Sequence record: SRR31156797_2820
Strand: one strand, 5' to 3'
Length of the DNA: 64,000 bases
Shown here: positions 1 to 64,000 of the stretch, piece after piece
How the letters are laid out: every line of letters starts with the position of its first letter
Position numbering within the stretch: position 1 is the first letter of the stretch
Translations under genes and position numbers: made by a program
The notes under the pieces: generated by a model
What the model was told of the DNA's origin: nothing
What the model saw: only the letters and a program-made list of their open reading frames with translations
Databases searched by the model: none

Positions 1-71
1 CTTCTTTTTGAGTGAGAAACATTGTTCCCAACCATTACGCTCTTTCCAGTAATTTGACAAACTCTTGACAT
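1..71 (-). CDS. rpmB: 50S ribosomal protein L28 (5' part; runs off the window edge)
   Basis: Manual translation from the ATG at 71 gives [23 protein letters not shown]..., the typical bL28 N-terminus; not in the ORF track. Confidence 0.93.
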
Positions 72-300
72 AGTCCAGATTATTTTTTTCCTTAAACGCT
101 TTTCAAACAGGTCGCAAAATACGTAATAATTTTCTAAAAAATCAAATATTATTACAACTTTTTACAGATATATTTTCAGACCGAATTAAATCCTTAATCC
201 TTGATGAAATCAAAGAAAAGTTCATTTTCAATAATTGCATTCTTACAAACAATATGTTCTTTTTTCGGATTATCTCTTAAACTCGCAGTCTCAACAGTAC

Positions 301-337
301 AAAAATAAAAAAATCCCTCCTAAAACAGGAGGGATTT
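301..337 (-). terminator. Intrinsic terminator downstream of the YitT gene
   Basis: Inverted repeat aaatccctcct-aaaac-aggagggattt preceded by an A-run (U-tract on the minus strand). Confidence 0.8.
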
Positions 338-359
338 CAAACATATCTCGTAAATATCT

Positions 360-1268
360 TTACTCTTCTTCTTCATTAAGAGATTTGAAACCTTTACCGA
401 TAATTTCATTTGCCTCCGTTACATTCACAAATGCATCAGGATCAACATTTTTAACGTGTAATTTCAAAATCTCCAACTCTCTACGACTCATTACCGAATA
501 AACCATTTTTTTCTGTTCTCCTGAATATCCTCCAGTTCCAGTTAAAATAGTAACACCTCTTTTTAGATCATTTTTAATCTTATCAGAAATTGATTCATAA
601 TTATCTGAAACAATCATTACAGTTTTGTGATAGTTTGCTCCACTTACAACCATATCGATAATCTTACCTTCAATATAGATAATAATTAATGAATAAATTG
701 CAAACTCCCAACCAATAGCTCCTGTTTCGGTTGGCTGAACTAATGTAAACAATACAATAATACCATCAACAATCATTACCAATTTACCAAGAGATAATTT
801 GGTAAATTTCGCCAAAATCATTGCAATAATATCCGAACCACCAGATGTTGCTCTAGACTTAAAGATCATACCAATGGCAATACCATAAAATACACCTGCC
901 ACAATAGTATTAAGCATTGGATCAGCGATCACTTTAGGGTAACCTGGAACAACGTACGTTTCCATTATCCATACCGTAACTAAAATTATTGCAATACTTA
1001 CAATGGTTTTTATTCCAAATCGTGGACCTAAGATAATAGTACCTATAATTACCAAGGGTATCTCCATGGCAAATGTACAATAACTAATTTTCCAGCTAAA
1101 CAAAGTGTTTAAAACTGTTGCAATACCGTATACCCCACCCGGAGCCAATTTGTAAGGAACAACAAATAGGATGTCCGAAACAGCAAAAATAATACTACCT
1201 ACAATTAGGTATGCATAAGCGCTTATCCATTCGTTTGACAAGAACTTTTCTTTTGTGATAAAAGCCAT
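360..1268 (-). CDS. YitT family membrane protein (DUF161/DUF2179)
   Basis: Multiple TM segments, LAPGGVYGI and ATSGGSDIIA motifs, C-terminal RGVTIL..G.GGYSG..K...DPDAFV domain. Confidence 0.9.
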   Translation of the reverse strand: MAFITKEKFLSNEWISAYAYLIVGSIIFAVSDILFVVPYKLAPGGVYGIATVLNTLFSWKISYCTFAMEIPLVIIGTIILGPRFGIKTIVSIAIILVTVWIMETYVVPGYPKVIADPMLNTIVAGVFYGIAIGMIFKSRATSGGSDIIAMILAKFTKLSLGKLVMIVDGIIVLFTLVQPTETGAIGWEFAIYSLIIIYIEGKIIDMVVSGANYHKTVMIVSDNYESISDKIKNDLKRGVTILTGTGGYSGEQKKMVYSVMSRRELEILKLHVKNVDPDAFVNVTEANEIIGKGFKSLNEEEE

Positions 1269-1636
1269 TTTTTAAATGTTAGTTTAAGTGTGTTTAAATT
1301 CGCCGACAAAAATAGATTCGCCCATTTTAATTCCAAGTTTTTTCTTCACTTTTCTCTCCTCCATAAGTATCTGAATATCTATACAAAAAGAAAGTTTGGC
1401 ATATTTTTTTTAGCAGGTTTATAAAATTTACTCCTAAAAGACGTCAAATTTTCACTTATGAAAATGGATAAAGAATTATTTCATTTGATTTTTACCAAAC
1501 TATATAATTCATTAGATTAGCTCAAAAAGCGCACTTATGTTTACTTATGTCAATCTCGCTATTTTAATTAGATTTCTCATTGAACAATTTTCTTCATGTT
1601 TGATGAAAACATCAACTACAAATTTATATAGGGCAC

Positions 1637-1664
1637 AAAAAAACCGCTCTCACATTGAGAACGG
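1637..1664 (-). terminator. Intrinsic terminator downstream of dcp
   Basis: Stem-loop ccgctctca-cat-tgagaacgg next to an A7 run. Confidence 0.65.
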
Positions 1665-1686
1665 CTCTACTATAATATATATGATC

Positions 1687-3717
1687 TTATTTTAGTCCAC
1701 TTCTTTTTAATAATGGCTCAATAGATGGTTCTTTACCTCTAAATTTTAAATAAAGATTCATTGGATGTTCACTCCCTCCCTTTTCCAGTACATTCTTACG
1801 AAATGAATCTGCAGTATTCTTATCATAAATACCATTTTCTTTAAAAGCTTCAAAGGCATCAGCATCCAGTACTTCTGCCCATTTATAACCATAGTATCCA
1901 GCAGCATATCCTCCAGCAAATATGTGAGAAAAGGAAGTACTCATGCAACTCTCTTGCACCAAATCAAACAATTCGGTTGATGCCATCGCTTCATCTTCAA
2001 ACTCAGAAACCGCTTTGGTAACAGGTTCTGTTACACTGTGCCAGGTCATATCATTTAAGCCGAAGCTAATCTGACGAACAAAGGAATATCCGCTTAAGAA
2101 ATTACCACTATCAATAATTTTCTGTACTAATTCTGCAGGAATTTTCTCACCAGTTTGATAATGTTCTGCCACTTCATCTAGCCATTCCTTACGGAAAGCA
2201 TAATTTTCCATAAACTGAGATGGTAGCTCTACAAAATCCCTAAATACATTGGTTCCTGATAATGCACTGTAGGTACACTTTGATAACATGCCATGAAGCG
2301 CATGACCAAATTCATGCAAAAATGTAGTCACCTCATTAAAAGTAAGCAGCGAAGGTTTTGTTTCTGTAGGTCGTGTAAAATTACAAACTATAGATATGTG
2401 TGGACGATGATCTTTTCCGTTTTTCAGGTACTGATCGGTAAAAGATGTCATCCATGCACCACCTTGTTTTGTGCTTCTAGGGTGAAAATCGGCATAGAAT
2501 AATGAAATAAATTCTCCTTCCAAATCGAATACTTCATAAACATCCACCTCTTTATGGTATTTAGAAATTTCAGTATTCAATTTAAACTCTAATCCATACA
2601 GTTTAGTTGCCAGATCAAAAATACCTTTCTTAACGCGATTCAATTCGAAATAAGGACGAGTAATTTCATCATTGATATCGTATTTCTCAGTTTTTAGTTT
2701 TTCTGCATAATAAGCCCAATCCCATCTTTGAAGATCGAAATCGGCACCAAGAGATTTTGCGTAATCCTGTAACTCCTGAAATTCCTCTTTTGCTTTTGGC
2801 ATTGATGCCTCTAAAAGCTCATTCAAAAATCCCAGTACTTTATCGGCAGATTTTGCCATTCTTTCCTCTAACACAAAATCAGCATAGCTATTGTAGCCTA
2901 ACAATTTCACCTTCTCTAATCGTAACTCAACAATACGTTGAATCACTTTTTGATTGTCAAATTCATCATTAAAACATCGCGAAGAATAGGCTCTAAACAT
3001 TTGTTCTCTCAATTCGCGTCTATCCGCATATTGCATAAAGGGCACATAGCTTGGAAATTGCAAATTAAACAGCCATCCATTCTTCTCTTTTTCCTTAGCT
3101 AAGCCTTGTGCTCCCTCTAAAATTCCCTCAGGCAATCCTGCAACATCCTTTTTATTCGTTAAATGAAGTTCGTATTTGTTGGTTGCTGCTAACACATTTT
3201 CACCAAACTGAAGAGTTAATTTCGACAATTCTTTAGAGATTGCTCGAATCTTTTCTTTCTTATCTTTATCTAAATCTGCACCTGATCTAACAAATGACTT
3301 GTAACGATCCGTCAAAAGTCTTTCTTGCTCTACATTTAAACTGAAGTTAGATTTATTCTCATATACCGATTTTACTCGCAAGAACAAGCTCTCATTCATG
3401 ATGATATCGTTTGAGAACTCTGTCAACATTGGAGAAACCTCTCTGGCAAGAGCTTGCATTTCATCATTGGTATGTGCATGATTCAAATTGAAAAATACTG
3501 ATCCAACCCGATCCAATTGATGCCCCGAGTATTCCAAAGCCTCTATGGTATTTGTAAAATCAGGCTTCTCATTACTATTTGCAATAAAATCGATTTCTTC
3601 TCTTGCCTTTTCAATACTTTCTTTAAACGCTGGCATGTAATGCTCCAATTCAATCTTCTCAAATGGAACAGATTCGTATGGTGTTGTAAAATCTTTTAAT
3701 AAAGGATTTGTACTCAT
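1687..3717 (-). CDS. dcp: M3 family metallopeptidase (peptidyl-dipeptidase Dcp/oligopeptidase A)
   Basis: FLHEFGHALH zinc motif, DFVELPSQFMEN, HIFAGGYAAGYYGYKWAEVLDADAF; 676 aa. Confidence 0.92.
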   Translation of the reverse strand: MSTNPLLKDFTTPYESVPFEKIELEHYMPAFKESIEKAREEIDFIANSNEKPDFTNTIEALEYSGHQLDRVGSVFFNLNHAHTNDEMQALAREVSPMLTEFSNDIIMNESLFLRVKSVYENKSNFSLNVEQERLLTDRYKSFVRSGADLDKDKKEKIRAISKELSKLTLQFGENVLAATNKYELHLTNKKDVAGLPEGILEGAQGLAKEKEKNGWLFNLQFPSYVPFMQYADRRELREQMFRAYSSRCFNDEFDNQKVIQRIVELRLEKVKLLGYNSYADFVLEERMAKSADKVLGFLNELLEASMPKAKEEFQELQDYAKSLGADFDLQRWDWAYYAEKLKTEKYDINDEITRPYFELNRVKKGIFDLATKLYGLEFKLNTEISKYHKEVDVYEVFDLEGEFISLFYADFHPRSTKQGGAWMTSFTDQYLKNGKDHRPHISIVCNFTRPTETKPSLLTFNEVTTFLHEFGHALHGMLSKCTYSALSGTNVFRDFVELPSQFMENYAFRKEWLDEVAEHYQTGEKIPAELVQKIIDSGNFLSGYSFVRQISFGLNDMTWHSVTEPVTKAVSEFEDEAMASTELFDLVQESCMSTSFSHIFAGGYAAGYYGYKWAEVLDADAFEAFKENGIYDKNTADSFRKNVLEKGGSEHPMNLYLKFRGKEPSIEPLLKRSGLK

Positions 3718-3744
3718 AATAGGATTCTATTTATAATTTATACA

Positions 3745-3752
3745 CAAATATA
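3745..3752 (-). promoter_or_regulatory. Bacteroidota sigma-A -7 element for dcp
   Basis: TATATTTG on the minus strand (matches TAnnTTTG), about 30 nt upstream of the ATG. Confidence 0.6.
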
Positions 3753-3860
3753 GAAAACGTCTATGATTAAACACTCATTATAATCCATGACATAAAAAAA
3801 AGTCAATCAAGCACGATTTATTTTAATAATTATCATCTATTTCACACAAGTATGCTGATT

Positions 3861-3878
3861 ACATGACATTTGTCATGT
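3861..3878. promoter_or_regulatory. Palindromic candidate transcription-factor site in the dcp/proB divergent region
   Basis: ACATGACA-TT-TGTCATGT, perfect 8-2-8 inverted repeat. Confidence 0.45.
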
Positions 3879-3974
3879 TTTGAGAATCTTGATTTTCCTC
3901 ACCGAAAACCTTTCCGAAGGATCTTCAACCAACACAATATCAGCACTCAACGAAATTACTTCGGAAATATATGC

Positions 3975-3982
3975 TATATTTG
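3975..3982 (+). promoter_or_regulatory. Sigma-A -7 element upstream of the proB leader
   Basis: TATATTTG matches TAnnTTTG. Confidence 0.55.
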
Positions 3983-4023
3983 AAACAAGTTAAGGGGGAA
4001 ATTAACGAAACAAACCTTATACA

Positions 4024-4155
4024 ATGAAAAGAAAGTATAAATTCATTAGCAAAACTAAAGATTATTCGATATGCCGCTTTATCGAGATATTGTTAGGTAC
4101 TTTCACTTCTAATCCCTATTTACTTATCACACTTCATCCCGTTAGGGTATCTTAA
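4024..4155 (+). CDS. Putative 43-aa uORF/leader peptide upstream of proB
   Basis: ATG..TAA frame MKRKYKFISKTKDYSICRFIEILLGTFTSNPYLLITLHPVRVS lying between the -7 element and proB; A-rich start context. Confidence 0.35.
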   Translation: MKRKYKFISKTKDYSICRFIEILLGTFTSNPYLLITLHPVRVS

Positions 4156-4293
4156 TTATTGTACAACTTAAAGTTGTGCTAAAGAACTCAGGGTCTTTAT
4201 CTCTATAAAAGAGCAACTAACAAATTATTAGTAATTAAATTTCAGGTGAATCATCAGGATTTATCCTAAAATTCCTATACCCAAATAAATCAG

Positions 4294-5364
4294 ATGAAGA
4301 AAATTTGTATTAAAATAGGTTCCAATGTATTAACAACAGAAACAGGCGAACTACACAAAAAAAGAATCAAGAATATCGTCTATCAAATTTCAGAGCTTCG
4401 AAAGAAAAATGTTCAATGTATTTTAGTGTCTTCTGGTGCTGTTGCTGCAGGTAGAAGTAAAGTTAAATTATCCGATAAGATGGACACAATATCTGCCAGA
4501 CAAATCTGGTCTTCCGTTGGACAGGTAGAATTACTGAATGTTTATTCTTCATTTTTGAAGGAATACAACATTGAATGTGCTCAGGTTTTAGTAACGAAAG
4601 AAGATTTTCGTACCAGAGAACACTACTTGAACATGAAAAACTGTATTGACTCTCTATTACAAAACGGCATTTTGCCAATTATCAATGAAAATGACGCAGT
4701 GTCGGTAACTGCACTAATGTTCACAGATAATGATGAACTATCAGGTCTTATTGCATCCATGATGAACGCTGAAGCTTTATACTTACTCAGCAATATCAAT
4801 GGAATCTATACAGGAAATCCTGATGATGCTAATTCTACTTTGCTTAGTTCCGTAAACGGAAATATGAATAAATTAAAACAATACATTACCACTCAGAAAT
4901 CAAACTTTGGTAGAGGAGGAATGCTTACTAAGTGCAGTATTGCTGGAAGAGTTGCAAAATCAGGTATTGGTGTCCATATTGCTAATGGTATGATTGACAA
5001 TATTGTTCTTCAACTTATAAATTCACCTAATAGTGTAAAACACACCAAATTTACCGCAAGTAAAAAAGCTTCAACTGTAAAACAATGGCTGGCAGGTTCG
5101 GATGGCTTCGAGAAGGCTAAAATTACAATAAATGCTGGTGCTGAAGATGCTTTATCCTCAGATAAAGCAAGCAGTCTGTTGCCAATTGGAGTTATTGATA
5201 TAAAGGGCAGCTTTGAGAAAGGTGACATTGTAAAATTAGTAAATGCGAAAGGTGATGTTTTAGGGCTTGGTAAAACTTCGTACAATAAAACCAAAGCAAA
5301 AGGATATCTTGGTAAATCCGGGGCAAAACCATTGGTTCATTACGATTATCTATTTTTGTATTAA
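4294..5364 (+). CDS. proB: Glutamate 5-kinase
   Basis: IKIGSNVLT, VSSGAVAAG, PIINENDAV, FTDNDELS, GRGGMLTK motifs plus C-terminal PUA domain. Confidence 0.96.
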   Translation: MKKICIKIGSNVLTTETGELHKKRIKNIVYQISELRKKNVQCILVSSGAVAAGRSKVKLSDKMDTISARQIWSSVGQVELLNVYSSFLKEYNIECAQVLVTKEDFRTREHYLNMKNCIDSLLQNGILPIINENDAVSVTALMFTDNDELSGLIASMMNAEALYLLSNINGIYTGNPDDANSTLLSSVNGNMNKLKQYITTQKSNFGRGGMLTKCSIAGRVAKSGIGVHIANGMIDNIVLQLINSPNSVKHTKFTASKKASTVKQWLAGSDGFEKAKITINAGAEDALSSDKASSLLPIGVIDIKGSFEKGDIVKLVNAKGDVLGLGKTSYNKTKAKGYLGKSGAKPLVHYDYLFLY

Positions 5365-5442
5365 CGAAGCATCAATGTCATCCATCCATCACATTGAATG
5401 ATAAATACAAGAAATTACTTCATCTTTTAAATTAACTGAAAT

Positions 5443-6690
5443 ATGACTACTCAAGATCAACTCCTTAAAATAAAAGAAGCTGCTCGAAGCATGCCATCAA
5501 TTGACAAGGAAACAACAAACAAAGTACTTTTAGCCATTGCACAAGCTATAAAAAATGCCTCGGAAGAAATTTTAAAGGCAAACACAAAAGATTTGGATAG
5601 GATGTCTCCTGATGATCCAAAATACGATCGTCTTCTTTTAAATAAGGAACGAATTGATGGGATTGCCACCGATATTGAAAACACAACAAAACTTCCATCT
5701 CCAATTGGACAAATCTTATCTGAGAAAACTTTGGAAAATGGCTTATTGATAAAAAAAATAAGTGTTGCTTTAGGTGTTGTTGGTGTAATTTATGAAGCAA
5801 GACCCAATGTAACTTTAGATGTTTTTGCGCTGTGTTTAAAATCTGGCAATGCTTGCGTATTAAAAGGTGGTAGCGATGCGATGTACTCGAACAATGCAAT
5901 AGCAAAGGTAATTAGAGATACTTTGAGTGGTATGGATATTAATCCTGACATTATTCAATTGTTAAATCCGGATCGTGAAGCTACAAATGAACTAATGAAT
6001 GCCGTAGGCTTTGTTGATGTCTTAATTCCACGAGGTTCTCAGAATTTAATCAATTCAGTTAGAGAAAATTCAAAGATTCCTGTAATTGAAACTGGTGCTG
6101 GAATTGTACATACGTATTTCGATAAATTTGGTGATTTGGAGAAAGGAAAAAACATTGTTTTTAATGCTAAAACACGCCGCGTAAGCGTTTGTAATGCCTT
6201 GGATTGCCTTATCGTCCATAAAGACAGACTAACTGACTTGCCCGCTCTTGTAAATCAGTTACAAGATAAAGAAGTTACTATCTACGCCGATGAATCAGCC
6301 TACAAGGCTATTCAGAATACTTATCCTGAATCATTTCTAGAGAAAGCAAATACAGAATCCTTTGGTACCGAGTTTTTAAGTTATAAAATATCGATTAAAA
6401 CAGTTGACAACTTAAAGGGTGCATTAGATCACATTTACAAGTACAGTTCAAAACACAGCGAAGCTATTATTAGCGAAGATGAAAACAATATAAACACCTT
6501 CTATTCAGTAGTTGATGCTGCATCTATTTATTGTAATACTTCAACTGCTTTTACCGATGGTGCTCAATTCGGATTAGGTGCGGAAATTGGTATAAGCACG
6601 CAAAAATTGCATGCAAGAGGTCCAATGGCACTAGAAGAATTGACCTCTTACAAATGGTTGATAAGTGGAGATGGGCAAATCAGAGACTAG
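5443..6690 (+). CDS. proA: Gamma-glutamyl phosphate reductase
   Basis: [53 protein letters not shown]. Confidence 0.97.
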
Positions 6691-6718
6691 AATAAATCAT
6701 ATATTCAGCTAATAGCTT

Positions 6719-6754
6719 AAAAAGGAGATGAAGTATACTTTATCTCCTTTTTTT
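6719..6754 (+). terminator. Intrinsic terminator after proBA
   Basis: aaaaaggagatgaag-tata-ctttatctccttttttt hairpin with U-tract. Confidence 0.8.
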
Positions 6755-6799
6755 GCGGAAAAATTTGAACATATCGCTGCAATTGATTGTTTTCCCTAT

Positions 6800-8116
6800 A
6801 TGAAAGAAAAGTACTCTCTATTTTGGTTCAGACGTGATTTAAGACTCAAGGATAATGCAGCATTACATCATGCTATAAAATCTGGAAAACGGGTTTTATG
6901 TCTGTTCATTTTTGATACTGAGATATTAGATCAATTAGATCGCAATGATGATACGCGAGTAAGCTTTATTCACAAACAACTCCAAAAAATTAACCAACAA
7001 TTGATCAATTTGGGTAGTAGATTAATTGTGAAAAACGGTGCGGTTTTGTCCTGTTTTCAGGAATTTTCGCAAGAGTATTCGATAGCGAATGTCTACACTA
7101 ACAAAGACTATGAGCCATTCGCTATTGCGCGAGACCAACTCATTTCTGATTATCTAAAAACTCAGAATATTGGATATCATGAATTTAAAGATCATGTAAT
7201 CTTCGAAAAAGGGGAAGTTACTAAGAAAGATGGTCTTCCTTACACTGTTTATACGCCTTACATGAAAAAATGGAGGGAAAATTTCTCATCGGAGTTAAGC
7301 AAAGAATACGATGTACAATTGCAAAAAGAAAATTTTGCACCTCTCCCACCAATGGATATTCCAAACCTTGAATCCATAGGTTTTATTAAAAGTGAATTGC
7401 CAATTCCCGAATATGATTTATCAGCTGAAACGCTTTACAACTATAAATTATTACGTGATTTTCCCTCAAAAAATGCAACATCTAAACTAGGAATACATCT
7501 TAGGTTTGGTACTATTAGTATTCGTCAGGCTGTATCCATAGCAAAATCCGGAAACGATCAATTTTTAAATGAATTGATATGGCGTGAATTCTTCATGCAA
7601 ATCCTGGCTAATTTTCCGTATGTGGAAACCTCTTGTTTTAAAAAGAAATACGAAAGTATAAAATGGAGAAATAATGAAACTGAGTTTGAACTTTGGTGCA
7701 ATGGACAAACTGGATATCCCATGGTAGATGCAGGAATGCGAGAATTAAATGCTACAGGAAATATGCATAATAGAGTAAGAATGGTAGTAGCGAGCTTTTT
7801 ATGTAAGCATTTGTTAATAGATTGGCGTTGGGGTGAAGCCTACTTTGCAAATCATCTTTTAGACTATGAACAAGCTTCAAATAATGGAAACTGGCAATGG
7901 GCAGCTGGCTGTGGTTGTGATGCTGCGCCCTATTTTCGGATTTTCAACCCTTACGAGCAGACGAAACGTTTCGATTCCAATCAGGAGTACATTCGTAAAT
8001 GGATTCCTGAAATAGATACAAATAAATACCCAAAAGCAATTGTAGAGCATAAATTTGCCAGACAAAGAGCTCTTGATACCTACTCCAAAGCCTTAAAAAA
8101 AGAAGTGAATATATAA
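6800..8116 (+). CDS. phrB: Class I CPD DNA photolyase (cryptochrome/photolyase family)
   Basis: FWFRRDLRLKDN, TSKLGIHLRFGTIS, GQTGYPMVDAGMREL..TG.MHNRVRM, NNGNWQWAAG; start moved to the ATG at 6800 because the 6728 ATG lies inside the terminator. Confidence 0.92.
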   Translation: MKEKYSLFWFRRDLRLKDNAALHHAIKSGKRVLCLFIFDTEILDQLDRNDDTRVSFIHKQLQKINQQLINLGSRLIVKNGAVLSCFQEFSQEYSIANVYTNKDYEPFAIARDQLISDYLKTQNIGYHEFKDHVIFEKGEVTKKDGLPYTVYTPYMKKWRENFSSELSKEYDVQLQKENFAPLPPMDIPNLESIGFIKSELPIPEYDLSAETLYNYKLLRDFPSKNATSKLGIHLRFGTISIRQAVSIAKSGNDQFLNELIWREFFMQILANFPYVETSCFKKKYESIKWRNNETEFELWCNGQTGYPMVDAGMRELNATGNMHNRVRMVVASFLCKHLLIDWRWGEAYFANHLLDYEQASNNGNWQWAAGCGCDAAPYFRIFNPYEQTKRFDSNQEYIRKWIPEIDTNKYPKAIVEHKFARQRALDTYSKALKKEVNI

Positions 8117-8255
8117 ATTGATAAATCACGAATAATATTTTAACTACCTCTTGCAATTAAACTTACCTCACCTAAGGTAAACTATCCGTTTATCCTGATG
8201 TTAAATTTATTCTGTCATTTTATTCTATAGATCTTAAAATAAATTTAACTTGCCT

Positions 8256-8284
8256 TGTAACCATTCCAATATTCCCGGGTAACC
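8256..8284 (+). promoter_or_regulatory. Candidate autoregulatory ECF promoter
   Basis: TGTAACC (-35-like, AAC core) followed by ...CGGGTAACC about 45-70 nt upstream of the ECF gene; inferred from the general ECF AAC pattern. Confidence 0.4.
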
Positions 8285-8328
8285 AATACAGAAGGACAAA
8301 CAAAAAACACTATACAATTCAATTTATT

Positions 8329-8871
8329 GTGAAGAAACTCAATGATGAACAATTAATGATTTTGGTAAAATCGGGTGAATTAAATGCATTGTCGCCTTTG
8401 TTCGAGAAATACCATGTTAAACTTTACAATTTCTTTCTGAGGCTTACGAAAAATCGTTCAGTCAGTGAAGATCTTGTTCAGTCGGTATTTCGAAGGATTT
8501 TATCTTACCGAAAGAGTTACAATGAAGAACATCTATTCAAATCCTGGATGTATCAAATTGCAAGAAATGCTCACGCCAATCATTATCGCGACAACAAAAT
8601 ACAAATTTCAGACTATGATGATCCAGAACATATTCAAGTTGAAAGCGATTCGGCTGTCGAAGAAATGGAGTTAGAATCTAGAAAAAAGACTTTATACGAA
8701 GCTCTGAATGGATTGCAAGCTGAGCAAAAGGAAATCATTGAATTGAGTCGCTTTCAAGGATTAAAATACAGAGAAATTGCAGAAATTACTGGCTTCTCGG
8801 AAAATGCGGTTAAAGTAAAAGTACACCGGGCTTTAAATAAGCTAAGAAAACTTTATTTCGAACTTGCTTAA
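8329..8871 (+). CDS. ECF RNA polymerase sigma-70 factor
   Basis: SEDLVQSVF and FKSWMYQIARN (region 2); GLKYREIAEITG.SENAVKVKVHRA (region 4). Confidence 0.93.
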   Translation: MKKLNDEQLMILVKSGELNALSPLFEKYHVKLYNFFLRLTKNRSVSEDLVQSVFRRILSYRKSYNEEHLFKSWMYQIARNAHANHYRDNKIQISDYDDPEHIQVESDSAVEEMELESRKKTLYEALNGLQAEQKEIIELSRFQGLKYREIAEITGFSENAVKVKVHRALNKLRKLYFELA

Positions 8872-8882
8872 AAGATAATAAA

Positions 8883-9680
8883 ATGGAATGCAAATATATC
8901 AACGACCTTTTGGTCGAATACATAGAAAACGATCTTAACGAGAGGCAAACAAAAGAGGTGGAAAACCATCTTACTTCTTGCGAACATTGTAGAAATGAAT
9001 ACGAATTGACCAAACAATTCCTATCAGACATCAACTCTACTGAAGATGAATTGCCATCCTCTAATATAAAAGAGAATTTTAATCAGATGTTGAAAGATGA
9101 GAAAATGCATCAAAATGCGATCACTTTCAAAACTGAGAATAAAAATAATGGCTATAAATTCGGTGAATTTCTAAAGTATGCTGCCTTAATTATCATCATA
9201 TTCGGAATTGGCGTACTACTTGGTAAAAACATGGGGCAATCAACGGATCAGTCTATGGAAATCGCTAAACTTCAGAATGATTTAAATAAGATGAATCAAA
9301 ACCTCACACTTGCTACCTTAAAACAACCAACAAGTAGTCAAAGACTTAAAGCTGTCAATTTACTTGAAGAACATTCACATGCTGATGATAAGGTTTTATC
9401 GATTCTTGTACAAACACTGCAAAGCGATGCCAATGTTAACGTCAGAATGGCTGCAGCAAATGCTTTAATGAAATTTTCAAATGATCCATTAGTGAAAAAT
9501 GCTTTTCTAGAAGCTTTGAAAAATCAGAAGGAACCTTCTTTACAGATAACTCTAATCAATATTTTAGTTAACCTACAAGATGAACGTGCCAAAGATCTTC
9601 TACAGGATATCTTTACAGAAGAGAATAACCTGCCTGTGGTACGAGAATTGGCAAAAGAAGGAATTAAAGTTTTTATCTAA
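8883..9680 (+). CDS. Anti-sigma factor (zf-HC2 ZAS domain, one TM helix, periplasmic HEAT repeat)
   Basis: HLTSCEHC (HxxxCxxC), TM segment YAALIIIIFGIGVLLG, D.NVNVRMAAANAL HEAT-like motif; directly follows the ECF gene. Confidence 0.85.
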   Translation: MECKYINDLLVEYIENDLNERQTKEVENHLTSCEHCRNEYELTKQFLSDINSTEDELPSSNIKENFNQMLKDEKMHQNAITFKTENKNNGYKFGEFLKYAALIIIIFGIGVLLGKNMGQSTDQSMEIAKLQNDLNKMNQNLTLATLKQPTSSQRLKAVNLLEEHSHADDKVLSILVQTLQSDANVNVRMAAANALMKFSNDPLVKNAFLEALKNQKEPSLQITLINILVNLQDERAKDLLQDIFTEENNLPVVRELAKEGIKVFI

Positions 9681-9746
9681 AAAAATATAATACACAGTAA
9701 TAGCCGGCTGAACTATTAATTACAAATCCAAAAAGAATTAAAAATT

Positions 9747-10538
9747 ATGAATACATTAAATAAGATTCTCATCATTTGTTTCCTGATTACGGGAGTGTCA
9801 AATTTGAACGCACAAAAACTCAATTTCGATATTAAAACTGGTGATCAGGTATGTATCACCAATGTTTTAGGAGAAATAAAGGTTGAAGAACACAGTGGCT
9901 CTGAAATTATAGTAGAAACAAACTATAAGAAGCAAATTCCTGCCAGAGCGAAAGGATTAAAGGCAATCTATAGCAATGGTCTAGATGATAACACCAACAT
10001 TGGTATCAATTCGTCAAAAGAAGGAAAAGTGCTGACCTTAACAGGACTTGGAAAAGAGACAAAACACAAAAATTACCTTTTTAAAATCCCCAAAGGTGTA
10101 AATCTAAAAATAGATTGTAAGAGTCCATTTGCTTCTGCAAATCCGATTGTGGTCCGTAACTTCAGTTCAGAAATTGAAATCAGCACCTTAATGCCTAGCG
10201 TTAGACTTGATCAAATTACAGGTCCTGTAATCTTAGATTTAATTAATGGAAATGTAGATATTGTCTTTAGTAAATTGGATCAGAAAAGTCCTGTATCTAT
10301 TTCTGCTATTAATGGTAACGTTGATATAACCATGCCTTCGGAAACTTCAGCGAATTTAGAGCTAAGCAGTATTAATGGTGAATTTTATACCGATTTTGAT
10401 ATCAAAATGGATCAAAAAGAGAAGAAAGGTTTATCCTATGCAGGTGGAGGCAACAAAATTAAGACACAAATAAATGGTGGCGGAGCAAAATTCGCTGTAA
10501 AAACCATTAACAACAACATCTATTTAAGAAAAAAATAG
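9747..10538 (+). CDS. DUF4097 family (adhesin-like beta-repeat) exported protein
   Basis: Signal peptide; repeated INGNVDI/SINGEFYTDF units; C-terminal INGGG...KTINNNIYLRKK. Confidence 0.8.
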   Translation: MNTLNKILIICFLITGVSNLNAQKLNFDIKTGDQVCITNVLGEIKVEEHSGSEIIVETNYKKQIPARAKGLKAIYSNGLDDNTNIGINSSKEGKVLTLTGLGKETKHKNYLFKIPKGVNLKIDCKSPFASANPIVVRNFSSEIEISTLMPSVRLDQITGPVILDLINGNVDIVFSKLDQKSPVSISAINGNVDITMPSETSANLELSSINGEFYTDFDIKMDQKEKKGLSYAGGGNKIKTQINGGGAKFAVKTINNNIYLRKK

Positions 10539-10667
10539 AGCCTACGGCTGCTTCGGATCCTCTTTTTCATTCTGCTGAATCCATACAACAGAGCTTTGCT
10601 TAAGAAATGATATTTTCCCTTGCAGCCATTTTTATGCCCTTTTGTTAACAGTTAAAATAGAATCATA

Positions 10668-11366
10668 ATGAAAAAAATAGTATACATCACGCTGTTCCTG
10701 TTATTAGGAATTACAAGTGCCCATTCTCAAAAAATTGTTGAAAAAACTAGTAAGTTGTCAGCCGGTGAGCAAGTATCTCTGGAATTCAAATTTGCCGATG
10801 AAATATCTGTATCTACCTGGGATAAGAATCAAGTCTATGTGAAAGTTAAAGTTAATATCAACAACAACGAAGATAATGATTCCTTTCGCCTTAATTCAAG
10901 CACGTTTTCTCGTGGAATTGAAATTGAGTCCGAAATTGAAAACATGGAAGACTTGCACAAAACAAGCATTATCAGAAAAAGTAAAAACAAGGATGGTAAA
11001 ACCGAAACCATTACTACAAACTCCATTGACATGGAACTTTTCTTTGAGGTGAAGCTTCCAAGAAATGCAAAACTTTCTATCAATACTATAAATGGTAACA
11101 TTACAATTGAAGGTTTAAGAGATGAAATGGAAATTAAAACCATAAGTGGATTTATCGATTTGAGTTTACCTTCAAAACAACAGGCTGATTTGATTTTAAA
11201 CACCATTACGGGTGAAATGTATACCGATTTCGATTTAAACCTCAAAAATTCAGATGGTTTACATCAATACATCAAAGGCAAATTTTCAAAAACTTTAAAT
11301 GGTGGCGGTGAAGAAATATCGCTAAAAACCATTAGTGGTGATATCTTCCTTAGAAAGGAGAAATAA
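10668..11366 (+). CDS. DUF4097 family exported protein
   Basis: Signal peptide; TINGNITI, TISGFIDL, TITGEMYTDF, LNGGG.EISLKTISGDIFLRK repeats; paralogous to the preceding gene. Confidence 0.8.
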   Translation: MKKIVYITLFLLLGITSAHSQKIVEKTSKLSAGEQVSLEFKFADEISVSTWDKNQVYVKVKVNINNNEDNDSFRLNSSTFSRGIEIESEIENMEDLHKTSIIRKSKNKDGKTETITTNSIDMELFFEVKLPRNAKLSINTINGNITIEGLRDEMEIKTISGFIDLSLPSKQQADLILNTITGEMYTDFDLNLKNSDGLHQYIKGKFSKTLNGGGEEISLKTISGDIFLRKEK

Positions 11367-11421
11367 AATACACCCATTTTTTTGGCAGTAAGATAGCTTA
11401 TTGCCCTTTTCACACACATTG

Positions 11422-11458
11422 AACCTTTGAGGCGAATAGCTTCAAAGGTTTATTTTTT
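11422..11458 (+). terminator. Intrinsic terminator of the ECF operon
   Basis: aacctttgaggc-gaata-gcttcaaaggtt followed by tatttttt. Confidence 0.8.
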
Positions 11459-11605
11459 GCTTAGATATAATAGTATTTCTTCTTCACCAATTCTGGATCT
11501 TTACCAGATAATTGCTCTCCACACATCCTTTTATTTAATTATAATTCCTACCTTAATTGTATGTAGAGTTTTCGTAATTTTAGCTTCTTAAAGCAAAAAT
11601 TAAAT

Positions 11606-13408
11606 ATGAAACTCGACTTTTACTCCAAACGCATAAAGAATTTCCAGAATGAAGTTCTTCAATTGCAAAAAACAAATAAAACACTTTCTGCATTTCGCCT
11701 TTTAAGTGCAGTATCTTCCTTTGTTTTATTCTATGTTATTCTACCCTATTCCATGCTTTTGGCTAGCACAACTGCTCTGGCATTAATCACCTCTCTAATT
11801 TATTTTGTCAGACGATATGGACGAAACGATAAAAGAATTAAGAAATTAAAAAGATTAATTGAGATCAATGAAAATGAAATTTCATGCCTAAAAACCAGAC
11901 ACAGCAAATTATTTTACAATGGAGAAGAATATTTGGAAGCAAACCATGCCTATGCTTCAGATTTGGATGTTTTCGGAGCTCACTCCTTATTTCAATTGAT
12001 TAACCGATGCGTAAGTAAAATTGGGAATGATACTCTTGGAAAGTGGCTTAATCAACCAGCAGACAATAAAGAAATTGAATCAAGACAGAAAGCTGTTAAA
12101 GAGTTAAACAATAAAATTGACTGGAGACAGGATATCATTCAATATGGATTGTCTAAGAAGTTAAAGAATGATGATCCTGACTTCGTGAGTAATTGGGGAA
12201 AACAAGATTCTCCCTTTCATGGCAATAAAATTTTATTTGCCGGCATTAGTATACTACCTGTATTTTCCCTGGCTGCCTTAATCTATTCCTTTATTGGATC
12301 TACAATACCTATCCTGGTGCTTTTAATGGTGAGCATTACAATACATTACCGAAACTTTAGGAATGTAGGAAAAGCGCACAACAACACTTCCAAAAGAGCC
12401 GATATGCTTAAAACTTATGCTCAAATCATTCACAATTTCGAGAAAAATGACTGGAATTCGGAAAAACTATCGGCCTTAAAGAAAAGATTGGAAAGCAGAG
12501 ATCTAAGTGCCTCTAAAAAGATAAGAAGACTCTCAAAACTAATCGAACTTCTGGATCAACGATACAATATGCTGGTACAGATCATTTTTAATGCCCTTTT
12601 CTTCTACGAGCTACATTTATTGTACAGAATTGACAAATGGAAGGTATGCTATGGACATGAAATTGAAAACTGGTTTGATACTATTGGAGAAATTGAGGCT
12701 CTATCGAGTTTTGCCAACCTAAGTCACAATCATCCCGATTGGGCATTTGCCGAAGTGACTTCGGAACATTTTAATTTGGATATGAAAGATGCCGGACATC
12801 CAATGATAGATGAGAAAGTACGCGTGAGCAATGATTACCAATTGACTGGACCTGGTGTAATTCACATTGTTACCGGATCGAATATGGCTGGGAAAAGTAC
12901 ATTTCTAAGAACGATAGGCGTAAATGTGGTTTTGGCTCTTTCAGGAGCTCCTGTTTGTGCGAAATCTATGCTCTCTTCTAATGTTGAGGTGAATACTTCA
13001 ATGAGAATTAAGGATTCTATTGAAGAAAACGAATCTTCTTTTTACGCTGAATTAAAGAGAATACAGCAGGTTATCGAAAAAGTAAACAAACAGGAAAATA
13101 CACTCTTACTGTTGGATGAAATTTTAAGAGGAACCAATTCCAAAGACAAACACACCGGTTCTAAAGCCTTAATTAAACAATTGGTAAAGTACAATGCTGT
13201 TGGATTGGTAGCCACTCATGATTTGGAATTGTCTGTTTTAGAAGAGGAATTGCCTGGACAGGTAGAAAATAGATTCTTCGACATTAAAATTGATGGAGAA
13301 GAACTGTATTTCGATTATAAGGTTCAAAATGGTTTCTGTAAAACCTTTAACGCGCCTATATTAATGAAGAAAATGGGCATTGAAATGGAATTAATAAACA
13401 ATGAATAA
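11606..13408 (+). CDS. Membrane-anchored MutS domain V ATPase (MutS-related, not canonical MutS1)
   Basis: Walker A TGSNMAGKST, SFYAELKR, LLLDEILRGTNS, ATHDLEL; N-terminal TM helices; no mismatch-binding domain I. Confidence 0.88.
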   Translation: MKLDFYSKRIKNFQNEVLQLQKTNKTLSAFRLLSAVSSFVLFYVILPYSMLLASTTALALITSLIYFVRRYGRNDKRIKKLKRLIEINENEISCLKTRHSKLFYNGEEYLEANHAYASDLDVFGAHSLFQLINRCVSKIGNDTLGKWLNQPADNKEIESRQKAVKELNNKIDWRQDIIQYGLSKKLKNDDPDFVSNWGKQDSPFHGNKILFAGISILPVFSLAALIYSFIGSTIPILVLLMVSITIHYRNFRNVGKAHNNTSKRADMLKTYAQIIHNFEKNDWNSEKLSALKKRLESRDLSASKKIRRLSKLIELLDQRYNMLVQIIFNALFFYELHLLYRIDKWKVCYGHEIENWFDTIGEIEALSSFANLSHNHPDWAFAEVTSEHFNLDMKDAGHPMIDEKVRVSNDYQLTGPGVIHIVTGSNMAGKSTFLRTIGVNVVLALSGAPVCAKSMLSSNVEVNTSMRIKDSIEENESSFYAELKRIQQVIEKVNKQENTLLLLDEILRGTNSKDKHTGSKALIKQLVKYNAVGLVATHDLELSVLEEELPGQVENRFFDIKIDGEELYFDYKVQNGFCKTFNAPILMKKMGIEMELINNE

Positions 13409-13434
13409 TCAGCAATTAATCATGAACAATTCAC
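13393..13434. repeat. Degenerate heptamer tandem repeat (6 x 7 bp)
   Basis: aataaac aatgaat aatcagc aattaat catgaac aattcac. Confidence 0.55.
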
Positions 13435-13469
13435 AAAAAAAATCCGAACCAGTTTGGCTCGGATTTTTT
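13433..13469. terminator. Bidirectional terminator; copy 1 of a 37-bp direct repeat
   Basis: A8-tccgaacca-gtt-tggctcgga-T6 between convergent genes; near-identical to 18719-18755. Confidence 0.85.
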
Positions 13470-13515
13470 GTATTATCGCTAATGTGCTTTATTTATTTTC
13501 TACTTGCTAAAACAA

Positions 13516-15690
13516 CTAGTTTACGTAAAACTGAAAGTATTTGCACTCCTCAATAATTCTTTCATAAAACTCAGTGTCCTTATATTCCTCTTTTAATTTT
13601 AAGAATTCATCCCGATATCCCCTGTTCTGCATGTCTTCTTCCTTAATATCGCTTTTCCAATAATGGTTTTCCCTATTATCTGTTAAATACTTATTCTGAT
13701 TGGCTTTAGCTGCCAAATAGTAACATTTTGCCTTCATTTCCTTATCATCCGACATCTTTGCTGCCTTTAAGAAATTTTGATAAGCATCAGTACAATCAAA
13801 ACTGCCTGTGTAATAGCCTCCAGACCAATAGTACGCTTTAGCATTCCATGCATAACCAAAATAAGATGTATTGTATTGTGCATTACCCAACAAATAATAA
13901 TCCATGGCAGTTGCTCTTTCTTCTTTTATTGCTTTGTTTATTGCATAAAGTGTCTGTGCCAGCTTTAGCTTACTATATCCTACATTTTTAAGCAATTGGC
14001 TATCTCTATCGTTAATTAAATAATTAAACGGATTTGCGGACAGATAAAAAGTTTGGCTTCTTGCTTTGTATTCTTCACTCAGTTCTGATAAAACAGCTAC
14101 TGCCAAATTATTTTCATCGTCAGCAAGGTAAGATGTTCCAAGCATTTCCTTTAAATATTCAGAATTTGTATTAAAGTGATTTTTCAAAATATAACCAGCA
14201 AACCATGTCAACTCCTCTTGATGGTCCGCCAAATGGACCAAAGCTTTCAATTTTTCCGTATCCAGTTCGGTACGCAAGTCATACATTCTTTCATCTACAT
14301 TTAGCGGATATGGCAGTTTATTGGATGGATGACTCATGAAGAAATAAGCAAAATCTTTTACTTCCACATTCCAAGTCGCCTTCATTTCATTTTGTCGCTG
14401 AATAGGGCTTTTGCTTTTATCGGTTATTAGCAAAAGGTTCTCAATAATATCAAGCTGATTTTTAAAAGCCTCTGGCAAGTTTTTAGAAAGAAGAACCATC
14501 TGTTCTCTAACGCCATCAAAATCTTGCATTAAGAAGTTCGTATACAAATAACTTATCCTCCCAAAATCAACATTCTTAATTTGCTTTTCATCAATACATT
14601 TAGATAAAAATCGATTAAACTTTTGTAGATAATCACTTAACTCTTGATTGATGTTTGATTTGTTGAAATACAACTGATAAAAAACATTCTCCGCCTCTTT
14701 ATTCTGCAAATAAATTGATTCTATTTTATTAATTTCTCTGCAAATTAAAATGGGTAAATATTCCGATTTTGGATTAATCTGATACAAAGAATCAATATCG
14801 GCAAGAGCAACACTACCCAATTGCGAAGCTCTCATAAAGTACATGCTTTCTTTTTGTTTATCGGTATCACAAGCATTTAATAGCTCATGCCATTCCTCGT
14901 CGGTATCAATTTTAATGCTACAATAACTCGAAAACCTTTTACCAGGACTATTCAAAAATACCTCAATAAAATTTTTTCTACCTTCAGCTACCAAACCTTT
15001 TATAATCTGTACTCCTGCAATATGATCCAGGGTCCAATAATACATGATTGATTTTTTATTCTTTACCAGTTTGGTGTTCCAAAATGCAAGGCATTCATCA
15101 TATTTCCCGGCATGACGCATTAACTTCACCAATTGAAATCCTAATCTTTCTTTCAGGAATAAATTGGAACTGTTTTCAAACATTGCCTTTCCCTTTTCAA
15201 TTATCTGGTTATAAACGGTAAGATTTTTCTCCACTGGCTCCTCCCAATAATAAACGAATCGTGGATTACAATGTTGCTCGCACTCTTTTGCAAAAAGTAA
15301 ATAATCGAAAATTTTAATATCATTGGCAAGCACCCATTTTAATACTCTATTACCTGTTTGACTTGGATTGTTCTTCGCCTTTTTTAAATCATTCTCCGAA
15401 AGTTTGTAAATGAATTGTTTTAATTCTTCATCCTCAAAAGATACTGAAAAATAAGCTTTCCAAAGTTTTAAATTTTCTTCATGCTCATTCTGTTGCGGAT
15501 ACCAAACCGAAATATTAGACCACGGTTCATCATTATAAGTTATTGAGGCAAATTCCTCGCCTGCAATCATATATTTGGGCTTAAATAACCTAAAATAGGT
15601 TTCATATTCTTCCCAACCACCACAAGCTTTGGAAGGCAAACTAAAAATTATGCTAATTAATAACAGCATTAAAACTTTTAAAATCTTCAT
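13516..15690 (-). CDS. Exported alpha-helical (TPR-like) hypothetical protein, 724 aa
   Basis: Signal peptide ending SKA|CG; helical repeats such as YYLLGNAQYNTSYFG and AKCYYLAAKA; start overlaps the 3' end of the upstream lipoprotein gene. Confidence 0.7.
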   Translation of the reverse strand: MKILKVLMLLLISIIFSLPSKACGGWEEYETYFRLFKPKYMIAGEEFASITYNDEPWSNISVWYPQQNEHEENLKLWKAYFSVSFEDEELKQFIYKLSENDLKKAKNNPSQTGNRVLKWVLANDIKIFDYLLFAKECEQHCNPRFVYYWEEPVEKNLTVYNQIIEKGKAMFENSSNLFLKERLGFQLVKLMRHAGKYDECLAFWNTKLVKNKKSIMYYWTLDHIAGVQIIKGLVAEGRKNFIEVFLNSPGKRFSSYCSIKIDTDEEWHELLNACDTDKQKESMYFMRASQLGSVALADIDSLYQINPKSEYLPILICREINKIESIYLQNKEAENVFYQLYFNKSNINQELSDYLQKFNRFLSKCIDEKQIKNVDFGRISYLYTNFLMQDFDGVREQMVLLSKNLPEAFKNQLDIIENLLLITDKSKSPIQRQNEMKATWNVEVKDFAYFFMSHPSNKLPYPLNVDERMYDLRTELDTEKLKALVHLADHQEELTWFAGYILKNHFNTNSEYLKEMLGTSYLADDENNLAVAVLSELSEEYKARSQTFYLSANPFNYLINDRDSQLLKNVGYSKLKLAQTLYAINKAIKEERATAMDYYLLGNAQYNTSYFGYAWNAKAYYWSGGYYTGSFDCTDAYQNFLKAAKMSDDKEMKAKCYYLAAKANQNKYLTDNRENHYWKSDIKEEDMQNRGYRDEFLKLKEEYKDTEFYERIIEECKYFQFYVN

Positions 15691-16693
15691 CTGTATATAA
15701 TTGTTTTATGTTATTGAATAAGTGATAATATATTACTTTGTCAGGATTCAGATATTCATTGTTTCGAATCAGTTTTAATCCTTCTTCAATTTCCTTAGCA
15801 TCAATTCGATCCACTCTCAGCACATCGCCTTTGTACAAATACAAACCTTGCCAGTAGCCATTTTTATTAAACTTGTATTTATTAAGACTCAGTTTTGTAA
15901 ACTGATCTTTGGAATAGTTAAGAGATTCAATATCGGGATGATTTACGATTTTAACTGCTTTTCCAAACCGAAATACCAAAGCCCAACTAAAAGTTGGCAT
16001 AGCAATATCTAAATGCAAAGGATAAGGAGCTTTTACATTAAGATATTGCTTTAAAATGTCATTGCTATAGATAGCATTGCTTGCTTCACTATTTCCAAAA
16101 TCACCCATATTATAAACCATCAAACTCCCCTTATCAACTGGTGGAATACCTGTTTTTTCAGGATATTTAAACTGATGAAGACGAATAGTTGCAGAAATTA
16201 TACCAAACTGAGGCAGATATTTTTTTAGTTGCTTCAAATAGGCGAAGTAATGCATACGAGTATTGGGAGTCCAGTCACAATCGATTTGAATTTCATTGTC
16301 AAATGTTAGATTCTGAGATACTTCAATGGATTTGATACGAGTAGCGGTTCTATGAGCCAAAGAATCAACCATCACTAAATCGATATCCCTAAAACTTCTA
16401 TTCGTGATAAAAATACATGGTATAATAATTGTCTTTTCGGGCAATTTACTTTTCACATGTATGTTTGAGAGAAATGCAGGTGATTTGCTTTTATCCTTGT
16501 AATCTAAGTCGAAAATCCTTACATACAACTCATTTACATTTAAGTCCCGCAGAAGTTTATTTTCGTCTGCATGAAGATTAAGCGTTTGTTCCCAATGATA
16601 AAAAGAGCTTGTGAGTTTTTTTTTATTGCACCCCATTAAAAACAGCAATAATATAGCTGGTATTAAAACGCTCTTAAGCTTAAAACTGTACAT
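15653..16693 (-). CDS. Hypothetical lipoprotein, TIM-barrel-like (resembles DUF3142)
   Basis: Lipobox LMGC; motifs FYHW, LYVRIFD, EIQIDCDWT, SATIRLHQ, PPVDKGSLMVYNMG, YPLHLDIAMP. Confidence 0.6.
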   Translation of the reverse strand: MYSFKLKSVLIPAILLLFLMGCNKKKLTSSFYHWEQTLNLHADENKLLRDLNVNELYVRIFDLDYKDKSKSPAFLSNIHVKSKLPEKTIIIPCIFITNRSFRDIDLVMVDSLAHRTATRIKSIEVSQNLTFDNEIQIDCDWTPNTRMHYFAYLKQLKKYLPQFGIISATIRLHQFKYPEKTGIPPVDKGSLMVYNMGDFGNSEASNAIYSNDILKQYLNVKAPYPLHLDIAMPTFSWALVFRFGKAVKIVNHPDIESLNYSKDQFTKLSLNKYKFNKNGYWQGLYLYKGDVLRVDRIDAKEIEEGLKLIRNNEYLNPDKVIYYHLFNNIKQLYTDEDFKSFNAVIN

Positions 16694-16721
16694 TTTATTA
16701 TTCTTATTTTATTTTTTATCA

Positions 16722-16729
16722 CAAAGGTA
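16722..16729 (-). promoter_or_regulatory. Sigma-A -7 element for the lipoprotein/TPR gene pair
   Basis: TACCTTTG on the minus strand about 30 nt upstream of the ATG. Confidence 0.6.
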
Positions 16730-16821
16730 AAGTTATTGTTTATTTTATACATTCAATACTTACATAATTACTCCTATTTACTGGTTTTATTACATTAACA
16801 CTTTTTTTATCTGAAGGCTAC

Positions 16822-18658
16822 TTACTGAAAATCACTTTCAATTTTATGTTTTAATTCTTCTAAGCAAATTGAAATTTTGGGATACAATTTCTTATTTATA
16901 TCACCTCTCTCCTTATCGAACAACCAGGCATTAATTAAATCAAGTGTTGATTTTCCATTGTAATTCAACATCCTAAAATTAAGTCGACTGCTGTCTGATG
17001 TTAATATCTTTATACAATTATATGCGTCTTCTTTTGAGCGTGAACTTAGATATCTAAAATTTTGTATCATCTTCATTAATGGGGTATTGCCAGCCGAATT
17101 CTGACTGTTTATATTGGTGTTCGAATTACTTAGCAATGTTTTTACCAATACTGTTGCATAATCGTCAACCGCATAATGTAAGGCGGTTTCTCCAATATAG
17201 TCCTTTTGGTTTAGGTCCAAATCGACTTGTTGCATCAATTGCTTGGTTAATTCTGCTTTTAATAACAAATTCGATTGAATTTCTTCATCAGAATAGCCAT
17301 ATGGTCTACCCGTTGCATGACATAGCCAGCCCAGAGGCGATCTTGCCACTTGACCTTCGATAACATTAGGATCCGCATCATAATCGAAACAGAGTTTGAT
17401 ATTCTCTTTGTAAAAATCAAGGTCTTTTATAGTAGCATTAAAATCGATCCTGCAAATAAATTTCGATAACTCCTGAGAAGCTCCGTAATTGTACACTTCA
17501 GCGGATTTTAACTTGTTAATAATCGCTGTATTCTCGTTCTCTAACCAGTTTATTTTACTTGCATAATCAAAGGCAGTAAAATTTACATTATAAGCTATTC
17601 AATTGCAGATCGTCTCGTGTTAAAAACAATCTAATTAGTTCCATACCTCTCGCATTTATACTATTTACGCCAATATTTCCACTTATTAAATACTGCTGCA
17701 ATGGGTTATTGTTATAATAATAGTTTCGGATGTTTACATCGCACTTCCTATTGGTCAACAAGGTTTTTATCAATTCAATCGGATGCTCTACATATCTTTT
17801 ATTCTTTCCCATATAATGCATGTCTAACGCATAATGCAAGGCAGTATTTCCCTTGGCATCCTGAATATTAGGATTTGTACTATCCAACGAAAGAGCTTCT
17901 TGTAAAAGTGTTAACGTTTGTTTGTTGCTGATATCCTGCCACTGTTTACCTAAAAACAACCTATGCAAAGGAGTTTGACCCAATGTATCCTGACTATTCC
18001 AATAAGGAACAGTCCATCCATTATAGTTCTCTTTAACGCGAATAGTAAGTCGTTTATACTCTCCCTCGTCTACAATTCTATTGTTATTTCTATCGGAAAA
18101 TAGTAGTAAATAGAATTCGCCTACTTGTATTTCGGACATGGCAGTAAAATGCCCCATAAAGTTCAATGAATCAATTTCGAATTCCAACTTATGCAAATCA
18201 CCTGATAAAGCGATTGAATTTACCCTTTTGCTATCCTCATTTTGATAGTACAGATAGTGATGAGCATTAGAATTAAAGTGTAAAGATTCGTAGCCTCCAT
18301 TTTTCGTTGCGGCCAATCCTGTACCCGGTTTAAAAAAATCTAGTGAGTCGATTGTCATAACAGTTTTCATTTCAGGAATGTTAGATGTATCATAAAAAGC
18401 TGCAATGCGAGTAGCGTAAAATAGTTTGTTTTCAGAATCATAGCGTTTATTGTAAAAACGAAGAGTAAATTTACTTTTAGTTATTTGTATGGTGTCGCTA
18501 TTGGAATGTATTGGCACTTCAATACCGTTCTGAAAAACATATACTGTACTGCAATTATCGGAGTACTTACTCTCTGATATTTTTAATGTAGAACATGATT
18601 GCAGTTCGAATGCAATGAGAGCAAATGCAAATAATTGTAATGAGTATTTTATTTTCAT
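16822..18658 (-). pseudogene. Ankyrin-repeat lipoprotein split by a 1-nt frameshift (ORFs 17588..18700 and 16822..17496 are one gene)
   Basis: Both parts carry ankyrin motifs (GQTPLH, GNTALHYA, GETALHYAV, GNTPLM); the 91-nt gap is open in the downstream frame and reads NVNFTAFDYASKINWLENENTAIINKLKSAE, completing the repeat begun by LQLNSL; lipobox LQSC. Confidence 0.8.
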
Positions 18659-18718
18659 TCTTGAATTCTTCATTTTTAGTATACTTAAATTATTCGGCAA
18701 TCTTTATCTGCAATAGGA

Positions 18719-18755
18719 ACAAAAAAAATCCGAACCAAATTGGCTCAGATTTTTT
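18719..18755 (-). terminator. Terminator after lgt; copy 2 of the 37-bp direct repeat
   Basis: A8-tccgaacca-aat-tggctcaga-T6. Confidence 0.75.
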
Positions 18756-18776
18756 CAATGATCTCTTGATTGAGAT

Positions 18777-19577
18777 TTATGCTATTTTCTTCTTCAAATT
18801 GGTTATAACAAAATAAGCTCCCATCAATACAAACGGAATACTTAGCCATTGTCCCATATTTAAAGACATACCTTCTTCGAAAGCTTCCTGGTTTTCTTTG
18901 ATGAACTCGATAAAGAAACGAGCAGTGAAAATCAATACCAAAAAGGCACCGAAAATCATACCTGAACGTTGCTTCGCATCGGTTTTCCAATACATGAACA
19001 TCAATACACCAAAAGAAAATAAGTAGCAAATTGCTTCGTACAATTGTGCTGGATGACGTGGTGCATTCGGCTCAAAAATCGAAGCCCTTACGAATTGAAA
19101 TCCCCATGAAACATCCGTTCTAATACCTACGATCTCTGAATTCATTAAATTACCCAAGCGAATAAAACATCCTGCTAAAGCAACCGGAATTACAACGTAA
19201 TCTAGAATCCACAAGATTGATTTCTTGCTTACTTTTTTAGAATAGAACCACAAAGCTGCAATTATACCAATTGCCGCACCATGGGATGCCAATCCTCCGC
19301 GCCAAACTTTAATAATTTCGGCTGGATGCTGAGAATAGAATTCCCAACCATAAAAGAATACATGTCCTAAACGAGCACCAACAACTGTTGCAATCATAGT
19401 GTACAGGAACAATTTGTCAAGCCATTCCAACTTAATGCCATCTTTCTTGAACATCTTTTCTACAATGTAGTAGCCCAACAAAAAGCCAAGGGCGAAAAGC
19501 AATCCGTACCAACGGACAGAGAAAGAACCAATTGTAAAAATTTCAGGTTTTACATCCCAAAGGATTGATAGTAACAT
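18777..19577 (-). CDS. lgt: Prolipoprotein diacylglyceryl transferase
   Basis: VRWYGLLFA, VGARLGHVFFY, WRGGLASHG, IRLGNLMNSEIVG, RHPAQLYEA. Confidence 0.96.
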   Translation of the reverse strand: MLLSILWDVKPEIFTIGSFSVRWYGLLFALGFLLGYYIVEKMFKKDGIKLEWLDKLFLYTMIATVVGARLGHVFFYGWEFYSQHPAEIIKVWRGGLASHGAAIGIIAALWFYSKKVSKKSILWILDYVVIPVALAGCFIRLGNLMNSEIVGIRTDVSWGFQFVRASIFEPNAPRHPAQLYEAICYLFSFGVLMFMYWKTDAKQRSGMIFGAFLVLIFTARFFIEFIKENQEAFEEGMSLNMGQWLSIPFVLMGAYFVITNLKKKIA

Positions 19578-19613
19578 ATCTGTTATTTTTAAAGTTCGGT
19601 GAGTTAAAACTAA

Positions 19614-19644
19614 ATGGATTGCCCCGATTATCGGAACAATCCAT
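19614..19644 (-). other. Stem-loop between secA and lgt
   Basis: atggattg-cc-ccga-tta-tcgg-aa-caatccat. Confidence 0.5.
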
Positions 19645-19677
19645 GTGAAAATAATATTAATATTTTAAATAAGGAAA

Positions 19678-22600
19678 TTAAGCCGGAACACCTTTACCGT
19701 GACACTGCTTAAACTTCTTACCGCTTCCGCAAGGACAAGGCTCGTTACGTCCCACTTTCTGAACATTACGAACTGGTTCCGCTTTTTTAGGAGCTTCTTT
19801 TCTTCCGTCGGAACCTAACTCTTCCTTAGAAGTTTTTAAGTTACTCATATCACGCTTGCGTTCTTCTGCCTGACGAACTTCTTCAGGATCCTGCAATGGA
19901 ATATGACCTTTCATTAAGCTGGCAACCACTTTCTTGTTCACATCTTCAACCATTACTTTAAATAGGTTGAACGACTCAAACTTATAAATCAAAAGTGGAT
20001 CCTTTTGCTCGTATGACGCATTCTGAACCGATTGCTTCAGATCATCCATTTCACGCAAGTGCTCTTTCCACGAATCATCAATAGTAGCTAAAATAGAAAC
20101 CTTCTCGAAAGATCTCATTACATCTTCAGCTTCTGTTTCGTAAGCTTTCTTTAGATGAGTAACTACATTAAACATTTTAGAACCATCGGTAAATGGAACC
20201 ACAATGTTCTCATACATTTCCGCTTTCGATTCGTAAACATTCTTGATCACCGGATATGCTTGCTTGGCAATAGCTTCTGTTTTTCTAATATATGAATCAC
20301 GTACAACTTCATTGATCTTCTCAGCAATTACCTCAGGAGTTTCTTTTAAGAATTCCTCTTCAGTAACTGGAGATTCAATAGAAAAGGTACGAATCAAATC
20401 CATTTTGAACTCTTCAAAATCACCACCATGATTTTCATTGGCAATTACTTCAGAAACATCGTACATCATATTGGCAATATCAACCTGAATACGCTCTCCG
20501 AATAAGGCATGACGACGACGCTTGTAAATTACCTCACGCTGTGAGTTCATTACATCATCGTACTCCAATAAACGCTTACGAATACCAAAGTTATTCTCTT
20601 CCACTTTCTTCTGAGCACGCTCGATAGATTTGGTAATCATGCTATGCTGAATTACCTCACCTTCCTGAAGACCCATACGGTCCATTAACTTCACAATACG
20701 ATCGGAGCTAAACAGACGCATCAAATCATCTTCAAGAGATACAAAGAACTGAGAAGAACCTACATCTCCCTGACGACCTGCACGACCACGTAACTGACGG
20801 TCGACACGACGAGAATCGTGACGTTCCGTACCAATAATTGCCAAACCACCTGCTGCTTTCACTTCATCAGATAATTTAATATCGGTACCACGACCAGCCA
20901 TATTGGTTGCAATGGTTACGGTTCCTGCCTGACCTGCTTCAGCTACAATATCAGCCTCACGCTGGTGCAATTTCGCATTCAGTACGTTGTGTTTAATTCC
21001 GCGAATCTTAAGCATTCTACCTAACAATTCTGAAATCTCAACCGAAGTTGTACCTACCAATACCGGACGACCAGCATTAACCAGATCAACAATCTCATCG
21101 ATAACCGCAGCATATTTCTCACGCTTGGTTTTGTACACCAAATCATCACGGTCATCACGAGCGATAGGACGGTTGGTTGGAATTACAACCACCTCTAATT
21201 TATAAATATCCCACAATTCACCAGCTTCGGTTTCCGCAGTACCGGTCATACCCGAAAGCTTACTATACATTCTAAAGTAGTTCTGCAAAGTAATGGTAGC
21301 GAATGTTTGAGTCGCAGCCTCAATCTTCACACTCTCCTTAGCTTCAATTGCCTGGTGTAAACCGTCAGAATAACGACGACCTTCCATAATACGACCTGTC
21401 TGCTCGTCAACAATCTTCACCTTACCATCCATCAACACATACTCTACATCTTTCTCGAATAAGGTATATGCTTTCAACAGCTGATTTACCGTATGTACAC
21501 GTTCTGTTTTAACAGAATAAGACTGAATCATCTCATCCTTTTTTCTCAATTTTTCTTCATCAGGAAGATCAGACTTTTCAATATCATTAATTTCAGTTCC
21601 AATATCCGGCAATACAAAGAATCCTGTATCATCAGTATCAGCACTTAACAAATCAATACCTTTATCTGTTAATTCAATTGAGTTTTGTTTCTCATCAATC
21701 ACAAAAAACAGCTCATCAGTAATAATGTGCATGTTTTTGTTGTTCTCCTGCATGTAGAAGTTCTCAGTCTTTAATAAGGTAGCCTTATTCCCCTGCTCAC
21801 TTAAATACTTAATTAAAGGTTTCATTTTTGGTAAACCTTTAAAAGTTCTTAGCAATAGCTTCGCTCCTTCTTCGTGCTCCTTCTTATCTTCGCTATTCAA
21901 TAAACGTTTTGCATCGGTAAAAATTTTCATTACCAAATCGTTCTGAGCTTTCACGATTTTCTGAATCTGAGGCTTTAAAGAATCAAACTGCTGATCATCT
22001 CCTCTTGGAATAGGACCTGAAATAATCAAAGGTGTACGAGCATCATCAACCAATACAGAGTCAACCTCGTCGACAATTGAATAGTTGTGACGACGCTGAA
22101 CCAAATCCTTAGGATTGGTAGCCATATTATCACGCAAGTAGTCGAAACCAAATTCGTTATTGGTACCAAAAGTAATATCCGAAGCATAAGCTTTTCTACG
22201 CTCATCTGAATTTGGAGAGTGCTTATCGATACAGTCCACAGATAAACCGTGGAATTGATACAATGGTCCCATCCATTCCGAGTCACGCTTAGCCAGGTAA
22301 TCATTCACAGTTACTACGTGAACACCACGTCCGGTTAATGCATTTAGGAATACAGGTAAGGTTGCCACTAAGGTTTTACCCTCACCCGTTGCCATCTCGG
22401 CAATTTTACCCTGATGAAGAACAGTACCACCAATCAACTGTACATCATAGTGAATCATGTTCCAGGTCACTTCTGTACCACCAGCAGTCCATGAATTGAA
22501 GAACACAGCTTTATCGCCATCAATTTGCACATTGTCGAAATGTGGAGCCAAATCGCGGTCGAATTGAGTTGCTGTCACTTCAATTTCTTCATTCTCGGTT

Positions 22601-22971
22601 AATCTTCGGGCAGTATCTTTAACAACAGCAAAAGCAGTAGGAAGAATCTCTTCCAAAACCTCTTCTATTTTCCCATCAATCTGCTCTTCTATCTTATCGA
22701 TTTTATCGTAAGTTTCTTCTTTCTCGTTTACAGTAAGACCACCATTCTCGATCTTATCTTTTAAAGCAGTTACCTGATCAGCTTCAGCCTGCACATAATC
22801 TTTAATGCGCTGCTTTAACTTCTCAGATTCCTCACGAATACCATCGTGACTCAATTGCTTCACTCTGTCGTATTCTGCGGTAATTTTCCCCAAATAAGGA
22901 GACAACTCTTTTAAGTCTCTGTCTGATTTGTTCCCAAACAGTTTGCCTAATGTTTTATTTATAAAACTCAT
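19678..22971 (-). CDS. secA: Preprotein translocase ATPase SecA
   Basis: [66 protein letters not shown] tail [19 protein letters not shown]. Confidence 0.99.
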
Positions 22972-23074
22972 CTTGATGTATTGATTTCAATATGTAAATG
23001 CACCCAAAAGCATTGAGATGCAAGGTATTTGTACGTTAACTAATAAAATTGCCCGAATTTGGGCTTTTGAAATG

Positions 23075-23467
23075 TTAGCAAAGAATGCCGGGAGCACGAA
23101 TATGAGTATCGCCCTCAGGTATTTGATTGTAGTAAACTTCGGAATAAGCACTCACTCCTCTATACTCTTCAGGTAAAGGATGATTGAGCAAGAATTTCTT
23201 TTGATTTAAGGCAGGGATTTTAGGTAAATTATCCAGAACTGATAGTTCTTCGGTATTCGAAAAACATGTTCCGGCAATTTGCTCCTGCTCCACTTGCACC
23301 AATATTGGTGAAGAAAAAGATTCATCGAAGTCCTGAATATGATTTGCATACCATTCTGCAAACAGTTGCTGATCCACTGCAAACTCCTGACCATTGGCGG
23401 TAGGCACAGCGGCTGCACAACCTGTGAGCACACAAAAAACTACTATGAGGTATCTATTCATATCCAT
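23075..23467 (-). CDS. Exported uORF upstream of secA; putative SecM-like translation arrest (secretion monitor) peptide
   Basis: N-terminal signal peptide MDMNRYLIVVFCVLTGCAAAVPTANG; C-terminus ...EGDTHIRAPGILC*; co-oriented 103 nt upstream of secA. Confidence 0.72.
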   Translation of the reverse strand: MDMNRYLIVVFCVLTGCAAAVPTANGQEFAVDQQLFAEWYANHIQDFDESFSSPILVQVEQEQIAGTCFSNTEELSVLDNLPKIPALNQKKFLLNHPLPEEYRGVSAYSEVYYNQIPEGDTHIRAPGILC

Positions 23468-23473
23468 CGACAC

Positions 23474-23481
23474 CAAAAGTA
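23474..23481 (-). promoter_or_regulatory. Sigma-A -7 element for the uORF-secA transcript
   Basis: TACTTTTG on the minus strand 6 nt upstream of the ATG at 23467; overlaps the TTG start chosen by the ORF track. Confidence 0.65.
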
Positions 23482-23544
23482 GAAATTTTTATTTGTTTGA
23501 AGCCTTATTTTATGAAAATAATTTTACCAAAAGCACACTTGCGT

Positions 23545-24054
23545 TTAATATAACTTGTTCTGACCATTTCGATCAAACTCTTCTTGCCCTATAATCTGTC
23601 CATTAATACTGGTTGTATCCCAATCCTGAACAATTTTCCAAGTTCCAGATATCTTCTTAAGAACAATATGAAATTGCCCATAATGAATGGAAGTTTCATT
23701 TTTTGAAGTGGTTGAAATTCTATAAAAGCCCACTTCATATGATGTATCCGCATTGGTATGTCTGCTTTCAAACCAAAAATCGAGCTTTACCTTCGCAGAC
23801 TTCTCTCTTAGCATTTGAAATCTTTCAATGTTCTTCGCTTTGAATAAATTTTGAGTATCAATTCCATTGGGAGTTACACGTAAGCTTTCATCTGCATAAA
23901 TTGCATTTAAAGACTTCGCATCAATGGTTTCAAATGCAGCTTTGAATTCATGCCACACTTTATGGTCGATTTCCGTTTGTATACTTTCCATATTGGTTTG
24001 AGCTGATATGATCACAGAGGAAAGCATGAATAATACAATGGCAATAATTCTCAT
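23545..24054 (-). CDS. Exported NTF2-like (DUF4440/SnoaL-like) protein
   Basis: Signal peptide; SYEVGFYRI, YGQFHIVLKKISGTWKIVQDWD NTF2-fold ending. Confidence 0.75.
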   Translation of the reverse strand: MRIIAIVLFMLSSVIISAQTNMESIQTEIDHKVWHEFKAAFETIDAKSLNAIYADESLRVTPNGIDTQNLFKAKNIERFQMLREKSAKVKLDFWFESRHTNADTSYEVGFYRISTTSKNETSIHYGQFHIVLKKISGTWKIVQDWDTTSINGQIIGQEEFDRNGQNKLY

Positions 24055-24186
24055 GGTAAAAGATTTTCCCCTAAAGATAATTTCTTTCTAACACAAAAGC
24101 GCATCTGAAATTGACCAAGAAATTCTAAAAAAGGATGCCAATGAACTCTAGCAGACATCCTTATCCATTTTATTTCGAGTTCATAC

Positions 24187-24687
24187 TTATTCTGAGGTAC
24201 TTCTGGAACGCATAGCATTATCCATGATATACATTCCTTCTCCCTTGGCATCGAACATCTTCAATTGGTCTAATAGCTCACTAACTGTCGCTTCTTCTTC
24301 CACCTGTTCGGTAACAAACCAATTCAGGAATATCTTAGTTGCATGATCTTTTTCTGCATTCGCAATATCAACACATTCATTAATTAGCTCTGTTACTTTT
24401 AATTCATGCTTGTAGGTTTCTTCAAAAACATCTACAACACCTTTCCAGTCATGTGGGACCGATGGAATTTGTTCCAGAAGCACTCTTCCACCTCTTTCAT
24501 TCACGTAATTTAGCATTCTCATAGCATGACCAGCCTCCTCTTGTCCTTGAATCTGCATCCAATGAGCAAAGCCAGGATATCCTAAATCAGTAAGATAATT
24601 CGACATGGATAAATACAGATATGCAGACCAAAATTCCATATTAATTTGCTTATTTAACACCTTTTCAACCTTCTTCTTGATGATCAT
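24187..24687 (-). CDS. ftnA: Non-heme ferritin (paralogue 2)
   Basis: LNKQINMEFWSAYLYLSM, QGQEEAGHA, HELKVT, FLNWFVTEQVEEE ferroxidase motifs. Confidence 0.93.
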   Translation of the reverse strand: MIIKKKVEKVLNKQINMEFWSAYLYLSMSNYLTDLGYPGFAHWMQIQGQEEAGHAMRMLNYVNERGGRVLLEQIPSVPHDWKGVVDVFEETYKHELKVTELINECVDIANAEKDHATKIFLNWFVTEQVEEEATVSELLDQLKMFDAKGEGMYIMDNAMRSRSTSE

Positions 24688-24732
24688 CTTGTTTAATTTT
24701 TGTTAGACATAAAAATACACCTAAGAAGTTAC

Positions 24733-24760
24733 AAAAAAAGCCCCACAAATGTGAGGCTTT
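24733..24760 (-). terminator. Intrinsic terminator between the two ferritin genes
   Basis: aaaaaaagccccac-aaat-gtgaggcttt. Confidence 0.7.
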
Positions 24761-24781
24761 AATCTATTTTATAATGAAATA

Positions 24782-25294
24782 TTAAGCGTTAGCAGGAGCA
24801 ACAAAAGCTCTTGTTTTAAACTCTTTGTCAAGCATGTATAAGCCTTGTCCTTCGCAATTGATCATTTTTAATTGATCGATAATTTCACCAACACCAGCTT
24901 CTTCTTCCACCTGCTCATCAACGAACCATTGTAAGAAGTTTACTGTTGCGTGATCTTTCTCCTGAATAGCAACATTCATGCATCCGTTGATTAAACTTGT
25001 TACCTTTTCTTCGTGTGCCAATGTCTCTTCATAAATATTTAAAACACCATCCCACTCAGAAGGAACCTCAGCAATTGGCTCCAAAATTACTCTTCCACCA
25101 CGCTCGTTCACATAATCCAACATCTTCATTGCGTGGAAAGTTTCTTCTTCGAACTGAACTTTCATCCAGTTAGCGAAACCTGGCATTCCGTTCGCATTAA
25201 AATAGTTCGACATTGAAAGGTAAAAATACGCCGACCAAAATTCAGCATTGATCTGCTCATTCAAAATCTTCTCTACATTTTTATTGATAGCCAT
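24782..25294 (-). CDS. ftnA: Non-heme ferritin (paralogue 1)
   Basis: LNEQINAEFWSAYFYLSM, QFEEETFHA, HEEKVT, FLQWFVDEQVEEE. Confidence 0.95.
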   Translation of the reverse strand: MAINKNVEKILNEQINAEFWSAYFYLSMSNYFNANGMPGFANWMKVQFEEETFHAMKMLDYVNERGGRVILEPIAEVPSEWDGVLNIYEETLAHEEKVTSLINGCMNVAIQEKDHATVNFLQWFVDEQVEEEAGVGEIIDQLKMINCEGQGLYMLDKEFKTRAFVAPANA

Positions 25295-25329
25295 AATGTA
25301 TAATCTTTTTTGTGTGTTCTAATTTCCTT

Positions 25330-25337
25330 CAAAAATA
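25330..25337 (-). promoter_or_regulatory. Sigma-A -7 element for ferritin
   Basis: TATTTTTG on the minus strand. Confidence 0.6.
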
Positions 25338-25382
25338 CAAGAAATCTAGTATTCCTTATTTTTTATCCATCAATTTTATGCT

Positions 25383-25403
25383 TATTTAAACTGAAACTAA
25401 ATA
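25383..25403. promoter_or_regulatory. Candidate iron-regulator box upstream of the ferritin promoter
   Basis: TATTTA-N9-TAAATA inverted repeat; related site at 27027-27047. Confidence 0.5.
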
Positions 25404-25637
25404 CTGAAATAGAAAGAGCAGAATACAAGTATCTGCATTTAGAACAATTGAATCTTAAAAAAGTTTATAATCAGCAAAATACATTGAATCCAACATGCTC
25501 CATTAGCAAAAAAAATACCTCAATAGAATCTAATCTAAGGAGGTATTCAAACTTAAACTGCAGAAATACTATGCTTCGAGACTACATAGGTCTACAAACT
25601 CAAAAATCAAATAATCCACTACTGGATAACACAAATT

Positions 25638-25781
25638 TTAAACTTTATTGGGGTTCTTACCGGCAGAACAATCTGTTACTTCTGCTCTTTTTATCATCCA
25701 TTCTTCAACGAATAAGGACATCCCATTTACGGATTGCACTCTAATACTTGATTGATCTTTCTTCACCGATAATACTTTCAT
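25638..25781 (-). CDS. Putative 47-aa small protein
   Basis: MKVLSVKKDQSSIRVQSVNGMSLFVEEWMIKRAEVTDCSAGKNPNKV*; co-oriented with neighbours in an otherwise empty 690-nt gap. Confidence 0.35.
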   Translation of the reverse strand: MKVLSVKKDQSSIRVQSVNGMSLFVEEWMIKRAEVTDCSAGKNPNKV

Positions 25782-25901
25782 GACAAATTGTTTTTAGGTA
25801 TCAATTTTATTTTACAGTAACAAAGAAAGCGAGTTGTAAACTCCCTCACAATCCCAATATATAATGATTTTACCGAGCTTTTAATTGCAATTAGAGGAAA
25901 C

Positions 25902-25944
25902 AAAAAAAAACTCACCAAAGTGTAGCAAACTACCTTAGGTGAGT
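25902..25944 (-). terminator. Intrinsic terminator after DUF2023
   Basis: A9 followed by the ctcacc...ggtgag hairpin. Confidence 0.7.
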
Positions 25945-25981
25945 ATAGAATTAATAGCGAAAGAAAAAATCCTGATTTTAT

Positions 25982-26368
25982 CTATCCAGCAAGTTGCGAT
26001 TCCACTACTTCTAAACCGATTCCTTTTCGTTTGATGTATCTATCGTATTGCTGGCTTCTATCATAGCCAAGCATAATGCCCAAAATAAAATCCTGTTCAT
26101 CGCTAAAATCCGATAAGGATTGATCTCCAAAAGATTGAACGATTTGAATGCACTCCTCTTTCCCAAAAAACACATTGATTTTGTTCGCACTCACATTCTG
26201 TAGAAAATAGCTGATCCCCTTTCGTTTCAGCAAGTTCTCGGTTTTATCTCTTTCATTACTACTCATGGTGTGCAAAACCAAGCTTCTTAAGCCTTTATTG
26301 TACTCGTAAACGTGGTGAATCAGTATCTGCATGTCAGCAGTTTTATAATCGGCGCAAGTTAGTTTCAT
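25982..26368 (-). CDS. DUF2023 family protein
   Basis: HHVYEYNKGLRSLVLHT, INVFFGKEECI, SDEQDFILGIMLGYD; sits downstream of flavodoxin. Confidence 0.85.
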   Translation of the reverse strand: MKLTCADYKTADMQILIHHVYEYNKGLRSLVLHTMSSNERDKTENLLKRKGISYFLQNVSANKINVFFGKEECIQIVQSFGDQSLSDFSDEQDFILGIMLGYDRSQQYDRYIKRKGIGLEVVESQLAG

Positions 26369-26511
26369 CTGTTTGTATTTTCTTCGGATTGTCTATAATT
26401 TAAATAGCTAGTAAATTGGAAAGTGGCAAGTAAATTCTTCACTCCGGTCCTGAATTGAAACAAACAAAACACAGGCTACAGCATCGAAATTTACCTGCTC
26501 TTTCACCAAAC

Positions 26512-27018
26512 CTAATTAAACTGATTGCTTAGCTGTTCTGCCCACGATTTCAATCTTGAAGCAGTAAGTTCGTCCTGATTATCGGCATCGAGAGCCAAAC
26601 CTACCAGCTGACCTTCTTTCTCCGCTCTACTGCTGTCGTACTCGTATCCTTCTGTTGGTATCTCACCAATTAACTCACAGGATTTGTCTTCCAGCAATTC
26701 GTAAATCTCACCCATTCCATCCACAAAAGAATCGGAGTAGGAATACTGGTCACCCAAACCGTAAATAGCCAGTTTTTTACCACTCAAATTGGCATTTGAT
26801 AGTTCAGATAAAAAGTCTTCGAAATCGTCTTGCAGATCTCCAATACCCCAAGTTGATGTTCCGAGAATGATATTCGAGAAGTTTTCAAGGTCGGCTGATT
26901 TGGCTTCTGCCACATCAAATGTCTCCACCTTGTCTTCGCCCAACTCTTGTTGCAATTGCTTTGCCACTGCTTCGGTATTACCGGTTGACGAACCGTAAAA
27001 AATTCCTATGTTTTGCAT
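26512..27018 (-). CDS. fldA: Long-chain flavodoxin
   Basis: IGIFYGSSTGNTE, ILGTSTWGIGDLQDD, YGLGDQYSYSDSFVDGMG, GLALDADNQ; start set at MQNIGIF. Confidence 0.95.
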   Translation of the reverse strand: MQNIGIFYGSSTGNTEAVAKQLQQELGEDKVETFDVAEAKSADLENFSNIILGTSTWGIGDLQDDFEDFLSELSNANLSGKKLAIYGLGDQYSYSDSFVDGMGEIYELLEDKSCELIGEIPTEGYEYDSSRAEKEGQLVGLALDADNQDELTASRLKSWAEQLSNQFN

Positions 27019-27026
27019 CTTGTTTT

Positions 27027-27055
27027 TATTTAGATTGATTACAAACACAAAAGTA
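27027..27055 (-). promoter_or_regulatory. fldA -7 element (27048-27055) with an adjacent candidate iron-regulator box (27027-27047)
   Basis: TACTTTTG on the minus strand; TATTTA-GATTGATTA-CAAACA between it and the ATG. Confidence 0.55.
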
Positions 27056-27246
27056 AGAGCGCAACACATACCTGTCAATCACTATTTGTTATGATTTGTG
27101 AGTTATGGAGTATTTTTGATTGGAAATGATAAAATCGAGGTTTACACATCTCGGATTTTCTTGTTAGCTGTGTTTTTTGAATTCTATTCGTACCACATAT
27201 TGAACAGATTACTTCGTCCTTCCTCCCGCAACTTGATGATTCCCGA

Positions 27247-27279
27247 ACATGACAAACATCTTCAAGATGCTTGTCATGT
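27247..27279. repeat. REP-like 33-bp palindrome
   Basis: acatgacaa-a-catctt-c-aagatg-c-ttgtcatgt; no U-tract. Confidence 0.5.
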
Positions 27280-27383
27280 ACTCTGCTCAACAGACAAACC
27301 TGCTGTCTGATCAGGAAGTACTAATTTAAGATAGGCTAGCATTTCATCACAAATTGGTCCTTGTGGTATAATAGTTAGGGAAC

Positions 27384-27410
27384 AAAAAAGCCTCCTGGAA
27401 TGGGAGGCTT
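27384..27410 (-). terminator. Intrinsic terminator
   Basis: aaaaaagcctcct-ggaat-gggaggctt. Confidence 0.75.
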
Positions 27411-27460
27411 CTACATATACTTAAAGTTTTATTGTCTTACTTTACATTATTCACATTCAA

Positions 27461-27853
27461 TCATTTGGATAAATACATCAACTTGTAAATTTCCTCTACA
27501 CCAAATAAAACACAAAGTGAAATAATAGCTACAATTGCCATAATAGCAGGGTTTTCTATTGATCCTTTATCGATAAACGCCCAAATAAATCCAATTAAAA
27601 CAAAAGTATTGACGATTAAGAAAATATAAATAGGTATCCTATTTTTTATTGTTTGATTCACAATTTGCTTCCAACCGCTAATAATCAAAAACAAACCATA
27701 ATATTCCATAATCGACAAAACAATTACAAATCCAATAATATTACCTAGATCACCAGACTTAAGATTATTAATTAGCCAAATCCCAGCAAAACACGACAGA
27801 CCACCTATTAAAACCCTAATTATTCCTGATATTTTATTGATTACTCTTTTCAT
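27461..27853 (-). CDS. Hypothetical 4-TM membrane protein
   Basis: 130-aa ORF with four hydrophobic segments, 13 nt downstream of the GldM-like gene. Confidence 0.6.
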   Translation of the reverse strand: MKRVINKISGIIRVLIGGLSCFAGIWLINNLKSGDLGNIIGFVIVLSIMEYYGLFLIISGWKQIVNQTIKNRIPIYIFLIVNTFVLIGFIWAFIDKGSIENPAIMAIVAIISLCVLFGVEEIYKLMYLSK

Positions 27854-27866
27854 TAGTTATAAATCT

Positions 27867-28622
27867 TTATTCAACAATAAAACTTTGTTCAAAATCAAGC
27901 TCTATTGTCATTCCATCCTCTCTAGGCCAAATCACACTACCACCCCAGCTCTGGACTCCTCTTTTATTTGTTTTAAACTTTACTTTACCTTCACCGCAAG
28001 AACCATAACCAACAAACCCCTTCTCAATTTTATAAATCGGATGTCGAGTTGTGTCCATAGCTACCAACATAACTCTGGCTTCATAAGTTTCACCCAATTT
28101 AAGTTTATCTCTATAAGAAAGAATTATAGGACGAATGTGATTAAACTTGAAGTCATTTTCCGACATTTCATCCAACAAGTTTCTTACCAAGAAACTCTGA
28201 AAAGTTTTCAGATACAAAACAAGCAGCTCTTTCTCTTCCCTACTTTGCGATTTACTTGTAAATAATTCATTAATACTAGCTTTACACTTCCTAAACTCTT
28301 CATCTAAGGATCTATTATAATTCGGCAAGCTAACATGTTTATAATATTCATGCACTTTCGCTTTGCTTATTTCATCATTTATAAACCCTGGACGAAGCAA
28401 TTCTTCTTCTAATGCATTAAATCTTTTTCTTAAGGCTTGAACATATAAAAAAAGATCTTCGTACTTCACTGGGTTTGTAGCGTAATGCACATCTATATCA
28501 CTCAATGTATTTAAGTATTGAAACTCTATAAAATCTTTTTGCAAATCGATCTGTTTCTGCAAATTCGGTTTTTGACTGCATCCTAATAGAAAAAGGATAA
28601 ATAAAATGAATAAGTGTTTCAT
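27867..28622 (-). CDS. Truncated GldM/PorM-like lipoprotein
   Basis: Lipobox LLGC; DFKFNHIRPII...LGETYEARVMLVAMDTT...GEGKVKF...GVQSWGGSV...DFEQSFIVE resembles the GldM/PorM D1-D2 region; ends before D3/D4. Confidence 0.6.
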   Translation of the reverse strand: MKHLFILFILFLLGCSQKPNLQKQIDLQKDFIEFQYLNTLSDIDVHYATNPVKYEDLFLYVQALRKRFNALEEELLRPGFINDEISKAKVHEYYKHVSLPNYNRSLDEEFRKCKASINELFTSKSQSREEKELLVLYLKTFQSFLVRNLLDEMSENDFKFNHIRPIILSYRDKLKLGETYEARVMLVAMDTTRHPIYKIEKGFVGYGSCGEGKVKFKTNKRGVQSWGGSVIWPREDGMTIELDFEQSFIVE

Positions 28623-28733
28623 AAATTGTAAGTTGATTCCACTCAAGTGACATAAATTAATTTTGATAAATCAAATATAAACTTAAGTCAACTTATTTTG
28701 GTATACAATATGATTTATTATTTTTGATTAATA

Positions 28734-29585
28734 ATGAGAAAGACAAAAATGAAGTCTAGGCAAATTAATTGGTGGTTTAGAAACCATAGAACTAAAATTC
28801 AAAACTTAGGTGCAATATCTAGTGTTCTAGCTAGTATTGCAGCTTTGATATTCTCCTTCATATCATACTCCGAATCACAAAATTTAAAACACGAAAACAG
28901 CATACGAGATTCAATTACCATAAAAGCTAGTGAAACCCAATTTGAAAAAAGAAATTATTTTGATAGTATTCAAAATATATTACTTGAGAAATATATAGTG
29001 AATGCAGATTCAATACTTGATCACATATCTGTACAAGCCAAAATTGCAGAAAAACAATTCAAAGCGCAAGTTGAACTTAACAAACCCATCATTACTGCCT
29101 ATAATTTTACCGGACATGATACAATAATTTATCCAGATTTAAAATGGCATACCTATCAAAATTGGAGATTACCATATTTAAAAAACATGTATCGTAATTC
29201 AGGTGTTAGACCTGCATTTAACCTTGGTTTTGAGTCAACTAGCTTTTATCCGAAATCAAACACTTATTTTAAAGGAGTTAAATCGATATATATCAAAAAA
29301 TATGTAAGTGGAGTGCAAAACTACTATTACTTTATGCCAATGGTTCCTATTCTTGATCTTGACAATTTTTACGTTAGACATATAGTTTTTTACACTGACA
29401 AAGACGCTATTTCTTCACAGATAGACACGATATATTTAAAATATATTCAAATCCCTAAACATAAGTTTAGAGTTGAGTATCTGTCAAATAAAGAAGTGCA
29501 AATATTGAAAAATATTGAAGCGCAAGGTGAACTCTTCGAACCAGACCTTGAGTACATGAAATATTCAAAAGAATTTTATAAATAA
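28734..29585 (+). CDS. Hypothetical protein with one N-terminal TM anchor
   Basis: 283-aa ORF, AT-rich, TM segment AISSVLASIAALIFSFISY; no recognised family. Confidence 0.6.
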   Translation: MRKTKMKSRQINWWFRNHRTKIQNLGAISSVLASIAALIFSFISYSESQNLKHENSIRDSITIKASETQFEKRNYFDSIQNILLEKYIVNADSILDHISVQAKIAEKQFKAQVELNKPIITAYNFTGHDTIIYPDLKWHTYQNWRLPYLKNMYRNSGVRPAFNLGFESTSFYPKSNTYFKGVKSIYIKKYVSGVQNYYYFMPMVPILDLDNFYVRHIVFYTDKDAISSQIDTIYLKYIQIPKHKFRVEYLSNKEVQILKNIEAQGELFEPDLEYMKYSKEFYK

Positions 29586-29688
29586 TATGATAGCATCAAT
29601 TTAAATCAATTTCATGGTTACCATTATGTATTTAATAAAACAGCAGTTATTAAGACAATTATATACATTGCATTTAAACCTGCATTGC

Positions 29689-29803
29689 ATGTGGAAACAT
29701 GTCACAGCCTAATGTGGAAGCCTTCCACACCTTAATGTGGAGAGCTTCCATTGCCTAGTGTGGAAGGTCTCAACAGCCTAATGTGGAGCCGCTCCATATT
29801 TTC
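29689..29803. repeat. Tandem array of five 23-bp palindromic units
   Basis: (A/G)TGTGGA starts at 29689, 29712, 29735, 29758, 29781 (exact 23-bp period); consensus ATGTGGAAG-n-CTTCCACAGCCTA. Confidence 0.9.
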
Positions 29804-29808
29804 AATTC

Positions 29809-29837
29809 AAAAAAGCCTTCCTAAAAAAGGAAGGCTT
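29809..29837 (-). terminator. Intrinsic terminator after the HU/DUF4469 gene
   Basis: aaaaaagccttcct-aaaaa-aggaaggctt. Confidence 0.8.
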
Positions 29838-29867
29838 GTACTAGCTCTGGAACTAATTGTATGTAGT

Positions 29868-30608
29868 TTATACCTCTACATTTAAAAGGTATTCAAGCAC
29901 AAATGCTCTTGCCTCCTTAAGTAGAGTTCCTGAGTTGCTGTATTGGGTGGTTACCACCAACTTATAATCTCCTGCCACCAAACCTACGGGCACAATAAAT
30001 GTCAGTTTTGAAGGACTGTTGGTAAGTATAGAAGTTATAGGAATCGAGGTTTCCTCCTTAGTCTCTTCGTTCACCAGCTTAATACCTACACTAGCCTCTT
30101 CCCCTTCTATTTTTATTCTGTTACCTGTAACATTTACCCCTCCGCCAGGAGTCAGCTTGCTATTCACTTCGCCCGTAGCTACATCGGTTACCGAGTTGAT
30201 TGCCATTGGCGATGCTGCCATACCTCTTACATCGACAATACAATTTTTAACGGCATTGCGCAATTCGGCGGTTGGCGTAACATGAGCCGATAAAGAATGC
30301 TTTTCGCTATCCCATTTGGCGTTGTCACCAATAAATACACCATTCACGCTTAGGTGGTAGTAGCCCAAGCCAAAATGTACCGAAGCCCCATTCGAGATCT
30401 GCTCAATGGCAATATTCTGCAATATTTCATTGGCAGACCGCAGGTCGGTAGCACTATAGTTGGTCCCACGCGCAATGGCAATGTTCACCAAATCGTCTAT
30501 AGCCAAAGATTTAGCGGTGATTACCCTACCAAATCGATCGTCTTTTTGTTCGGTGATTGATAAATCGTGCAATTCAACCATTACACTGTTCTTTTCTTTT
30601 ACCTCCAT
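29868..30608 (-). CDS. Bacteroidota HU-like DNA-binding domain plus DUF4469 (Ig-like) protein
   Basis: N-terminal HU-type NGASVHFGLGYYHLSVNGVF; C-terminal LTPGGGVNVTGNRIKIEG...NSPSKLTFIVP..L.AGDYKLVVTTQYS. Confidence 0.8.
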   Translation of the reverse strand: MEVKEKNSVMVELHDLSITEQKDDRFGRVITAKSLAIDDLVNIAIARGTNYSATDLRSANEILQNIAIEQISNGASVHFGLGYYHLSVNGVFIGDNAKWDSEKHSLSAHVTPTAELRNAVKNCIVDVRGMAASPMAINSVTDVATGEVNSKLTPGGGVNVTGNRIKIEGEEASVGIKLVNEETKEETSIPITSILTNSPSKLTFIVPVGLVAGDYKLVVTTQYSNSGTLLKEARAFVLEYLLNVEV

Positions 30609-30783
30609 AATTAATTTGGATTTTATAAGTACTATGGCTCATGAACTGTTATTGTGAGCCTTCAATTTTCCTTTTACACTCTTATTCTATCACTTATCAC
30701 AATAAAATAACTAGTATGAAGTTAAATATGGAAAATGGATTGATTGTTATACCTAAGGGATTAAAAATTATACTTAAGGACGA

Positions 30784-31746
30784 ATGAGCTATTTTTATCC
30801 GAATTCTAAGGAGGAATGGAATCAACTCTTGCATGAGTTTTATTCCGATAGCAATACCCCATGTTGCATAAAGGATAAGCAGAATCCACATCTGTACATG
30901 GAGAGAAAGTGCTTGCCCGGCTTATCCTTGATACAAGTTCAAAATGTATTTCCTTACGATATCAGTTGGAAAAGCAGCAATGAGGAAGCGCTGTTCAGCA
31001 TGAATTTTATGCTAAAAGGGGATTTGAAATATTCACTTGAAGTAAGGAATTCTGAAATAAAGGAGGATGAAAACAATCTGTTGATCCTACCAAAAAATAC
31101 CGAACATGTGCTTCAATTTGCAGCGAATACCCCCTATTCCTATCGAAGTTGTATGCTAAAGCAGGATTATTTGGAAAATTTGGTTCTTCGTTACCCCGAT
31201 CAGTTGGGCGAGTTGTATTCTGAATACAAGAAAGAACACCTGACTTTTCTGAGTAAAAACAATTTGATTGTTACCAGCGAAATACTGATGATCATCTCCC
31301 AGATTGATCAAGCCTTTGAATTGGGCAAAACCAAAAACATGTACATCGAGGGAAAAATATTGGAGCTGCTCTCTCTTCAAATTAACTATTGGCACTCCTG
31401 CCACAATTCCTCTAAAATCCCAAGCGATGAACTGGAGAAAATTCGAAAAGCGGAGTACATACTCATCTCCTGTGTAGGCAAGCCACCTTCTGTACCTGCC
31501 CTTGCCGCTATGGTTGGTTTAAACTCTTACAAACTGAAAAATGGTTTCAAATTGGTTTATAGCAACACGGTTTTTGGTCATTTGCTGATTTATAGAATGA
31601 ACAAAGCCCGTCATTTGCTGCAAAACAGCGAACTAAGCATTTTAGAAATTGGGATGGAATGCGGATATGAGCATTCCTCCCATTTTTGCATGGCTTTTAA
31701 ACGCAAATTTGGCGTAACGGCATTGCAGTTTCGAAATGGCAATTAA
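30784..31746 (+). CDS. AraC family transcriptional regulator (PchR-like)
   Basis: MYIEGKILELL, PPSVPALAAMVGLNSYKLKNGFK, GYEHSSHFCMAFKRKFGVT. Confidence 0.9.
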   Translation: MSYFYPNSKEEWNQLLHEFYSDSNTPCCIKDKQNPHLYMERKCLPGLSLIQVQNVFPYDISWKSSNEEALFSMNFMLKGDLKYSLEVRNSEIKEDENNLLILPKNTEHVLQFAANTPYSYRSCMLKQDYLENLVLRYPDQLGELYSEYKKEHLTFLSKNNLIVTSEILMIISQIDQAFELGKTKNMYIEGKILELLSLQINYWHSCHNSSKIPSDELEKIRKAEYILISCVGKPPSVPALAAMVGLNSYKLKNGFKLVYSNTVFGHLLIYRMNKARHLLQNSELSILEIGMECGYEHSSHFCMAFKRKFGVTALQFRNGN

Positions 31747-31870
31747 AATGCTTCCTTTTTAATTCCTGCCTGTCCTAATAGATTCTATCCTCAATTGCTA
31801 AAAAATGTTAAGATCACTGCATAAGGGCATTTTTCTTCTCTATTCTCTTGCTTAGTTCAAAAAACTAGCT

Positions 31871-31912
31871 TAGGTTTGCCCACTGTAAACTGATTTTGAT
31901 CATTTAGTATAC
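31871..31912 (+). promoter_or_regulatory. tetR promoter -7 element plus operator copy 1
   Basis: TAGGTTTG (31871-31878) followed by GTAAACT-N14-AGTATAC (31885-31912). Confidence 0.7.
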
Positions 31913-31916
31913 TTTT

Positions 31917-32486
31917 ATGAAGATAGGTGATAAAAATATCGAGAAAATAGTATTGGATAGTACGAAGACTCTCCTTCTGCAATCCGGAGTTAAAGGTTGG
32001 AATATGGATGATCTTGCCAAAGAATGTGGGATGTCTAAACGAACTCTTTACAAGATTATTGGCAATAAGGAAGAATTATTGTACCAATGCTATTCAAACA
32101 GTATGGATAAAGTAATTCAATCCTTTAAAATCTTCTCTGCGCAAGATAAAGATTACAGTACGTTAATTGAAAACATGGCAGATCAACAAGTAGAACATGT
32201 GGAAGAGTATATCATTGTCAATCATAAAACGATTAAAACCGAATATCCCAGGATAGATGCAATGATACATGAAAAGTTAGTCACTCGTAAAAATGATTTT
32301 ATGGCTTTTCTGGAGGAAGGTAAAGCATTAGGTTATTTGAATGAAAAGGTTGACCCAAGAGTGATCAATAACATTATCAGTGCATTAATGGAGTTTAATA
32401 TCAATATGTGTAAAACGAAACGAGAATTCGAATCCAAAATAAAGGAAGAATTAGACTACATCTTCTCCTCTATTCAGAAGAAATAG
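31917..32486 (+). CDS. TetR/AcrR family transcriptional regulator
   Basis: GVKGWNMDDLAKECGMSKRTLYKIIGNKEELL helix-turn-helix. Confidence 0.92.
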   Translation: MKIGDKNIEKIVLDSTKTLLLQSGVKGWNMDDLAKECGMSKRTLYKIIGNKEELLYQCYSNSMDKVIQSFKIFSAQDKDYSTLIENMADQQVEHVEEYIIVNHKTIKTEYPRIDAMIHEKLVTRKNDFMAFLEEGKALGYLNEKVDPRVINNIISALMEFNINMCKTKREFESKIKEELDYIFSSIQKK

Positions 32487-32565
32487 TGTAGAGCATAGTA
32501 AATAAGAGAATTAGGAAGCAAGTAAGAAGTAAAACCCTGCATGTTCCCTATTTTTTTCGCTCACA

Positions 32566-32595
32566 GGTAAACTACATACACCTTATTAGTTTACC
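32566..32595. promoter_or_regulatory. Operator copy 2 upstream of the RND operon
   Basis: GGTAAACTA-N12-TAGTTTACC perfect inverted repeat (= GTAAACT-N14-AGTTTAC). Confidence 0.75.
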
Positions 32596-32639
32596 AAGAC
32601 CGCAAATGTGTAACAAATATTTTAAACCATAGATTAAAA

Positions 32640-33719
32640 ATGAAACAATTCAGAAATGCCAGTTGCCTTCTAATCCTACTATTGAGTATGCTTAGTTGTA
32701 AAGAAGAAGTAAAGAAAAAAACGTACATCCGATCGGTGAAGGTGATTGAAACAAGTCTGCAGAATAAGCAAAATAACAATACCCTTGTTCCGGCGAGTAT
32801 ACATGAAAAGAGAGAAACCAAACTTGCCTTTCGTGTTAAAGGTCCCCTTGTTAAATTGAATGATATTATTGGCGATTACGTTTCAAAAGGTCAGGTGATT
32901 GCCAAAATTGATCCACGAGATTATGAAATTGCCCTGGAAGCAACACAGGCGGCATTCAAATTGGCCAGTGCTGAATACGAGCGTTATAAAATATTGCTGG
33001 AACAGGAAAGTGTTGCCGAGAGCACATTCGATCAAATTGAATCGAACTATACCGCGGCTAAAACGGCTTATGAAGCTGCCAAAAATGCACTAATTGACAC
33101 CGATTTAAAAGCTCCTTTTTCTGGATATATCAACAATACCTTTGTCAACAATTATGAGGAGGTGAACCCTGGACAAGCTATTGTTTCTTTAATCGACCTT
33201 TCTAAATTCGAAGTTAAAGCCTGGGTTTCATCAAAAGATTTATCAAAAGTAAAGGAGGATACTCAGTTTAACAGTCTTATTGAACTCGAAGGTCAAACTA
33301 TTCGTCTGCCAGGTAAATTAAAAGAAGTGGGGCAAAAAACCAGCTCTTCGAAGCAATCCTATCCTATTTCCATCTTAATTGATGTTCCTGAAAAATTGAA
33401 GCTACGAGCAGGAATGACAACACATCTGGAAATTTGTGAAAACAATTCCGATTCCAATGCCATAATTCAGGTACCCATATCCTGTGTGTTCTCGAAAAAC
33501 AACAAAACATTTGTCTGGATTTACAATGAGAAAACCCAGCAGGTCTCTTCTAAAGAAGTTCGTAAGGGGAAAATAGTACCTGAGAATCTGATTCAAATTG
33601 AAAATGGTTTAAGAGGTGGTGAATTCATTGTTAAAACAGGAGTCAATTTCTTAACAGAAGGACAAAAGGTTAAAAAATTGGAAGCATTCTCAAAAACAAA
33701 CATAGGTAATAAATTGTAG
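32640..33719 (+). CDS. RND efflux periplasmic adaptor (MFP) lipoprotein
   Basis: Lipobox MLSC; LAFRVKGPL, GDYVSKGQVIAKIDPRDY, LKAPFSGYI, LRAGMT. Confidence 0.92.
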   Translation: MKQFRNASCLLILLLSMLSCKEEVKKKTYIRSVKVIETSLQNKQNNNTLVPASIHEKRETKLAFRVKGPLVKLNDIIGDYVSKGQVIAKIDPRDYEIALEATQAAFKLASAEYERYKILLEQESVAESTFDQIESNYTAAKTAYEAAKNALIDTDLKAPFSGYINNTFVNNYEEVNPGQAIVSLIDLSKFEVKAWVSSKDLSKVKEDTQFNSLIELEGQTIRLPGKLKEVGQKTSSSKQSYPISILIDVPEKLKLRAGMTTHLEICENNSDSNAIIQVPISCVFSKNNKTFVWIYNEKTQQVSSKEVRKGKIVPENLIQIENGLRGGEFIVKTGVNFLTEGQKVKKLEAFSKTNIGNKL

Positions 33720-33723
33720 CATA

Positions 33724-36700
33724 ATGAGTTTAACAGAATATTCACTAAAGAATAAGATAGTAATCTACTTTTTCTTGTTAATTGTAATGGTTGGAGGAAT
33801 ATCATCTTACTTTAGTATGGGTAAGCTTGAAGACTCTTTGTTTACCATTAAAACAGCATTGGTAATTACACAATATCCCGGAGCATCGGCTCATGAGGTA
33901 GAACAAGAGGTTACCGAAGTAATTGAGCGAGCTGCTCAAAGTATGGATAATATTAAAGAAATTTCTTCCAGCTCCTATGCCGGACTCTCTATTGTAGATA
34001 TCGATCTCGAGGAGAAACTCCGCACCAGTGAAATGCCTCAGGTCTGGGATATCCTGCGAAAAAAAATCAAGGATGCCTCCCCCAACTTACCTTCAGGAGC
34101 AAAAGCTCCAAGTGTAATTGATGATTTTGGTGATGTGTATGGAATGTTCTATGCCATAACTGGTGATGGTTTTTCTCGTGAAGAGTTGAATGATTACGCA
34201 CAATACCTTAAGCGTGAGTTGTTACCCGTTAAACAGGTTGGTAAAATCACCCTATTTGGCAATCGAATTGAATGCGTAGATGTAATTCTTGACGATGCTA
34301 AAAAATCTGAATTGGGAATTAATCCTGGCATCATTGCTCAGGTATTCAACTCGCAAGCCAGTATCGCTGCGGCAGGTCAAATAGAATTGCAAGATCGCTA
34401 CGTAAGAGTTTCCGGAAACAATGCATTTAAAAATCTCGATGAGATCAAAAATACAATCGTTCAGGTTGGCAAGGAGCAGTTTTATTTGAAAGACATAGCA
34501 GAAATCAGAAAATCCTATCTGGAACCTGCCATTGGTTTATTCAAACGAAATGGTTCAGATGCCATTGGTTTGGCGATCTCTACTACCAAAGGAGGCAATG
34601 TACTTTCTTTAGCAGAAAACTTAAAAGCTAAATTGGAACTCATTCAACCAAGCCTTCCCCTAGGATTGGAAATTAACACCGTTTATAACGAAGCACATGA
34701 AGTGGAGGTTGCCAATGATGCCTTTATTACAAACCTAATCATGTCGGTAGGTATTGTAGTGGTGGTTCTTTTACTATTTATGGGATTTCAGTCTGGTATC
34801 TTAATTGGAAGTGGTCTGATCTTTTCCATTTTAGGAACCTTAATTGTTATGAATGCTATGGATATCAGTCTTCACAGAACTTCATTGGCAGCTATTATTA
34901 TTGCCATGGGCATGTTGGTTGATAATGCCATTGTAGTTACCGATGGAGCTCTTGTTTCTTTGCAAAGAGGCTTAAACAGACGAAAGGCAATTGTTAACAT
35001 TTCAAGCTCTACCTCACTCCCATTATTGGGTGCGACATTTATAGCAATTCTGGCATTTCTGCCCGTGTTCCTGGCTCCCAATTCGGCAGGTGAAATTTGC
35101 AGAGACTTATTTTTAGTTTTGGCAATATCCTTAACATTAAGCTGGTTGTTTGCCATGACACAAACAGCCTTAACCAACGAAAGATTTCTAAAGGCACCTA
35201 AGGAGATAAAAGATCCCTACGCGAATAAAATGTATCTTCAGTTTAAAACATTTTTAATTAAATGCTTGCGTTACCGCTGGATTTCTTTGGCTTCAGTGAT
35301 TTTGTTTTTAATTGTATCTATTGTAGCATTTTCCAATTTAAAGCAGGCTTTCTTTATGCCTCTTGAAAAATCGTATGTAGAGGTTGACTACTGGTTGCCA
35401 GAGGGAAGTTCTATCAACAAGGTGGAGGAAGACTTAGCAACAGCAGAAGAAGAGCTATTCAAGAAATATCCTGAAATTGTCAATATTGTAAGTAGCATTA
35501 GTCAAACGCCACCTCGCTATATATTGGTAGCACACAATGAAAGTTACAACACAAGTTTTGGTCAACTGATGATTGAAACCAATAGTTCGGAAGAAGCCGA
35601 CGCCATGAAGCCAGGCTTAAGGGAATTTTTCGCTGACAATTATTCTCAAGCCCGATGCAGAGTGAAAGATTACGTAGCTGGTCCACCGATTAAGTACAAG
35701 GTAGAAGCACGATTTATGGGTCCTGATCCAGCAGTATTGAGAGACTTAGCCGAGCAAACTAAAATCATTATGCAGAATGAAGCCTTGTGCGGAGACATTT
35801 GTGATGATTGGAGAAATAAAGTGTTGACCTGGGTTCCACAATATTCACAGATAAAAGCAGCTCGAGCAGGGATTTCCAGAAATGATCTGGGAAATGCAAT
35901 TCAACAATTGACAAGTACCGGCTTAGGCATAGGTGTATACCGTGAAAACGAAGAACAGATGCCTGTGATGCTAAAGGTAAATCAAAATGCGCAAAACAGT
36001 ATTTCCAGCATCGAAAATACGGGAGTATGGTCACAACAGGGAGCGTATTCTGTTCCTTTGAAAGAGGTCGTTGATAGCATAGAAATCAAATGGGAAGATA
36101 GCGTTATTAAAAGATTCAATCGCCAAAGAGCCATTACCATTAAATGTGATCCTGCAGATCCAAATGTTACTGGTGCTACTCTTTTAAGTTATATGAAAGA
36201 GGAAATAGAGGCTATTCCTCTACCCGAAGGTTATTCTTTTATGTGGGATGGAGAGTTAAAGCCATCGCAGGAATCGCAGGAAGGTACTCGTCAATTTATG
36301 CCAGTATCCCTATTGTTAATGGTCTTTATCATCATCATGCTATTCAATAGTGTCAGACAATCACTTGTTGTTATCGCCATTATCCCCTTATCGATTATTG
36401 GTGTAGGTATTGGCTTATTTATTACCGATAACGCATTTGGTTTTATGGCAATTGTTGGTTTTCTGGGACTTATTGGTATGGTTCTTAAAAATGCAATTGT
36501 GTTGATGGATCAAATCAACATTAACCTGAATACAGAAGGAATGCAAGCATTTCCAGCTGTAGTAAACGCCTCTATCAGTCGTTTAAGACCGGTATTTTTG
36601 GCTGCCTTAACCACAATTCTTGGAATGTTACCAATCGTAACTGATCCTATGTACGGATCGATGGCGGTAACCATCATATTTGGATTGTTATTCGCAACAG

Positions 36701-36771
36701 TTCTTACCCTGATTGTAGTCCCTCTACTTTATGTGATTTTTTACCGAATTAAAGTAACTGAACTAAACTAA
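33724..36771 (+). CDS. RND efflux permease (AcrB/AcrD/AcrF family)
   Basis: 1015 aa; YPGASAHEVEQEVT, AMGMLVDNAIVV, GLIGMVLKNAIVL, SRLRPVFLAALTTILGMLP. Confidence 0.95.
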   Translation: MSLTEYSLKNKIVIYFFLLIVMVGGISSYFSMGKLEDSLFTIKTALVITQYPGASAHEVEQEVTEVIERAAQSMDNIKEISSSSYAGLSIVDIDLEEKLRTSEMPQVWDILRKKIKDASPNLPSGAKAPSVIDDFGDVYGMFYAITGDGFSREELNDYAQYLKRELLPVKQVGKITLFGNRIECVDVILDDAKKSELGINPGIIAQVFNSQASIAAAGQIELQDRYVRVSGNNAFKNLDEIKNTIVQVGKEQFYLKDIAEIRKSYLEPAIGLFKRNGSDAIGLAISTTKGGNVLSLAENLKAKLELIQPSLPLGLEINTVYNEAHEVEVANDAFITNLIMSVGIVVVVLLLFMGFQSGILIGSGLIFSILGTLIVMNAMDISLHRTSLAAIIIAMGMLVDNAIVVTDGALVSLQRGLNRRKAIVNISSSTSLPLLGATFIAILAFLPVFLAPNSAGEICRDLFLVLAISLTLSWLFAMTQTALTNERFLKAPKEIKDPYANKMYLQFKTFLIKCLRYRWISLASVILFLIVSIVAFSNLKQAFFMPLEKSYVEVDYWLPEGSSINKVEEDLATAEEELFKKYPEIVNIVSSISQTPPRYILVAHNESYNTSFGQLMIETNSSEEADAMKPGLREFFADNYSQARCRVKDYVAGPPIKYKVEARFMGPDPAVLRDLAEQTKIIMQNEALCGDICDDWRNKVLTWVPQYSQIKAARAGISRNDLGNAIQQLTSTGLGIGVYRENEEQMPVMLKVNQNAQNSISSIENTGVWSQQGAYSVPLKEVVDSIEIKWEDSVIKRFNRQRAITIKCDPADPNVTGATLLSYMKEEIEAIPLPEGYSFMWDGELKPSQESQEGTRQFMPVSLLLMVFIIIMLFNSVRQSLVVIAIIPLSIIGVGIGLFITDNAFGFMAIVGFLGLIGMVLKNAIVLMDQININLNTEGMQAFPAVVNASISRLRPVFLAALTTILGMLPIVTDPMYGSMAVTIIFGLLFATVLTLIVVPLLYVIFYRIKVTELN

Positions 36772-36776
36772 ACACC

Positions 36777-37532
36777 ATGATTGAAAATAGTAGCAATAAA
36801 TACTTTAAAACGGAATGTATTCAGGGCGTAATGATGCTATACCTGGACTACTCTATTTTCTTAGAGAAAGAAACCTTCGTATATAAAAATGAATTGTTAG
36901 AATTCCTTGATAAAATAGACTCTCAGAAGGAGATTAAAACTTTAGTGATCTGCAATGAACATTCTGGATTTTCCTTTGATCAATTTAAAAGCAAGTGGAA
37001 TTCCATATTCGAAGAAAGTGATTATGAAAGTGCAGTACTTCGCGTATTTCGTTCTTACAATCAAGTATTCCTACGACTTAAATCTCTTGAGAAAGTGATT
37101 ATCTCAGTCAATTCACAACCAGTTCCTCCCATGCTATTTTGTTTTAGCATGGTGGCTGATTTAAGATTTGTGTCACAAGAGTTTTATCTGAATAATGACA
37201 ATTGCAATATGCTCAATATTCCTAAAGGAGGAGCAATTTTTACAGAGTATAACTTAATGTATCTGAATCCTTTAAAATTACTTTTTTACACGGATAAGGT
37301 CTTCCCGAAAGAGCTCTATAATAAGCATATTATCGATGGAGTATTCGATAAAGAAGAGCTGAAGAATAAGGTACTTTCAATTGCGAACCGATACAATAGG
37401 TTCGATTATATAGAGATAGAAGCTGTTAAAATCTTTGAACACAAAAAACAGAGAAAGTTTGAACTTGCCTTGCAAAAAGAGGATGAGTTTCTATTGACTT
37501 GTATTCGGAAAATGAAAAATAAGAATAAATAA
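36777..37532 (+). CDS. Degenerate enoyl-CoA hydratase/isomerase (crotonase-fold) protein
   Basis: Spacing matches the crotonase pattern: EIKTLVI, LKSLEKVIISVN, SMVADLRFVS, NIPKGG, LKLLFYTDKV...HIIDGVFDKEEL; glycine-rich oxyanion-hole motifs are not conserved. Confidence 0.6.
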   Translation: MIENSSNKYFKTECIQGVMMLYLDYSIFLEKETFVYKNELLEFLDKIDSQKEIKTLVICNEHSGFSFDQFKSKWNSIFEESDYESAVLRVFRSYNQVFLRLKSLEKVIISVNSQPVPPMLFCFSMVADLRFVSQEFYLNNDNCNMLNIPKGGAIFTEYNLMYLNPLKLLFYTDKVFPKELYNKHIIDGVFDKEELKNKVLSIANRYNRFDYIEIEAVKIFEHKKQRKFELALQKEDEFLLTCIRKMKNKNK

Positions 37533-38884
37533 TGAGACACAATATATTTAAAACAGCTATCCTATTTGCAATAGGATTAACTGTTACAAAGCAAATTGCT
37601 GCACAGGAGGTTTTATCCTTGCAGGATTGCAAAGTAAAGGCTCTGGATCACAACCAAACTGTTAAATCTGCGGTATCCGATTTTAAATCGAATGAAGCCT
37701 CGCTAAAATTAAGTAAGCGTGCTATGTTACCTACATTTGATTTGTCATCGAGCTATACCTATTTAAGCGATCCTAATCAAATGGTGATTCCCGGATATGA
37801 ATTGCCTACCATAAATGGTCAGCCCAGTGGTGTATATTCTCCAGGAAGTGTAACTGATTTAGCCTATACAAACTCTTATTCTGCCAGCCTGGGAATGAGT
37901 TTGCCAATTTACATGGGTGGCAAATTGCAACACGCTAAAACCCTTTCGAAACTGGGTGTACAATTAGCTGATGATAATGTAGACAGAACGAAGTCTGATT
38001 TGTTTCTGGATGTTGAAACCAAATATTGGGGACTAGTAGCTTTACAAGAGCAAAAAATGGTCGTTCAAAAGTCAATTGAGCTTTTAACGGATGTGCTTAA
38101 AGAGGTCAGCAATAGGCACAAAACCGGAATTGTAACTAAAAATGAGGTTTTGAAAACAAAGGTAGAGCTGAATAATGCGAAATTGTCCTTAATCGAATTA
38201 GCCGATAATGTAGAACTTGCCAAAATGAGTCTGAATCAAAGTATTGGAAATGGCATCATGTCTGCCATTCAAATACAAGATTCCATCATTATCATTCCAA
38301 ATCGTTTATCGGACATATCATTTGATGGAACACAGCTTTTAAACAGACCTGAGATTAAAATGCTCAACAGTCAATTGGAAATGACAAAAGCTCAGAAAAA
38401 ATTGGTAACTGCTGATTATTTACCCCAATTGGTTTCATTTGCAAACTATGTCTCTCAAAACCCTGATCACTATGGAAAACAGAAGAATGATTTTACGTTT
38501 AATGCGGGGGTTTCATTAAGTATTCCCGTTTTTCATTGGGGTGAAAAAAAATTAAAGAAAAGCATTGAACAAAGAAATATTGAGAAAGCTGAATATGAAT
38601 TGGATCAAAGTTCAGAATTAATGTCCCTGGAAATTCGACAGGCAATATTTAAGCTTAAAGAATCTCTGATCAAATTGGATTTTACGCAAACCTCTTTGGA
38701 ACAAGCCAACGAGAATTTGAAATTGGAACGTAACAGATTAAAACAAGGCGTTTCAACAACCAGGGAACTGCTAAATGCACAATTGCAGTGGCAACAATCG
38801 CATGCTGATTTTATAAATGCCAAAACAAATGTAAAAACAAGCGAAGCTAAATACTACAAATCAATTGGCACCTTAAAAATTTAG
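37532..38884 (+). CDS. TolC family outer membrane efflux protein
   Basis: Signal peptide, LSLQDCKVKALDHN, PIYMGGK, NRPEIK, SLSIPVFHWG, YYKSIG ending. Confidence 0.92.
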   Translation: MRHNIFKTAILFAIGLTVTKQIAAQEVLSLQDCKVKALDHNQTVKSAVSDFKSNEASLKLSKRAMLPTFDLSSSYTYLSDPNQMVIPGYELPTINGQPSGVYSPGSVTDLAYTNSYSASLGMSLPIYMGGKLQHAKTLSKLGVQLADDNVDRTKSDLFLDVETKYWGLVALQEQKMVVQKSIELLTDVLKEVSNRHKTGIVTKNEVLKTKVELNNAKLSLIELADNVELAKMSLNQSIGNGIMSAIQIQDSIIIIPNRLSDISFDGTQLLNRPEIKMLNSQLEMTKAQKKLVTADYLPQLVSFANYVSQNPDHYGKQKNDFTFNAGVSLSIPVFHWGEKKLKKSIEQRNIEKAEYELDQSSELMSLEIRQAIFKLKESLIKLDFTQTSLEQANENLKLERNRLKQGVSTTRELLNAQLQWQQSHADFINAKTNVKTSEAKYYKSIGTLKI

Positions 38885-38919
38885 GATGTTAAAAGAAAAT
38901 TATTGTATTAGGTCCAAAC

Positions 38920-38941
38920 TAATCTACGCTAGCGTAGATTA
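38920..38941. terminator. 22-bp perfect palindrome after tolC (probable terminator hairpin)
   Basis: TAATCTACGCTAGCGTAGATTA. Confidence 0.5.
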
Positions 38942-39355
38942 ATTTGAAAATATTGAATTTAAGGAAGGTTGGTTGTAAACCAATTCCATAGTGATACTAA
39001 ATATCGAACCTAAGAATATAACTGATTAGTAATCGGAATGGCTTTATTTGTGGGGATAAAGCTAACTTATTATATTTTAGATCTTGATTCATATGTATCA
39101 ATAGCTATAGGAATTACAATAGTGAGATGTTGAAATTGCAACTGACCTGCCTTTACCTAATAGTTGACTACTTGTTTGATAAGACTTCCTAATTAGTAAT
39201 TAGGTCTTGAGAAATTTTTTTGTTTCAATGGATGTCTCACGTTATTTTAAAATATTTTCCCAAAATAGAGCGCAATAGGTCACTATCTCTTAATTTTTAT
39301 CTCTATTTTTAATATTCCGCAGGAAAATGCGGATGAACTACAAAATAGAACTACT

Positions 39356-40966
39356 ATGGACCCTCTTTGGCTAGCTATTGCATTTGCATTAGGACTTGTT
39401 GTAAAATTGGTTGGATTACCACCATTAATTGGCTATTTATTAGCCGGTTTTACCCTGAAATACTTTGGTGTTGAATCTGATAATTTGATCGAAAGTATAT
39501 CAGAACTGGGTATTACCCTACTCCTTTTCACCATTGGACTCAAACTTAGAATAAAAGACTTATTGCATCGCGAAGTTTGGGGAGGAGCCTCCATACACAT
39601 GCTATTGGTTACTCTGCTTATGGCTGTTATTCTATTTGGATTGAGTTACACTTCGCTAAGTATATTTACCAATTTTACCTGGCAACAAGCCTTCATCATT
39701 GGATTTGCTTTAAGCTTTTCCAGTACCATTTATGCGGTTAAAATATTGGAAGAAAAAAGTGAAATGAAATCAGCTTATGGTATTCTTTCAATCGGAATTC
39801 TAATTATTCAGGATATTTTTGCTGTATTCTACATTGTATTAGTAGCGGGTAAATTGCCTACCCTTTGGGCTATAGGTCTGCCAGTACTCTTTGTAATCAT
39901 ACGTCCATTATTACTTCTCATTCTCGATAAAATAGGTCATGGTGAAGTATTGGTACTTTATGGTTTTTTTCTGGCTTTTGTTGTAGGTGCTGAGCTGTTC
40001 AAATTTGTGGGTTTAAAAGCGGATTTGGGTGCTTTAGTTGTCGGAATACTGATTTCCAATCACAAAAAGGCAAAGGAATTGGCTGATTCTTTAATGAATT
40101 TCAAAGACATCTTTTTAATAGGTTTCTTTTTATCCATCGGATTGATTGGATTGCCAAGTCTGGAAATGTTGATTCTTGCTGTACTACTAGCGATTGCGAT
40201 CAATTTTAAAGTCATTCTTTACTTTTTAGTGCTAACAAGGTTTAGGGTTCGTGCCAGAACATCGGTATTCACCTCTTTTGCCTTAGCCAATTTCAGTGAG
40301 TTTGGATTGATTGTTGCCTCAATTGCGGTGGCTAAGGGTTTACTTCCTTCTGATTGGCTGGTATCTATAGCTATTGCTGTAGCCATTACCTTTATCATAT
40401 CCTCCCCTTTAAATGCCAAAGCGCATAAAATTTACTACTCGGTTAAAGATCGCCTACGCAAATTCGAAACACAAAAGCGTTTGATTTACGATAAAGCTTT
40501 CGATATTGGCAATGCTGAAATTCTGGTGTTTGGAATGGGTAAATTGGGCGTTTCGGTTTACAATCAGCTCAACCATATTTATGGGCGTAAAGTATTGGGA
40601 TTGGACTACAATTACGATGTGGTACAACAGCTTAAAAAAGAAGGCAGAAACATTCAACAGGATGATGCTGCGGATAGTGAATTTTGGGAAAATATCTTTG
40701 AGAAACCTAATCATCACAAGGTGCATTTAGTAATGCTCTGCATGAACGATCACAAATCAAACCTATTTGCCATAGAACGTCTCCAGAAAACCTCTTATAA
40801 TGGAAGCATTGCAGCCATTGCCCGCTACGAGGATGAACGCAAACAGCTCGAAAAAATGAATGTTGATGCAGTTTACGACATCTATTCAGAAGCTGGATAT
40901 GGTTTTGCAAATCACGTTTGCCATCAGATTGATATCGGATGTGAAGCCAGGAAGCCTTTGTGGTAG
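39356..40966 (+). CDS. Cation:proton antiporter-2 (KefB/KefC-like) with C-terminal KTN/RCK domain
   Basis: GLPPLIGYLLAG, LLFTIGLKL, ALSFSSTI, ILIIQDI, NFSEFGLIV; LVFGMGKLG NAD-binding domain. Confidence 0.9.
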   Translation: MDPLWLAIAFALGLVVKLVGLPPLIGYLLAGFTLKYFGVESDNLIESISELGITLLLFTIGLKLRIKDLLHREVWGGASIHMLLVTLLMAVILFGLSYTSLSIFTNFTWQQAFIIGFALSFSSTIYAVKILEEKSEMKSAYGILSIGILIIQDIFAVFYIVLVAGKLPTLWAIGLPVLFVIIRPLLLLILDKIGHGEVLVLYGFFLAFVVGAELFKFVGLKADLGALVVGILISNHKKAKELADSLMNFKDIFLIGFFLSIGLIGLPSLEMLILAVLLAIAINFKVILYFLVLTRFRVRARTSVFTSFALANFSEFGLIVASIAVAKGLLPSDWLVSIAIAVAITFIISSPLNAKAHKIYYSVKDRLRKFETQKRLIYDKAFDIGNAEILVFGMGKLGVSVYNQLNHIYGRKVLGLDYNYDVVQQLKKEGRNIQQDDAADSEFWENIFEKPNHHKVHLVMLCMNDHKSNLFAIERLQKTSYNGSIAAIARYEDERKQLEKMNVDAVYDIYSEAGYGFANHVCHQIDIGCEARKPLW

Positions 40967-41169
40967 TATCGTAGAAGAGTTGAAAAGTCAAAAGGTTAAA
41001 AAGTAGAATGGGAAATGGTAGATAAACAAAAAGATGAATGCTTTGGGACTCTAACTAAGGTTTGAAATCACAATAAAATTTCATGATATGCTAATTTTCA
41101 GCTGATAACTGCTAACTGAAAGCTGGTTTTCTAATCATCAATAAAAAAACACTGAAATTTAAATCCTAC

Positions 41170-41204
41170 TGACATACTGCTGTCACAAGTGTCACTTAGA
41201 TTTG
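41170..41204 (+). promoter_or_regulatory. Candidate YafY/WYL operator (TGACA-N6-TGTCA) and -7 element of the GyrI-like gene
   Basis: TGACA-tactgc-TGTCA at 41170-41185; TAGATTTG at 41197-41204. Confidence 0.65.
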
Positions 41205-41232
41205 TTGTATTGTTAATTTAAAAAATGAAATT

Positions 41233-41691
41233 ATGAAGAAGCAAACAGCACCAGCAATGACAGTATTGTCTAAAGTAGTGAAAACAACTTTAGAAGATTT
41301 AATTAAAAACATTGAAAACTTTCCAAAGGAAATTGTACAAGAAGCAGTGAATGCGGGATTACATCCTTCAGGTCCACAATATTGGATTTACAAATGGGAG
41401 ACTTGTGTTACGGTAGAAGAGTTTGAGTTGAAGATTTGTTTGCCAGTTGCAACATTCGGCAATTCGTTTACAAGTGATAAATTCAAATTGGAGAAGTTAG
41501 AAGAATATGTACACGTGAAGAAAACTCATTTGGGTCCCTGGGATCAGATGATGACCTCTTATGAAGCAATAACAGAAAAAATGAAAGCTGAAAATATAGA
41601 AGCCGGTAAAACCTGCCGTGAATTGTATATCAATTGTGATTTTGAAGCTCCTGAAAACAACATTACCGAAATTCAATTTCAGGTGAACTAG
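41233..41691 (+). CDS. GyrI-like small-molecule-binding protein
   Basis: FELKICLPV, HLGPWDQMMTSY, CRELYIN...NITEIQF. Confidence 0.85.
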   Translation: MKKQTAPAMTVLSKVVKTTLEDLIKNIENFPKEIVQEAVNAGLHPSGPQYWIYKWETCVTVEEFELKICLPVATFGNSFTSDKFKLEKLEEYVHVKKTHLGPWDQMMTSYEAITEKMKAENIEAGKTCRELYINCDFEAPENNITEIQFQVN

Positions 41692-41802
41692 ATTGAATTA
41701 GAAGAGAAGTAAAAGATATCCCGGAGTAGTTAAAACCCTGTCCGAGGAATTGATATTCCGGGTTCTTATCCCATAAATATAAAACTAAAGCAAGTAATAG
41801 TT

Positions 41803-42756
41803 TTGAACAGATTAGACAGATTGCAAGCAATATTAACGCAATTACAAAGCAAAAAAATAGTAAAAGCACAGGAAATTGCAGACCGATTTGGAATAAGCTT
41901 AAGAACCGTCTATCGGGATATACGAGCATTGGAAGAAGGAGGAATTCCTATCGGTGCGGAAGCCGGTGTTGGCTATTTTTTGGATGATAATTACACATTA
42001 CCACCAATCATGTTTACAACAGAGGAGGCATCAGCAATACTAATGGCTGGCAAGATCATTCCACATTTATCAGATAAGAATGTGAATCATGCCTTTCAGG
42101 ATGCTCTGTACAAAATTAAGTCGGTGATGAATGCCGAAGACAAAGCAGTGCTTGAAAAACTGGATCATTCGGTTAAGGTATTTTCCGGCATGTCTTCTGC
42201 TCCTAAAAAAGACAGTATCTATCTTCAGGATATTCAGCAAGCCCTGATACAATCAAAAGTGGTACATCTGCAATATTTTGCGCATTACAAGCAGGAACTT
42301 TCACAAAGGGAAGTGGAACCTATTGGTTTGCTGTTTTATGCTTTAAACTGGCATTTGATAGCCTATTGCAAGTTACGCGGTGAATACCGTGATTTTCGAC
42401 TCGATAGAATCAGGAAACTGGAAATTAGTAAGACCTGTTACGATCGAAAATTAGACGAAGCTTTTGAAGAATACCTGGAAAGGGAAAAGGAACAATACCA
42501 ATGCTTCGAAATAGAGTTGAAAGTTAAAAAGGAACTCGCACTTTGGCTTCATGAATCGAAATACTGGTATGGCTTTTTAAGTGAACAGGAAAATGGTGAG
42601 TTCGTCAACATGAAATTCTTAAACCCTGATTTAAATGGATTTGCTCGATGGATTTTAAGTATGACGGATAAGGTTGAAATAGTAGCTCCTCTTCGTCTAA
42701 AAAGCATGCTGCACGAAATGGTTCAACAACTCTTTCAAAAATATCAAAACGACTAA
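41803..42756 (+). CDS. YafY-family HTH_11 + WYL + WCX transcriptional regulator
   Basis: MNRLDRL..IL..LQ, SLRTVYRDIRALEEGGIPI..EAGVGY, REVEPIGL...WHLIAYCKLRGEYRDFRLDRI; TTG start. Confidence 0.93.
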   Translation: MNRLDRLQAILTQLQSKKIVKAQEIADRFGISLRTVYRDIRALEEGGIPIGAEAGVGYFLDDNYTLPPIMFTTEEASAILMAGKIIPHLSDKNVNHAFQDALYKIKSVMNAEDKAVLEKLDHSVKVFSGMSSAPKKDSIYLQDIQQALIQSKVVHLQYFAHYKQELSQREVEPIGLLFYALNWHLIAYCKLRGEYRDFRLDRIRKLEISKTCYDRKLDEAFEEYLEREKEQYQCFEIELKVKKELALWLHESKYWYGFLSEQENGEFVNMKFLNPDLNGFARWILSMTDKVEIVAPLRLKSMLHEMVQQLFQKYQND

Positions 42757-42883
42757 CTCATAAGATCTTAATTAATATTACTTGAAATAAGACTTTATTC
42801 TTTTTAACTTTAAGAAGCACTTTAGAACCCAAGTTCTATTGTTATTTAAAATTCAAAACTATTTCACCTAAATACTCAAATAT

Positions 42884-43807
42884 ATGCCTAAAACTCACGT
42901 TGAAAAATCAATTACAATTGCTGCTAGCATTGATAAAGTTAAAAGTGTTATCACCGATTTTCACCAGTGGAAAGCCTGGTCTCCATGGTTTATTTTAGAG
43001 CCTGAAACCAAGGAATCTGTTTCTGAAGATGGAAAAAGCCATGAATGGGATGGAAAACGTATTGGATCAGGAATTATTAGCATTATAGCTGAAAAAGAAG
43101 GACTGGTACAGTATGACCTGAAATTCCTAAAACCATGGAAATCGGAAGCCAAGACCGATTTTGTTCTGGAAAAAGTAGATGACAGCAAGACCAAACTGAC
43201 ATGGACCATGGATGGTTCTCTCCCATTTTTCATGTTTTGGATGAAAAACATGATGGAACGCCTAATTGGCATGGATTACGATCGTGGCTTGCTGATGCTG
43301 AAAGATTACATCGAAAAAGGACATGTGGAAGCCAAATTGGAATTCTTAGGAGAATCGCAATTTGAAGGCATCCAATTCGTTGGGGTAAAAAGCGAATGTA
43401 CCATGGAAACTATTGGCGAAGTAATGTCGGAAGATTTCAAAAAAATCGCTGACTTTGCCAAAGACAATGAAGAGCTTGTGACCTGCGACTGGTTCTCCGT
43501 TTATCACAAGTTCGATTTCAATAAAAACAGAGTGATTTATACCAGTGGTGTTGGCGTGAAAGCTGATCCTGATCGTATACCAACCGGAATGTTTAAAGGG
43601 AATCTTCCTGCTAGCAAAGTACATACGGTTCGCCACATTGGTCCTTACGAATTATCCGGCAATGGCTGGAGCGCTATTATGGCAATGGAAAGAGCCAAAG
43701 AATTTAAACAAAATAAGAAAATTCCTCCAATGGAATTTTACCGCAACAGCCCAATGGAGACCGAACCCAAAGATTTGATTTCGGATATTTGCATGGCGGT
43801 GAAATAA
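42884..43807 (+). CDS. SRPBCC (polyketide cyclase-like) + GyrI-like domain protein
   Basis: VEKSITIAA...DFHQWKAWSPW, IGMDYDRGLLMLK; C-terminal HIGPYE...PMEFYRNSP...LISDI. Confidence 0.85.
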   Translation: MPKTHVEKSITIAASIDKVKSVITDFHQWKAWSPWFILEPETKESVSEDGKSHEWDGKRIGSGIISIIAEKEGLVQYDLKFLKPWKSEAKTDFVLEKVDDSKTKLTWTMDGSLPFFMFWMKNMMERLIGMDYDRGLLMLKDYIEKGHVEAKLEFLGESQFEGIQFVGVKSECTMETIGEVMSEDFKKIADFAKDNEELVTCDWFSVYHKFDFNKNRVIYTSGVGVKADPDRIPTGMFKGNLPASKVHTVRHIGPYELSGNGWSAIMAMERAKEFKQNKKIPPMEFYRNSPMETEPKDLISDICMAVK

Positions 43808-43955
43808 ATAAGAGAATACAACTTCATGCCTCACCTTTTGACATTCCCACTACAATTGGGATTATAAAAAAAGGTTTTATATTATTGATAAACTCACTTA
43901 AAATGAGGATACCGCTAAGGTAAAAATTCCGAACTACCATCATACAATTGGTAAC

Positions 43956-43985
43956 AAAAAAGGTCTTCCATTTGGAAGACCTTTT
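43956..43985. terminator. Bidirectional terminator downstream of icd
   Basis: aaaaaaggtcttcca-tt-tggaagacctttt. Confidence 0.85.
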
Positions 43986-44008
43986 AATATATTTAATCGA
44001 TACTGATA

Positions 44009-46267
<2,259 letters not shown>

Positions 46268-46404
46268 TTATAGTCTGTAAAATCTAGTCTTAAATCCGAC
46301 ATAATCTCTGTCCGAATTCAAGGTAAACATAGATATTTTTTTTATTTCCCGATTTAAAAGAGCTTATTTTTTAACGATTTTTTTCTTTAATTACAATCTA
46401 TTGA

Positions 46405-46440
46405 AAATTAGGCTCCTGCAGTAAAACAGAAGCCTAATTT
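46405..46440 (-). terminator. Terminator-like hairpin after dnaX
   Basis: aaattaggctcctg-cagtaaaa-cagaagcctaattt. Confidence 0.6.
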
Positions 46441-46479
46441 GTATTAAATTGTATATGCTATATATCATGTTTTCTCTTT

Positions 46480-48243
46480 TTACTCGAAATCGAGTGAAAG
46501 TTTTTGCTTTAGTACACCTAAAACCGGATTTTTCTTACACAAATAGTTGAATCTATCTGTGTCTGTAAATACCCTTTTTGTGGTTTTAGTTTGTGACATT
46601 TTTGTTTCCAATTCTATCTCCTTATTACCAAAAACACGTCTTAAATGATTTTGTAATTCTACCCTTACTCCATTAATATCATCTCCCTGTAGGGGATTGC
46701 TAACTTTTAAAATCACCTTATTATCTATTACCTCAGGCTGATTCACCGTAAGAGCCAAACGAATTCTATCGCTCTTTCCTTTTATTTGTACAAACTCTTT
46801 AAGTTGTTTAAAGGCTTGTACCTGATTCAAAGTAATATTCTCTGATACAGCTACAAGGTCAACTTTCTCCTTTTCCTGATAATTTGGCTTAGATGTAGTT
46901 TTGGGTCTTTGTATTCCCGTTTTTAAAGCTTGTTTAATAGATACTGTTGGTGTGTATGCATTTCTTGAAACACCTGTTTGTATTTTTGGCTCTGTAGGTT
47001 CAACTTTTACCTGTCCGTTTCCATTAGATGGTGCTTGCTGACTTACAGGTTTACTTGTTTTCGTTTGAGCAGGTAAATCTTCACGTCCCTCAACAATAAT
47101 CTTTAAAAGTTTCTTGGTGTTCTTTTTTAAACTAGCTCCTTTTTTTTTTGATTCAATTATCTGGGACAATTGAATTAAACTTAGCTCTATTAATAAACGT
47201 GGATTTTGACTGGATTTGTAACCAATATCGCATTGGTTTAATATTTTGAGTGATTCATACAAAAAGTCGACCGGACATTTTTTTGCCTGCTCTACGTATT
47301 TTTGTTTTACACTATCGCTTACTTCCATCAGTTGAATGGTCGCAGGATCTTTTCCTACCAATACATCCCTAATGTGTCCGCTTAAACCACCTACAAAATG
47401 ATGACCATCGAAACCTTTCTCAAAAATCTCGTTTAACATTACTAAAACGTCAGTGACTTTTCCTTCCAGAGATGCATCAACAATTTTAAAGTAATAATCG
47501 TAATCCAAAACATTCAAATTCTGAATTACATTTTCGAACGTAATTTCCTTACCTGAAAAACTAACAATCTGATCGAAGATAGACAATGCGTCACGCATAG
47601 CACCATCCGCTTTTTGAGCAATTACATTTAATGCTTCTTCATTGATGTTTACAGATTCTTTTTGTGCAATGTTTTGCAAATGCTTTACTGCATCATCTAC
47701 TTTTATCCTGTTAAAATCAAAAATCTGACAACGAGATAAGATGGTAGGAAGAATTTTGTGCTTTTCGGTAGTAGCCAGTACAAAAATAGCATGTGCTGGT
47801 GGTTCTTCAAGTGTTTTAAGAAATGCATTAAATGCAGATGCCGATAACATATGAACCTCGTCTATTATATATATACTATAGGAACCTATTTGAGGTGGTA
47901 TTCTCACCTGATCAATTAAGGTACGAATATCGTCAACCGAATTGTTCGATGCTGCATCCAATTCGTGAATGTTATAAGAACGATTTTCATTAAATGCCTT
48001 ACACGACTCACACTCGTTGCACGCTTCGAAATCGGAAGAGATATTAGAGCAATTTATTGTTTTTGCAAAGATTCTGGCACATGAAGTTTTACCAACTCCT
48101 CTTGGACCACAAAACAAATAGGCATGTGCCAAATGATTGTTTTTGATCGCATTTTTAAGGGTTACGGTAATCGAATCCTGACCTACTACTGTTGAAAAAG
48201 CAGAAGGACGATATTTACGTGCTGAAACAATAAAATTCTCCAT
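46480..48243 (-). CDS. dnaX: DNA polymerase III subunit tau/gamma
   Basis: SARKYRP, CGPRGVGKT, CNECESC, ELDAASNNSVDDIR, IIDEVHML, LKTLEEPP, ILSRCQ. Confidence 0.97.
   Translation of the reverse strand: MENFIVSARKYRPSAFSTVVGQDSITVTLKNAIKNNHLAHAYLFCGPRGVGKTSCARIFAKTINCSNISSDFEACNECESCKAFNENRSYNIHELDAASNNSVDDIRTLIDQVRIPPQIGSYSIYIIDEVHMLSASAFNAFLKTLEEPPAHAIFVLATTEKHKILPTILSRCQIFDFNRIKVDDAVKHLQNIAQKESVNINEEALNVIAQKADGAMRDALSIFDQIVSFSGKEITFENVIQNLNVLDYDYYFKIVDASLEGKVTDVLVMLNEIFEKGFDGHHFVGGLSGHIRDVLVGKDPATIQLMEVSDSVKQKYVEQAKKCPVDFLYESLKILNQCDIGYKSSQNPRLLIELSLIQLSQIIESKKKGASLKKNTKKLLKIIVEGREDLPAQTKTSKPVSQQAPSNGNGQVKVEPTEPKIQTGVSRNAYTPTVSIKQALKTGIQRPKTTSKPNYQEKEKVDLVAVSENITLNQVQAFKQLKEFVQIKGKSDRIRLALTVNQPEVIDNKVILKVSNPLQGDDINGVRVELQNHLRRVFGNKEIELETKMSQTKTTKRVFTDTDRFNYLCKKNPVLGVLKQKLSLDFE
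47122..47149 (-). other. dnaX slippage/frameshift signals (A10 run and in-frame A_AAA_AAG)
   Basis: Coding strand reads TCA AAA AAA AAA GGA GCT AGT TTA AAA AAG at codons 365-374. Confidence 0.7.
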
Positions 48244-48289
48244 ATAATATTATAAATCGACTAGCGATTGATTGTCTTTTTTCGAAGTT

Positions 48290-48297
48290 CAAATATA
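48290..48297 (-). promoter_or_regulatory. Sigma-A -7 element for dnaX
   Basis: TATATTTG on the minus strand. Confidence 0.6.
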
Positions 48298-48509
48298 CAG
48301 AATCAATCCAAATAAATCACCAAAGAATTGAGAAGAATTTTCAAGAAATTCTTAATGAATTCATGACAAATTGATTATAAAATAATCAGGATATCGGTAT
48401 TAAGAAAAAGAGACTTCCTTACATTTAAGAAAATCTCTTTATTATCTCTTCTATTGGGGATTTTCACTAAGGTTTGAATCCCAAATTTTAACTATTTTCT
48501 GATTATTGA

Positions 48510-50705
48510 TTAAGCTACTGTATCGTAACGAGAAACACGATGAACTCCTTTCAATCTTTTCAATTTCACAATCAAGGTATTCAAATGATCCGTATTAGAA
48601 ACTACAACCGTTAAATGTCCTTCGAAAGTTCCTGCATTTGATTCTACCGAGATAGATCTCATTTGCACGCGTAAATCTTTGGTGATTACTTCTGAAATAT
48701 TGGTTATCATACCCAGTTCATCGTCGCCTGTAATGTGAAGAACCGCTTGATAAGATGCGGCACCTTTTTCAGTCCAGTTTGCTTTCACAACACGGTAAGG
48801 ATATCTGCTTTGCATTTCCTTGGCATTTGAACATCCCAAACGGTGAATCCGTATGCCTTTACCTATGGTCACAAAACCAAAAATATCATCACCAAAAATT
48901 GGATTACAACATTTTGCAAGAGTATAATCTACATTTGCAATTGTTTGATCTACAATTAAAACATCTTCGCCCTCACCTTCTATTTTTCTCTTACTATAAT
49001 CCGGCATCTCTTCCGGAGCAAGTACTTCTTCTTCCTTCTCTTCTCTTGATAAAACTTCCTTAATTTCAGACAAATCATGAAGTTCTGTAGCAATTCCATA
49101 ATACAAATCTACAGCCAATTTGTATTTGTACTCCGCCATTAACTTTCGCGTATTTTCATCGCAAAACTCAATCTTCCAGTTCTTCATTCTACGCTTAAGA
49201 GTCTCTTTCCCGAGTTCCGCTTCCTTAAGCATCTCCTCCTTCATCGACTGACGAATCTTATTCTTTGCCTTGTTGGAAATTACAAAGTTCAACCAATCTG
49301 ATTTTGGTTTTTGAGAGTTAGAAGTGGTAATGGCAACCTGATCCCCATTTTTCAGTACCTGTCGAATAGAAACATTTTTCTGATTTACCGTTCCTCCAAT
49401 ACATTTCCCTCCTAAATCGGAGTGAATCGAATAGGCAAAATCGAGTAAAGTTGCCCCCGCTGGCAATTGTTTCAAATCACCTTTAGGCGTAAAAACATAG
49501 ATCTCTTTATTGTATAAATCAGCCTTAAACTTATCTATCAAATCAATTGAATTACTCTCTTGACTTTCCAGTACCTCACGGATATCTTGCAACCAATTGT
49601 CAAGTCCACCCTCGCCCTTTCCTCCTTTGTATTTCCAGTGTGCCGCGAATCCTTGCTCTGCGATCTTGTTCATCCTCTTCGAACGAATCTGCACTTCTAC
49701 CCAACGATTTTGAGGACCCAATACCGTTGTATGTAATGATTCATATCCATTTGACTTAGGAATGGTTATCCAATCTCTCAAGCGTTCGGGGTTAGGGCGA
49801 TACAAATCACTTACTGCAGAGTAGACTTTCCAGCACTCCGATTTCTCTTTCTTAGCTGATGCCTTTAAAATAATTCGAATGGCAAAAATATCGTACACCT
49901 CCTCAAACTCAACCTGCTTTTTCTTCATTTTATGAAGTATGGAAGCTATGGTTTTAGTTCGTGCCTTAATCTTGTATTTTATTCCTTGCGAATCAAGTTC
50001 GTTTTTGATAGGATCAACAAAATCATGAATGAACTGAGCACGCTCTTCTTCAGAATCCTTAAGCTTTTGAACAATCTCGAAATAAACCTCTGGCTTTAAG
50101 TAACGTAAAGCCAAATCTTCCATATCAGATTTTACATTGTACATGCCCAGGCGATGTGCCAAAGGAATGTAAAGAAATTCAATTTCTTTAGCCAAATCAA
50201 GTTGTTCTTGTTTTGGCTTATGCTCCATATTTCGCAAATGAAATAATCGGTCGGCTAAAATGATTAAAACCACTCGTACGTCATCAGCAAAACTCAAAAG
50301 TAATTTTCTAAAATTCTCAGAATGTTGAGTTAATCCCTGATTGTAAATATCAGTTACCTTAACAAGACCTGTGATAATTTGACCTACTTTAGATCCAAAC
50401 AGTTCGGTAATTTCATCAATATTTACATGTTCTTTTTGAACGATATCATATAAAAGAGCGCAGATTACTGATGTTCTCCCTAAGCCCAACTCTTCAACAA
50501 CAATTTGTGCCACCGAAAGTGAACGGTAAATGGCTGGATCACCATTACTTCTCCTTTCCCCTTCATGATCTTGTAAGCTTAAATCAAACGCTTTTCTTAT
50601 CAATTTGATATCTGCTCGGGAAATGATATTCCTACAGGTCTTAAGTAAATGTTTGTACCTATATAATATTTGCCTTCTTTCTTCTTCTCTATTGAATTCT
50701 GTCAT
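48510..50705 (-). CDS. relA: Long RelA/SpoT homologue, (p)ppGpp synthetase with degenerate hydrolase domain
   Basis: LADRL, PLAHRLG, YDIFAIR, RDWITIPKSNGYESLHTTV, EVQIR, AAHWKY, TGS (FTPKG), AKCCNP and ACT domains; LHD replaced by LYD. Confidence 0.9.
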   Translation of the reverse strand: MTEFNREEERRQILYRYKHLLKTCRNIISRADIKLIRKAFDLSLQDHEGERRSNGDPAIYRSLSVAQIVVEELGLGRTSVICALLYDIVQKEHVNIDEITELFGSKVGQIITGLVKVTDIYNQGLTQHSENFRKLLLSFADDVRVVLIILADRLFHLRNMEHKPKQEQLDLAKEIEFLYIPLAHRLGMYNVKSDMEDLALRYLKPEVYFEIVQKLKDSEEERAQFIHDFVDPIKNELDSQGIKYKIKARTKTIASILHKMKKKQVEFEEVYDIFAIRIILKASAKKEKSECWKVYSAVSDLYRPNPERLRDWITIPKSNGYESLHTTVLGPQNRWVEVQIRSKRMNKIAEQGFAAHWKYKGGKGEGGLDNWLQDIREVLESQESNSIDLIDKFKADLYNKEIYVFTPKGDLKQLPAGATLLDFAYSIHSDLGGKCIGGTVNQKNVSIRQVLKNGDQVAITTSNSQKPKSDWLNFVISNKAKNKIRQSMKEEMLKEAELGKETLKRRMKNWKIEFCDENTRKLMAEYKYKLAVDLYYGIATELHDLSEIKEVLSREEKEEEVLAPEEMPDYSKRKIEGEGEDVLIVDQTIANVDYTLAKCCNPIFGDDIFGFVTIGKGIRIHRLGCSNAKEMQSRYPYRVVKANWTEKGAASYQAVLHITGDDELGMITNISEVITKDLRVQMRSISVESNAGTFEGHLTVVVSNTDHLNTLIVKLKRLKGVHRVSRYDTVA

Positions 50706-51017
50706 AATTTTCTCACTTAAACAAGAAATATTCACACATCGGCATTTTTACGAAAAATGTTATAAGCCCTGTCTTAAAATTAATCGACATGAAGCATGTC
50801 GTTTTTTTTTTAGCTCACTAAAAGTATAAAAGCTATTAAATAATGACAAGTGGATTAATACTTTTTAACGTATTTAAAACAATAGAGAATTTACAAAAAA
50901 TTCCTAAGACATTCCAGTTTATCTCATTATCAATTCATTGCTATTTTATTCTAACAGGTATGCTAAAAACTGTATGGATTTGTTAAATTTGTTAGCTCAG
51001 GAAGCAAAAAATAGAGA

Positions 51018-51722
51018 ATGTATTCAACTAATTCAAATCGTATACTTTTTACAAGAAACTTATCGGATGATCATTATGATTTCGGTAATAAAATTGGACT
51101 TCAATTAAGCGATCATGCCTTTATTGATATAAAAATCAACACTCTTGGGAAAAGAGAAATTGAATTACTTGAATCAGAATCGAAAGCCGATTGGATATTT
51201 ACAAGTCGGAATGCAGTAAAGAGTCTTGAACCGATTCTATCTAAATTAGTTCTTGATGAAAATCACAAAATTTATGCTGTTGGAAAAAAAACTGCAGAAG
51301 AACTATCCAAAATTGGTTTACAAGCTATAGTTCCATTAACTCACAATGCAAAGGCTTTGGTCGAATTGTTAGAGAAAGACAAAGCCGAAAGCTACATTTA
51401 TTTCTCAGGAAATATTAGAAAAAACACAATTGTAAATTTCTTTAACGAGAATGAAATCTATTACCAGGAGGTTGAGTGCTACAAAACTAGCTTAATTCAA
51501 CCTGAGATTGATGTTGATAATTTTGATGCCATTTGCTTTTGCAGTCCAAGTGCAATTGTTAGTTTTTTTAAAAAATACAAGCTTAAAAGTTCTATTCCAT
51601 GCATTGCCATTGGCAATTCATCCGCAGTTAAGCTATTAGATTATACCGAGCATGTCGTAATGTCTGAAAAGGCTAACATCTACTCCATGCTTGAAATTTG
51701 TAACGAATATTTAAACTCATAA
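51018..51722 (+). CDS. hemD: Uroporphyrinogen-III synthase
   Basis: WIFTSRNAV, YAVGKKTAEEL, VECYKT, FCSPSAI, CIAIGNSSA; adjacent to hemL. Confidence 0.85.
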   Translation: MYSTNSNRILFTRNLSDDHYDFGNKIGLQLSDHAFIDIKINTLGKREIELLESESKADWIFTSRNAVKSLEPILSKLVLDENHKIYAVGKKTAEELSKIGLQAIVPLTHNAKALVELLEKDKAESYIYFSGNIRKNTIVNFFNENEIYYQEVECYKTSLIQPEIDVDNFDAICFCSPSAIVSFFKKYKLKSSIPCIAIGNSSAVKLLDYTEHVVMSEKANIYSMLEICNEYLNS

Positions 51723-51733
51723 AATAACACACT

Positions 51734-53026
51734 ATGTACCAGTACAAAAGAAGTTCTGAACTTTTCGATGAAGCAAACAAATACATTCCAGGAGGAGTAA
51801 ATTCGCCTGTTAGAGCTTTTAATTCAGTAGGTGGAACTCCTGTTTTTATCGAAAAAGCAAAAGGAAGTATTCTTACTGATGCTGATGGAAACGAATATAT
51901 CGACTACATTTCATCATGGGGACCAATGATCTTAGGACATGCATATCCTAAAGTTATTGATGCAATTAAGGCTAAAGTTGAAGATTCAACCTCATTTGGC
52001 GCACCTACAGCCTTAGAAATTGATATCGCCAAGTTAATTGTTGATATGGTTCCAAATATTGATAAGGTAAGAATGGTAAACTCGGGAACGGAAGCATGTA
52101 TGAGTGCAATTCGTGTTGCCAGAGGATATACCGGACGAAATAAATTTATCAAATTCGAAGGTTGTTATCACGGACATGCTGATTCATTCTTGATTAAGGC
52201 AGGTAGTGGAGCCAGTACCTTTGGTGTACCCAATTCCCCTGGCGTTACTCCTGGAACCGCTAATGACACTTTAACGGCAAAGTACAATGACATAGAAGCG
52301 GTAAAACAATTAGTAGAAGAAAATAAAGGTGAAGTTGCCGCTATTATCATTGAAGCCATTGCTGGTAACATGGGATGTGTACTTCCTAAGAAAGGATTTT
52401 TGGAAGATTTACGTGAACTTTGCGATAAAGAAGGCATTCTATTGATATTTGATGAAGTAATGTCAGGCTTCCGTTTAGGAAAAGGTGGTGCTCAGGAATA
52501 TTTTGGCATCAAAGCCGATTTGGTAACCTTTGGTAAGGTAATTGGTGGAGGAATGCCTGTAGGTGCTTATGCCGGTCCTGATGAAATTATGAAAGTAGTT
52601 TCTCCTGTAGGTCCAGTTTATCAAGCTGGAACTTTATCGGGAAATCCAATTGCTATGATTGCTGGCTATACTCTATTAAAAGAGTTGAATGAAAATCCTC
52701 AATATTTCACAGAACTTGCTGATAAAACCGAATATCTTCACAAAGGATTGGACAAAGTATTAACAGCATCAGAATTCGATTACAAAATTAATCGCTGTGG
52801 TTCCATGATCAGCGTTTTCTTTACGGATACCGAAGTTGTTGATTTTGATTCAGCCGCAACAGCAAATAACGAAAAGTTCCCTAAATTTTTCCATGAAATG
52901 TTGAAGAGAGGTATTTACCTTCCACCTTCATCTTTCGAAAGTTATTTCTTATCTAATTCATTAACTTACGAAATGTTGGATAAAACCATTCAGGCAGCTA
53001 AAGAATCTTTAGAGGCGATGAAATAA
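51734..53026 (+). CDS. hemL: Glutamate-1-semialdehyde 2,1-aminomutase
   Basis: [69 protein letters not shown]. Confidence 0.97.
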
Positions 53027-53032
53027 TATTCT

Positions 53033-53062
53033 TAAGAGTCTCACATCGATGTGAGACTCTTA
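53033..53062. terminator. 30-bp perfect palindrome after hemL (terminator-like hairpin)
   Basis: TAAGAGTCTCACATCGATGTGAGACTCTTA. Confidence 0.6.
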
Positions 53063-53096
53063 TATTCCCATAATTGAACTTCCTAACCCCAGCAAA

Positions 53097-54038
53097 ATGA
53101 TTATCACAAAAGAACACTTAATAGAAACCCACAAAAGAATAAAGCCATTTATTCACAAAACACCTGTAATGAGTTCTCAGCTAATCAATGAGATTGTTGG
53201 TGCTGAAATCTACTTTAAGTGTGAGAATTTTCAGAAAATGGGCGCCTTTAAAATGCGTGGTGCAACCAATGCTATTCTTCAGTTAACAAAAACAGAAAAA
53301 GAATTTGGTGTTGCTACTCATTCGTCTGGTAATTTCGCTCAAGCATTGGCTTTAGCTGCTAAATTGCAAGGCATAAAAGCATATGTGGTAATGCCATCGA
53401 ATGCTCCCGAAATTAAGAAAACTGCGGTAAAAGGCTACGGTGGCGAAGTAATTGAATGTACGCCGACTCTTGAAGCCCGAGAAACCACATTAAATGAAGT
53501 TGTGAATAAAACCGGTGCAATTTTCCTTCATCCTTATAATGATTACCAGGTGATACAAGGGCAAGGGACTGCTGCAATGGAATTATTCGAAGAGCACGAC
53601 AATTTAGATACTCTTTTTGCTCCAGTTGGTGGTGGTGGATTACTTGCAGGAACCGCTATGGCAGCCCATCATTTTTCCCCAAAAACGAGTGTAATTGCAG
53701 GAGAACCTATGGGAGCAGATGATGCCTGGCAATCTTTCCAGAAAGGTAAAATAATTCCTCAAACCAATCCCAACACCATTGCCGATGGACTGTTAACCTC
53801 ACTAGGAGATAAAACATTCCCAATCATTAAAGACTATGTGAAGGACATCGTTCGTATTGAAGAAAGCGAAATAATTGAAGCAATGCGATTGATTTGGGAG
53901 CGAATGAAACTTGTGGTTGAACCATCTAGTGCCGTCGCGCTTGCTGCACTACTAAAGCACAAAGAAAAATATCAGGGAAAGAAAATTGGAGTTATCCTTT
54001 CTGGTGGTAATGTTCAACTAAGTAAACTGCCATTTTAA
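53097..54038 (+). CDS. PLP-dependent serine/threonine dehydratase / serine racemase-like enzyme (no regulatory domain)
   Basis: FKCENFQKMGAFKMRGA, SSGNFAQA, PVGGGGLL, TIADGL, VEPSSAV, LSGGN. Confidence 0.9.
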   Translation: MIITKEHLIETHKRIKPFIHKTPVMSSQLINEIVGAEIYFKCENFQKMGAFKMRGATNAILQLTKTEKEFGVATHSSGNFAQALALAAKLQGIKAYVVMPSNAPEIKKTAVKGYGGEVIECTPTLEARETTLNEVVNKTGAIFLHPYNDYQVIQGQGTAAMELFEEHDNLDTLFAPVGGGGLLAGTAMAAHHFSPKTSVIAGEPMGADDAWQSFQKGKIIPQTNPNTIADGLLTSLGDKTFPIIKDYVKDIVRIEESEIIEAMRLIWERMKLVVEPSSAVALAALLKHKEKYQGKKIGVILSGGNVQLSKLPF

Positions 54039-54051
54039 TTCAAAATACTTT

Positions 54052-54564
54052 ATGGATTTAGAAAAATTGCTCGATCCCTTCCCCATTAAAAAAGAAGCAG
54101 AATTAGTTGCCCATAGTATTGCCGAAGATCCTAAACACGTTAAGGCATTATGGGAAATATGTATTAGTGATCAAAAACACTCCTGGCGTTCCACCTGGTT
54201 AATGGATAAAGTTTATAATGTAGCGCCAGAATTGGTTCGTCCTTTTATCCCAAAAATGATAGAGCTGATTCCTACACTGGAAAACGAAAGCAAGCAAAGG
54301 CAATACTTAAAATTAATCAGTTCAGAACCTCTCCCTGGGAATATCTCAGGGGATTTTATCAATAGATGTTTCGATTTATTAATTTCTTCGACAACCGCCA
54401 TTGCTGTAAAAATTCATGCCATGCAAATCCTCTACAATTTCTCACAAAAAGAACCAGACATTAAAAATGAATTGGCTCTTATTATTGAAGAACAAATGGA
54501 AAATGGCACCGCTGGCTTTTGCTCAAGAGGAAGGAAAATTTTAAAGAAGCTACATCACACCTGA
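54052..54564 (+). CDS. Conserved hypothetical helical-repeat protein
   Basis: 170 aa; SWRSTWLM, CFDLL...AIAVKIHAMQIL...EPDIKNEL...AGFCSRGRKIL pattern; co-transcribed with the dehydratase. Confidence 0.65.
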   Translation: MDLEKLLDPFPIKKEAELVAHSIAEDPKHVKALWEICISDQKHSWRSTWLMDKVYNVAPELVRPFIPKMIELIPTLENESKQRQYLKLISSEPLPGNISGDFINRCFDLLISSTTAIAVKIHAMQILYNFSQKEPDIKNELALIIEEQMENGTAGFCSRGRKILKKLHHT

Positions 54565-54567
54565 TTT

Positions 54568-55026
54568 CTATCCATTAGAAATGGTGATTCCTTCGTGCGC
54601 TATTTCAATCGATTCTATTGCAACTTCATTACCATCCGATTTTAAATCGGTACCCGTAATTTTTGTTGGCCAGGCATTTGCCAATACCCAGACCATTGTA
54701 GGATTACCACCTTCATCTATTAAACTGATCGTTACAGACACTCTCTTTATCGTATTCATTTTAATTTGAGAATACCAATCCCAAAACTTATTGTCAGATT
54801 TAAAGATCCCTTTCTTCATTGTAACATTACCCGTTTTTTTAATCCCAGGCATTTTAATCGTCGAAAATTCAGGACTGTCTCCATGTCTATATTCAATTGG
54901 TTGAGCTTCGGTATCCAATCCTGAAACTTCTTGGAAAGACATCACCTCGCAATCCCATTTAACTTCGAAATAAAATTTTGGCATTGGCCATACATTCGTC
55001 GATTGAGCTGATCCATCATCTGCCAT
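54568..55026 (-). CDS. Phage-tail-like tube protein (T4 gp19 / eCIS Afp1-Afp5 type)
   Basis: WPMPKFYFEV, FQEVSGLD.E...IEYRHG, KMPGIKKTGNVTMKKG, FWDW, ISLIDEGG.P...W.L.NAWPTKITG.DLKSDGNEVAIESIEIAHEG. Confidence 0.93.
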   Translation of the reverse strand: MADDGSAQSTNVWPMPKFYFEVKWDCEVMSFQEVSGLDTEAQPIEYRHGDSPEFSTIKMPGIKKTGNVTMKKGIFKSDNKFWDWYSQIKMNTIKRVSVTISLIDEGGNPTMVWVLANAWPTKITGTDLKSDGNEVAIESIEIAHEGITISNG

Positions 55027-55060
55027 AACTATTTTTTTATAATTTATAATTCCTAATGTC

Positions 55061-55245
55061 TTATAATTTTTGCATCTGTAGCTGGAAAGTAATTAAACGG
55101 CTGCTGCCACCCAGCCCTTACTTCCATTTTCGGCCTTTTCTGTATGACCAATAAATACAGGGACTGCCGTAGCTACTTGCACTACGGAATTTGGAAAGGC
55201 ATTTTTCTCAACAATATAAACGCCCGGTGTTTTCATAGTTCCCAT
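55061..55245 (-). pseudogene. Internally deleted contractile tail sheath gene (eCIS type)
   Basis: 55245..55093 encodes MGTMKTPGVYIVEKNAFPNSVVQVATAVPVFIGHTEKAENGSK... (sheath N-terminus); 55093..55061 in another frame encodes ITFQLQMQKL* (sheath C-terminus). Confidence 0.85.
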
Positions 55246-55379
55246 AAGTAAAAATTAAATGTGTGAAAATATAGTTAAATAATTATCCACATTAAATATA
55301 TCACTTAATAACATATTAAAGAACTTATGTTTTAAATTATTTATGAAGCTGAATTCAAATCAATATTTAAATTTTACCC

Positions 55380-55400
55380 TGTAGTCATAAAACGACTACA
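55380..55400. promoter_or_regulatory. Palindromic candidate regulator site upstream of the sheath relic
   Basis: TGTAGTC-N7-GACTACA. Confidence 0.4.
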
Positions 55401-55603
55401 CCTAGACTCTCTTAATGACATTATATATTGAATTTTAACTTAGTTCGGAGTATTAGATTTGAAAAATACAAACTACATATAAGTCTACAAGCATGAATCA
55501 ATATTAATACACATCTATGAAATGTTAATTAATATTTTTATTTATCAGTAAAATGTTACTAATTTGCATATTGTACAATTAGGATATTATAGAATAAAGA
55601 TTA

Positions 55604-56272
55604 ATGACGAAAGAAAAGGATTTTTCAATAACTGAAGAAGAAAAAAAGTTGCTTAGGGATAATGCAATCAATAACGAGCTGGACAGACTCACAAATACAC
55701 TTAAAAGAAAAAGAAAGATAATTTTATTCTATAGAATATTATTCATCTGCTTGCTTGGTATTACTGTTTCTTTTCTCTATCACAAACAGAGCAAAAAGCC
55801 TTTGGAGAAATCAATTGTTAAGAATGACAAGAAAGAAATAGTTCCTCCTAAAAAAGAAAAAACGCCAACTAAAACCCGAAAAACTCAATTGCCTACAATT
55901 GTATACTATACAGTATTCTTCGCCAATGAAAATTCATATCCTTTGGCACAGTTCAAAAACCTAGAAAATGCAAAAAAATTCTGTAAAGCTTTGGATCAAA
56001 TGAATTTACCTGCAAGCCAAATTCTAACTGATTCTATCTATAGAAGCCGAGAAAAACTTCAAGAAAAGAATTATCCTTATCGTTATGCAGTGCAGCTAGG
56101 AGCGTACAATCATGATATCTTGAAAAAATTCAAGAACAATTTAATATGGATGACAGAAGAAGAAGAGGAAGATTATTTCAAGTACAGAATTGCTCCTTTT
56201 TATGGATTTTCAAAAAGTCAGGATTTCACAGGTAAAATTGAACTTAACGAACCATATATTTTACCAATTTAA
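55604..56272 (+). CDS. Membrane-anchored hypothetical protein with a SPOR-like C-terminus
   Basis: One TM helix, Lys/Pro-rich linker, YAVQLGAY and FKYRIAPF motifs. Confidence 0.55.
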   Translation: MTKEKDFSITEEEKKLLRDNAINNELDRLTNTLKRKRKIILFYRILFICLLGITVSFLYHKQSKKPLEKSIVKNDKKEIVPPKKEKTPTKTRKTQLPTIVYYTVFFANENSYPLAQFKNLENAKKFCKALDQMNLPASQILTDSIYRSREKLQEKNYPYRYAVQLGAYNHDILKKFKNNLIWMTEEEEEDYFKYRIAPFYGFSKSQDFTGKIELNEPYILPI

Positions 56273-56406
56273 TTAAAACTTTAATGTAAATTGGCTTTAA
56301 TTTATTCCACATTACCATTTATAACCAAACAGTCATATATTTGAAACAATATTGGATTTAAAATTTATCTCGTGATAATAAATTTGCCGATTTTTATTAG
56401 TGTATT

Positions 56407-57651
56407 ATGAAAGAATCTTTACAAATGCCTAAATGGATGCTTGATAAATGGCAAGGAATTGCCGATTTGCTTGCTGATTTATTATCCATTCCTGCGGCTT
56501 TGATCATGAAAGCAGCAGATCAACAAATGGAAGTATATATAACTAGTAATTCGAAAAATAATCCATATAAAGTTGGTGACAAAGAAGATTGGCATGGTTT
56601 ATATTGCGAAACAGTAATCAAATCGAAAGAAAAACTTCTGATTTCAAATGCTTTAATAAATAAGGACTGGGATCAAAATCCCGATATTAAACTCGGAATG
56701 ATTGCTTACTTGGGTTACCCGTTATTTTATCCTGATAATTCACCTTTTGGAACAATTTGTATTTTAGATGATAAGGAGAATCATTTTTCTGTACTACATG
56801 AAAAAATTCTTCTACAATTTAAACAGGTAATAGAATTAGACCTGGCCTTAGTTACGTCATTTGAGCTTCAATCTTCTGAAATGATTAATACAATTAATGA
56901 ACAACAGAAACAACTTAAAGAGCAAAACAATGCCTTACAAAAAGCAAAAGAAAAAGCAGAGGAAGGAAATCGATTAAAATCGGCTTTTCTACAAAATATC
57001 TCTCATGAAATTAGAACTCCTTTAAATGCAGTTGTTGGGTTTTCGGAACTTTTGACTTTGCCTAACCTAACTAACGAAAAAAGAGATTATTTTTCTTCGA
57101 TTATTATAAAAAACTCAGATCAATTACTTTCGATTGTATCTGATATTCTAACCGTATCTGCAATTGAAACAGATCAGCAAAAAGTTAATATCGAGGATAC
57201 ATGTCTCGATTCATTATTACAAGATCTTGAAGATATTTACCGACAAAAGTATGATGGCAAAGGGATTGAATTGATTAAGAGAATTCCTGAAAACCTAAGA
57301 AGATACAAAATTAAAACTGATAAAACCAAGGTAAACCAGATTATCACAAATTTACTAAACAATGCATTTAAATTTACTGATAATGGTTCTATCGAATTTG
57401 GCGTTGATTTTAAAAATAATTATTGTGAATTTTTTGTGAAAGATAGTGGCATTGGGATACCAGAAGATATGCAGGATGAAATCTTTAATCGATTTACACA
57501 AACAAACGAGACCATAAGTGAATTATATGGAGGAATTGGTTTAGGACTTTCTATTTCTAAAGCTTTTGTTGAATTATTAGGTGGAAAAATTTGGATGAAA
57601 TCGGAAGTTGGTAAAGGTTCCAACTTCTATTTTACTCTGCCCTTTAAATAA
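56407..57651 (+). CDS. GAF-domain sensor histidine kinase (cytoplasmic, orphan)
   Basis: GLYCETVI...IAYLGYPL..PD.SPFGTICILD (GAF); FLQNISHEIRTPLN (HisKA); NLLNNAFKFT, DSGIGI, GIGLGLSI (HATPase). Confidence 0.92.
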   Translation: MKESLQMPKWMLDKWQGIADLLADLLSIPAALIMKAADQQMEVYITSNSKNNPYKVGDKEDWHGLYCETVIKSKEKLLISNALINKDWDQNPDIKLGMIAYLGYPLFYPDNSPFGTICILDDKENHFSVLHEKILLQFKQVIELDLALVTSFELQSSEMINTINEQQKQLKEQNNALQKAKEKAEEGNRLKSAFLQNISHEIRTPLNAVVGFSELLTLPNLTNEKRDYFSSIIIKNSDQLLSIVSDILTVSAIETDQQKVNIEDTCLDSLLQDLEDIYRQKYDGKGIELIKRIPENLRRYKIKTDKTKVNQIITNLLNNAFKFTDNGSIEFGVDFKNNYCEFFVKDSGIGIPEDMQDEIFNRFTQTNETISELYGGIGLGLSISKAFVELLGGKIWMKSEVGKGSNFYFTLPFK

Positions 57652-57657
57652 GACATT

Positions 57658-57689
57658 AAAAAAGGAGAAAGTTACTGACTTTCTCCTTT
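57658..57689. terminator. Bidirectional terminator between the kinase and hemE
   Basis: aaaaaaggagaaagt-tactg-actttctccttt. Confidence 0.85.
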
Positions 57690-57717
57690 GTATTTATTTC
57701 TCTATATCTGATTTTCA

Positions 57718-58749
57718 CTATCTTCCCCAATCTGAATCTTTTACTTTCTTCACCAAATATTCCACATTTTCTACAGGAATTGATGGAAGTAAACCATGTC
57801 CCAGGTTGAAAATCCATTTGTGATCTTTTCTACCATAATTCAAATAATACTCAAATTCACGATCAATGGCTTCTGGTGTAGATTCCAAAATTCTTGGATC
57901 GAAATTACCTTGTAGAATCATCTCCTCTCCTACAATACTTCTAACTTCGTGTAGTGGCATCTGCCAATCAACACTAACACAGTCACACAAATCGTAATTC
58001 ACCATATTAATACCAGTTCCCAATCCTTTAGGAAGATAAATGGTCTTCACTCCTTTTTCACGCACTGCACCTAAAATTGCCTTTACCGACGGTAAAAATA
58101 CTTCCTTATACAATTCAACCGGAATAAGTCCAGCATGGGTTTCAAACAACTGAAATGCCTGCACACCATGCTCTACTTGTTTTAATGCATAATGAATACT
58201 CATTTCCGTTATTTTAGCCACAACTTTCTTCATCAATTCCTTATCGCGGTATATGGCAGGAACAAAATCAGGAAAATTCTGATTGCGGCTAAATCCTTGA
58301 TACATGTAACAAAGTGTTGTTAACGGACCACCACAAAATCCAATCAAAGGAATATTTGCAGGCTTGATTTCCAGGATTCGATCAATAGCCTTATAGATGT
58401 GCTCTAATTTTTCAGGCTTTTCTGTTAGAAAATCCAATGGATCATTAACATCCTTTAATGCAGTTGCGAAACTAGGCCCTTTCCCTTCAAAACTTAACTC
58501 CATTCCCAAAGCTTCAGGAATTACCAAAATATCAGAAAATAAGATTGCTGCATCAACACCTAAATCGTGAATTGGCAACATGGTAACATCAGCCGCCAAA
58601 TTAGGCGTTTCCATCATCTCTTTGAATCCGTATTTTTCACGTAATTTCATATACGATGGCAATACTCTTCCCGCCTGACGCATAAACCACATTGGTGGTC
58701 TTTCTCTTTTGACTCCGTTAATCGTATCTAAAAATAATGATTGACTCAT
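57718..58749 (-). CDS. hemE: Uroporphyrinogen decarboxylase
   Basis: PMWFMRQAGRVLPSY, DAAILFSDIL, LIGFCGGP, LQGNFDP, IFNLGHG. Confidence 0.97.
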   Translation of the reverse strand: MSQSLFLDTINGVKRERPPMWFMRQAGRVLPSYMKLREKYGFKEMMETPNLAADVTMLPIHDLGVDAAILFSDILVIPEALGMELSFEGKGPSFATALKDVNDPLDFLTEKPEKLEHIYKAIDRILEIKPANIPLIGFCGGPLTTLCYMYQGFSRNQNFPDFVPAIYRDKELMKKVVAKITEMSIHYALKQVEHGVQAFQLFETHAGLIPVELYKEVFLPSVKAILGAVREKGVKTIYLPKGLGTGINMVNYDLCDCVSVDWQMPLHEVRSIVGEEMILQGNFDPRILESTPEAIDREFEYYLNYGRKDHKWIFNLGHGLLPSIPVENVEYLVKKVKDSDWGR

Positions 58750-58839
58750 CTGTAATAAATTATCAATGAATAATTAATAATGAACAATACATATTCATAA
58801 CAATTAGTCATTGGTGATTAGTAACTAGTCCGTAATAAC

Positions 58840-59832
58840 CTATGCTTTTCCGCTTAATATGTCGGCAACATCTTTTGCATGATATGTGATAATGATATCT
58901 GCACCAGCTCTTTTAATTGACATCATGATTTCCATCATAACACGCTTTCCATCTATCCAATCGTTCGCTTCAGCAGCTTTCACCATCGAAAATTCTCCAC
59001 TTACATTGTAAGCTGCAACTGGTACATTAAATTCGTGCTTGGTACGGTAAATTACATCCAAATAACTTAAAGCTGGTTTTACCATTACAATATCCGCACC
59101 TTCAGCAATATCCATCTCTACCTCACGAATGGCTTCATCGCTATTTCGTGGATCCATTTGGTAAGTAGAACGATCGCCAAACTGAGGTGCACTATCTGCT
59201 GCATCTCTGAATGGACCATAAAAACCTGATGCATATTTTGCAGAATAAGCCATGATAGGAATTTTCTCAAAGCAATTCTCATCCAATGCTTTTCTCATGT
59301 ATCCAATTCTACCATCCATCATATCACTTGGTGCAACCATATCAACACCTGCTTCAGCCAAAGAAACTGCCTGAGCTGCTAATGTTACCAATGTCTGATC
59401 ATTGTCTACATCACCATCTACAATTGTACCACAATGTCCGTGTGTTGTATACTCGCAATTACAGATATCAGCAATAATATACATTTCAGGATGCGTTTCT
59501 TTAATTGCTCTGGTAGCTTTTTGAACGATTCCATGATCGTGTGTTGCTACAGTTCCATCCTCATCTTTCGATTCTGGAATTCCAAAAAGTAAAACAGATC
59601 TTACTCCCGACTTTAATAATTCGCCACATTTCTCTACCAACATGTCAATAGATAACTGATCGTTACCTGGCATACTCTTGATAGGATTTTGTATTTTTTC
59701 GCCAGGACAAACGAAAAGTGGCATAACTAAATCATCCGCAGAAAGACTGGTCTCAGCAACCATATCACGTACAACTTTACTGTAACGTAATCTTCTCATT
59801 CTGGTATCCGGAAAAAGTGGTCGTAAACTCAT
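58840..59832 (-). CDS. hemB: Porphobilinogen synthase (Zn-binding type)
   Basis: RMRRLR, DICNCEYTTHGHCG, APSDMMDGR, YSAKYAS.FYGPFRDA, MVKPAL.YLD, AYNVSGEF. Confidence 0.97.
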   Translation of the reverse strand: MSLRPLFPDTRMRRLRYSKVVRDMVAETSLSADDLVMPLFVCPGEKIQNPIKSMPGNDQLSIDMLVEKCGELLKSGVRSVLLFGIPESKDEDGTVATHDHGIVQKATRAIKETHPEMYIIADICNCEYTTHGHCGTIVDGDVDNDQTLVTLAAQAVSLAEAGVDMVAPSDMMDGRIGYMRKALDENCFEKIPIMAYSAKYASGFYGPFRDAADSAPQFGDRSTYQMDPRNSDEAIREVEMDIAEGADIVMVKPALSYLDVIYRTKHEFNVPVAAYNVSGEFSMVKAAEANDWIDGKRVMMEIMMSIKRAGADIIITYHAKDVADILSGKA

Positions 59833-59911
59833 AGTGTGTGTATTTTGTATTGTTTTGTTATATATTTAGAATCAATCATCAATTGATTCTTATTATTTTC
59901 TCACAAGGCTT

Positions 59912-60838
59912 TTAAAGATAAAAATTTATTCCTTTCGCTTTACACGTTTCTTTCATTTGTGAGGCTAATTCTTTCGATTTTTGTACCGAATCAGATACAG
60001 GAACTTCAATTTGCTCAACAATAAAATTATTGGTTTTTAGATCTCCTACGATAGCTACCATAAATAATTCCTCGCCAGTTACCACTGCATGAGCTGCCAA
60101 CGGGAATTTACAGCCTCCTTCAATTTCAGCCATAAATGCTCTTTCGGCAAAAATTGCGTTCATAGTTGGCTCATGATTCACTTTCTCGAGAATAGCAATG
60201 GTTTCAGGATCATTATCACGACATTCAATTGCAATCGCTCCTTGTCCAATTGCAGGAATACATTGATCAACATCTAAAAGTAAATTTTCATTGAACTCTT
60301 TACCCAACCTATTCATTCCGGCAGCTGCTAAAATTATGGCATCATATTCACCATCCATTAACTTTTGCATTCTGGTATCGATATTACCACGAATCTCCTT
60401 AAATTCGATATCGCTTCTCAAATCAGCCAGTTGAACTCTTCTTCTCGGACTACCTGTTCCCAACACAAATCCCTTAGGCATTTCGTCAATTGTACTACCA
60501 TCTCTACTCAGGAAAACATCACGAACATCTTCTCTCTCCGGAAAAGCAACTAATTTCAATCCCGAAGGATGAAAACTCGGTACATCTTTCAAACTATGAA
60601 TGGCAATATCAGCCTCATTTTCTAATAAAGCATGCTCTAATTCTTTTACAAAAAGTCCGGTTGTTCCAAATTCAGTTAGAGAGCGATTTAAAACTCTATC
60701 GCCTTGAGTACTGAATTTTTTCACTTCAAATTCAACTTCAGGATTTGCTTTTTGTAACAATTCCACAGTTTGCATGGTTTGAGTATAAGCAAGCAAACTT
60801 GGGCGAGTAGCTACAACAATCTTCTTTTTATCAGACAT
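59912..60838 (-). CDS. hemC: Hydroxymethylbilane synthase
   Basis: ATRPSLLAYTQ, GLFVKELE, HSLKDVP, GTGSPRRR, IRGNIDTR, ILAAAGMNRL, EGGCKFP. Confidence 0.97.
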   Translation of the reverse strand: MSDKKKIVVATRPSLLAYTQTMQTVELLQKANPEVEFEVKKFSTQGDRVLNRSLTEFGTTGLFVKELEHALLENEADIAIHSLKDVPSFHPSGLKLVAFPEREDVRDVFLSRDGSTIDEMPKGFVLGTGSPRRRVQLADLRSDIEFKEIRGNIDTRMQKLMDGEYDAIILAAAGMNRLGKEFNENLLLDVDQCIPAIGQGAIAIECRDNDPETIAILEKVNHEPTMNAIFAERAFMAEIEGGCKFPLAAHAVVTGEELFMVAIVGDLKTNNFIVEQIEVPVSDSVQKSKELASQMKETCKAKGINFYL

Positions 60839-60882
60839 TTTGCAGGTATTTCAGGTAGTTAATAATCTTATAGAATAGAAAT

Positions 60883-60921
60883 AAAAAAGCCATATAAAAC
60901 AAGGTTTATACAGCTTTTTAT
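60883..60921 (-). terminator. Terminator-like hairpin between hemA and hemC
   Basis: aaaaaagc-ca-tataaa..caagg..tttata-ca-gcttttta. Confidence 0.5.
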
Positions 60922-60939
60922 CGAAAGCTTTTTACAGCT

Positions 60940-62193
60940 TTACGAATCCATATCCTTAAATATCATATTTAATGTTTCCATTGGACTCGATTGCTTTTTG
61001 TGATGATCTTTCAAGTGATTAATACATGCACGTGCAATTTTATTCACAATATTATTGGTGATATGTTCAACTTTTTTCAACTCATCATCAGATAATTTGT
61101 TCTTGTGATAATCCAACTCTTTCTTTTGTACTTTTTGCAAGTTTTCTTTCAATGCAACAATAACTGGTGAAAGATATTTCACCTCGAGCCATCCATAAAA
61201 CTCTCCAATCGAAGCTTGAATTATTTTTTCAGCTTCAGGAATACAAGCCTTACGCTGTTCAATTGCAGCAGAAATATGCTTCGACAATTCATCAACAGTG
61301 ATCACCAAAACATGATCCAATTCATCAATGGCTTTATCTACATTTCTAGGTACCGATAAATCAAGAACCAATTTACACGATTCAACTCCTTTAAAATGAT
61401 CAAGAGTAAGTGTTGGTTTAGATGCTCCGGTTGCCACTATTATCACTTCCGAATTATTTACCTCTTGATTCAATTTCTCAATTGTTTGATATTGAATATT
61501 GAATTTAGTAGCAAGAGCCTCAGCTTTTTCAACAGTCCTGTTCACCAATGTTAGCGAACGATTATCCATATGCTTAAGCAAATTTCCACAGGTATCTTTT
61601 CCAATATCACCAGTTCCGTACAGTAAAAAATTACAACTTTCAAGAGTTGAAACTTTATCTTTAATGTACTGAACTGCTGCATGAGAAACAGAAGCTGCTC
61701 CTTTGCTTATTTCAGTAGTATTCTTAATTTTTTTACTAGCCTGAAAAACAAAAGAAAATAGACGCGTTAAAAATGGGTTTAAAGTTCCTAAGTTTTCCGA
61801 TAACTGATAAGCATTTTTTACCTGACCAACAATTTGAAAATCCCCAATAATCTGGGAATCCAAACCTGAAGTTACCTTATACAAATGACAAATACACTCA
61901 TTTCCATGAAGCGTGTATCCATTGCAATTAAAATCATTACGATTCCCTTTACAATATTTCAAAAACAGGTCGGTAATCAGCTCTACTTGTGAAGAGTGCG
62001 CGTAAATTTCAGTACGATTACATGTTGATAAAACAATCATACCTTCAATTTCGTTGTTTTTAGCCTCCTTCAGTAAATTTTCCTGATCTTCAGCAGATAA
62101 AGAAAATTTTCCCCTTACATCGAGAGCCGTTTTTCTATAGCTAATTCCTAGTACAAATAATTTTTGTAAATTTTCTCGAATTTCTAATGACAT
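60940..62193 (-). CDS. hemA: Glutamyl-tRNA reductase
   Basis: LSTCNRTEIY, SGLDSQIIGDFQIVGQVK, GTGDIG, VNRT, DLSVPRNVD; start set at MSLEIRE. Confidence 0.95.
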   Translation of the reverse strand: MSLEIRENLQKLFVLGISYRKTALDVRGKFSLSAEDQENLLKEAKNNEIEGMIVLSTCNRTEIYAHSSQVELITDLFLKYCKGNRNDFNCNGYTLHGNECICHLYKVTSGLDSQIIGDFQIVGQVKNAYQLSENLGTLNPFLTRLFSFVFQASKKIKNTTEISKGAASVSHAAVQYIKDKVSTLESCNFLLYGTGDIGKDTCGNLLKHMDNRSLTLVNRTVEKAEALATKFNIQYQTIEKLNQEVNNSEVIIVATGASKPTLTLDHFKGVESCKLVLDLSVPRNVDKAIDELDHVLVITVDELSKHISAAIEQRKACIPEAEKIIQASIGEFYGWLEVKYLSPVIVALKENLQKVQKKELDYHKNKLSDDELKKVEHITNNIVNKIARACINHLKDHHKKQSSPMETLNMIFKDMDS

Positions 62194-62256
62194 AAAAACG
62201 GAATTTGTTTTAAGGTTTAGCACACTTGCCATATAATTTGGTGCCACAACCAGTGC

Positions 62257-62264
62257 CAAATATA
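62257..62264 (-). promoter_or_regulatory. Sigma-A -7 element for hemA
   Basis: TATATTTG on the minus strand. Confidence 0.55.
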
Positions 62265-62478
62265 AAGGTAATAATTCAAAAATCCTTGCATTTGCTATAA
62301 GTATACAAAGTATTATTAAGCACTTTGTATTTTATGAAAACCACAAAAACTCTAAAAGGATTTTAATATCTTAAATACCAAAATAATCGACATTAATTCA
62401 TAATTTTCCTATTACCAATATATTTATTCATTTAAAATAAATATAAATTTGTGGAACGATATTTTTAGATAATTACAC

Positions 62479-63312
62479 ATGAATAAAACGTCTTTTAACG
62501 GAAATAAAAAAGTAAGTATTTTGGGTTGTGGGTGGTTAGGACTTCCATTGGCTGAATATTTTATAAGGAACCAGTATGCTGTTAATGGTTCTGTTGCAGG
62601 TATAGAGAAGATTGAACTGCTTAAAAAAGCAGGTATTATTCCCTATCACATTAATCTGAATCCGAATCTGAATTTAGGTTTTGATAAAGAGTTTTTCAAT
62701 TCAAAAATACTAATTGTCAATTTTCCACCTAAAAGAAGAGATGATATTATTGATTTTCATGAGAAACAGGTCCTCTCGCTATTAAGTGTCATAAAAGGTT
62801 CTTCGGTGAAAAAAGTAATATTTGTTAGTTCAACATCGGTTTATGCCAATACTAATTCTATTGTGGACGAATTAAATGTGGATACACCCGATAAGAACAG
62901 TGGAAAAGCTTTAAGAATAGTAGAAGAATTGTTTCAAAATGAAAATTCGTTTGATACTACAATAATTAGGTTTGGTGGTTTAATTGGTTACGACCGCAAA
63001 CCAGGTAGATTTTTCGCTGGAAAAAAACAGGTGAAAGATGGTGAATCTCCAGTTAATTTAATCCATCGGGACGATTGTATTGGAATAATAAATCATATAA
63101 TTGAAAATGAATTATGGGGAGAAATCTTTAATGCTTGTTGTCCGGAACATCCTAAAAGAAAAGATTTTTATAAACATGCTGCAAAGCTTGGTGGTTTTGA
63201 ACTTCCAGAATTTTCATTAACAAAAGAACAATTTAAGATTATTAGTTCAGAGAAATTAATTAAAACCGCTGGATATTTATTTCAATTTTCTAACCCTATT
63301 GATGCGCTATAA
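62479..63312 (+). CDS. Atypical SDR / NAD(P)-dependent oxidoreductase (YeeZ-like)
   Basis: ILGCGWLGLPLA, FVSSTSVY, IRFGGLIG, PVNLIHRDDCIG. Confidence 0.85.
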   Translation: MNKTSFNGNKKVSILGCGWLGLPLAEYFIRNQYAVNGSVAGIEKIELLKKAGIIPYHINLNPNLNLGFDKEFFNSKILIVNFPPKRRDDIIDFHEKQVLSLLSVIKGSSVKKVIFVSSTSVYANTNSIVDELNVDTPDKNSGKALRIVEELFQNENSFDTTIIRFGGLIGYDRKPGRFFAGKKQVKDGESPVNLIHRDDCIGIINHIIENELWGEIFNACCPEHPKRKDFYKHAAKLGGFELPEFSLTKEQFKIISSEKLIKTAGYLFQFSNPIDAL

Positions 63313-63686
63313 TTATAGACCTAAAGTTAAACTTCATATACACATCACTAAACCATTATTTAAAAACACCTTAAGTATTATTATCTTGTTTGATTTTGGA
63401 TAATAATTAGTTGTGCGAATATGTTATTTGCAATTTTCTTATTAACCATTCTCACTCATTCTTTCGCAAATAATATAATAATCCTTATTGTCTAAATAGA
63501 CACTTACTTATTGATTTATTAATAAAATATGATAGTTTTAAAAATTATTAAACAAATGAGTGTTGATTTTACTTTTTAAACTAAAAAAAGATATAATCAT
63601 CCTTTATTTTAATACTATAATCAATTTAATGTAAACTCTTTAAGTATTTTAATTACTTTAGAACTGAAGAGAGATATTATTAAAAA

Positions 63687-63983
63687 ATGGTTTATTTACT
63701 CATTAAACAACCAACTAGGGATATTAACTCCTGGAAAAAAGCGTTCAATCGATTTTTAGATTATCGAAAAATCGGAGGAGAGCTTTCTTGTGATATATAT
63801 GAAACCCCAAAAAAGGAAAACGAACTAATTGTCCTTTCTAAATGGACATGCATGAACGATGTTAAGGAGTTTCTCTCGTCGCAATCTTTTGAAATGATTA
63901 AGGAATTGGAAAAAGAAGAACCTCTTACTGTAAAACTTCTTAACAGACAATCTCTTGGAAAATACATTCAGGATCTACATTAA
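63687..63983 (+). CDS. Small ABM-like (dimeric alpha/beta barrel) protein
   Basis: 98 aa; WKKAF...RKIGGE...IY....NELIVLSKW...VKEFLSS pattern. Confidence 0.55.
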   Translation: MVYLLIKQPTRDINSWKKAFNRFLDYRKIGGELSCDIYETPKKENELIVLSKWTCMNDVKEFLSSQSFEMIKELEKEEPLTVKLLNRQSLGKYIQDLH

Positions 63984-64000
63984 ATCCTCTACCCTAATTA

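Follow-up and report, generated by a model that had tools for sequence, protein, structure and literature searches.

A conserved upstream ORF of the secA-lgt operon in Marinifilum as a probable RAPx arrest-peptide leader

The window analyzed here, a 64,000-nucleotide stretch of DNA from sequence record SRR31156797_2820, derives from a marine Bacteroidota, Marinifilum, and carries a short upstream open reading frame (uORF) directly before secA. This uORF is a genuine, conserved gene and, judged from the comparisons described below, probably a functional arrest-peptide leader. We consider it likely to be the leader of a Marinifilaceae uORF-secA-lgt operon encoding a secretion-monitoring arrest peptide of the RAPP-like type (RAPx, ApcA/RQH-type), since an export signal, a neutral spacer, an invariant R-A-P, a short tail of fixed length and a downstream sec gene together make up the anatomy of the Sec-monitoring arrest-peptide class. 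The system is real and not new in kind, the class having been reported for this order in 2024; the window uORF is a new or an already catalogued member of that published kind.

Anatomy and conservation of the leader ORF

The following features, all on the reverse strand of the window, were used throughout.

23474..23481 (-): Bacteroidota-type -7 box TACTTTTG, 6 nt before the uORF ATG (near-leaderless start)
23075..23467 (-): leader uORF of secA, 130 codons; ATG at 23467, stop at 23077-23075
23417..23467 (-): export signal, residues 1-17; MDMNR n-region, YLIVVFCV h-region and L-T-G-C lipobox (codons 14-17 = 23417-23428)
23087..23101 (-): presumed arrest motif I123-R124-A125-P126-G127; RAPG = 23098-23087, Pro126 codon = 23092-23090
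23051..23064 (-): hairpin 1, GCCC-AAAUUC-GGGC, starting 11 nt after the uORF stop
22999..23022 (-): hairpin 2, UGCAUCUCAA-UGCUU-UUGGGUGCA, 9 bp, 3' end 27 nt before the secA AUG
22981..22988 (-): A-rich block GAAATCAA, conserved in the secA leader, 13-20 nt before the AUG
19678..22971 (-): secA, 1097 aa; gap of 103 nt from the uORF stop
18777..19577 (-): lgt (prolipoprotein diacylglyceryl transferase), 100 nt after secA; Pfam LGT, 4.2e-73

The ORF, its RAPG, the TACTTTTG box, the two hairpins, the 103-nt gap and the downstream lgt had been named in a preliminary description of this DNA, and each was confirmed in place. The ORF list extends the uORF frame to a TTG at 23476, inside the promoter box. 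The encoded protein reads MDMNRYLIVVFCVLTGCAAAVP...GDTHIRAPGILC and ends in ...HIRAPGILC (in longer form, ...EGDTHIRAPGILC*). Its export signal was identified by inspection (MDMNR, a hydrophobic core of 9-10 residues, L-T-G-C), using a lipobox consensus taken from a published abstract. From Cys17 to Pro126 the spacer measures 109 residues, which falls in the long range given for Sec monitors in the text of a published survey (PMC10987492). No Pfam or NCBIfam model matched the protein. AlphaFold2, run on the uORF alignment, returned a pLDDT of 57 and a pTM of 0.20, with the signal helix (residues 3-19 modelled as helix), one further helix and nothing else.

A word-indexed protein search yielded 33 proteins at E <= 0.01 among 34 candidates, the window's own protein being one of the 33. 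Named homologues came from Marinifilum, Labilibaculum and Ancylomarina, and the source records call them 'hypothetical protein'. In the alignment of the window ORF with its 32 homologues, R124, A125 and P126 were identical in 33/33, and the next residue was G in 18 sequences, V in 13 and A in two. Hardly any variation was seen in residues 1-22. The mature-region stretches FAEWYADH and NLPKFP were kept within the family, which could point to a role for the exported product itself. When 1.84 billion representatives were searched with a profile, 12 proteins were obtained at E <= 0.001, 10 of them new; nine of these ten remote representatives end in IRAP plus one of V, G, D, S and Q, the tenth in IRGPS, and the lipobox cysteine was retained in nine of the ten. 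The named members of their clusters are Ancylomarina or 'Marinifilaceae bacterium'.

The profile was also run against an even sample of 401 genomes from the order to which a Marinifilum genome belongs. Four credible matches were obtained (Marinifilum itself, G360, G256 and G136), together with nine further weak ones at E 0.0012-0.047. The uORFs of the three remote genomes are 105-111 aa long, start with M(K/E)xNRY[LI]I..LYVMAGC, end in KIRAPE... and lie directly upstream of secA. One of the three is a 'Marinifilaceae bacterium' according to NCBI, which places Marinifilum in Marinilabiliales; GTDB, we assume, places Marinifilaceae in the order Bacteroidales.

Across 25 diverse uORF sequences, only N4, Y6, R124 and P126 were invariant, with M3, L7, I8, V13, G16, C17, P22, I123 and A125 conserved at >=90%. 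The motif always stood 2-5 residues before the stop, and a lipobox-compatible xx[GA]C was present in 24 of the 25. Selection on the different parts of the protein was compared by pairwise Nei-Gojobori counts over 19 uORF sequences, resulting in the following pN/pS values.

Residues 1-22: 0.04
Residues 23-60: 0.29
Residues 61-90: 0.40
Residues 91-119: 0.77
Residues 120-126: 0.23
Residues 127-130: 0.87

The export signal and lipobox are thus very strongly constrained, and the spacer (91-119) and post-motif tail evolve almost neutrally. Many synonymous changes were found in the N-terminal codons at the DNA level, so the constraint there acts on the peptide. The pattern that the preliminary description had predicted for such an alignment, a conserved signal peptide and a conserved C-terminal R-A-P-x around a divergent middle, was borne out. 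Conservation, synteny, region-specific selection and the fold of the uORF-secA gap are together more than chance.

Operon context, transcription and structure of the gap

In species genomes, the uORF was followed by secA in 19/19 Marinifilum and Labilibaculum loci, with a gap of 101-134 nt; one of these loci belongs to an uncultured Marinifilum and matches the window at 98% identity. Including the three remote members, the uORF was never found away from secA in the 22 loci examined. Downstream, lgt followed secA in all 17 Marinifilum/Labilibaculum loci that reached far enough (two were too short) and in 3/3 remote members, hence in 20/20 uORF-bearing loci with enough sequence, versus 3/28 loci with >900 nt downstream in an even sample of the order. 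In a FastTree phylogeny built on SecA residues 1-370, the genomes with the uORF all fell in one clade. Inside that clade one genome (G019) has secA-lgt and lacks the uORF, from which it follows that the leader is dispensable. A third secA-lgt genome (G034) lies elsewhere on the SecA tree and carries an unrelated frame upstream of secA. Because the uORF homologues form one SecA clade and G034 stands apart from it, the linkage of lipobox and lgt counts as at most two independent origins.

The G034 frame (L045, reverse strand, 922-1431) ends in KPVRAGPVVA*, 69 nt before secA, and contains a lipobox-like VLTVSC; it lacks an ATG and has a possible TTG start, and here too lgt comes after secA. The frame is thereby a candidate for another leader, of SecM-like (RAGP) type, in a different lineage of the order. 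Other genomes of the order showed different arrangements before secA. In 4 of 30 sampled genomes (L041, L043, L051, L062) an enzyme-like ORF of >400 aa has a C-terminus of the form ...APT....LRIR[A/P]P[S/N] plus 10-11 residues, where LRIR[A/P]P[S/N] is probably part of a domain rather than an arrest signal. Another 4 of the 30 (L052, L060, L064, L068) have a conserved 73-aa ORF, MYWTLELASKLEDAPWP...FFFHEDEY, with neither a signal peptide nor a RAP motif. Between secA and lgt, a relative sharing 98% identity with the window has ~177 additional nt directly after the secA stop (L013:8293-8469) with several inverted repeats, a stretch absent from the window (at about 19600-19677); the corresponding gaps measure ~270-370 nt instead of ~100 in L002, L005, L007 and L016. 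The extra stretch looks like a small mobile or repeat element. Around the operon, the window encodes an ankyrin-repeat protein downstream of lgt (17588-18700, reverse strand) and, upstream of the leader, a DUF4440 protein and a ferritin (23545-24054 and 24187-24687, both reverse strand).

Promoters were judged by the Bacteroidota -7 consensus TAnnTTTG and its distance to the start site. The box TACTTTTG was exact, at the same 6-nt distance to the uORF ATG, in 18/18 loci with upstream sequence. An independent secA promoter in the gap had been suspected earlier; an exact TAnnTTTG occurred there in 1/19 loci and one-mismatch matches were not positionally conserved, which speaks against it. The candidate itself (TACCTTGC at 23027-23020) is not conserved, overlaps the region of the 5' arm of hairpin 2 and was rejected. 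With the leader's box kept and the gap box not, the conserved transcription route to secA seems to start at the leader's promoter. RNA-library contigs from two studies (X14 record 10, X15 record 11) run from the uORF through the gap into secA; a contig is no proof of a single transcript, and such libraries may contain DNA, so this bridging is weak evidence. No RNA-library contig covers 23468-23800 and the contig ends scatter (23336, 23383, 23423, 23447); these ends were dropped as evidence for a transcription start, which contigs cannot show. In Labilibaculum loci (L010-L019), a GC-rich hairpin GCCTCAC...GTGAGGC followed by 7-8 T lies ~40-70 nt upstream of the uORF ATG, and this strong terminator-like element just before the leader promoter marks the end of the upstream transcription unit.

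The gap RNA was more stable than dinucleotide shuffles in 19/19 loci (z -1.5 to -5.0, mean -2.9). A first hairpin starts 7-11 nt after the uORF stop in 16/19 loci, with differing sequences (L002, L008 and L009 have other structures at this position), and a second ends 27-31 nt before the AUG in 17/19, its stem sequences differing between lineages. RNAalifold on the MAFFT alignment of the gaps returned 0 pairs because MAFFT misaligned the hairpin arms; per-sequence folds and a covariance-model alignment were therefore used. In the latter, hairpin 2 scored 0.308 for covariation versus 0.209 in shuffles (0/500 as high) and <=0.201 in slid controls, with 68% of cells paired, a proportion held down by Marinifilum rows imperfectly in register. 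The block GAAATCAA was identical in 16 aligned gap sequences (A2) and is also present in L002.

No Shine-Dalgarno (SD)-like sequence was found in the gap or the secA leader. SecM-type unmasking of the secA start, in which a stalled ribosome opens a stem-loop covering the secA ribosome-binding site, was examined in silico by partition-function folds of the complete leader together with 60 nt of secA in 19 loci, with the stall footprint forced single-stranded. The mean predicted unpaired fraction at -18..+12 of the secA AUG was 0.48 for free RNA and 0.48 for RNA stalled at Pro126 (0.49 and 0.47 for control positions); masking by the stall footprint thus changed nothing, and unmasking was rejected. 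The doubt about an SD-based mechanism raised in the preliminary description is upheld on both counts, the missing SD-like sequence and the unchanged accessibility predicted for the secA start. By ribosome footprint size, as we assume it, hairpin 1 starts 5-12 nt past the expected edge of a stalled ribosome and would therefore not be melted directly. It was also discarded as an attenuator: a terminator scan found no canonical terminator at hairpin 1, and the logic has the wrong sign, since the 5' arm would be covered by a ribosome that has reached the stop rather than by one held in a stall. A switch in which the Ala-Pro-Gly codons GCUCCCGG pair with the 3' arm of hairpin 2 and free its 5' arm for the secA leader was likewise abandoned, as other genera lack the complementarity and folding shows no effect.

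Base composition of the coding strand sets the end of the leader apart. Between about -160 and +60 relative to the uORF stop (window 23235 to 23015), C outnumbers G in 12-17 of the 19 loci, falling to 5/19 at -60, and G exceeds C on both flanks, in the 5' half of the leader and in secA. The C-rich zone includes the part of the leader with the almost neutrally evolving protein. Such an excess of C over G is a signature typical of Rho entry (rut) sites.

Comparison with published arrest peptides

Fujiwara et al. (2024, Nat Commun; PMC10987492) screened 30,175 GTDB r202 representative genomes for hypothetical genes of <300 aa upstream of secA, secDF or yidC having a localisation signal and a conserved C-terminal motif. 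According to the text of that paper, RAPP-like groups are named by order, and uA_RQH_Bacteroidales_1 and _2 are secA uORFs that efficiently stalled ribosomes of B. subtilis and, to a lesser degree, those of E. coli. For a RAPG representative of the order (R102, P104), R102A or P104A abolished the stall in a B. subtilis system, and no toeprint was seen at RAPG with E. coli ribosomes; toeprints of RAPP-like peptides placed the third motif residue in the P site (PMC10987492). With RAPP-like/RAPG secA uORFs of this order already in print as stalling B. subtilis ribosomes, the novelty implied by the preliminary description is lost. Its reading of the uORF as a SecM-like monitor is partly supported: the comparative pattern and the SD doubt stand, the internal promoter it named as a caveat is not conserved, and the novelty falls.

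The window uORF resembles the uA_RQH_Bacteroidales groups, as described in that text, in being a small hypothetical ORF directly before secA in the same GTDB order, with a signal, a spacer of >30 residues and a RAPP-like C-terminus. In terms of the published screen, it is co-oriented with secA, has 130 aa and no known domain, carries a localisation signal by inspection, has a 109-residue spacer, and ends in a motif of the RAPP-like query list that is conserved among its homologues (RAPG, RAPV or RAPA in 33/33). All forms of the family, RAPG, RAPV, RAPA, RAPD, RAPS, RAPQ and RAPE, are on that list (PMC10987492). The tested RAPG representative differs in having its motif at R102/P104, compared with R at 114-126 in the window family and at 99-103 in the short Marinifilaceae form, which has RAPE; with the short-form uORF as query, RAPE forms alone were obtained. 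As R102 matches no family member found, the tested representative is not the window's protein. From these likenesses, the family very probably appears in the supplementary lists of PMC10987492.

The main text of PMC10987492 makes no mention of a lipobox, lgt linkage, a leaderless start, gap hairpins or Rho dependence, so the conserved lipobox, the uORF-secA-lgt operon, the near-leaderless promoter and the two positioned hairpins go beyond that text. Among the literature matches listed, no primary paper joined an arrest peptide or monitoring substrate with a lipobox or lgt, and only a signal-peptide review had both.

With E. coli SecM, the uORF shares a signal peptide, a long spacer, an I-R-A-x-x core within a few codons of the stop and a place before secA in the same operon. 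It differs in its lipoprotein-type signal and in lacking sequence homology, a Pfam match and the FxxxxWI element of the SecM arrest sequence FxxxxWIxxxxGIRAGP (as given in PMC10987492); nor is there an SD that could be unmasked, and the secA start is predicted to stay unchanged. ApcA of Actinobacteria (RAPG, before yidC; Sakiyama et al. 2021, PMC7897499) shares the R-A-P core followed by a variable non-proline A-site residue. In the text of that paper, the A-site residues G, A, D and S, all seen in the window family, support ApcA arrest, and V is among the top eight A-site residues of ApdP; E and Q, present in some family members, are absent from its permissive lists (PMC7897499). Unlike the window uORF, ApcA belongs to another phylum and to a short-spacer group, has an N-terminal TM segment and precedes yidC, and no sequence similarity between the two was found in word-indexed and profile searches. 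In a 2025 EMBO J paper, RAPG is described as failing to support arrest when put into ApdP or SecM (PMC12992588).

Proposed mechanism and alternative explanations

In the leader of the E. coli tna operon, TnaC stalls beside the leader stop, a long untranslated spacer follows, and the stalled ribosome blocks Rho with no SD needed. The C > G zone of the window leader would fit such Rho-block coupling. In contrast to the window uORF, TnaC is without an export signal and responds to tryptophan when translation terminates. That the window leader depends on Rho is pure conjecture by analogy.

For the leader as a secretion monitor, the following course is proposed. Transcription from the TACTTTTG promoter would begin a few nucleotides before or at the ATG. 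The ribosome would make the lipoprotein-type signal and a ~105-residue unstructured, fast-evolving spacer, and then I-R-A-P. By analogy with published toeprints of the class, elongation would halt once the Pro126 codon has reached the P site, codon 127 then occupying the A site. At this point ~90 residues, including the signal, would be outside the tunnel, and engagement by SecA/SecYEG could pull the chain and free the arrest. When export is slow, the ribosome would stay parked 3-6 codons before the stop, leading to more SecA and probably more Lgt by a coupling route that appears not to be the SD unmasking of SecM. Two such routes are possible within the monitor reading, and we hold each of them equally tentatively: coupling through gap structure or RNA protection, involving the two positioned hairpins, and a TnaC-like Rho block that would act at the C-rich stretch made up of the leader's 3' third and the gap. 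Counted against the monitor reading is that the published stalling tests of the class, in the texts cited above, used B. subtilis and E. coli ribosomes. The missing toeprint of the RAPG representative with E. coli ribosomes, the failure of RAPG inside ApdP and SecM, the A-site residues E and Q of some members, the unchanged predicted secA start, the position of hairpin 1 past the ribosome edge, the G019 locus and the conserved mature-region stretches weigh on the same side.

Three other explanations were weighed. The uORF might encode an ordinary small lipoprotein whose IRAP block serves the mature protein, in sorting, partner binding or proteolysis, and which precedes secA by operon history, with no arrest at all. 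The lipobox kept in 24/25 sequences, the mature-region motifs conserved within Marinifilaceae, the lack of any predicted coupling from stall to secA start and the G019 locus without the gene would all suit such a protein. We nevertheless regard it as distinctly unlikely, given that no confident fold was predicted, that the 30 residues before the motif and the tail are almost neutral while R and P never change, that the motif keeps its distance of 2-5 residues from the stop, that the gene was always beside secA in the 22 loci, and that the same motif class before sec genes stalls ribosomes in the tests reported in PMC10987492. The leader may also work mainly by being translated: the uORF would load ribosomes onto a leaderless mRNA and keep Rho or RNases off the long 5' stretch of an essential gene, RAP being a constitutive, export-insensitive pause. 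A near-leaderless promoter that is conserved beside a second one that is not, and a C > G zone of the type associated with Rho entry, are in keeping with this. So is the weakness of RAPG as an arrest core in foreign contexts (PMC12992588). Neither the near-invariant export signal (pN/pS 0.04) nor the choice of a Sec/YidC-monitor motif as pause site is explained in this way, and we judge translation by itself to be a very unlikely function of the leader.

The remaining alternative keeps the arrest peptide and changes what it reports, namely the lipoprotein branch of export (Sec delivery plus Lgt/LspA processing), with secA and lgt tuned jointly. The observations behind the idea of lipoprotein-export monitoring are just two, the conserved lipobox and the lgt linkage (20/20 uORF-bearing loci versus 3/28 in the even order sample); the unrelated VRAGPVVA* frame with VLTVSC in G034, of a different SecA clade, also precedes secA-lgt. 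Set against these, the uORF homologues represent one SecA clade, so that the association counts for at most two events, and G019 has secA-lgt without the uORF. Furthermore, Lgt acts after translocation, and the established force-release models require Sec alone. On balance, sensing of the lipoprotein branch seems unlikely, and a general Sec-monitoring arrest peptide is the reading we prefer. It is also doubtful, if somewhat less so, that a lipoprotein-type arrest peptide on a leaderless mRNA governs secA-lgt, senses prolipoprotein delivery and signals in a manner unlike SecM, MifM or VemP (e.g., by Rho block or hairpins) in a non-SD phylum.

As a discovery the uORF adds little, because class, order and motif are already in print. 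For Bacteroidota it offers a clean natural case of a RAPx arrest-peptide leader with good conservation, and what makes it valuable is the question of how coupling could work independently of SD pairing, together with the lipoprotein/lgt twist. Defined experiments on the coupling can now be built on the promoter and lipobox, both conserved, on where the hairpins lie and on the linkage to lgt.
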